From Hormiphora californensis (lineage: Eukaryota; Animalia; Ctenophora): a DNA stretch of 64,000 bases. Shown here in pieces: positions 1 through 64,000 of this stretch. Both the position numbers and the translations under genes were made by a program. The stretch covers positions 7,378,001 to 7,442,000 of the forward strand of contig CM035357.1 in the NCBI GenBank assembly GCA_020137815.1. Reading direction: 5' to 3'. The notes below the pieces were generated by a model. It was not told where the DNA came from and did no database searches. It saw only the letters and a program-made list of their open reading frames with translations. Numbering within the stretch: position 1 is the stretch's first letter; every line of letters begins with the position of its first letter.

Positions 1-267
1 GTGTGTGTCAGATTGACTGTGTGAGATGTTGGTATATATACTAAGCTTATTAATTCCCCTCGACTCACAACGACATACGCGGTGCTTTTTTCATACTAAC
101 TATCTTTATCTTTATATATATCGCTTTCGCGAGAGGAGAGCTCGAGAGCGAGAGAGAGCGAGAGAAAAGAGAGTATGCGCGAGAGAGAGCGTCTGCGAGA
201 GAGAGAGAGAGAGCGAGATCGCGCGAGCGGATCGAGCACTATAGAGAGAGAGAAGGATCTAGAGCTG

Positions 268-272
268 CTCTC

Positions 273-346
<74 letters not shown>

Positions 347-528
347 CATCTCTCATCTCTCTCTCCTCTCTTTCTTTCTCTCTCTCTCTCTCCTCTCTCT
401 CTCTCCTCTCTCTCCTCCTCTCTCCTACTCTCTCTGCTCCTATCTCTCTCTCTCTCGCCTCCTCTCTCTCTCTCTCTTCTATCTCTGCTCTCTCTCATCT
501 CTCGATCTCTCTCTCCCTCTCTTTACTT

Positions 529-559
<31 letters not shown>

Positions 560-645
560 CCTTCTTCTCTCTCTCTCTCTCTCTTCTCTTCTATCTCTTC
601 TCTCTCTTCTCTCTCTCTCTCTCTCTCTCTCTTTTTCTCTCCCTC
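268..645. repeat. (CT)n/(GA)n microsatellite, representative of many in the window (e.g. 3140-3308, 20240-20348, 20727-20859, 22055-22142, 26248-26407, 39640-39903, 52529-52714, 55487-55558, 56229-56413, 63430-63633)
   Basis: Dinucleotide runs; the source of the poly-SL and poly-RE pseudo-ORFs. Confidence 0.97.
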
Positions 646-1548
646 TATATGATATATCCCACTCTATCTCCCATCTCTATCCCCCTCTCCCTCTATCTCT
701 GTATCCCTTCTTTTCTTCTTCTTCAAGACCACTTCCCCTGATTTCTAAATACTGCACATTGTATGCTCCCTCACAAAGCAAATGATTTTAATTCAACCCC
801 ACCATCTATCTCTCTGTCCCTTTTTCGGACCTTATAAAGTCTCAAAATTGGCACACAACATACCAACTATGAGAGAAAGAGAATGGTTGAGTTTGTGCGT
901 AGTCAGATCGCGGATCGGGGCTCAACAGTACTGCTGCAGACTGCTCCTCTTGTGACAGCATTTTAAATATCAGACAATCATCGATAAAGAGCAATAATCT
1001 TTGAAATGTACTTCCGCGTCATATTAAAACCAAAGAGGAATGTGGAGAAGAGAACTCAAGGTGGTTGTGGGGAGGAATATGTAGAGGAAGGGAGCAATGG
1101 GGAGAGAATGAGGATTATCATTATTTGCTGTCAACACTTTTAAGTGGTAGTTTGTGTGTAAAGGTCAATTAAACGGACGGTATAGGACTTCTTTCTCCGC
1201 CCCTCTGTGCCGAGTATTACCCTTCCTTTTTAAATAAGATGTTGCTGATAAAAATAGTTTGGTGAGAGATAAAAGGAAGTAAGTACAGTGGCTGTCAACA
1301 CCAGAAACGGACCCTGGTAATTTGTGTAAATAATGCGTGTAGGGGCTAGGGGGAGGCTGATGTTCTTTCTGGGGTGTAGGAAACCGAAAAGGTGGCTGGT
1401 GGGCCATAGACCGCTCGGTTCTGATATCAATTTCTATTTTCTAATAAAACACAAAAGTATAATAAATGATTGGGATAATGGTGGTAAGATACTTTTGTGT
1501 TTTACATTAAACCCAGCCATTGCTCCACCCCTCCCTGGCCTCGTGCAG

Positions 1549-12256
<10,708 letters not shown>

Positions 12257-12871
12257 AGCCTGCAAAATATAGAGCTCTCTTTTTGATCGGACCCTGTTTA
12301 TCTTTTAGCTTGAGATACTGTTATCACTTGTTACCCAACAAGTTATCACCTTCAGCAATTGATCTGTTTCAGTTTGAGGTTGTTATTTTGTTTGTTTTTC
12401 AGAGAAATAGAGATGATATTCAGATGCATTATATTATTGAGTTCAGTTATATTTTGTCCGCATTATATCAGTAGCAGCTCAGCCAGTTATAATTGTCTTA
12501 GAGCGTTAGTTTATATGTGAGTTGAATTTATGTGTGAAATCACTATCAAGAAATTTAAAATTTTGAGATGTGTTGTTGACTACTGCAGACTACAGTGCAA
12601 TTGTGAGACGTGAGTTAACCTTTAAATTTTTACTTAAAATTTAAGAGAGAGATCTTTTGAAATTTGATTTAGTTTTACTCAATCATATTGAATTTAAAAT
12701 TAAGTTTTAAGTGTATGTACTTGTAGAACGAGGTTCTTATATTTGACCTGTACTGAATCGGAGCTCGTCCTTCAAGTACACTTATTTCCTTTTTAGTCAC
12801 TGACGAGAGTTAACTCTTAAATGAGAGCTATTTTCTGTTATACTCATGACATCTGCAACGGAATGTATATA

Positions 12872-14220
12872 GGCCAGTCATATGACGTCGATTTATCGCT
12901 GAAAAAGGAAGTAATTGATCTAAAAGCGATTCCACTTCCAGGGCCCTCCAATGGGTCTCTACAACCACCAAAAAAATTTACCGCGGGTACCGCGATGGAG
13001 AAATCGGTCATTTCCGGGTTTATTTTGCACCTGCATAAATATAGGCTAGGACGAATGCGATATACGGTAAAAACCGTCTTTGGAAACAAGTAGAAAAGAA
13101 ATCAAGGGCACTAAAGTGTGTAGCGTCCTCGCATTAGTGGGGGTAGGTGCTGGAATTAAGTCTCTATCTTATCAGGTTAATTAGATAATTGGATAATTAG
13201 ATGCGCAGATAGCCGTTTTATGGTTATACGGTAAAAACCATCTTTGGAATGGAGTAGAGAAAAAACCGAGGGTACTAGAGTGATCAGCGTCCTCGAATTA
13301 GTGGGGGTAGGTACCAAAATTAAGTTCCTATCTCATCGCGTTAATTAGATAATTGGATAATTAGGTATGCGCATAACCGTTTTTAGGTTACATGGCTATA
13401 GCCACTTAGGAATGGTTTAGAGACTTTTCATTGGTGCCATTTTGTAGGCAATAGCCAAGTTATTGGGGGTCGACGTCGGACTTTTAAGCTCTATATTCAA
13501 CCGTTTAGCCGTCATTTGGCTTTAAAGGTGCTCAAAGTGAGCAAAAATGCGGTAAAAAGACCGATTTTGAGCACCTTTAAAGCCATATAACGGCTAAATG
13601 GTTGAATATAGAGCTTAAAAGTCCGACGTCGACCCCCCATAACTTGGCTATTGCCTACAAAATGGCACCAATGAAAAGTCTCTAAACCATTCCTAAGTGG
13701 CTATAGCCATGTAACCTAAAAACGGTTATGCACATACCTAATTATCCAATTATCTAATTAACGCGATGAGATAGGAACTTAATTTTGGTACCTACCCCCA
13801 CTAATTCGAGGACGCTGATCACTCTAGTACCCTCGGTTTTTTCTCTACTCCATTCCAAAGATGGTTTTTACCGTATAACCATAAAACGGCTATCTGCGCA
13901 TCTAATTATCCAATTATCTAATTAACCTGATAAGATAGAGACTTAATTCCAGCACCTACCCCCACTAATGCGAGGACGCTACACACTTTAGTGCCCTTGA
14001 TTTCTTTTCTACTTGTTTCCAAAGACGGTTTTTACCGTATATCGCATTCGTCCTAGCCTATATTTATGCAGGTGCAAAATAAACCCGGAAATGACCGATT
14101 TCTCCATCGCGGTACCCGCGGTAAATTTTTTTGGTGGTTGTAGAGACCCATTGGAGGGCCCTGGAAGTGGAATCGCTTTTAGATCAATTAGTTCCATTTC
14201 ACAACGTCATATGACTGGCC
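12872..14220. mobile_element. 1.35-kb foldback (almost fully palindromic) non-autonomous DNA transposon with TA target-site duplication
   Basis: TA|GGCCAGTCATATGACGT ... ACGTCATATGACTGGCC|TA. Arms of ~660 bp are nearly identical, with a ~30-bp spacer near 13535-13565. This explains the mirrored ORFs 12821-13093(+) and 14009-14197(-). Confidence 0.85.
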
Positions 14221-14226
14221 TAATAC

Positions 14227-15101
14227 TCCATTTTTTTTCAACTGTTCACCCCCCAAAGTCGTGCGCGGAAATGTTTTGCGTGTCTATCACATGTTAAGGG
14301 TACGCTAACCAAAAATTTTTTTCGAGTGCAGGGAAATCTCTCACCGTAGGGTTGTAGGCCATGCCAAGGAGACCTCAAATATGCAATTTGAGCTCTCAAG
14401 TCGAATTCATATTTTTGCTACAGCTGCTTGAAAAATGAACTGAAAATAAGTTTTTGGCATCTCAAAAAATTTTTTTCAAAGATAGGAGCATGAAAATTCT
14501 GAATCGTTTAAGCATAGTCTCAGGTCTCTACGATCAGCCGTTTTTGAGATACAGGGAATTTATTTATTTCTGAAATGACGGCTTTCACAAAAAAAACTCC
14601 GTACAGCTTATCTCAAATAAGGACACGCCCAAAATTTATGGCCACTTAGATAATCGTTAGACGCAACGTTTCACCAATTTACAGCTTTCACATGTTTTCG
14701 GAACTTCGCCAAATAGGGCGTTAAAGTGGAAAAAAAGAAATCCATCTCAGGACCGGAAATCAGCTCGGATTGCAAAAAAATTTTTTGTGGTTATTCACCT
14801 TCATGTCCTCTTCAAATCTCCAAATTTTCATGCTCCTATCTTTGAAAAAAATTTTTTGAGATGCCAAAAACGTATTTTCAGGACATTTTTTAAACAGCTG
14901 TAGCAAAAATATGAATTCGACTTAAGGGCTAAAATTGCATATTTGAGGTCTCCTTGGTATGGCCTACAACCCTACGGTGAGAGATTTCCCTGCACTCGAA
15001 AAAAAATTTTGGTTAGCGTACCCTTAACGTGTAGCGCGCGCAGCGTAAATTAAAATATCGCACGCGCACGAGTTGGAGGGTGAACAGTTGAATAAAAATG
15101 G
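14227..15101. mobile_element. Older small TIR element interrupted by the TTAA MITE
   Basis: TCCATTTTTTTTTCAACTGTTCACCC...TCGTGCGCG (14227-14267) is an imperfect reverse complement of CGCGCACGAGTTGGAGGGTGAACAGTTGAATAAAAATGGA (15063-15101). Confidence 0.6.
14298..15023. mobile_element. MITE with ~200-bp TIRs and TTAA TSD (Kolobok-like termini)
   Basis: TTAA|GGGTACGCTAACCAAAA ... TTTTGGTTAGCGTACCC|TTAA. Purine-start termini with TTAA fit Kolobok better than piggyBac (CC start). Confidence 0.8.
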
Positions 15102-15579
15102 ACTTTATAACTTTATGTTATTTTGTTGTTAAATTGAATGTTTTGCAAATACCCGCAATCTTCCCGTTTTCCATTTCAAATCAGAACCTGAACTCAATTC
15201 AATTTGAATTCCAAACTGTTTTCGCGAAATTTCGATGGTATCCTGTATGGCGGCGCCATACCCCATTTGATGAAAGCGCGTAAAACAAGTCTGATTTGAA
15301 CTTCAACTTGATATGAAGCCCGTCAAGTTCGCCATCGCCATAGTCCATTTCAGACGACTTGAGCTAACGCGCGTCCGCGAAATTTCAATTTATGTGATGC
15401 AAATACTGTAGCGCGCGGTCATGCGCCGCGCGCGATTAAGATGAATTTTGAAAAAGTAAAGTGAACTTTTAAAACGAAAAAAAGTTCAAACTGCGGAAAA
15501 CGCCCACGCAAAAACCCAGAAATGCGAGCGAAATACCGTGTATGGCAGGCCTCCAACGCTAACTTGACACCCGTGTGTT

Positions 15580-18500
15580 ATGCTAAAAGCGATCAAGGTA
15601 GCATTTCGGGGATGTATCTGTCTGGCGACTATTGGAGTCGTTTTCTACCTCCTGTTTGCCGGACTAACCCGTGTGGCACCTCCTATTTTAGTCCAGGAAC
15701 CGCCAAGTAAGAATAAAATGTTACATCTGTGAAGTAAATAGTTTAAATATTTATTGTTTCTTGCCCTTCAGCGCCTATCGAGGGGTATCTAATTCACACC
15801 AGTGGAAAATGCCTAAACCAGGAGCTCGGACAGCTCTATCTACAGCATTGTCGTCGAGATTACCCAGATCAAATCTTCATTGTCTTGGGAAGAATAGTTT
15901 TTGTTGGCCACAAGCCCATTCACGTGGAAGGAGTTGACAGAATCGGTGAGCAGTGAGCACAATCCTGAGTTGGTTCGATTGGTATACAAGTAGAATACTG
16001 TGACGATTCTTACCATTTTATCCTGGTCTTTCAGGATTCAACTCCGACCTTCCATCTCTGAGATTTGAGGGGGGTTACTTGATAACTGAACTTAGTGAGA
16101 AGCAACATTGCTTGGCTCCTACGAGGTTCCGTGATAAGCCCTGTGAAGGAGCAGAACTAAAGTTTTATGAAGATTGCACTTCTGCAGAGTTTAAACTTCT
16201 TTCTCTAGAAGGTAAGGAAAGAAAGTACAAAATCATATTTTGTTAATCTTTCTTTGAACAATTAAGCTTTAACATTTTCCATTTCACAGAATATAATAAG
16301 AAGTTTTGGTACCGGCATTCCTTTACCAACTTTGGGTGCTCCGTTGATATGTGTTCCATCAACTTTGTACCTAAAAGAATCAAGAGGTGCAGCGACTGTG
16401 AAGCAAGGTGAGACATAATATTTTCCCCACTTAAGTCCCGTCTTACCTTGTTGAGACTCAACAAGTCTTACCAATATCCCAATATCAAATTTGTGTATCG
16501 GTCAAACCAATGTTTCCATTTTCAGTTGTGACGGAGGGCTCTGTATAACCGTCATTTTAGAGACAAACGATCTAACGAGAGTGTTCAACACAATACGAAC
16601 ACTCGTTTACTTTGTTGAGTTTGATATCAAGTCAATTATTCTGGTGTATCCCGATACATCTCAAAACACCGGTGGGTACTATTAAGTATTAACTATACAA
16701 CACTGCTAAGTGCTATGATCTGTGTGGGTGCTATTTCTCATTAGGATGACTAGCAAAACTGGGGCGATCGTACCGATCGCAAATCGAGGGACCTGTTTCT
16801 ATCTTTTTCTCTCTGCCTCACTCTGTCTGTCTGTCGCTATGTATCTCTATCTCTCTATCTCTATCTTTCTGTCTCTCTCTCTCTCACTTCCCCACAAAGT
16901 CCTGGTGATAGACCAGGTAGCTAAGCGAGCTACCTTGTGATGTGATCCCTCTCTTTTTCTTTCTCTCTCTCTCTCTCCCTTTTATGTATGTGATGTGACT
17001 CCTCAAGTTCGCAAGCAGTTCTCAAGCACTTGTGATACGTGATACCTACGAATCACGTCGTCATACTGACGGATCACGTCGTCACACTGACGGATCACGT
17101 CGTCATACTGACAGATAATGATCTGTTAGACTGCCGATGCATTATCTTATTTCTCCTATGATCTGTAGAAAATGGGGAGTTGATCTAACCCTCCTTTGTA
17201 AAACAACAGCTGCTTCTTTCAGAAAAGATGAGGCAGCGTTTAGAGCGGGTTGATAGCCGTATAGAAACATACAAAACTAAGAGTAAGATCGGTACAGCGG
17301 GGCGGTTAAATGCCGCATTGTCACTGGTTAAAACTCCGTATTTTCTATTGGTAGAGGATGATATTATTTTTACATCTACAATTCGAATTAACAAGGTTAG
17401 TAATTTAACTTTGTTTCCAGGAGACGCTATGAAGCTTAGACCTCACTGGTTAGAACACTGCACAGTGTGCGAGCTGCTATAGTGCTGTGTAGTGTGTACT
17501 GCACACTTCCCAGGAGTCTTGAGGTTCATGCAGCTTTAAAATCCTAACTAGATCAGTCCAGAATACTGCTTACACATTTTGGCATGTGCTCACCCCTGAT
17601 AACCGCAACTTTCAAACACCCTAACTTCTGCATCTTCCAATGGCTAACACATCCCCACTTACAGATGATTGATATACTAGACAAATCAGATGCCTCAATT
17701 GTATCTGGTAACCCTGGCAACTCCTATCATGGCCTAATAAACGCCAGAGAAACAAACAATGGGATGTATGAACTTGTTCTGGGATCAGGTACTATAACAA
17801 AGTAGTGGGGATTGGAGCATCGGGAATCGGTATTTAAATAATGTGCAACTATTTTCCAAATCAGTTGAATCTAATAATCTTCAGATATCTGGCTGGCAGA
17901 TCACAATGATTGGAAACATTGTCACAGAGTTGATTTCTTTCCCACATTCTTCCTGGCTGACACCAAAGCGATCAGGTAAACGCTGTTGCGGGCAGGCTGT
18001 TTTGCCCGCCGCGGATTTGTTCTGAAAAAAGTTTACAAGATTCTTTGTCTCGGTAACTTGTTTGTCCCCACTACTCTTTGAATGTTCATCCTCAATAATC
18101 TCTCCTGTTCCTACACCTGATAATTTCCAGGTCAATAGGAGGGTGGGACACGAGTCTAGGTGATTACAGTCAGATCTCCCTCTTTGTAAAGGCGAAAGCA
18201 GCGAAACTGAACTCTATCTATTGTGATGATATTGAACCAGATCGGAGGGTGAACAACTTTAAACTGGAGTAAGTTAATATTCTGAATAATGAGTTCAGAG
18301 CAAGAATTAAAAGTAGTAAGTTAAGTAATGAATAGTAAGTTAGTAATGATTAGTTGTTAGAGGGCTACATTTCCCTCCTGGCCCTGTCTCTTCCAGACCC
18401 CCGGGTAAACTGAGAAAACTAGAATAAATAGAATAACATTTTCACCACACCTAATATTTCCCCCTGATTTCAGTTTTAAGAATGAAGATGCTCAGTACGC

Positions 18501-18639
18501 CCTGCTGGAGTTCTTTGGAGTTGATAGGATAGTGCTGTGTGAAACTACCAAGAACACGGGGAAGTTCTTATCCTGCCAATCGGAGAAGTGGTCTATTTCT
18601 AACTGTATGGCGAACGATAACACAGAGAACGAGGAATAA
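15580..18639 (+). CDS. Type II membrane GT-A glycosyltransferase (B4GALNT1/2-like) with N-terminal ricin-type lectin-like region
   Basis: Exons approx. 15580-15706, 15772-15945, 16035-16211, 16290-16407, 16526-16671, 17223-17395, 17665-17788, 17885-17975, 18131-18268, 18474-18639, joined in phase. Signal anchor CICLATIGVVFYLLFAGL; ricin-like HTSGKCL...LYLQHC...DQIF; GT-A motifs GTAGRLNAALSLVKTPYFLLVEDDIIF, MIDILDKSDASIVSG, CHRVDFFPTFFLADT, IGGWDTSL. Confidence 0.8.
17052..17113. repeat. Three tandem ~21-bp repeats (ATCACGTCGTCAYACTGACGG), intronic
   Basis: Seen directly in the sequence. Confidence 0.8.
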
Positions 18640-19100
18640 TCGATGTTTTGTTTACTCAAAGACTTTGGTAGTATTTTATTCCACTGGTGGTCCAAAACAG
18701 TGACCGTTTTGTGACCGTATTGATACCGAAAGTTAGTCAAGTGTGTGGTATGTTTGTAACATTATTATATTGATTGGTTGTGACCAATATAACATGAGAG
18801 CTCATGAATGAGACAAAGGAAATTGGTACAAGTGGAATCACAAAGCTTGAAAGAAGGCTTGGAAGAACAGAGTCTTTTTGGCACAATATGTATGTCATAT
18901 TCAAGCTAAAATGGCTACTTTATTGATTTAAACTTCTGTTTTCACTTATAATTGTGATTTGTGGTGTTAAATGTTGACGTAGATTTCTATTTTACATTTC
19001 TTTACAAAACCAAAATTTCATTTAGCTGGATTAACATAGATTTTCACGTTTTCACCAGTAAACCACACCACCCCTCACTATCACAATATAGCCGGCCATC

Positions 19101-24666
<5,566 letters not shown>

Positions 24667-24875
24667 AAGATTGGGTAGTTTGGACAGTTAGAACTGTATT
24701 TGTGTAACAAGTCCGTTGAGCAGTAGGACCATTTGTTATTAATAGGAATAGGAAATAGGAATGCCTGATGATGATATTTGACAGAGGACGATAGTCGATA
24801 GTATCAGTTTCTGATCTATAACCTAGTTAGAGGGTTCAGTTGGGCGTTAGTAATTTGTTCTCGTCTTCTTCAAGT

Positions 24876-24906
<31 letters not shown>

Positions 24907-26258
24907 GTTTAACTTCATCAATCGAGCGTTTCTAATTCTCTCTCTCCCTCCCTGGCCCTCTCTCTTTATCTCTCCCTCTCTCTCCAACTTCGTAACTCCA
25001 ATCAAATCCCATCTCTATGTTGACTCGCTTCTCAAGTAGAGAGAAATAGAGAAATTGGGGGAGGGTTCCAACGTGTGGTGGGGGCGCACGTGCAATAATC
25101 AAATGATCATTCACTCTCAGATTATCTCTCTCAATCTCTGACTCTCGCTTTCTCTCCCTCCCTCCCTCTCTCTCTCTCTGCTTCTCCCCCCCCTCTCTCT
25201 CTCTCCCTCTCTCTCTCCCTCTCTCTCATCTAGTTCAACTACTGCTAATTCTAACGCCCCTCAACCCATCTCCCCTTGTAGATATGATCCAGGTTTCATG
25301 TCATTTCCTCACTCACCTCTCATGGACACATGGTCACCTCTCTTGCTACACTCACAATTTCACATGGCTCACTCGCCAGTTCTTGTAAGTACCGATTTGG
25401 TTATAATTGCTTACTTGTTTCTATTTCCTTACTTCTTCATACCCTCTTTTTAATTACCTAAAGGCCAAATGAGGCGGTCTGATCAAGTCAATATTTTTTA
25501 AGTCGTCCAATCAACGGTCGAGCGATATGGTTGTTTTGGAATTGATGTTTTCCCCTCTTACTACTGCTAGGCCGATCTCCAATCCCAAACCGGGACTCCT
25601 AAGCTAGACCCGACAGAGGTGTATGTTTGATGGCGGTGCTCTTCCCCTCCCCACAATCAATAATGATAAGATATTATTTCTTGTTATGAGATGTTGTCAG
25701 AGTCTGCTCCACCTACTACAATGGGGCACACTGCTGGTAGATTATCGAGGGACAATGCGACGGGAGGTGAGAGAGAGAGAGAGAGATATCTTGTAGAGTA
25801 AGATATTTATGTTTGATTAGCACGTCCCTGTCCAGTAATCAGTCCCCCATTTTACTGCCCCCTATGAAGCCCACCCCATATCTCCTTGTCTCCCTGATCT
25901 TGGTGTCCCTCCTCTTCTGCTGGTCACGTGACTGTCTGATTGGCTGACCTCCAGGTTGTGTCATTATCAACCCCGTACCCTCTACATTGTCCCCTCTCTC
26001 TCTTTGTATGATATGACAACTATACTACCGGACCACCCTTCAACCGCAGACCACCCAGGTAATTCGGATGACGTCATACTTGTGACGTCACGAAGTTATA
26101 TATTTACTATTGGTTTGTGTGACGTCATGGGGGGCTGGTAATTCTCTGAAACTGATTGGAATGGAGATCTGCTTGATGCAGTACCCAGCTGATGCTCGTC
26201 AAGAATCAAGCTGGCCGATAACTAACTTTTTACTGATTCTGATTCTCTGTCTCTCTCT

Positions 26259-26387
<129 letters not shown>

Positions 26388-26660
26388 ATCTCCCTCTCTC
26401 TCTCCCTCTCGCTCGTTTTCTAGTGGCTTGGCCTCTTCTTCACGCTTCATCATCAGTTTTAATCTTCTGACTCCTCACGCTACTTCTATTCAATTTGTCT
26501 TTCACCTTGAGCGTATCTCCCAATAACTATCGGCCGATTCAATTCCCTCTATCTCCATCTTTCTATCTCTATCTATAGTATATTTATCTCTCCATGTGTG
26601 TTCCTTCTGCTATCTCTCTCTAGTCTCTCTCTCTCACCTGTATCTGAATCTCTCTCTCTC

Positions 26661-26727
<67 letters not shown>

Positions 26728-27863
26728 TGTATCTCTCTCTAGTCTCTCGATCCGTTCCTTCGAGAACCCTTTCTCGATATCAATACATCGAATAATCTCA
26801 AGCAGCTACTTTAACACCTTCCCGCCTTTTAAAACTCTATCGTTTTAGCTGTGCGATCGGACCCTCTCTGTCTATATCTTTTTTTCAATCCTTTGTCTCA
26901 GATAATATCCGACCTGTGAACCAGCCACGTGTGCGAATCAATTTTTAGATTTTCAATCACTCCTCCAAATCCCGTGTCCGAAATTATTATTTTAGACTTT
27001 CTTCCTCCCCACTCGAGACGCATTCTAGTTTCTTTTCTCCGTTAACTAGCAGCTGCTTAAGTGGGTGTTAACAGCTCAGTTAACTGCTTAGTTCCCATAA
27101 ATTAGAATTGACACAAAAATACACCAGATGCAGTAAAAACGTCGGCTAGGCAGCTTTATGAGGCTTCTCAATGCATTTATATCATTCTCTCATATCACGC
27201 CCTTTCAGTTTCTCGCTCACTTGAAAATCTATCTTAGTCAATATTTGCTATCTCTCTAATTCTAAACGACTGCAGTGTTTTAGTTACTGTTAGGTGTCCG
27301 CATATATTATGCACATCATTAGCCTGTGATAATTGTCTTCGGCATTACATTTATTTCTCACAGGGTTGAGAAATCTTAGTGACTATCTTGAATGTCATTT
27401 TTTGTCACATTATGGCCCATTATGTGTTTCGATATTTTGTCACATTTTGAAAATCTTAAACGGTATTTGTGGTTTAGTTGACCTCTCTCTCTGCAAGGCT
27501 CCTGATCGATAATTATACGATGCAGATTGTGGTGACATATTATAACGTTTTCTGTAGAGCTGGAATTGTGCATGATCTGCAAGAATATCTTGAATTGGAC
27601 GTGTTTTATGCAGAACCATATTTCTGGTACAAAATCATGTTAGTTTTAAATTATTATACGTTTTTATATTGTGTGTACGTGATATTACTATGTGCGGGAT
27701 AATACAATAGCAATCCTAGTGACGTGTGGCGAATCGGTAAATTTTCGCCCGACAATAATTGGATTGATTAGAGCGGGCAAAAGATCGTTTTTTATGACCG
27801 CAGACAGCTACTTCTGTATTTTAATCTCTCACCTGGTCCCAAAACGTCTGAGATGCTCTAAGT

Positions 27864-28056
27864 CTAGGCGCTGGATCCCCGATTTCACGGAATTAGTGAT
27901 TCCGGGAGTCAAGCTATTTCAATAGATTTATCACCTACATTCTGTCGACACAATAATATATCGATATATCGATATATATGCAGGCGGTGATAAATCTATT
28001 GAAATAGCTCGACTCCCGGAATCACTAATTCCGTGAAATCGGGGACCCATGCCTAG
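27864..28056. mobile_element. Small palindromic MITE-like element (~190 bp)
   Basis: CTAGGC...TCCCCGATTTCACGGAATTAGTGATTCCGGGAGTC.AGCTATTTCAATAGATTTATCACC is mirrored at 27986-28056; no TSD found. Confidence 0.65.
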
Positions 28057-28285
28057 TATCTCGGTATACCGATAGTTAATAATTCAAATTATATTCCTCT
28101 CCGATAGTCAACTGTTTGATAGGTCCCTCTCTTGGTTGTGTGGCATTCTAACAAATCTCAGCCCTTTAACTCGCTAGTAATTGTGAGTGAAGGAGAGAGT
28201 GAAGGAGAGAGAATATCTGATACTTTTTAGAAGTTTTAGTTCTTTTCGAATCAGCTATTTATGCATGCTATCGGACCACAAAGAA

Positions 28286-28358
<73 letters not shown>

Positions 28359-28367
<9 letters not shown>

Positions 28368-28466
28368 AGAGTTTTGTCAGCTGCCACCACCGCCCAGTGG
28401 TTCCCCTCGGTAACACTCATGCACGACCACCCTGTTAGTGTATGAGTGGCTGAGAGTGGTATTGAC
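28359..28466 (+). ncRNA. Candidate HDV-like self-cleaving ribozyme at the retrotransposon 5' end
   Basis: Hand-folded nested double pseudoknot. P1 GAGGGGG(28359-65) or GGGGGGA(28362-68) / TCCCCTC(28402-08); P2 TGCCAC(28382-87) / GTGGTA(28456-61), extendable with GTCAG/TTGAC; P3 ACC(28389-91) / GGT(28399-401); 7-nt L3 GCCCAGT; P1.1 CC / GG(28409-10); P4 CACTCATGCAC(28414-24) / GTGTATGAGTG(28438-48); J4/2 GCTGA with candidate catalytic C28450. Confidence 0.7.
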
Positions 28467-29543
28467 ACTTTATTTCTGAAGGTCAACGATGAGTACTCTC
28501 ATCATAGTAGAGAACACTCTACGCTCCTAACCCACCCAGCTTCCCAGGTTTTTCTTAACTAACTCCACAGCTTATTATGTCACAAGTAAAGAGCCTACGT
28601 CCTATATCTCCCCAATTGACCGGTAGTGTTTCACTGGACCCTTGGTAAGATTGTTCCTAATTGTTGCTAATATTGATTCTGCTGGTTATTAAAGCACATT
28701 TCAACAGATGTATCTCCATGTTCCCTATCCCCAGCAGTCCCAAGGGCTAAGGTCCACACCTCCCATACATACCCTACCGGACAAGGTCCCAGCACCCAGG
28801 AGCATAAATCGAAAAACAAACAAAAAACTGTAAAAGAAGGATAAAATTGTTATAGATGCGATGGAGCGCGTAAACCTCTGTAGGCAATATATAGTCTTAG
28901 GTACATAAACACCTGTAAAACCAAATATAACACTACAAAAAATCTATAAAACAAAAAAATCATTAAAAGATGTAAAACAAAACAAAAAATCATAAAACCC
29001 TGCAAGACCGCAAAACCAAATAAAAATGTTAAAAACAGTTAAAAACCCAGCAGATTATAAAAGATGATTTAAATTAATTCAGACATACCTTGCCAACCTG
29101 TTCAATGGAAATTCAAAGTACTAAAGTATTTGTCACTATGCCCCCATCTTTGGTTAGGCATTGTACAAGTGGCAGGCATCTTACGCCACCTTGCTCAGCT
29201 TGGCACCCCTTGTAATATACAACTAACCCACTCTCATCTCCTTGTCTGTCTTCTTTTTCCCCTATATCGGTCTTGCATCCCTTTCAAATCCTTTCCCAAT
29301 CCTAACGTGGTGCCTCGTGCCGACAGGATGTATGGTTACGGGTTAGAAGTAACCAATAACGAAGGCTACTACGGGGGCGTAATTCCCCCGGCTCTGGGTG
29401 AGCGGGGCAACGGCCAGAGCAGTTTTTCTCCCTAGCGTATTATCCAGGTGGACGCATGTCCACCGATTACTGATTAGAAATATCTATATGGTAGTTGGTG
29501 AATCGTTGAAACTCAATCTTATTGTTATTATATAATTGTTAAT

Positions 29544-32500
29544 ATGTCATCTTTATCCTCATCCCGTACTAAGTGGTCGGAGGCTGATAACATTTGTTTG
29601 TTATTTTGTCACCATAGAAGCCGACCAGGTACGGCTGGGGTCTGGAAAAGACTAGAACGGCTATGGGAGGATGCGGGCCATCCCCACAGAACTGGTAAAG
29701 CCCTAGCCGGACAAGTCCGATCCATCATGAATTCTTCAAAAATGATTTCCGATTCAAAAAAATTACAAATCCAGTCTATAGTCCAGTCGGAATTATCTAA
29801 TCCTTTGTCATCAGGTCCTCTACCCTTATCAATCCCTAGTGAGCACACAGACACTTTCACAGATCTCACTTCACCTAGTCCTGCCGCAGGGCTGTCAGCG
29901 GCCGTCACAAGTCCTACACAGTTAACCACCCCACAGCCCACTGTCACCTTCACCACTGATTTACCCCCAGACCCAACCCCACAATCACTTACACAGTCAC
30001 CCCCGCCCCCATCTTCACAGCCACACCCGCCCCCACCTTCACAGTCACCCCCACCTTCACAACCACCCCCACCTTCACAGTCACCCTCACAATCATCCCC
30101 ACCCCCACACGCACAGTCACCCCTATCTCCACCACAAGCTACACCTCCCCTGGCTCCATTGCCACAGACTACAGAGAGTACTACCCAATCAAATCGAATC
30201 ACATGGTCACACGACATGATCACACTTCTCATCCAGTTGCATTGGCAGTCTGAACCGAACAGGAGAGGTATATGGAATCGTGTGGCCTTAAAATGGAACA
30301 CCCATCCTGCTCACCACCCTACTCGCACCGCTTCACAGTTAAGTACTCAGTTTCGCTACACTACCCAGTCCGGGCGCTTATCTGCCCAAGTCCTCAACGA
30401 GATCCGGACTGCAATCGAACCAACGGTGCCAGTCAGCCCAGATGCAATTCACGACAATAACGTCAACCCCCACCCACCTCACACCCCACAAGCACCCGCC
30501 CGTCCTGTTCAGCAACCACATTCCCGCCACACTCGACCCCCCCGTGAGTACAACACCCAACTTACGGAAGCCCAGATTGTGTCTGTTAAAGAGAAACTAA
30601 TTGATCTCATGGATGATCCCTCATCGATCAAAGTCAAGGATCTAAGACACCGAAGGTGGAAGGACATACGGGACGAGATAGACCACATCACACCAGCCAT
30701 TGTACGCATCCCTACACCCACACTCACATCACTCAACACACTACTCCTAGCTGTTGCTCACACTGTCAGGGATAGAATTGGTGAACCTCCTCCGCGGGAT
30801 GCAGATTCAGATTCTCCTAATGCCAATACCAAGAAGGTTAAAGCTCCGTTGTGGAAACGCAGACTAGATCGGTCCGTCCTCCTACTGCGGGGAGATCTTT
30901 CCAGGTTAACGGAAATGTCACAAGGTAAACGGCTAAAGGAGTCTACCCAGTTGGAGCTTAACCGTCGGTATCCCCTACTTAAGTGTAAAGGTCTCCCTAC
31001 CACCATCGAAGAGGTCAAACAGCGTCTCTTGGCCAAATCTGCGAAGATAAGGAGATACAACAAAAAATCGCAGACATATCGGCAGAACCACCTCTTTGAG
31101 ACCCACCAGCGTAACTTTTATAGATCTTTAGGCAACCCTCCTGATCCAGCAACAACACAACTTGCTGCAGAGGCGGATCCGGAGGAGTACACCGGTTTCT
31201 GGGGAGGCATTTGGGGAAGCGAGATGGGGTACAACACTGAAGCCGATTGGCTACCCACAGTTGAAACAGAGATGAATACAGTGGTGCCCCAGCCCGATTT
31301 CTCAATTGCCCTGGAAACAGTTGCCGCCCGAGTCAAAGGGATGAGCAACTGGACCGCCCCCGGAATCGATGGCCTCCACGGATTCTGGCTCAAGCACGTT
31401 TGTTGTCTTCATAGCCGGTTGGCTACTCTCATTTCAGAGAGTCTTCTTACTGGTAATATACCTAGCTGGATGACCGAAGGAAGGACCTTCTTACTTATGA
31501 AGGATCCTGGTAAGGGATTCCATGATCCGAGCAACTTCAGGCCTATTACATGCTTACCTAACATCTGGAAGCTTACCACAGGCATCCTTGCAGACCAGAT
31601 TTATTCGCACCTAGACGCTAACGGGCTCTTCCCGGAGGAACAAAAAGGATGCAAACGGAACAGCCGGGGATGCAAAGAGCAGCTCCTTATTGATAAATTG
31701 ATCCTTAGGCAAGCTAAGAGACTTAAGCGATCTGTTCACATGTCCTTTATCGATTACAAAAAGGCCTACGACTCGGTCCCTCACTCTTGGATCTTAGATT
31801 CTATGTCACTATGCAAGATACACCCGTCCATTATTTCTTTCTTTAGAACTTCCTTTTCCCAGTGTTCCGTAAATCTTTTCCTTAGCGGCAGAGACCTAGG
31901 TAAGGTCCCCATCAAGCGTGGTCTGTTCCAGGGTGATTCAGTCTCCCCCATACACTTTATTATTGCCCTTATCCCCCTATCTTATCTTCTGAGCCGCTCT
32001 GACTCTGGTTTTAAAGTTCTCTTACCATCGGGCGATGAAACCAATATCAATCACCGCCTATATATGGACGACCTGAAACTATATGGCCGCAGTGCTGCTG
32101 AGCTTAGCTCACTCCTAGAGGTCACTGCTAAATTTAGCAGAGACATCAACATGGAGTTTGGACTGAGTAAATGTGGTACTGTGCATGTGGTGAATGGCCA
32201 GAGAGTAATACTGGACGGCATATCCCTTCCGGATGGTTCTGCCCTCCCTGAAGTCGAGGAAGGGGGTTATAGGTATTTAGGTATTTTAGAAACTGATATT
32301 ATCCTTAATAAGCGTATGAAAGAGATTACTTCCACGGAATATTTTCGCCGTATTAAACTGCTCCTTAAATCCTCTCTTACTAGCAGAAATCTTATTACTG
32401 CTATAAATAGTTGGGCGGTCCCAGTTATCAGATACGGTGCAGGTATTCTGTCCTGGACAGTAACGGAGACTAAGGGTCTTGATACACAGACACGTAAACT

Positions 32501-33537
32501 ACTTCGCAAATCGGGTGCCATCCACAGCCAATATAGCGATGTGGATCGTCTTTACGTCAGCCGGAAAAGGGGAGGTAGGGGTCTCCAACGCATGGAAGAT
32601 GTTATCGTTAGAGAAGAGGTAGCGTTGACTTCATTTTTCAATGACTCTAACGATTCTAAACTTCAGAGCCTCTTCTCTGCGATGAACGTCGAAGGTATGC
32701 TTCTTAGGGATCCAGAGGACGGAGAGGTACTTAAATTGCAACACGAGAACCGGTTGATCGATATGTGGAAGGCTAAACCGGTTCATGGCAGGTTCCTGCA
32801 ACAGTTAGAGGAGGGCGGGTGTTCTCTGAATGAAACTTGGTCCTGGCTCCTTAAACAGAGCATGCCAAAGAATACAGAAGCAGTCATATTTGCTGCTCAG
32901 GACCAGGCTCTACCAACTAATTGGTTACGAGCAATCATTCAGAGAGCGGCTGATACTTCTCCGCTGTGCAGAATCTTGTCGTGAACACAATGAATCGGTG
33001 GAGCACATACTTAGCAATTGCCAAAAGCTAGCTAACTCTGAATATAAACAACGGCATGATCGAGTTGCGGCTGCGATACATTGGGGTATGTGTATCGATT
33101 CTGGGTTCGAGACTACCACTCCTTGGTTTCTTCATTATGCAGAAAAGGTACTAGAGAATGAACGCTATAAGATCTTATGGGACTTCCTTATCCAATGTGA
33201 CAGAACTATACAGGCCTGTAAACCTGATTTGGTGCTTGTTGACAAACGGAAGAAGGAAGCGATTATCGTGGATGTGGCTGTGCCAAAAGAACGGCTTGTT
33301 GCAGATCGAGAAATCGAAAAGGTTCAGAAGTACCAGGAGCTCCGGAGAGAAATCCAGAGCATCTGGGGGTTATCTAAGGTAACGGTCGTGCCTATAGTAA
33401 TAGGCACGCTCGGCGGTGTAACGGATAAACTCCCAGAGTATCTATCCCGGTTGACCAAACGCATCTCGTCTTCCCAGTTGCAGAAAACTGTCCTATTCGC
33501 ATCCTCTAATATTCTGAGGAATTTCCTTGACATGTAA
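29544..33537 (+). CDS. R4/Dong retrotransposon protein: 2 Myb-like domains, Pro-rich linker, RT, CCHC zinc knuckle, RLE nuclease; one +1 frameshift near 32976
   Basis: RT motifs NWTAPGIDG, NFRPITCL, EEQKGC, FIDYKKAYDSVPH, RGLFQGDSVSP, LYMDDLKLYG, YRYLGI, RLYVSRKRGGRGL. Removing one T at 32976-32977 gives CRICREHNESVEHILSNC, then RHD, KILWDF, KPDLVLVDK, DVAVP, EKVQKY (~1330 aa). Confidence 0.92.
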
Positions 33538-33550
33538 AATTGTTATTTTG

Positions 33551-34360
33551 TAGTCTAAGTTAAGTTTTGGGCACAGAGGATTGTAATAACTATTTCCCTG
33601 TCCGCTTTCAGTTCCACTTTTCTTAGTGACGTCAATCCTCTGCGCCCATATGTTTTAATTTTTCCGGAGCCCAAGAGAGTGGTTTAGGCAGGTAGCTTCT
33701 CGCTCGCTCCCCTTTCGTTCTCTAAACCTGTCGTTCCCTTCTTGGGCTCCTCTCTAGCTCTAGACTTCTTTATGTTTATATTGTGTCAACCGACTTCAGT
33801 GGTATTTGGGGCCTATATCGTTATGTCCATCTAGTGGCTGTGGGTAGTTTAAGTTAAGCTTTGGGCACAGTGGGTTGTAATAACTATGCCCCCTTTCCGC
33901 TTTCAGTTCCACTTCCCTAGTGACGTCAATCCCCTGTGCCCACTTGTATTTGTTTCCGGAGCCCAAGAAAGCGGTTTAGGCAGGTAGCTACTCGCTTCCC
34001 TTTCTTTCTCTAAACCTGCCGTTCCCTTCCTGGGCTCCACCCTAGCGTTAGACTTCTTTATGTTTCGATGTTATCTGACCATTGTTGGTATTACTATAGC
34101 GGCTGTGAGTAGTTTAAGGTAGGATTTGGGCACAGTGGGTTGTAATATCTATCTCCCTGTTCACTTTTAGCTCACTTTCTCATAGTAACGTCAACCCCCT
34201 GTGCCCACATGTTTACTTTACGGGGCACAAGAGAGTGGTTTAGGCAGGTCGTCTCCTCTCCGCTCCTCTGTCCCTTGGGTACGGGTGCAGAACTCGGACC
34301 CTTTCTCTCCTAAGCCTGCTGTTCCCCTCTTGTGCCCCTCCCTAGATGTAGAGTTTTCAT
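33551..34360 (+). repeat. Three tandem ~265-295-bp structured repeats in the retrotransposon 3' UTR
   Basis: Units start at 33551, 33845 and 34110. Each has hairpin A (TGGGCACAG...CTGYGCCCA) and hairpin B (GGRGCMCAAG...CYTGKGCYCC). Confidence 0.88.
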
Positions 34361-34597
34361 TTTGTGTGTCCCTATGTTTATTAAATATTTTATGTACTCA
34401 TTATGGCGGGGTAACATCCTTTTTAATCGAGTTCATTATCATTCTGCTACCCTTATATCTCCCCGCCCTTCTGGGTTCCGTTGTTATCTTTATTCAGGTA
34501 CCCCCTTTTTCCTTAGGTGTGACAATGCATCCGGAATTAGGGGATCTTACCTGTCCGAGGCGGGCTCACGCCCGCCGTCGGATAGTGCGTGTATTCG

Positions 34598-34641
<44 letters not shown>

Positions 34642-35177
34642 GAATTGTTAGGCCACCAGGTAGACTTGATTCTTACTAACTGCATAGCTCCAGCATCGTT
34701 TTTGCGAGACTTTTAGAAATGTTGACTTTAGTTTCCTATCTCTGTCTCGCTCTCTCTCTATCTGTCTCGCTCTCTCTCTACCCTCGACACCACTACTGAT
34801 AATAACTACGCGAATTTCATGGACATTTTCCCTGAGAAAGTTTCTTTACTAACTGACTCCCATGCAGCTTGAAAGGAAATAATTGCTGGGATCTTGGTTG
34901 CTATCAATAGAGTTGCTACGTTAGTACGTTTTGCAGGATCCAAAAGGGCTTGCATGTGTCCTAAATTTATTTCAATTCATAATGTTATTGAGGAAAAAGT
35001 ATAATACATCGCTCGTTATACAGCTCCTAGAGAGGTAGCCTGAGGTGTCTCATCGTGTGTTATGTGCTAAGAGTCCGGCTGCTGTTGGGAGTCATACTGT
35101 AGAACTTGAAGAGAGAAATGAAAGATGGGCAGGTAGATATATCTATTAATTAGAAAATCTGAACTTCAACTCTGCAA

Positions 35178-35243
<66 letters not shown>

Positions 35244-35339
35244 TAGTGCACAGGAGCGTCTGAACGTCATATCATATGCCAATACTCGAATATTAGCTGG
35301 ATATATCGTATGCACTGCCGAGAGTAGAGAAAGAGAGGA

Positions 35340-35512
35340 CATCGAGAAGGGAGAGAGAACACTAAACAGAGGAGGGAGAAAGAGAACAGAGGAGGGAGAA
35401 AGAGAACAGAGGAGGGAGAAAGAGAACAGAGAAGGGAGAACAGAGAAGGGAGGAGGGAGAACAGAGAAGGGAGGACAGAGAAGGAATTGAGAGAGAACAG
35501 AGAAGGGAGAGA
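35340..35512. repeat. Degenerate ~20-bp purine-rich tandem repeat (AACAGAGGAGGGAGAAAGAG)
   Basis: Seen directly in the sequence. Confidence 0.7.
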
Positions 35513-35707
35513 ATTGAGATCAAATGGGTCGCCCACCGGGTGGAAATGTTATCCTAATACTGTCATTAGAAAAGGATAGCATGTGAATGAACTGATCAAG
35601 AAAGGTGCTTGTTGGGGGCTGGGAGGAATAAGTTGGGGGGTTGGTTGTTGGTCCGGTTCGAAGAGTGCAGTATGGAGAGTAAAGGAGACAAAGGGAAGGG
35701 GTAGGAC

Positions 35708-35834
35708 TTCCGTTGTTATCTTATCGGTGTACCCCCCTTTTCCGTATGTGGTGACAATGCATCCCGGATTTAGGGGATCTTAACATGTCCGCAGGCGGTC
35801 TCACGCCCGCCGTCGATAGTGCGTGTATTCGATT
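35708..35834 (+). mobile_element. Second, 5'-truncated copy of the R4/Dong element 3' end, again followed by GA repeats
   Basis: TTCCGTTGTTATCTT...GTGACAATGCATCC...CACGCCCGCCGTCG.ATAGTGCGTGTATTCGATT|GAGAGA matches 34476-34600 with several small indels. Confidence 0.7.
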
Positions 35835-36849
35835 GAGAGATAGGAGAGAGAGAAGAGAGATAGGAGCGAGAGAGCGAGAGAGAAGAGAGAGAGAGAGAGA
35901 GGATAGATACTATATAAGTATCTAGCGAGACGTGAGCTCTAATCGCGCTCGTATCATCTATATAAGAGAGAGACTTGTGCTAGCCGAGCTCGCTCGCTAG
36001 CTCTCCTTCTCTCTATCTAAGGCTCGCGGTGTGGTCCATCTCTCTCTCTCTCTCTATCGAAGATAACATTGACGTGTAATTGCTACAATTATGCTTAAAA
36101 TATGTGACACAGAGACCTCCTTCTTATACTTTGCTCAATAGGTTTTTACCTTATTTCTCGCACTTCTATTGTCGCGTTCCTCACGCTCCTTTTCCTCTAC
36201 TTTTTTTCCTCTCCGGTCCCCTTTTTTCCTTTCTACCACCTCCTCTATCGCCTGTGGTGGTCATCTTGTCCCTTGACCTCATTAAAAAAATTGAATTCTT
36301 CCTGATATTAACAAGATCTTCATTCTTTTTATTTTGAACAACATTTAGAACTTTTTCTCACAAACCATATAAATAACTCGTTCAATATCATCGGTCCCTG
36401 GCTCCACCAACGCATACACAAAAAAAAAAAAAAAAATTGCGTAGAGGTTGTGATCTTCAAAAATTACGGTGGCAACCCAAAAACGCTCTTTACTCATAAT
36501 AATTCTTACTAAAATGAAGCTAAAACAATTAGACACAACACGACTTAAGTAAAAGTTATTAGACGCTCTCTCCCTCGGCCGGTTGCTTTCCCCCTCACTC
36601 AGCCGCCCCCCCCCCCTCTAGGTTTCACCAATCCCCTGGATCCATCTCTCTCCCCCCCTCCCCTACCACCCCCCCCCGCGCCCCCCCCCACCCCTCCTCC
36701 CAACCACCCCTCCTCCCCAGCCCCCCCCCTCCCACACCCCCCCCCCCTCCTCGACCCCTGTTTCCTCCTTTCCTCGAACCAACGACATAAAACTGTCAAG
36801 TAAAAGAGCAGCCACCAGTAGGAGTAGACATACAGTTAGGGACCTAGTC

Positions 36850-38861
36850 ATAATAGATAAATTAGAATACAAGTCCAGATACAGAGTGTTTATAGTAGGC
36901 CATCTTGCTCAAGCACCCCCACACTGCTTTATAAATGTATAGGGGGCTGCTACTAGGAGATGGAGGGGAAGAAAGGTGAATCCACGCCGATGACCGCTCT
37001 GGAAGAGGCACAGATACGCGAAAACCAGCGGTTACGTGGAAGGGCTAGTGAGAGATATAGCATTAAACAAGTGAACCTTGAGCCGATGACCATGTGGAAA
37101 ATGGGTGACTGTCTGATCGATAAGAAGAGATTTCCAATAGGAAGAAGAACGATAGCAATAGCTATTCCGGAAAACCACAGCACTAGAAGTTTGACAGTAC
37201 AGCATAAGTAGTAGTCTGTTTCAATTGAATATCCCGATTGGATCTAGTAGTGTAGGAACATCGTCGAGAGCCTTGATATACAGGTAATTTGGAAGTATCA
37301 CAGGTACTAACCATCATAACCTTATACATAAGTTTCATGTCATTGTACTTGAATGAAGATTAATGTTAGGATATTAAGTGTGATCAGGTGACTAGGATAG
37401 ATCTGGAATTACCTCAGCAGTGAGGGTGTGAGACACCGAGTAACCACGTGATAGACCTCTTCTGTGCAGCTTCCAGTGAATCGAAGCAACCCAACAGAGT
37501 GGGGAGCCCAAACTGGAGAGCAGTGGCGCAAGAAGAGATCGAACCAAGTAAGAACAGAGTTCCGGCGTTTGATTGAGGTTTGCCAACAAGTGGGTTGTTC
37601 TACACTATGTTGAATCTGTCATGAAGCGTTCAAGAATGTTCTCAGTATTCAGTCCAATGAAAGTTTGGGTTTATTGACCAAGTACCCCAGATCTCTCTGA
37701 ACAGTGACATTTATCCAAGACAGTATCACCTAGACCTAGGAATTGTAGGAAACAGGGGAGCTCGCCCCATGATCCTCACCACCTTGATGAAACGGGTAGA
37801 AACAACTTTTAACTTACTAGGATGAAACTTCATCTTGTTTATGACTGGACCAGCTGTGAAGATTTACCAAATCCTGCATGTCCAAGTGATCCTGCATACT
37901 ATCGATCTTAGCCTCAGAGTTCCGATCAGCACTACAAGGCTATCTTACACTCACCATGCACACCACTCATGATGTCAATTAATGAATAGTACAAATAAAA
38001 AGGGGGCCTAGGAACTACGTTGTGGGACACCGGATATACCCCTGCGACTAGAGAGAATCTTTCCCCCAATAACCACTTGTTGATTGCGATCACAGAGATA
38101 ATTACGAATAAAGGAAAGCATATTGCCATCTATATTAAATCTATTTTTAAGTTTATGCAGAATTAAATCATGATTAACGGAATCAAAAGCTTTACTAAAA
38201 TCAAAATAAATAAGGTCAGAGGTACGTTTGTCATTGTCGGTCAGAACTAGGTCGTCAAACACAGAAACAAGCTGGGTCAGACAAGACCTCCCCGGCAAGA
38301 ATCCGTGTTGTCTACTGTCAATTTTGTCGTAACAATGTTCTAATAGTCGCTGTGTAACAATTCTCTCGTAAACTTTACTCGCAATGCAGGTCAGAGAGAT
38401 AGGGCGGTAGTTCCGGACATCCCTCTTGTCTCCAGACTTGTGAACAGGAACAACATTGGCAGACTTCCAGATAGACGGAAGTCCGCCGCCGCCGTACGCC
38501 TGCTCAAAGAGCAGAGACAAGGGATAAGCCAGAGCTCCCGCACATCTCTTGAAAATAATACTATGTAGGTTGTCGGGACCAGGACCCTTGCGAGCATTGA
38601 GTTTAGATAAGACGTTGTACACAGAGCTAGCCGAGAAGTCACAAAGAATGGAGGGGTCATTGCTGTTAACATCAATATCATAGCTACTCGATTCAGAAAA
38701 ATTGGAGGCAAATTGCTTATTGAAAAGGTTGGCTTGGTCCTCCAAATCAGACCTAAACACCTCACCATCATTGACAATGAGTGGTATTCTGGTAGACTTG
38801 GAGGTAACTTTAACCTGTCTCCAAAATTTCCTACTAACGGTGTCACAATCCTCGATGTCAC
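36850..38861 (-). mobile_element. 5'-truncated, frameshifted CR1/L2-group LINE (RT fragment)
   Basis: ORF 38008-38760(-): KGPGPDNL, WKSANVVPVHKSGD, NYRPISLT, QHGFLPGRSCLTQL, YFDFSKAFDSVNH, SGVPQ. The remaining RT is broken by indels. The 3' boundary is approximate. Confidence 0.85.
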
Positions 38862-39640
38862 AGTATAGTCTCTCTCTCTCTCCTCTCTCCTTCTCTCTCT
38901 CTCTCTCTCTGCCTCTCTCTCTCTGTCTCTCTCCTCTCTCTCTCTCTCCCTCCTCTTCTCTCTCCTCTCTCTCCTCGGTCTCTCCTCTCCATATCCCTCT
39001 CTGCTCTCTCTTTACACCAATTACGCCCGAATATTATGCCGCGAAATACACACAGCCAGAACAATAATTACACTGTTAATCCAGGAATTTTCCAAGCCCC
39101 TTCGTCATACCCAACGTTATAATTGCTATTCTAATCACACAAATGCCAATGCCATATAGCCAATAATAAATTATGTAAGGTATAAGGGACTAGGGTTAAC
39201 TCCATTCCTAAAAAGTTTCGCCCAGCCCCATGGTTTTTTAGAGATGGACCATTTATTTCTAAACTTTTTTTGAACAAAGCCTCTCCTCTGTCAGTTCATT
39301 TCACTCAATGGTCCGGCGTTAGTGAGGTCATGCTCTCCCTTTTGTTCTGGTCTCGGCTGTCAGTTGATTAATTTCAAGCAAGAAAAGACATGAAAGAGAG
39401 TGAGATGATAGAGAGAAGAAGAGAGAGAGGAGTAGAGAGAGAGAGCAGAGAGAGAGAGAGATACTGTGAGAGAGAGAGTAGAGGGGATAAACCACCATGG
39501 GGCCAGATCTAGTGAATGGACCGGAACAAAGCGCATATATTACAGCCACAGGTCCAATTTCCCAAACGGTAACAACCTCCAAAATGCGATCAACTCTAGT
39601 ACTCCATGTCGTTATTTTATTCTCCCTTCTCCCCCCCCCC

Positions 39641-39685
<45 letters not shown>

Positions 39686-39759
39686 CTCTCGTCTCTCTCC
39701 TCTCCTCCCCCTCACTCTCCCATCTCCTCTCTCTCTCTCTTTCTCATCTTTCCTCTCTT

Positions 39760-39791
<32 letters not shown>

Positions 39792-40844
39792 TTTGCTCTC
39801 TCTTTCTCCTCTCTCCTCGGGGGGGGGGGGGCTCTCTCCTCGTCTCTCTCTTCCGATCTCTCTCTCACGCTCTCTCTCGGCTCTCTCTCTCTCTCTCTCT
39901 CTCCCCTTGGTCCACTTCTCCCTCGAATGTCCTTCACAGGCTCTGCCCCTCCTCGTCTCGCGCTTCTTCGCCAATCTCTCTCAATGAGCTCCTACGTCTC
40001 TCCTCCTCTCTGCTCTCTCGCCTCTCCCCGCCTCGTCTCGTCTCTCTCGGTCGGTTCACTCTCTTCCTGTCTCTCTCTCTCTCTCTTACCCCTGGGCTCT
40101 GTCGCCCACTCTTCATACAGGGCCGTATATCCACGCCCTCTTCTACAACAGACATGATCTCACTGCAGTACCATTACATGGTCAGCCCCCCCTTGCCCCC
40201 CTTAACCCCCTCAAAAACAACGCTGCTTTCTCTCTTTGAAAATTTTCTATTTCTAGCACCAATAGTGAAAGATCCCATCCCAACACTGTCTTTGTATTTC
40301 TTCTCTCACAAACAACTTTTCTCCAGAGATCGATCTTCCGCTTTCATTTGAGAGAGGTGTAATAGTGCTGCAAGAATACCAATCACTTTGGGTGATGCAT
40401 CTCTCGCTCCGGTCCTCCCCCCGCTCTCTCTCTCTCTTCTTTCTCCCTCCTCCTCTCTCTACTCTCCTCTCTCTCTCGTCTCTCTCTCTCTCTCTCTCTC
40501 TTCTCTCTATCTATCTCTCTCTCTCTATCTCTCTCTATCTCTCCCTCTCCCGTCTCACAAATGATAACATCCTCTTCCGCGATCTTACACCAGACTGTAC
40601 GTCCATTCAATGCGATCTTGCTATTATACCCCGGAGGGAAAGAACCGGAGAAATCAAAAATAAAGGAGATTTAATACGAAACTTTTTTGCACCCTGTAAC
40701 ACTTTTCTCTCCCCATTTTGATTTTCTCACGCACATACACAGATGAGCGTCGCTTCTGCTGCAGTGACACCCTGCTAATAGCTTGGACTCACAACGCAAT
40801 ATATGCCTGGAAGGAAACGTAAAAAGTGGAGAATGAGTGAGAGA

Positions 40845-40878
<34 letters not shown>

Positions 40879-42129
40879 TAGATAGAGAAGAGAGAGAGAG
40901 AGAGAATGATAGTGAATAGAGAGGGAAGATCGATAGATAGAGAGTGGGAGAGAGGCATTTGCTGAAAATGCATTTTTGAAAAATAGAAAACGATGCCCCC
41001 GGGGCCGGTGGGGTCACGGTTTCAAATAGAACATGGCCATTACAAGTGGGAATATATTCGGCGATAAACCTGTTTTTCCCCCGCCATATCATATGTTTTT
41101 CCTCAACCACTTTCTTTTTTATCATTGTCATTTCCCTACACTCCACTATAAACACTCACGCTAAGCTATCCTCACTATCCCACTCGCCCTAACCTCCTCA
41201 CTAGCTACCTCCTCCCTCTCTCTCACCCCCCCTAACCCAACACCCTCTCCCCCAACAGACCACGACGATGATGAGGAAGAGGAAGAAAGCACCAGCTGGG
41301 ACCCTCCACCAACCAGACACCCCCGCACCACCCCGCCAAAGGTAATGGATACACAGGAGAGAGAGAGAGAGAGAGAGAGGCAGAGAGAAAGAGTTGTGAC
41401 GTCATAGCGGTATCATGAGCGTCCCATTTTGGACTCTCATTCCAAGAAGTCTCGAGAATGAATGATGTGAAGTAGTGTGGCACAGCGGGGACTGGTGAAG
41501 TAAAAACTAAGTGTCCCCGTCATCACGTATATATTATCATAAGTTGATATGGTGAGGAAAGAGAGGGAAACTACGAGGGAGAACAAAAGGGAGGGAAAGA
41601 AAGACAAGCGACCAAGATAGAGATAAAAAGAGGCATTACGAGACAGAAAGACAGCAAGAAGAGAGAACAACACATGATATATTAACGTGTGTAAGATAAG
41701 AGGGACGACATGTTCATCACGCACATAAGAACACACTACATACACACTCACTTACCTCCCTGAGGGGCAAAAAGGGAGAACAACTAGTCGCCGTAATATA
41801 ACTATTAGAGGGGAAATATTCATAGAATAGTGTCGGAAAAACTGAGAAATTTGTCTCACTGAACTATACGCCCAGATGCGTTAGATCAGGGTCGTAGTCC
41901 ATCACACTCACCCCCCCCCCCCCCAGGGCTAATACTCACCCAGTGGCCAACTGGTGTGGTGTGTGTGGTCACGATAGGGCGAAGTTTGAGAACTAGGGAC
42001 GTCCTTTCACTGTCCTTATACACAGGGAGGGCTTTTATTACACGTTAGTTCATATACCTCAATCCTCTTCGAAAAAAAAAAAAACAGACCTCAGTCCTCA
42101 CATCCTCCTTCTGTCCTACATGACCTCAC

Positions 42130-42258
42130 ATCCTCTCTCACTGCGGCCCTGGTTCGGAACATGCCTCTCTCCTGCACCCGGTTAGAACACACTTCTCTCA
42201 CGTGCCCTTTAGAACATCCTCTCTCCACGCGCCCCGGTTAGAACATGCCTCTCTCATC
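42130..42258. repeat. ~30-bp degenerate tandem repeat (GGTTAGAACATGCCTCTCTC...)
   Basis: About four imperfect units are visible. Confidence 0.6.
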
Positions 42259-44629
42259 CTGGATGATTGATAGGTTTGGACACTGACAGCTACTTCGTGT
42301 TATTGTTTACATAGAACCTACTTCTACACCAGATCAAGAGCTACTAAATCACACTGGCTGCACTGGAGCTAGGCGGCAACTACATGTCGTTCTGTAGAAG
42401 GGAGAGTGATACATTCCTCGACCTAGACTTTATACAATAATTCATCCGCTATCTAAAATCATGTATTATCTTCTATTACTATTATCTGGCCATGGTCAAT
42501 TGAATTATCTGTTATTTCAGGTAACGAATTCAGCTCGGGTACACCCTGCTCCAGCTGCGGCTTCTCGCCAAACCCGCTCCAGCTCCCTCTCACATCCCCG
42601 ATAATGAGTAAGAAATCCGGAGAACTCTGGAGGAGATAATTCCGATCTAATTACAACTATTTCAATGTTTTGATTGAGTGACTATAAATTAGGTCCTATT
42701 ATAACGCTTTCCCTCTTTCTAGATGCGTCAAGACGTTGCAGATACGGGAAGTTTCGGTCAGCCAACTCAGAACGACGTTGGAGGTAATGGAGACGTGCCT
42801 TCCGTACCCTTCTTGTCGATCAGCGGCAAGACGCGTGTGTAGTCACTTTAATTAATATGGTGTTTGTGTAGTTCCCTGATTTGTCATAGTACAAATATGG
42901 TAAATACCATGTTTTTGGGCGTGTCTATATAAGTTTGCCGACATGTTTGGTTGTTTCAAAATATACGGTATTGGTAGTTTTCTCTTTTTTTCCAAGGTTG
43001 CTGTCCATTGCGTTTGTTTTTTGTGTTGTCCCTGAGTGATTTTGATATTGTTCGCTGAACCGTAACCAACACTTCTGACGTATTTTATCCAGGGTCCAAC
43101 CGTTATAACGAAACATGTCCGCTTGTGCATGGGTGTAATCATGAAATTAGAGGAATTTTCTGCCCCTCAAGGCGACACAATTATTCCTCGGCATAAAATG
43201 TAATCTCCGAATAAAACCGTCGAATAAAACTCACTAATTTAATTTCATAATTGTTGCAATGAGTAATTATCGTGTTTCTCACCACACCATCTGCCCAAAT
43301 ATGGACAAACCCTCCGTGTTTTTCTCACCATCCACACCAAATATTGACAAATCCAACTATGTTTCAACGCCTAAATATGGACAATACCAACACTTTCATT
43401 TTCATTCCCAAATATGGACACAACCACACATTTTCCAGCCGAAGGTTCCTCTGACCGAAACAAGACGAAACGCGACTGAGGACGTTTTTGGTACCCTATA
43501 TCCTCCTCACCAACGAGTACTAATCAACGCATACTCTTTCTCTTTATCTCTCCTCCTGCTGTTGTAAATCCTTGTCTGCTGAGAGAGAAAACTACCTTGA
43601 TCAAGTGAGTAATCGAGTAGAATTGGGGAGTTTTATTTTCTCTTTTTTTGTTGCCTGAATTTGCTTATTATGCTCTGCATCTACGAGTGATGTCTTTTTT
43701 CTTTCAAGCTGGTGCTGGGTTATGCACTCATCTCTCGATAATATGTGATGGTGTTGTATCTGTATCCGTGTCTGTACCCTACCCCCTAACCCCTACCCTA
43801 ACCCCCTACCACCTAACCCGGGAAACCTAACTAACTCCCAAACCCTCTCGAATCATTTGGTTATTTTACCAAACCAACCAATAATAGGAACCCATTATCA
43901 GTTCCATTTCTCTTGGAATTTCCTCAAACTTCTAAACATCCCAGTCCTGTTATTTGATAATGACGACGATGATACGATGACATTGTCTTTCCTCTTGAAA
44001 TCGAGCACCCACTTAACATCTGGTATTTCCATATCCCTGCTTCTGGTTTCTTTCCTTCTCCATTTTCCTCTTTCTCGTTCTGCCTATCTCTTATCTCTTT
44101 CAGTTCTTTCTTCCTTTCTTTTCCCTTTACTCTTTTTCCTTTTCTCGTTCTTTCCTTTAATTTGAATGTTTGATTGTCAATATTACAATGCATTTATGCC
44201 ATGTTAAGTTATCCCTCAATCCTACATTCTTGGTTTAATGTATCGTTTTTGTATTTTTTTGAAATTTCTCCCTTCTCTCACTCTCTCCTCTTAGCTTTCT
44301 CCTTCCATTTGTGACCACGGTTTTACTTTTTTCCCTTTCCTCCTCCACTCAGTTGTTTTCTCTTTCACTCCATCTAGTGGCTAACCGGGGGGTGCCTGTT
44401 CCTTCTCACTAGTTCGTGACGCTGGATGCACTCATTTAATTTTTTTCGCTCCCCTACAATCATTATTACAAAAAACCGTAGGGCAGTGGATAGACGTAAC
44501 GCGCAAAGTCACTCTTATTTGAAATCTCCTTGCTTCACTATTCTCTTGGTGCGCCGGCGCGACGTCCTTTCTATAGCAAGCGCGCAAGAGATCCCTTTCC
44601 TTCGAGACAAATCCTGCAGTCATCTCCTA

Positions 44630-44823
44630 TGCCCCTGTCCTGGCGGTGCCTCCGGTCTTAGACTCTGTCTGGCAGTGTCTCAGGCCCTGTCCCAGTGTCC
44701 CTCAGTTCTTAGTCCCCCGGCCCTGTCTGGTGGTGTCTCAGACTCTGTCTGGACTGGCGGTGTCTCAACTCTGTCCTGGCGGTGTTTCGACTTCTGTCCT
44801 GGCGGTTGTCTCAGGACCTGTCT
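44630..44823. repeat. Degenerate ~22-bp minisatellite (CTCTGTCTGGCRGTGTCTCAG)
   Basis: Recurring TGTCCTGGCGG / GTGTCTCAG units. Confidence 0.6.
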
Positions 44824-46217
44824 ATTCTGATTCCTTCCGGAATACCAAGCATTTTCTAGCTGTAGCTCCGTGATTGGAATGTACTATGAATGTGCTAAAT
44901 CCCCCATGATTAACTCTGATTTGAAGTTCCCATTACCACCCTCTCTCTCTATACCACCCCCACCCCCAGGGAAACCCCCCCTGCCTCCCCAACAGACCAA
45001 GAGCACCCTCTGATCATGCTCATAACTTGAGTTTAGTCAGGACACCGGAGGGGACGAGGTCCTGACTATCATAACATCGCCCTTAATATACCTCCGATAA
45101 TAAGGGGTTTAGTTTAATATTTTTCTTGTTGTTTTATTTATTTCATTGCAAATTTATATTTGAAAATGATTTTTACAAAGCAATTACTCCACTAAGTATT
45201 ATATTTATCCCATGTCACGTTTTGTCACGTTTTTCTCATCTATCTAGCAGCCAGATTCTAGCTGAAACTTTTTTCTGTTCATGAAAAAACGTGACATGCC
45301 CCCCCCGTGCCCCCCCCCCCCCTTCAACGTCTCACCTTTAATCGGTGGTGATTCAAACATTCAAATGTCTAAATTCATTACAGGCCCAGAATGGGATCGA
45401 TTCCACCAGCATCATACAGCCCCCCTCAGCCAACAATTAGTTGATGATCGTTCACTAATAAAATACTCAATCAGCTTGCAGAGTATAGTTCAGTACATAC
45501 TATACCGACTGGGAGTCAGGTACTAGAGAGTCATTATGATCAATTTGGCAGATAGAGATACTGATTTCTAGATTTAGCCTCTTGGACTAAGTACATCATG
45601 ATACACTTAGATCATTGAGAAGACCCCAACCCCATCTTATCTAGCCCTAGCCCCAATCCCCATCCTTTCTCTAGCCCTAGCCCCATCCTTTCTACAGATA
45701 GACGATGACGATGAGGAACACAGATTGTACCTATGCAAAGAACGAGCTCCAGCTTAACCTGTACCTACACAACAAGAACAACCTGTTGATAACCAGCAAC
45801 AACAACAACAAATTCAACCCGGGGTAGGTAGTAATGGTGGAGGAATCAGGGGGAACTGGAGGGGGATTGAACATCAGATTGTGTAGTAGAGCGGGAATTG
45901 GGTTAGTTAGTTACTGGGTGCACCAACTGATTAATTAACTGCAGTTAATTGACTCTAATTAACTCTATCCTAGGTACCAGAATCATCCAAGAGTTAGGAA
46001 TCCCAGGGCACCGGTAACATACGTTCCGAGATACGGAATTACCAGAGAAATTACAATAAATTCTCTGTGGAGATCACTATGGGTTGTTGAATCTCTTAAT
46101 CGTAGGTAAAATCAATTATAATCAGCAATTAAAAGTCAATACTTAACTATTATATTGCAGTTGAGTGACTTCTTTCTGTTTTAAAACTTCCCCTTCTTAA
46201 CTTTATTTGTCTCCCAG

Positions 46218-46634
46218 GCACAGACAACAGTTTGTTACTTCTCATCGAAGCGGCCAGGTGAGGTTTTCCCACTCATTGCTGTGCTGCCGGTTCTCCCAAA
46301 TCGAGTCCGAACGACAGGCCTGGATAATGTTACAACACGATTTGTGGACGAAAAAACAAATTGCGATGACTAACTTGGCTATCTGCGGAACAAGATCATT
46401 AAGATGAGGAAGCGGTGAAGAGGGCAGAGTTTTATCTCAGTCCGGGACACCCGCATGATGAGCTCGAGCGTGTGGCACTTTAAACTTACCACTTCGACGA
46501 TACAGGTATAACAGTCTAGTGTAGTATATACGTATTTCACTCTGTTCATGGATTAGACGAGTGAAATCTAAGGTCTTTGATTTCGGGCTGGGAATGGGTG
46601 TCGCCGACACTCACGGTGGGGGGGGGGGGGGGGT

Positions 46635-46667
<33 letters not shown>

Positions 46668-49600
46668 ATTTAGGATAAACCGTATCTGCCTTCCTATATT
46701 TGCAAGGTATCCTTCGCTGACAGTTTTCTACTTAACAACANNNNNNNNNNNNNNNNNNNNNNNNNNNNNNNNNNNNNNNNNNNNNNNNNNNNNNNNNNNN
46801 NNNNNNNNNNNNNNNNNNNNNNNNNNNNNNNNNNNNNNNNAGAGACGCCTGTACTAGCTGGGGCCCAATTAAAACTAACAAAATTGCTAAATCCCTGGCG
46901 TGCCCATATGCATCTCCGTGTAAACCCTCCTTCATCATCAATTACAATCAGTCCACATCCACTTTGGAAACATTGACCTGTGCCGCTGATGTTCTGGTTG
47001 GCGGGTCTGCCACCCCACTTTCTCCCCCTCCTTTCAAAAACTGCCACGCACCACCCCACATTTTTGATCAAAAGATTCACACGGCAGACAATGTTTTGAA
47101 ATTTTTGGACAATGCATTTCAGTTGATATCGAACACTCGCTCGGCACCCGGCTTCGACAACATATCTTACTCTACTCTTCAAGCTGGATGGGAGATCCTC
47201 AAAGGTCCCCTATCCTCAATTTACAGGGACTGCTTTGTACTAGGGGCCGTGCCGACCCAATGGCTCTCATCTAAAGGAGTGCTTCTGAAAAAGCCTGGCA
47301 AGAAAGGAGACCAACCCAAACACTTCCGCACCATCTGTCTTCTCCCCACCTCCTGGAAATTGCTAGGGAAGCTGATCCAACAACACCTCAGAGCGGATCG
47401 AGATTTCTTATCTTTCCTACATCCGCTTCAATTTGGTTTCGTGCCATGCAAGGGTACAGTGCATGCCCTTAGTGCCGCTATTTCCATTGTCGAATCTGCC
47501 CTAGTAAACAAATCTTTTTGCGTGGGATTATCAGTCGACATTGAGGGAGCGTTCGATAATGTAAATGCCGACCAGGTCATTGAAGCTTTTAAGCGTCACA
47601 ATGTTCCTCCCCCCGTCCTTGAGATTATCGATTTCTATCTCCACAACAGGTCTGTCACGTTATCTTTAGATGATTGCAAGATTTCAAGATACTGTCTAAA
47701 CGGTGTCCCACAAGGAGATACCCTGGCTCCTGATGGTTGGAACGTGACTACTACTGAAATATTAACAAGGGTCAATCAACATGAATATCTACAAGCGGAG
47801 TGTGATGATTTCCTTGGTCTCTGCTGGGGAGACAATCTTCTCGACATCCTTCCTCGTTCACAGTGGATCCTCGACTGCATCCTCGAATGGTGTGCAAAAA
47901 TGGGGCTGAGAGTAAGTCCCACCAAGACTCAGGTTATCATTTTTACACATCGCACCAAGCTACCGCCGTCCATTCCACCTCTTCATGTCTACGGTAACCC
48001 AGTCCCCTACGTACCAGTTCTAAATTACTTAGGGGTAAAGTTAGACAACAAGTTAAGATGGAATGCCCATATTGACCAAGTATGTTCCAAAGCACAACGA
48101 CTTCAATATGCTACTGAGAGGCTCTTTGGGGTTGACTGGGGCTCTCACCCTAACGCTCTAAGATACATTTACGACAAGGTCATCTCTCCTATGGTAACTT
48201 ACTCTTCTCATATCTGGGTAGGTGCATTATCTAAGGAGGGCAACAAAGAAAAGCTAGAAAAGATTACATTATCATCTAGCAGAGGATGTACTCTTGGGGG
48301 CAAATCGGCGCCGAAGGTGGCTCTCATCAAGATAGCTGGACTTGATCCTCTTACAACTAAAGTAGTTGAGCAGTCGAGGAAGACTCTTTTAAACAACAAA
48401 CTCTGGACCGAAGGTCTTCCCTCGAAAGGAAAGTTTACACCCCACTCTGAATTGATACCTCAGAACATAAAGGACGATTTCCACGGTCTTCCCATTGACA
48501 GACTAGACTCCCCTCTCTACCTTTCATCAAGAGTTTTCCGTGCCTCTCTAGATTCAGAATCAGAGTCAGAGGTTCAGTATGATCTTTATTGTTATACTGA
48601 TGGATCTAAATCTGGAGATCTCGTAGGGGCAGCCTGGCACGCCTTCCTCTCGCCTAACTCTCACAGAACTGCTCAACCGATCACTGATCTACAGGAGACC
48701 ATCCGTCTGCCTCCCCACTCCACAGTATGTCAAGCGGAGCTTTTTGCGATAGGAAGAGCTGCGATGGGAATCTACCGCTTTCTGGAATTTCATCCTAGTT
48801 CCACGGTTGTTATATACACAGATAGCCAGGCAAGCATAAGCTGTGTGTCAGCCCTTTCAACCAAGAGTGCTGTTGTAGCGGCGACTTTTGAGGCGCTCAA
48901 TCTTCTGGGATCAGCCCATCAAACTTCTCTTGTCTATTGCCAGGCTCACGTGGGTATTGCCGGCAATGAAAAAGCGGACAAACTAGCCAAGCAAGCTTGT
49001 AATCAGGAAAATATTTTCCCTATCCCTATTCCTAAATCACACATTCGATCAGTATGCTCCTCTCTCGCCCATACGGAGGTCAATGATCGACTATCTCAAT
49101 TGAGAAACAAATGCCTCTCATCTAACACTCTTCTCGACATCATCCTGAAACTCAATTTTCAGCAAGAGACTATCTTCAATCTTCCCAGAACAGACCTAAA
49201 ACTTCTCACAAACTTTCTTACCAACCGGGGATCCATGCGCTCGTATATCCACCGGATAGATCCCACCTCGGATCCCCTCTGCCGATTCTGTGGTCTCAAT
49301 GAAGAAACAAACTTCCATATTCTGTGCTCCTGCCCAGCACTCTGGAAGACGCGTCACCTCCACTTCGGCCTCTTCAACTTCACCTCTCCACCGGACTCCC
49401 TTTCCCCTGACATTCTACTAAAATTTCTCATCGACATCAAATACTCTTGACTTCTTCCAGAACCCACTCTTCCTCATCGCAGGAATTCCTCGGCGGTAGT
49501 GCAATTATTTCTATACTCTCAGAGTTGACTTTTTATTTATTATCATTGCTGTTTCGAGTTTCTCACTTCTAGGCCCCCTTTGTTTCTAGAAGTATTTATC

Positions 49601-52526
49601 TTGCCAGTTTTTCTGATTCGTACAGTTTTTATCTTCCTCCCTTTTATGCTTACGTGTTTGACTATCGTCTCCCTCCCCTCCCCTCCTTTATCCATGTCTC
49701 CCCTCTCCATCACCATTCTCTCTAGCTTTTAGGCGGAGGGATGATTTTAAGGCTCTGGTAGATTTCAGAGTTATCTACTGCAAGGGGATCGTTCAGATGA
49801 TTTACCTACACTCAAGTCCTACACTCTCTTCAGACTACATCTATCTCACTATCATGTATTTATTTTCCTCATATTCAGGAAGGGTAACTTGGTCTAAGTT
49901 GTGGCTCATCAGTCATTGGACCATCCGGTCCATTTCTATCGGTTTAATTCGCGGACTATTATACTCACATAGTACATACGTCTCTATATACTATTTCACT
50001 CCAGTATTGTTATTTTATTAAGATCACTATATAGCGGGCTGTCCTCGTGTATCACTTCCTTCTATCCATATCTATTTCCCTATATTTATACATATATATT
50101 ATATTCTCTAGGGGGAGGAATCTTATAATCGAGAGGGATGGGGACAGACCCGGGCACAGACGTTATGACCGCAACCTTTTCCCTTCGGGGAAGGCTCTTA
50201 TTACCCTTTCTTTCAGCATGTTTGTTAATTTCATGTCTACATGTTTAGGTTTATTAAGTACTATATACTTTCTTTAATTGCTTCACGTGCTCCTACACAC
50301 GTATCCGTGTCGGTCAGCTCAGACGGTCGTCTGCAGCCGGTCGTGATCACTGGCCGGTATCCCGTTCTACTCCCCAGGATATAGGGATCTAGAGCCAGCC
50401 AAAATCCCTCCCACAGCTTCTTTTCTCTTCCCAAACTCAAACCAAAATCTTACACTTTCCAAAATCCCTTATTATATCCGGAGGCTAGGCAAAATGATGA
50501 TACTGAACATCTGAGTCTTCCTCCGTGTCTTTCCATATTATTACCTATTATTATTATAACGGTGCCGACAGTAGCTTGCTGCTCAGTGGCTATACCGTAG
50601 TACTACCAAACCAAACCATACCAGAGGGAAAGAGAGAGAGGGGACTACAAGAGTTGGTGGGCTAGCACCTGGACATATAATTAGTGATTATGAGCAGTCC
50701 CCTTGGCTGTACGCGATCAACTCACGTGTCGGTCAGGTCTACTGCTAATTCATGAGATCAAGAGAGAGAGGGAGATGTAATTAGTAGAGAGAAAGCAAAG
50801 AGAGGACGCTAAAATCAGATACAAATTTCGCAAATTTGAATCGCAAATATAATACGCTTGGTTGGAAATTCAATGAATTCGTAACGCCCTAATAATTATT
50901 CCCCTGCAGGATTTCCACGGACCAATAGTAAACACAGATCATTTCCTCTACTGGGGTAGAACGAGACGGACAGTTGATGGGAAGGTGGTGGAGTTTAATA
51001 TCATTGAACAAACAGAGTTCCTGGATGACGTCACTTATGCTCCTTTTAATGCCAGGTAGAGCTTGTATTGTAGGGCATTGACCCTCTTCTCATTTCTCAT
51101 TTCTTTCAAATAAGAATAGTGGTCAAAACATTGGCATGATAGAGGTCTGAATTATTTGTAGTTGATGTCTTGGATTTCAATTGCAACTAGGGTGGGGCTT
51201 GGTTTAATGCATAATAATGTGACAGGAAAGAGAGGGGAAGAAGCACAATTATGCTTATTAGACCGGAATTTCAACTGTAAATTATACACATTACAAGTTA
51301 TTAAACTTGCATTAGACGCATTGAACTAGAGACATGTCTAAGCATGAGGTCCCTAACCACTGCAATATTACCACTGTTCTCCAAGAAATGTCCTTATGAA
51401 ACTTATTCAGGCGAAATAATTTTCTGTTGGCATAAAGGACTGGGTATTGCAATTCTGACTCCTTTCATCCAACATTTTCTAACCCCTCCCTATCACCAGG
51501 GATCCCTATCTAAAGAGATCTAGTAGCACCAGTGTCTCAAGCACTAGAAAAGTCCAGTATGTGTCACCCGACCAATTACAAGATCCAAGGAGTCAAAAGG
51601 CCCAGAAGTTTGCAAACCGAAAGATTCACATTGATGGTTTTCTGTGTGTCTATGATGTCAGTAAGGTAAGACTCGTTCCTCCAAAACCAAGATAGTCTCA
51701 TTATGCTAGCGTAGGATCAATGATGTACCAAGGGATCCACTAAATTTGCCAATGGGCTCAGATAGAGTCTCCTTGCTAAAATATCAACATAACCCCCCAC
51801 CCTCAGGTACCTAGCAGGGAGGCAGGGACACAATACAAGTTTGTGTTTGAGCTCCTGGACCTCATTGATGTTCCTGTAGTTCTAGTGGCTACCAAATGTG
51901 ACAAGGCCCGGCCACGGCACTTTGAGGAGTTGCTGTATCTGGCAAAGGTCCAGAAAGTTCCAATCGTGGAGACGAGTGCTAGTGAGAATGTCAATGTTGC
52001 TCAGGCTTTCTTCAGCCTTGTTAGGATCTTCAATCGACAGGTAAACTACCAGGACACCAGGTCACATTGGGTCAGCACCGTCACACAGCCGTCTGTGTGC
52101 TGTTTTGTTTGGAAACTTTCCAAATATAAGTGGTAGGACTTTTGAGTCTTCCCCGTGGTGTCAATGATCATTTGAGTGGACTGTGTATTAATGTTCATTA
52201 TGTGCAGTGGTCAGTAATACTGCAGTATAGCGTGTGCCACCATGATAGCCCGTTACCATGCAATCTCATCATAATAAAGATGTGATTGATATTTGACCAT
52301 CACTTGGAGTCTCATGAACTCAGGAGGTGTACTACTTGGCTGCTCTAGAGTTCGAGTGTTTAACATAATCTATCGCTGCCTTTTAGATCCCTGCTTATAG
52401 TTGTCTCAGTCTGGGTCTGAGTAAAAAGAGTCACTCATTTTCAGTACAATAATAGTTTCCTGACGTATTATATTGTAGCATCACTCTTCACCTAATTCTA
52501 CGGAAATTCCCTGTCATGTATCACAC

Positions 52527-52589
<63 letters not shown>

Positions 52590-52609
52590 TCTCTCTCTCT
52601 CTCCCTCTC

Positions 52610-52661
<52 letters not shown>

Positions 52662-52673
52662 CTCTCTCTCCTC

Positions 52674-52716
<43 letters not shown>

Positions 52717-53509
52717 TTTTAATTTTGATTCACCTGAGCACTTCCAGGAAATGTCCTAATATGCAGTGATGTAACTTCGTTCCAACAAATTAAGTTCGGG
52801 CGCCATCTGTCTGGCGGAATTTACTCGAGTTGTCAACTTCCAACCTTCCTGTCAGTGCGACGACTGACCACTCGAGCTCCGCTCACAAGACCTCTTCTGA
52901 GTTTGACAACCACCTCCCTTCTCATTCCCAAAACCACTATAACCACCCCCTCTCATTCTCAAAACTACTAACCACCTCCCCAGTCCCCTCACATAACCAC
53001 TATAACCGCCTCCCCTCTCAGGTGATTATGTCGAAGAAACATATCCAGTACTACAACCCCAAACTACTTCTCAAGAAGACCAAGAAGAGGAAGAGGAGAA
53101 AAGACAAAAAAGAACAGCAACAGCAGCAAGAGAATGGGACTTCCGCCTCTACAACGGCTCACAAACAAGAGAAAGAGTAAGTTAGGTACTAGATACTAGA
53201 TACTGGATATTAGATACTGGATAGTGGATACTGGATTACGTTGGGTCATGTTCTTTGTTCATGTGTGATTGGGCAGTGAACTAGCATACCTACTCTGAAT
53301 ACAATGCAGCTAATTTACATGCGAAACGATTGTCCACTGTGTCTCTATATTGTTACTAGACAGAGGACGACCAATGACATACATGATCATGAACATCTAG
53401 TGCTATTAGTATTACTATTAGGCATGACTTACCATTCATTGGCATTACAAATACGCATCTCGCCGCTATAGTACAGCGCAGACTCGAGCCTCGAGAGAGC
53501 AGCGTCCTC

Positions 53510-53581
<72 letters not shown>

Positions 53582-55483
53582 CCTCTTCCCCAATAACTAT
53601 GCCATTAGAACAGCTTTATTTATTCTCGGCACATGTTTGTTAAGTTGACTTGTTGCAGGCCATCTGTGAAAGAGGAGGAAGAGGAGGAAGACAGATGGGA
53701 GCAGAATAATCCCCTAGAATCACCACTCTCAGATTCTCTCTTGAGGTAAGCAGGGACATGGCATTGTTTTCCTGGGGTTGAATATTATGCAGTGTACTCT
53801 TCGTACCTTAGGTTGAAGTTTTCTAGAACCAGAGCTGATCAGAAAAACCTCCGTTTGGATTATCCAAACATCGGCACTGCCAGACAGATTTGTTCGGCTA
53901 ATCCATACCCTTCTCTGCAGCGAGCCAGCCCACATAGAGCCGTCCTACGAGCGGATTCCAGAGGCAGGGGATAGCTATGAGACGGGGGACAGTTATGAGA
54001 ACGTGCTGGGACACAACTTTAGTCCACCCTCTAACGAGAACAATGTCGATACTCATTCAGGGGACTCACAGGTATAATAGCTCTCTTTGTCCTAGTGTGT
54101 CCTTACTGGTAGTACCAGTGGAGGACCAAGCATCATAAGTTCGTGAGTTCTAGCTAGCTGTAGAAGTATGATGTATGGAGACTCTCCATTGGAGAGTCTC
54201 CATACTTCATTGGAGACTGGAGTTGTTGTACTCCTTAGTCATTTCTCAACAAGACTTGAGAGGGATGTCCTTACGGCTTAGAGTTGTTGGGTAACGTACT
54301 TAGAGTGTCTAAAGATAGTTCTTAGTATACCTACTCCAAGTCCTACACCAAGTCCTACTGCTAGAATTGAGCTACCTACGCGCCGACAAAGGAAGAGAGA
54401 AATAGATAAAGATAATGGAAAGAGAGAAATAGAATAATGCTAGAAGCATTGAATAGTTATTCTAAGTCGAAAACTATCGTACGAATAAAGAGAGAGAGAC
54501 AGGACGCATTCCACGGTCTAGAGCACAAGAGCCGAGTTAGAGAATTCTAGAAGTCGGACCATGTGAGATCAATACTAGCAGTAGATCGATAACCTGCCTA
54601 TATCAATTATACTTCACAGTCTTGACCCCCCCCCCCTGCCCAGGCCCATACTTCCCATTCCCCTCGGCCCTCTAATTCTTTCCAAATCTCCTTGCCCAGG
54701 CATCTGTTATTGTTCCTTACTCCATCTCTCCCTCCTCTCCCCCTTCCTAACCCCATTTCTCCCCCTCCAGGTAGGTAGTGTATCCTGCAAGACGAGTAGC
54801 GAGGAATACATCCCACCTGTTAGAAGGGCACCATATGATAACTATGAGAATGTCCGATACAACATACCCCCACCGGTATGTACTGTTGTTGTAGAGGGGC
54901 GAGGTACTGTCTGGCAGGGCCAAACACCGTTTTGTGACAGTGCGGATCAGGATTGGATCGGCGCCGCGAGACAAGTCATGTACATATCGACAGGTTATCT
55001 TTAGTCAGGTTTAGTGAATTTCTGCAAGTCTGCACCCACTAACCCCTGATTACCAGAGATTAATTATCCCCCAGGTTGTAGGATGCCCCTCTCCAACCTC
55101 CCACTCCTCTGATAGTGGATTCCTAGCCCGGATACCTGATCACATGAAGTTATCAAACCATCTCCAGCGACCCTGGGAATCCCAACACTACTGTCCTACC
55201 GGCAGCGCTGGACCCTCGGTTAGTAGCTCCCACCTTAATGAAACTGGGGGGTCCTGAAGAGCTAGACACATTGATCAATAAAGGTTCTTTTGTTTTGAAC
55301 GTCCTCGTGTGCATTTCTCTACCAATGGGTGCTTATTTGAAGTAATAAATCTGTTAAATAGTCTGTGTGTTTGACCCTCTCGTATCATAGAGGTACACCA
55401 CTGTGCATATTATGAGATGAGTCTTTCGTTCCTTTGTGAACGCGATATATATGTAATTAGATGATTAGTCACGTGACGACCCC

Positions 55484-55562
<79 letters not shown>

Positions 55563-56275
55563 ACTTACTAAACACGCCTCCTCCCATTTCAGACCTCGTG
55601 CTGTGATACAAGTTCCACGTCTCTTGAAATGGATCTCACAACAGGACCCTCCTCAAGAGGTTAGTGTACAATATAGGTCCCTGACCTTGGTTTCTGTTAG
55701 TGTATAGTGTATAGTATAGTATATATAGTTAGTATACTGTATATTGTACAACTGCTCTGTGAAGAAAAGTCTTTTCAGTTTCACACTCAGTTTTAGAACA
55801 GTATCTCTGTCTGGGTTAATCTTCAAAGGTTTTTGGAATCTTTGTAATTCAATGTTTCTGGGGTCCCCTACCATCGTCCAGCGTGTATATTTTGTTCTGT
55901 AAGTGCACTACGGATTATTGAGGTACACTGTAATACCTGCTAACCGTCTATCGGCTGCTTAACAATCGGAGTCATTGCTTGTGAACACACATGTGCGTTT
56001 CTACAATTTCCCTAGAACTAACCACATGATCAAATTGCCATCTTAGCTTTCTATCTTTTCCTCATCTCCTTCTCTCTCTATCTCATCTTCATCCCTCCTA
56101 TCTTTTTACACTTGCCTCCCCCTCGTACATCTCAATCTTTCTATCTGCTTCTCTCTCCATATCTTAGATGCATTGGCAAAGTATCTTGGAAAGAGGGCGA
56201 GCTCGTTTTTCTTGTCTCTTTAGAAGAGTAGAGAGAGAGAAAGAGAGAGACGAGAAGAGGAGAGAGAGAGAGAGG

Positions 56276-56310
<35 letters not shown>

Positions 56311-56380
56311 GAGAGAGAGAGAGAGTGAGAAGAGAGAGAGAGTGATGAGAGAGAGAGAGGAGAGAGGAGAGAGCTCTCTC

Positions 56381-56415
<35 letters not shown>

Positions 56416-57625
56416 TCTCCCCCCCCCCCACTGACTGGTCTAACTCCACGTCTCCCACACATTTGTCCACCTCGACACGCCCTACCAACAGCGTGCTTCA
56501 TTTAAGCGCGACTCTCCGCTCAGTTTCAGTCAGAATTGAGATTATTAGCTTTCTTGAAACCTATATTAGTTTGTGTTGCTCTGTACTGTTATCTAGCTGA
56601 TTAAGTAGTACACTAAGAAAACCCGTACAATGTCAACTACTGGCAAGTCAAGAGGTATTACAAAATGTCAGTTGTAATGCCCACCCTTTTATGTCTATAT
56701 AGCTTTACATCGTTGTCTTGTTGTCTCTATAATCGTTGACCGTCAACAATCGTTGTCCGTTCTAGACTGGTCTGACTTAAATTCCTCTAACTAACCCCCT
56801 CTCTTTTCTCCCAGCATCCACGGCAAGTGGATCAGGGCAGCCAACCTGTACCACAACAAGCCACCCCGCCCCGCCCCATAATACAACAAACCACCCCTCC
56901 CCTTCCCATAATGGTGGCGTAGTGACAACAAACCATCGCCCACTCGAGGTCAGTAGAGGAAGATCGTTAGACTCAGCTATTATATCGTGAAATACCTCGT
57001 TGTTGCTTCAAAACATGGTCAATATGACGACTAACACAACTCCCTCTTTCAGGACATGCCTCCCTTCCCGCCCTCCCACGGCTCCACCGTCCCCACTCTC
57101 TCCAACCAAACCCTGATGACTGGTTTGAACCGAGATCTCGAGGAGATGAACAATTTAGTAGGAGAGATATCATCTCTGGTTTGGCAGAACGAGCCCCTTC
57201 CCCCACCGCCCCCTCCCCAACCGGACGATACATACGAGAACTTCCACTGTCCAGATCCTTCCCCTCCTCCCCCTCCTCTTGAGATGGACAGCCCGCCGCC
57301 AGCGCTACCACCTCGCCTACCACCCCGCCGACCGGACCTGCCCCAGCGGATACCCCTTTCAGACACTCGACCCCGTTACCCCCTACCCTCCCCATGCCAG
57401 AGACAATTCCCACCCACTTTGCCCCTCAAAGTACCAATAGCACCTCACCGGACCAACTCAGCGGCACCTGCACCCCCTGCTACCAGGGTCCGTCCCCCGG
57501 CTCCCCACTACAGGACACCCAAAGTGCCCCAACGGACGGAGCCAGACCAGCGGTTTCCCAGCCCCACCCCAACCTCCCGCCCTACCGACACGCATCAAGA
57601 TAGGAGCCACCCCAGTGTACAGTAA
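46218..57625 (+). CDS. Protein with a p190RhoGAP (ARHGAP35/5)-type N-terminal GTPase domain followed by a low-complexity, Tyr-motif- and Pro-rich tail
   Basis: Exon 50910-51055 DFHGPIVNTDHFLYWG...FNIIEQTEFLDD; 51500-51664 DPYLKRSSST...KVQYVSPDQL...IDGFLCVYDVSK; 51807-52040 PVVLVATKCD...VPIVETSASENVNVAQAFFSL. Later exons at ~53022, 53659, 53921, 54771, 55075, 55593, 56815 and 57052-57625. The P-loop exon (~46366-46505, MTNLAICG...) is corrupted in this assembly, and the true start is unknown. Confidence 0.75.
46741..46840. other. Assembly gap (100 N)
   Basis: Run of N. Confidence 1.
46841..50560 (+). mobile_element. Non-LTR retrotransposon with RT + RNase H + CCHC (Loa/I-group-like), in an intron of the p190-like gene; 5' part lost in the gap
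   Basis: Contains ORF 46964-49450; ~1.1-kb 3' region ending in a stem-loop and a (TAT)n-like tail near 50536-50560. The 3' boundary is approximate. Confidence 0.8.
46964..49450 (+). CDS. LINE ORF2 fragment: reverse transcriptase, RNase H, C-terminal zinc knuckle
   Basis: SAPGFDNI, KKPGK, FRTICLL, QFGF, DIEGAFDNV, GVPQG, QAECDD, YLGVKLDNKL; RNase H YTDGSK, QAELFAI, IYTDSQA, AHVGIAGNEKADKLAK; CRFC...ETNFHILCSC. Confidence 0.92.
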   Translation: METLTCAADVLVGGSATPLSPPPFKNCHAPPHIFDQKIHTADNVLKFLDNAFQLISNTRSAPGFDNISYSTLQAGWEILKGPLSSIYRDCFVLGAVPTQWLSSKGVLLKKPGKKGDQPKHFRTICLLPTSWKLLGKLIQQHLRADRDFLSFLHPLQFGFVPCKGTVHALSAAISIVESALVNKSFCVGLSVDIEGAFDNVNADQVIEAFKRHNVPPPVLEIIDFYLHNRSVTLSLDDCKISRYCLNGVPQGDTLAPDGWNVTTTEILTRVNQHEYLQAECDDFLGLCWGDNLLDILPRSQWILDCILEWCAKMGLRVSPTKTQVIIFTHRTKLPPSIPPLHVYGNPVPYVPVLNYLGVKLDNKLRWNAHIDQVCSKAQRLQYATERLFGVDWGSHPNALRYIYDKVISPMVTYSSHIWVGALSKEGNKEKLEKITLSSSRGCTLGGKSAPKVALIKIAGLDPLTTKVVEQSRKTLLNNKLWTEGLPSKGKFTPHSELIPQNIKDDFHGLPIDRLDSPLYLSSRVFRASLDSESESEVQYDLYCYTDGSKSGDLVGAAWHAFLSPNSHRTAQPITDLQETIRLPPHSTVCQAELFAIGRAAMGIYRFLEFHPSSTVVIYTDSQASISCVSALSTKSAVVAATFEALNLLGSAHQTSLVYCQAHVGIAGNEKADKLAKQACNQENIFPIPIPKSHIRSVCSSLAHTEVNDRLSQLRNKCLSSNTLLDIILKLNFQQETIFNLPRTDLKLLTNFLTNRGSMRSYIHRIDPTSDPLCRFCGLNEETNFHILCSCPALWKTRHLHFGLFNFTSPPDSLSPDILLKFLIDIKYS

Positions 57626-58421
57626 AGTTGAATCCCGTGGAAAACCACGGTTGTTACATCAGCACGAGTTCTCGCCATACGTCACAAATGGAGCCAAACT
57701 AGGCCCATGTAGCGACCCCCGAAATAGGATAGACTGGAATCAGTGAGAGAATTGTTGTGTTATGTGTTATCATTGTTTTATGAAGATCTGCCCTAACAAA
57801 CATTGTGTTTAGGACCCTATGATTTAGAACACTCTAGGAAGCCTTGATGTTTATGATAGGCTGAGGTGTATATTGCCAAAAAGATGTTGAAGCAAGAAAG
57901 ATGCTGTCTAGTGAGCGCTAGATCTGTAAGAAAACAGGGTCAAGGCGTGCACTAGATAGGAGAGAGGTATAAAGAAGAAGTATGAACTGCAATATTCCTA
58001 TGTTTCTGTCCGAAAGAGACCCGCTCGAATTTATTTATTTATTTAATGGATTTTGATATAATGAACTTTTGACATCTCCCGAAACTCCAGAAGTTATGTT
58101 GGAAATGTGGGTTCGTATTGGCAAAGGATCTTCACTTCTTTCATTTTCCTTGGCTACGTAGGGGGTGCGACGTGCCCAATTATTTTCCCACCTATTCACA
58201 CAATAATATTCCCCGTTATTATTTAAATATTTGCGCTCATTCACCGATACAAACCCAAGAGCTTAGGAAACGGATTGGTTTGGGGATTGGAAAATAAGTT
58301 AGAAATAAGTTACACCCACACTCACTTAAAAATGTATAAAAAGCAGCCACATTCTGTCATCTCTGTTGTCTAGCAACTTGTTGTCTAGATCCATAAAAAG
58401 GATAAATAAAATTAACTAACA

Positions 58422-60756
58422 TCACTGAAACTCATATTGTAAAAGATCAGCCCCACCCTTTAACACTTCTCTAACATTCTCAACAAGTTTTCTAACGTGA
58501 TGTAGATTATGAAGACTAACCAAAGTGGGTCCTAACATTTCCTTAGTGTTAAACAAGTGGTTAACATAGGCACGTGTATGTCTGGTACACATGAAACAGA
58601 CACACCCACTTTCAATACCAATAAACTGTCGTGAATACTGCCCATCTGTTAAGTCCATTACTCTCGAGCATCTCTCTTTATCTACCAATTGTTCAGGTGT
58701 AAATACAAGTTTAACCCCCCGTTTACTGTCCCCTTTCTCATGTTTAACGTGTTGTTCAGGGGCTGCACTAGCTAAACTCGGCCCAAACTCTCCTCCTCCT
58801 GTTGCAGTAGTAGTGGTGGTAGTTGGTAGTGGTTCTTTATCAGTAGTGGGGTTGGTGAGAGCGAGGCCTTGACTTGCATAACGAGACAGGAAGGATGTGT
58901 CAACGTAGTGACAACCACTTCTATATGCTTCAATCAATTCTACTTCATTTAGAACACCTAGAAGAAGGGGATTGTGTAACTCAAAAAGAACAAGGGACAT
59001 TGAGAAAATGTATATTCATTTGAAAGAAGTTACTCAGATAATACAAAACACAGATTATTATCTTACCGAACATGTAGATAGGCCTGGAGGGAGGAAGAAG
59101 GGAAATAACTTTGCGGACAAGTGGTGCCCAATCTTTCAGAGGCAGAGTAGCTCGTTCTATGACGTATCTGCGAAGAAAGGATGTTAGATTTGGGGGAGTT
59201 AGACTGTCAGGCCAATGCTCTGACCACAGTTCTCGTGCGCTCCGCGTGCAGAAGCGAGAATGGGTCAGGCCAATGCTCTGACAGGAGTTAGAAGATTCTT
59301 CAATGTTTGAAGTTGTACTTTTCGTGGTAGATGGATAGAGGTAGTGGTAGATGGATAGAGGCAGGCGGAAAAAGACAATAAAGACACCCTAAAATGTCAA
59401 AAGGAAAGTCAGTAAACATACACACACATTGAGCAGGCTCAATTTAGCTAATCACTGGCGGGGTATGGGGCTGAGGCACTGGCAAGATATAGTGGGATCG
59501 CTACTTCCCACATCTCATGTGTATTCTGAATTGCAAATTTAAAAGGGTTGGGTATTCAGAATACACATGAGATGTGGGAAGTAGCGATCCCACTATATCT
59601 TGCCAGTGCCTCAGCCCCATACCCCGCCAGTGATTAGCTAAATTGAGCCTGCTCAATGTGTGTGTATGTTTACTGATCTTCCTCCTGGTGTTCCAACCCC
59701 CTCTACTAATCAAGGAAAGCTTTATTCCTACCCGTAAACATCTCGAGTAGAAAGAATCTGGGCACTTTTCAACATCAACTGGGCATGTCCAGAACCAGGA
59801 AGGACTGCTAACACCTTCCTCTCACCAGTACAGTGTGTCAATGTCTCCGTGAGCCAGTTCAGTGTCCTATAGCATGACTTGTCCGCTCTCTTCTTGTTAA
59901 CACACGCTGGGACAACGTCGGCTAGTGCTGTAAGGGAAGAGGTTTAGTTTGGGAAGTTATGAATTGTACTTCAACATAACCACTACATTTGTAATTCATG
60001 TCTACCGGTCTTATAACTTCACTTACCAATAAACAAATCAGGCTTTGCAGTGTCCACAAACTCTAAATAATCATTGTTATTGATCTTCTTCCGGCCTGCT
60101 TTAGTCCACACTGACACGGTGAGTTGGTCATTAAACGTGGTCATATCAGGCGCAGTGTAACTGTAGGGAGGGAGGGACTGGGTGTTATCATGGGGTTAGG
60201 GGAATGGGGTGATGAAGAATTGAGAGAGGATCGTACGAGCATTCTGTAAGAAGTATTAGTATGGTATTTGCAGTGGTATGGAGTTTACTATTTTGGGGGC
60301 CTTTCTTATGTTTTGGGCATGTGCTAGTATGTGTTGGGTATGTGTATTTAACTACCTGTTATAAGGATTAAGTAGAACCTCTCCCCTTGCTTTATAAAAC
60401 TGTCCCAGTGTCACTCCCATCGCTTCTAAACCACTCCTCCCTGGTCCATGAACCACTGAGTCAAAGCAAACCACCTCCACCCCTAATGGCTGGTACAGAT
60501 CCTTAGTTACATGGGGTAACTGGCCTCCCTTGGTAGCTAGCACTAGGTCAGGTGTGGTCCCCTCTAGTTGACACAAGTGAGAGGATGTAGAGAGAAGGGA
60601 TAACCTATCTTGATTCGGCTCTGTGATGTGATCTGGTAGAATCCTGAGACTTTCAACTTTCTTTTCTGTCTCAGTCTTTGCTTTCTTTGATGGGTGTTGC
60701 TGGTCCTGGTTGATGTTGTTTTCATTGCCTTTGTCTGGGCTTCTTTTTGCTACCAT
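58422..60756 (-). CDS. QTRT2: Queuine tRNA-ribosyltransferase accessory subunit 2
   Basis: Exons approx. 60756-60356, 60162-60028, 59929-59732, 59167-59067, 58957-58422. Motifs TKGGQLPHVTKDL, VSVWTKAGRKKI, PDLFI|ALAD, KKRADKSCYRTLNW, RDVYGYVIE, RPIYMFG, and zinc site GCVCFMCTRHTRAYVNHLFNTKEMLG...HNLHH. It lacks the catalytic DSGGFQ motif of QTRT1. Confidence 0.88.
59206..59284 (-). repeat. Small dispersed repeat bounded by 19-bp direct repeats, copy 2 (QTRT2 intron)
   Basis: GTCAGGCCAATGCTCTGAC occurs twice (reverse complement of the 10163/10217 motif), with shared internal CGGAG.GCACGAGAA. Confidence 0.75.
59409..59676. repeat. Apparently perfect 123-bp inverted repeat with 22-nt spacer in a QTRT2 intron
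   Basis: Arms 59409-59531 and 59554-59676 read as exact reverse complements. Confidence 0.9.
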
Positions 60757-61307
60757 ATTAAGCTATAAAAGGAATAATTGGGGAGTTACAAATCAGGTAT
60801 AACTACTAAATAAATATTGGGGGGGGGGGGAAGGAGACACAGTTAGGAAATCGAAAAGAACCATGTGGTTAGAGGGTTAGTTAGGCAAGAGAAGGAAGAA
60901 AGAGGGATATTTTTTGAGAGGGAATTTAAAACTCAGTGATATTGGTCAATTCAACAGTGATAAAGAAAATAAAGCAGCACTCTCTCTACACACAGCTGAT
61001 TTTCAAAATACTTTCTAGATTGATATATCACAAATTGGGGACTGGATTTTAGGATTGATTTATAACATAGGAACTGTTAGAACTATTAGACCCTAATTTT
61101 AAAACACATAGTTACATGCAAATACAGTTTACATTTATATTACATACAAATCGGGGAGGGATAATAATTTCATTGCAAATATTATACATGTCTGGAAAAC
61201 TGCTGGCTGGCACCTCAGACTGCCGCTTTCCAAACAGTGTACAATTTGGTAGAAGAGGTTATTGGCTATATAATGATGGAATAGTAATCGAAATTTGAAT
61301 ATATAAT

Positions 61308-61510
61308 TATATGAGCCATAAACTCTGGCCACTGGCACGTTATTTCAGATACCTTTCTCCCAGCGCGCCGCTGGGAGAAGGTAGCTGTAGTTTATCCGCC
61401 AGTGGCGGATAAACTGGTTTAAATCACGACGACGATCCCGAGGCGGAGCCGAGGGAGAGGCGGAGGGGTTTAAACCAATAACGTGCCATTGGTCAGAGTT
61501 TATAGGTTAT
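61308..61510. mobile_element. ~200-bp TIR element packed with internal GC hairpins
   Basis: ATAAACTCTGGCCACTGGCACGTTATT / AATAACGTGCCATTGGTCAGAGTTTAT; internal palindromes CTCCCAGCG...CGCTGGGAG and AGTTTATCCGCCAGTGGCGGATAAACT. Confidence 0.65.
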
Positions 61511-62177
61511 ATACCCTGCTTTAGTTGTTTGTTTCAAGTATTACACACTAACAAGAGAGAAAACACTAATCAAAACACACAAAGAGAACTGAGAAACAGT
61601 CAAAAACATCTCTCAATTGAGTGTATATTGTTTGGTAACAGTTACTAAGGAGAGAGAGAAAGAAATAACAAGATATGGGGCATGCCAGACATAACACAGA
61701 GGAATTGAGATAGTGAAACAAAAGGGGAGATAAAGAGAGAGAAGTTGACGGAATGTGTTGTTTCTTTCTCTCCAATGCAGTGTGTAACTCTTGCAAACAG
61801 TGTTCCCTCTGTATTTCAGTAAGAACTGATCATTTACACACACTTTGAATGTAACATAGGAGTTAATAATAAACAGCCAGCCAGTGGGAAATAATCTGCC
61901 GCTGGACTGGCTGTATATTGAGAGCGCGCCAGTGGGACTTCTCGCCACTGGCGGGTTATTTAAGTTAGCAGGGTATATAATAAAGTAATGTGCAGGGTAA
62001 ATTGATTAAATCACACTACAACACCGCACACACGGGACAAGTCAAATAATAATAAATTGTTGATTAAGAGATTTCAAAGTGTTCAAACATGGCCTAGTCT
62101 GCTGCAGGTAAAACCTTCAAATAAATCACACACGCACTGTCTCTTTCTGCTCACTCACCCAGCATCTCACACCCTCT

Positions 62178-63468
62178 CTACGCAGCAGTGTAGTTACCAT
62201 GCGACCCAGGGCAGTTCTCCTCAGCTGGTTCTTCAAAATCACTCTCCCCCTCGGGGTCATATAATCTGTGGAGTTGTGAAACAAGGAATTTGTAGAACGC
62301 TTTGTACCCTCTCCAGTAATAGTGATCGTAACTTGAACCAGGCCTAGAGATGGGGAGATTCAGGTTAAATGAAGGAGTAAAACAATGCCATGTCTCCCGC
62401 TCTACGAAGTACGATTTGTTTGTTTTGATCAAACAGTTAGAGAGGGTCGAGCAAGGCAAAGATTTATCACTTTTTAGTTATCTGTTTATGTGTTTATTGG
62501 ATATATTATCTGATAGTTCACAACTCACATGCATGTTTTCACTGCTCCAGAATCGTTGATGAGATATTTGCAGAGGGGCTCCGGGTTTTTACACTGTGTC
62601 ACCGCAACGTGAATAGGCCGACTTCCCTGAGCTTCCGCTATGTATTTCTCTATTGTAGACCAGCCTGTAAAAACATAAGGATACTGCTAGAAACAGTTAA
62701 AAAACCACCGTTGCTTTGTATTTGTAAGGACAGAAACAAGGATAAATTAAGTAGTAGTTAACTCGATTCTACTCTACTCAAAGGAAACATACCCGGATTT
62801 TGAGCAGTCTTTGTCCCATTACTGTCCACATTACTTTCCAAACTAATGTCTTTAAATTCAATTGCCAATTTCTCTGTGTCGCTCTCTTTATTCTCTGCTG
62901 GTTGTAAGATAAGAATTGTCTGGTACGCATCGAGCAGCACGTAGGAATTCTTAGCTGCTTTCACCGTCAATGGGCTAAGCGGCAGGGAGAGCCTGGGAAA
63001 ATAAAGTTAATTAATAGCTTGCAAGGTGTAAATACCACCTCCTACTGTTGCTGCAGTATCCCCGTGCGGTGCTATACACAATATGTATACATGTACATTA
63101 ACATTTAGCGCGCGGAAATGTACATTTTACGAAATCGCGCGCACAAAGAGTGGATCTGGCAGGGCGGCGCCTTCCAGACAGTCTACTGCCTTCTTTCTCT
63201 CTAGGAGCGGCGAAGAAAAGTAATGCGGCGATGCCCAAATTTGTATCGCCTTTGTTGCTTTTTTTTCATTTTCTCTCAAGAACTTTTTTCTCTTTCTTAC
63301 CCAGGGGTTTGTGACGCATTTTCAAAGCTCATTAAATGTGGGTAGAAGAGAAGGGCGAGATGTTCGGGGTTAGCACCGCTGAAGGGAGGGGAGGGTGTTA
63401 TTTGTGTGTCAATCTTTCATCGCTTGACAGAGAGAGAGGGAGAGAGAGAGAGAGGGGGCGAGAAGAGA

Positions 63469-63535
<67 letters not shown>

Positions 63536-63553
63536 GAGAGAGAGGAGAGAGAG

Positions 63554-63585
<32 letters not shown>

Positions 63586-63942
63586 GGAGAGAGAGAGAGA
63601 GGGAGAGAGAGGAGAGAAATAGAGAGAGGGAGAGAAAGAAGAAGACAAAAAGAACAACATTTCACATGTTTTACTTTTGTTAAAACTTACATGCAGGTAG
63701 ATTGGAATGCCACAAGTTGGTCCAAGGTATAATCCTCCCTACAGCTCATAAAGGGACATGTGAACATCCCATATATGAGAGCTGATAGAATCTGAAGATG
63801 GGGATACACAGAGAAATCGACATCAAATTCGTGGGCATCATATGGTAACGTTTCGTTGTAGTGGGAGATTAGGTAAACATAGGTGTCTAGCACTGAGACT
63901 CGACCCTCGTTAACCCCCCACTTCACACAGGACTCTATACTC
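62178..63942 (-). CDS. 3' exons of a divergent Sec23/Sec24-family protein (helical and gelsolin-like domains); continues beyond the window
   Basis: Exons approx. 63942-63691, 62993-62792, 62664-62529, 62343-62178 give GVNEGRVSVLDTYVYLISHYN...FDVDFSVYPHLQILSALIYGMFTCPF...SYVLLDAYQTILI...LCKYLINDS...GYKAFYKFL, which follows the Sec23/24 C-terminal pattern. Confidence 0.55.
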
Positions 63943-64000
63943 TGAAAAGGTAGGGGGATTATTTTGTGAAAATGGGAGAAAGGTTAAGAGGTTACCCCTC

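What the first reader, a model, noticed from the sequence alone, without database searches (positions are those of the whole stretch)
28359..28466. HDV-like ribozyme fused to the (GA)n target at the 5' junction of an R4/Dong retrotransposon
Seen: right where the (GA)n tract ends, the sequence satisfies all five helices of the HDV fold in the correct order (P1 7 bp, P2 6 bp extendable, P3 3 bp, 7-nt L3 with CC, P1.1 GG directly after P1', 11-bp P4, J4/2 GCUGA with C28450). Established: HDV-like ribozymes release R2 and several other non-LTR elements from host co-transcripts, and in some R2 elements P1 is built partly from target DNA. Inference: one P1 register (GAGGGGG, 28359-65) uses the last GA of the microsatellite, so the cleaved RNA would start with target-derived bases. 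A promoterless element could then exploit any read-through transcript across the genome's abundant GA repeats. Caveats: L3 begins with G rather than the usual U, and J4/2 has G where A is usual, so this copy may be slow or dead.
Basis: partly seen in the sequence, partly recalled or inferred. Interest (0 to 1): 0.88.

Follow-up and report, generated by a model that had tools for sequence, protein, structure and literature searches.

The report
HDV-like ribozyme heading a (GA)n-specific retrotransposon
The first ~100 bases of this jumping gene can fold like the hepatitis-delta-type self-cutting RNA that related jumping genes (R4, Dong, R2) use to trim themselves out of host transcripts, so it is a plausible new example of a known trick, not a new one.

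Summary
The fold is in the sequence as described, at 28359/61-28461. It sits at the junction between a (GA)36 tract and a 6.2-kb retrotransposon encoding a reverse transcriptase (RT) and a restriction-like endonuclease (RLE). The motif alone is weak evidence: my descriptor hits shuffled windows 0.47 times per 128 kb. The context is what supports it.

- A sister family in the same genome (RT 61-64% identical, about 100 copies) starts after (GA)n with the same layout.
- P1, P3, P1.1 and the P2 core are conserved. P4 has an unrelated sequence but still pairs, with one A-U/G-C swap between subfamilies. J4/2 reads GCU(A/G)A.
- This core is the only nucleotide similarity between the two 5'UTRs.
- The Rfam HDV model gives a weak hit on the sister family only.

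HDV-like ribozymes at the 5' ends of R4 and of (TAA)n-specific Dong are published and cleave in vitro, so this is a new member of a known kind.

Loop L3 lacks the canonical U/G pair (G/G here), so the copy may be slow. Cleavage was not tested.

The parts
28289..28360 (+). (GA)36 microsatellite, the upstream half of the target site
   Evidence: Tandem Repeats Finder; sequence
28361..28367 (+). P1 5' strand, a run of 7 G. The predicted cleavage is 5' of G28361. Alternative registers start at 28359 or 28362.
   Evidence: the G-run register is shared with sister family B
28368..28381 (+). J1/2. Positions 28376-79 (GUCA) can extend P2 by pairing with 28463-66.
28382..28387 (+). P2 5' strand, UGCCAC. 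C28388 is unpaired or pairs with G28454.
28389..28401 (+). P3 hairpin: ACC, then L3 (GCCCAGU), then GGU. L3 C28393 and C28394 form P1.1. L3 positions 1 and 6 are G/G where HDV has U/G.
28402..28410 (+). P1 3' strand UCCCCUC (28402-08), followed by the P1.1 GG (28409-10)
28411..28448 (+). J1.1/4 (UAA) and P4, an 11-bp stem with a 13-nt loop
   Evidence: family B has an unrelated 14-bp helix at the same place
28449..28455 (+). J4/2, GCUGAGA, with the candidate catalytic cytosine C28450
   Evidence: family B has GCUAA or GCUGA
28456..28466 (+). P2 3' strand GUGGUA (28456-61) and the P2 extension (28463-66)
28467..29543 (+). The rest of the 5'UTR. It has no nucleotide similarity to the family B 5'UTR.
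29544..32984 (+). ORF of 1146 aa, with a Pfam RVT_1 reverse transcriptase domain at residues 662-913
32830..33537 (+). ORF in the +1 frame carrying the CCHC motif and the PD-(D/E)xK restriction-like endonuclease. In relatives it is continuous with the RT ORF. In this copy the frame is broken at about 32970-32985.
33538..34600 (+). 3'UTR, including three tandem units of about 260 bp (33551-34360)
34601..34641 (+). (GA)20 microsatellite, the downstream half of the target site

Best explanation
Positions 28361-28466 are the 5'-terminal HDV-like (nested double pseudoknot) ribozyme of a (GA)n-specific, RLE-type non-LTR retrotransposon of the R4/Dong kind (element 28361-34600).

Inferred mechanism:
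1. The element has no promoter of its own and is transcribed as part of a longer host transcript that runs through the GA tract.
2. The RNA folds co-transcriptionally, and the cytosine at 28450 catalyses cleavage at the base of P1, at or next to the (GA)n/G-run boundary.
3. The released RNA starts with the G run and keeps the folded ribozyme at its 5' end.
4. The RT/RLE protein then nicks another (GA)n/(TC)n tract and copies the RNA in by target-primed reverse transcription.

Shown here: the fold, its position, its homology and pairing conservation in a sister family of about 100 copies, and the sharply defined 5' ends.

Inferred: catalysis, co-transcription and the exact cleavage site.

This particular copy is not autonomous, because the frame is broken between RT and RLE. 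It also carries G/G instead of U/G at the L3 pair, so it may cleave slowly.
For: - All helices are present and in the right order. This is the only descriptor hit in 128 kb, and it lies exactly at the element's 5' junction.
- Sister family B in the same genome has RT 61-64% identical and at least 20 open frames of about 1230 aa.
- The core pattern occurs 104 times in the genome against 4 for the reversed control.
- Of 98 fetched copies, 82 show (GA)n followed by a G run. The run is 7 G in 44 copies and 6 G in 18.
- A compared with B: the P1 5' strand, P3, P1.1 and the P2 core are identical. The P1 3' strand differs at two positions that only swap G-C and G.U. One P2 pair is G.U in A and G-C in B. 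P4 is unrelated in sequence but forms a helix in both families.
- Subfamilies B1 and B2 differ by a compensatory A-U to G-C change in P4: 62 G / 34 A opposite 60 C / 35 T.
- The core (nt 3-50) is the only nucleotide similarity between the two 5'UTRs.
- With the core fixed, a random downstream sequence completes the fold in 0.65% of shuffles for A and 0.55-0.6% for B.
- Rfam RF00094 (HDV ribozyme) is one of three weak hits on family B (15 bits, E 4.2). It aligns P3, L3 and the GG as drawn, and P1 two bases further in, i.e. in the third register.
- Published precedent: the R4 and Dong 5' ribozymes cleave at the junction, Dong with (TAA)7 upstream (PMC3774820). The R2 core CCUCCUCGUGG resembles B's CCUCCUAUCGG (PMC5035012).
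Against: - There is no experimental or read-level evidence of cleavage. The RNA data were assembled contigs, which cannot show RNA ends.
- Rfam finds nothing on the window copy even at E<=10. The hit on family B is far below the gathering score.
- Strict covariation is thin: one double-sided change, and otherwise only G-C/G.U swaps or invariant pairs.
- The families come from a single genome. Cross-species 5' ends could not be fetched.
- The conserved J4/2-P2' block is not significant on its own: 147 of 500 shuffles score as well.
- The nested MFE fold has a z-score of only -1.44.
- L3 lacks the U/G pair conserved in all natural HDV. G/G is 470-fold slower in HDV, and the second A copy's G/U is inactive there.
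- J4/2 has G where HDV has A.
Confidence: 0.78

Rival explanations
1. The conserved 5' core is a functional element of another kind that merely can be drawn as an HDV fold. Candidates are an internal promoter or initiator, or a binding site for the element's protein used in 5'-end joining.
For: - The core is conserved between families while strict covariation is thin.
- My descriptor is only moderately specific, at 0.47 hits per shuffled 128 kb.
- The sharp 5' ends at the G run would equally fit a fixed transcription start.
- The L3 and J4/2 deviations argue against a fast ribozyme.
Against: - This does not explain why an unrelated helix sits at the P4 position in both families, followed by GCU(A/G)A and a strand complementary to P2.
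- It does not explain the compensatory change in P4 or the weak Rfam HDV hit on family B.
- The related R4 and Dong elements are shown to use ribozymes at this position.
Confidence: 0.12
2. The family does carry a genuine ribozyme, but the window copy (family A) is a catalytically dead relic whose fold is preserved only by descent.
For: - Only two A copies exist in the genome.
- This copy has a broken frame, and the other is riddled with stop codons.
- L3 is G/G here and G/U in the second copy, which is the inactive combination in HDV.
- Rfam gives no hit on A.
Against: - G/G retained measurable activity in HDV.
- Family B, clearly successful, also lacks U/G (it has U/U), so this lineage tolerates non-canonical L3 pairs.
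- Proteins 91-100% identical to the A ORF, some with full-length frames, occur in environmental assemblies.
- A-like RNA contigs occur in oligo-dT marine metatranscriptomes, so the family is alive somewhere.
Confidence: 0.35
3. The fold is a chance look-alike with no biological meaning.
For: - About a third of shuffled windows contain at least one descriptor hit.
- Rfam gives no hit on the window copy.
Against: - The hit lies within 0-2 nt of the element's 5' junction.
- It is homologous to about 100 copies of a sister family that keep the fold.
- Local shuffles gave 0 of 4000 hits.
Confidence: 0.03

Closest known systems
Dong (Bombyx mori) 5' HDV-like ribozyme; Eickbush and Eickbush 2013, PMC3774820
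   Same: Both are R4-lineage, RLE-type elements that insert into a microsatellite, with the ribozyme at the extreme 5' end and cleavage at the microsatellite/element junction. RT relatives of the window ORF at 40-46% identity are flanked by (TAA)n, which is Dong's target.
   Different: The target here is (GA)n rather than (TAA)n. The 5' sequence is unrelated to the Dong 5' end quoted in that paper's primer. P1 here is a G run that can slide. Dong was shown to cleave in vitro, and this element was not tested.
R4 (Ascaris) and R2 5' ribozymes; Ruminski 2011, Eickbush 2010 and 2013
   Same: Same HDV-like double pseudoknot at the 5' end of an RLE element transcribed as a co-transcript. The R2 core CCUCCUCGUGG (PMC5035012) is close to family B's CCUCCUAUCGG. 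As in R2, P4 is highly variable. The nearest solved proteins are R2 proteins.
   Different: The targets of R4 and R2 are rDNA, not a dispersed microsatellite, so their co-transcripts come from Pol I rDNA units. Here they would have to come from whichever host genes carry GA tracts. Many R2 ribozymes cleave 9-36 nt inside the 28S sequence, whereas here the shift into the target is at most 2 nt.
Hepatitis delta virus genomic and antigenomic ribozymes (Rfam RF00094)
   Same: Same helix order and lengths: P1 of 7 bp, P3 of 3 bp, L3 of 7 nt with CC forming P1.1 with GG, and J4/2 reading GCU(A/G)A. In family B the stretch ACC-UCCU..C-GGU ... GG-GCAAC matches the HDV core, and it gives a weak RF00094 hit.
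   Different: The L3 U/G trans pair, invariant in natural HDV, is G/G in the window copy and U/U in family B. The first P1 pair is G-C rather than G.U. J4/2 is CUGA where HDV has C(G/U)AA. Scores are below the Rfam threshold.
Kibi, the (TC)n-specific non-LTR elements of fish; Kojima and Fujiwara 2004, via PMC3812793
   Same: Both insert specifically into the GA/TC dinucleotide microsatellite.
   Different: That review lists Kibi among the APE-type elements, and from memory it belongs to the Tx1/L1 group. The window element has a C-terminal restriction-like endonuclease. The review text I searched for Kibi does not contain the word ribozyme.

Membership tests
HDV-like self-cleaving ribozymes | Nested double pseudoknot with strand order P1, P2, P3, L3, P3', P1', P1.1, P4, J4/2, P2' | tested here: met
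   All strands were found in this order at 28361-28461. The same order holds in the sister family, where 80 of 98 copies pass a relaxed descriptor.
HDV-like self-cleaving ribozymes | Cytosine in J4/2 at the catalytic position (C75/C76), followed by N-R-A | tested here: met
   C28450 lies in GCUGA. Family B has GCUAA or GCUGA. Its catalytic role was not tested.
HDV-like self-cleaving ribozymes | P1.1: two C-G pairs between L3 and the two nucleotides that follow P1' | tested here: met
   C28393 and C28394 pair with G28410 and G28409. These positions are invariant in A and B.
HDV-like self-cleaving ribozymes | U/G trans (reverse wobble) pair within L3 (U20/G25, or U23/G28 in antigenomic numbering) | tested here: not met
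   The window copy has G/G, the second A copy G/U, and family B U/U. In antigenomic HDV, G/G and U/U keep 1/470 and 1/290 of the rate, and G/U is inactive (PMC3386971).
HDV-like self-cleaving ribozymes | Pairings supported by covariation among homologues | tested here: inconclusive
   There is one compensatory pair in P4. The whole P4 helix is replaced between A and B. P1 and P2 show G-C/G.U swaps. P3 and P1.1 never vary. All sequences come from one genome.
HDV-like self-cleaving ribozymes | Match to a curated covariance model (Rfam) | tested here: not met
   No hit on the window copy at E<=10. RF00094 scores 15 bits against a gathering score of 50 on family B. Because family B, which has HDV-like P3, P1.1 and J4/2 sequences, also fails the threshold, this negative result has little weight.
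HDV-like self-cleaving ribozymes | Site-specific Mg2+-dependent self-cleavage giving a 5'-OH product | not testable with these tools
   Only assembled RNA contigs were available, and these cannot show RNA ends.
R4/Dong lineage of RLE-type non-LTR retrotransposons | Single ORF with RT followed by a CCHC motif and a PD-(D/E)xK restriction-like endonuclease, with no APE domain | tested here: met
   RVT_1. CCHC and KPD...D...K lie in the +1 frame ORF and are continuous with the RT ORF in relatives. The nearest solved structures are R2 proteins, for both the RT and RLE parts.
R4/Dong lineage of RLE-type non-LTR retrotransposons | Insertion into a specific repeated target, with the target sequence on both sides | tested here: met
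   (GA)n flanks both sides of the window element. It lies directly upstream of 82 of 98 sister copies and at the 3' end of the relatives L053 and L055.
R4/Dong lineage of RLE-type non-LTR retrotransposons | Phylogenetic grouping with named R4 or Dong reference proteins rather than R2, NeSL, CRE or HERO | not tested
   No named reference was available. The support is indirect. Relatives at 40-46% identity are flanked by (TAA)n, like Dong, while R2 proteins match only at E 1e-21.

The most novel reading that the evidence does not exclude
P1 in this lineage is deliberately slippery. A run of 7 G faces 4-5 C flanked by U, so the ribozyme can cleave at two or three adjacent sites. In family A the U at 28407 (C in family B) lets P1 recruit the last GA of the target. 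The released RNA would then start with target-derived bases that could anneal to the (GA)n site when the 5' end is joined. The lineage would also be a natural, successful HDV-like ribozyme family that works without the supposedly indispensable L3 U/G pair, using U/U or G/G instead.
Probability: 0.2. Interest if true: 0.55.

Novelty: new member of a known kind. Interest (0 to 1): 0.4.

Why it matters
- It would extend the ribozyme-processed, promoterless life style of the R2, R4 and Dong elements to a lineage that targets the most abundant microsatellite of its host. This 64-kb window alone holds 50 GA/TC tracts of 8 or more units.
- The host is apparently a comb jelly, according to an earlier scan note that I did not check.
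- Because GA tracts are scattered through genes rather than confined to rDNA, the element could use any host transcript. This makes the family a convenient system for asking how co-transcribed retrotransposons are expressed.
- The family also offers natural L3 variants (U/U, G/G, G/U) of the HDV active site. For enzymologists these would be a ready-made test of how essential the U/G metal-binding pair is.
- None of this changes the known picture of how such elements work.

Tried and rejected
- Rfam at gathering and permissive thresholds on the window, on family B and on 12 metagenome loci found no ribozyme family, apart from the weak RF00094 hit on family B. I judge the negative result to carry little weight, because family B, which has HDV-like P3, P1.1 and J4/2 sequences, also fails.
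The single metagenome scan returned 80 RT relatives, but the (GA)n-type contigs (L053-L057) stop short of the 5' end. Neither the strict nor the relaxed descriptor hit any of them on the sense strand.
- The (TAA)n-type relatives do reach their 5' ends but show a different conserved pseudoknot-like structure that I could not assign to the HDV fold.
- RNA evidence: four marine oligo-dT metatranscriptome runs hold A-like contigs at 90-99% identity over the 5'UTR and ORF. Contigs cannot show ends, and the GA and G-run region was skipped as repeat.
- The core pattern in viral contigs gave two chance matches in GC-rich coding DNA.
- The nested MFE fold of the window copy recovers P2 and P4, but its z-score is only -1.44.
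- The conserved J4/2-P2' block is not significant as a free local alignment.
- Degenerate own-genome RT hits at 36-53% identity, where checked, carry the family B core, so they are not an independent third family.
- Ruminski 2011 and Webb 2009 are not held in the paper library.

Full report
**What is at the site**

A perfect (GA)36 tract (28289-28360/61) runs directly into seven G's (28361-67). Downstream lie:
- a 1.18-kb leader;
- an ORF of 1146 aa (29544-32984) with a Pfam RVT_1 domain (E 3.3e-24);
- a 235-aa ORF in the +1 frame (32830-33537) with a CCHC motif and a KPD...D...K restriction-like endonuclease (RLE) motif;
- a 3'UTR with three tandem units of about 260 bp;
- a second (GA)20 tract at 34601-41.

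In relatives the reverse transcriptase (RT), CCHC and RLE parts form one ORF. In this copy the frame is broken at about 32970-32985. The nearest solved structures are R2 proteins, for both the RT part (E 1e-21) and the RLE part (E 2e-3). The element (28361-34600) is therefore an RLE-type non-LTR retrotransposon sitting inside a GA microsatellite.

**Checking the fold**

The descriptor required:
- P1 of 7 bp;
- P3 of 3 bp;
- L3 of 6-8 nt, with positions 2-3 pairing with the two bases after P1';
- P2 of at least 5 bp;
- a P4 helix;
- C-N-R-A in J4/2.

It finds nothing else on either strand of the 64-kb window. Helix by helix:

| Element | Coordinates and pairing |
|---|---|
| P1 | GGGGGGG with UCCCCUC, 5 G-C and 2 G.U |
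| P2 | UGCCAC with GUGGUA |
| P3 | ACC with GGU |
| L3 | GCCCAGU |
| P1.1 | CC with GG |
| J1.1/4 | UAA |
| P4 | 11 bp |
| J4/2 | GCUGAGA, with C28450 |

The descriptor is not highly specific. Block-wise dinucleotide shuffles of the window give 0.47 hits per 128 kb, and 41 of 120 shuffles have at least one hit. A hit somewhere in the window would therefore mean little. What matters is that it lies within 0-2 nt of the element's 5' junction. Local shuffles of 28368-28470 never reproduce it (0 of 4000). Rfam gives no HDV-family hit on this copy at gathering scores or at E<=10. The nested MFE fold recovers P2 and P4 with an unremarkable z-score of -1.44, as expected for a pseudoknot.

**Comparative evidence within the genome**

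The exact family (A) has only one more 5' end in the 110.7-Mb assembly, 95% identical. Its changes are confined to J1/2 and one L3 base.

The RT, however, finds a sister family (B) at 61-64% amino-acid identity, with at least 20 open frames of about 1230 aa. I fetched 5 kb upstream of 20 of these. Fourteen begin directly after a (GA)n tract with a G run followed by the same layout.

A core pattern spanning P2/P3, L3, P3' and P1' occurs 104 times in the genome, against 4 for the reversed control. Of 98 fetched copies:
- 82 show (GA)n followed by a G run, with 7 G in 44 copies, 6 in 18, and a range of 4-10;
- 80 pass a relaxed descriptor that allows one mismatch near the base of P4.

Family A compared with family B:
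- The P1 5' strand, P3, P1.1 and GCCAC/GUGG of P2 are identical.
- The P1 3' strand is UCCCCUC in A and UUCCCCC in B. The two differences only exchange G-C and G.U.
- One P2 pair is G.U in A and G-C in B.
- J1.1/4 is UAA in A and GCAA in B.
- P4 is unrelated in sequence and length (11 bp against 14 bp with one mismatch) but is a helix in both.
- J4/2 is GCUGA in A and B2, and GCUAA in B1.

Subfamilies B1 (about 35 copies) and B2 (about 60) differ at the second P4 pair by a compensatory A-U to G-C change: 62 G / 34 A opposite 60 C / 35 T.

In a BLAST comparison of the two elements from the G run to the RT, the only similarity within the two non-coding leaders (1.18 kb and about 1.8 kb) is nt 3-50, the ribozyme core.

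With that core held fixed, shuffling the next 200 nt completes the fold in 13 of 2000 trials for A, 11 of 2000 for B1 and 12 of 2000 for B2. The P4 sequences of A and B are unrelated, so these are close to independent events.

On a 155-nt slice of a B copy, the Rfam HDV ribozyme model RF00094 is one of only three weak hits (15 bits, E 4.2). It aligns P3, L3 and the GG as I drew them. It places P1 two bases further in, which is the third register.

Honest limits:
- The J4/2-P2' block (11 of 12 identical to B2) is not significant as a free local alignment.
- P3 and P1.1 never vary.
- All sequences come from one genome.

**The cleavage register**

The P1 3' strand is 4-5 C flanked by U, and it faces seven G's followed by A. 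P1 can therefore slide.
- In B, starts at G1, G2 and G3 give -10.6, -11.4 and -11.6 kcal/mol.

It is impossible in B, where it would give an A x C mismatch.

The modal 7-G 5' end of genomic copies fits cleavage at the (GA)n/G-run boundary. The many 6-G and 5-G copies could reflect slipped registers, but this is an inference.

**Likely activity**

By my 7-nt L3 alignment and by the Rfam alignment, L3 positions 1 and 6 correspond to the U/G trans pair that is invariant in natural HDV.

| Sequence | L3 positions 1/6 | Effect of this pair in antigenomic HDV (PMC3386971) |
|---|---|---|
| Window copy | G/G | 470-fold slower, still active |
| Second A copy | G/U | inactive |
| Family B | U/U | 290-fold slower, still active |

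G/G and U/U are two of only four mutant combinations that retained activity in all 16 tested. It also suggests that the lineage lives with a non-canonical pair. J4/2 CUGA, with G where HDV has A, is shared with B2, the most numerous subfamily.

**Relatives elsewhere and expression**

The protein database holds 752 relatives at E<=1e-20. One is 100% identical, others are 91% and 75-76% identical, and the hits include Anolis RT proteins at about 44%.

A metagenome scan returned 80 loci.
- The 63% and 53% relatives L053 and L055 end in (GA)n, but these contigs lack 5' ends.
- Most 40-46% relatives are flanked on both sides by (TAA)n, which is the target of Dong. This is indirect support for the R4/Dong assignment.
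- The 5' ends of the (TAA)n relatives carry a different conserved structure that my descriptors and Rfam do not recognise. I leave this unexplained.

Marine oligo-dT metatranscriptome contigs cover the A-type leader and ORF at 90-99% identity. This is compatible with transcription but says nothing about RNA ends.

**Comparison with what is known**

Eickbush and Eickbush 2013 (PMC3774820) state the following:
- HDV-like ribozymes sit at the 5' ends of R4 (from Ruminski 2011) and Dong.
- Dong RNA with seven upstream TAA repeats self-cleaves at the junction.
- In many R2 elements P1 is built partly from upstream 28S sequence.
- P4 is highly variable, and few core nucleotides are fixed.

Kojima 2016 (PMC5035012) gives the conserved R2 core CCUCCUCGUGG. 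Family B has CCUCCUAUCGG.

GA/TC-specific elements known to me from the literature (Kibi; PMC3812793) are listed there among the APE-type elements, not the RLE type. The one paper in the library that mentions both ctenophores and HDV-like ribozymes reports only an R2 family.

An earlier scan note calls this genome a comb jelly. I did not verify that. First readers had already flagged other copies of the same motif in this genome. s1-874991 coincides with my copy L190, and s1-875051 describes a ribozyme-headed (GA)n-associated retroelement.

**Verdict**

The interpretation as an HDV-like 5' ribozyme of a (GA)n-specific R4/Dong-like element is well supported structurally and comparatively, but it has not been shown to be catalytic. 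The use of target bases in P1 is possible but unproven.

It is a new member of a known kind. The new aspects are the target, probably the host phylum, and the non-canonical L3. The mechanism is the known one.

Noticed in passing
L064, L070, L074, L076, L077, L084, L088, L090, L098, L101, L112 (first ~150 nt after the (TAA)n tract); also L073, L093/L095, L120, L126, L130: (TAA)n-flanked, Dong-like relatives in marine metagenome contigs share a conserved 5' structure. The extreme 5' end pairs with a strand that follows a hairpin carrying an 8-nt loop (RUUGRYRU), and the stem of that hairpin covaries. A second helix (CCAGU with ACUGG) would make this a pseudoknot. The structure has no CC/GG P1.1 and no obvious J4/2 C. 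Rfam and my descriptors find nothing. It could be a divergent 5' ribozyme or pseudoknot.
   Followed up: partly
98 own-genome copies L133-L230 (5' junctions): The G run at the 5' end varies from 4 to 10 G, with 7 the most common. Some junctions carry tandem duplications of internal ribozyme segments. L161 has three copies of the J4/2-P2' piece between (GA)n and the G run, and L175 and L224 duplicate the J1/2-P2 segment. These may be template-switching products at 5' joining.
   Followed up: partly
window 33551-34360: There are three tandem units of about 260 bp in the 3'UTR of the element. Another first-reader note (s1-875090) also flags them.
   Followed up: no
window 32970-32985: The frame shifts by +1 between the RT ORF and the CCHC/RLE ORF. 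Relatives have one continuous ORF, so this copy is not autonomous as it stands.
   Followed up: partly
whole window: There are 50 (GA)n/(TC)n tracts of 8 or more units in 64 kb (13 GA, 37 TC on the + strand). No other dinucleotide repeat reaches that length, so the element's target is extremely abundant.
   Followed up: yes
L033:567-659: A near-perfect 90-nt AT-rich foldback lies about 1 kb upstream of a family B copy. It draws several sub-threshold Rfam miRNA-precursor hits of 34-48 bits on both strands. It is probably an unrelated palindromic element.
   Followed up: no
window 28459/28460 in run X1: One metatranscriptome contig carries a 16-nt palindromic insertion just after the P2 3' strand. 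It is probably an assembly fold-back artefact or a population variant.
   Followed up: no
own genome C4:1150627, C11:4126660, C1:5200597, C4:47160, C4:5117163, C3:1852214: A second group of RT genes, 24-26% identical to the window RT, has open frames of up to 1212 aa. These belong to another non-LTR lineage in the same genome. I did not examine their 5' ends for ribozymes.
   Followed up: no
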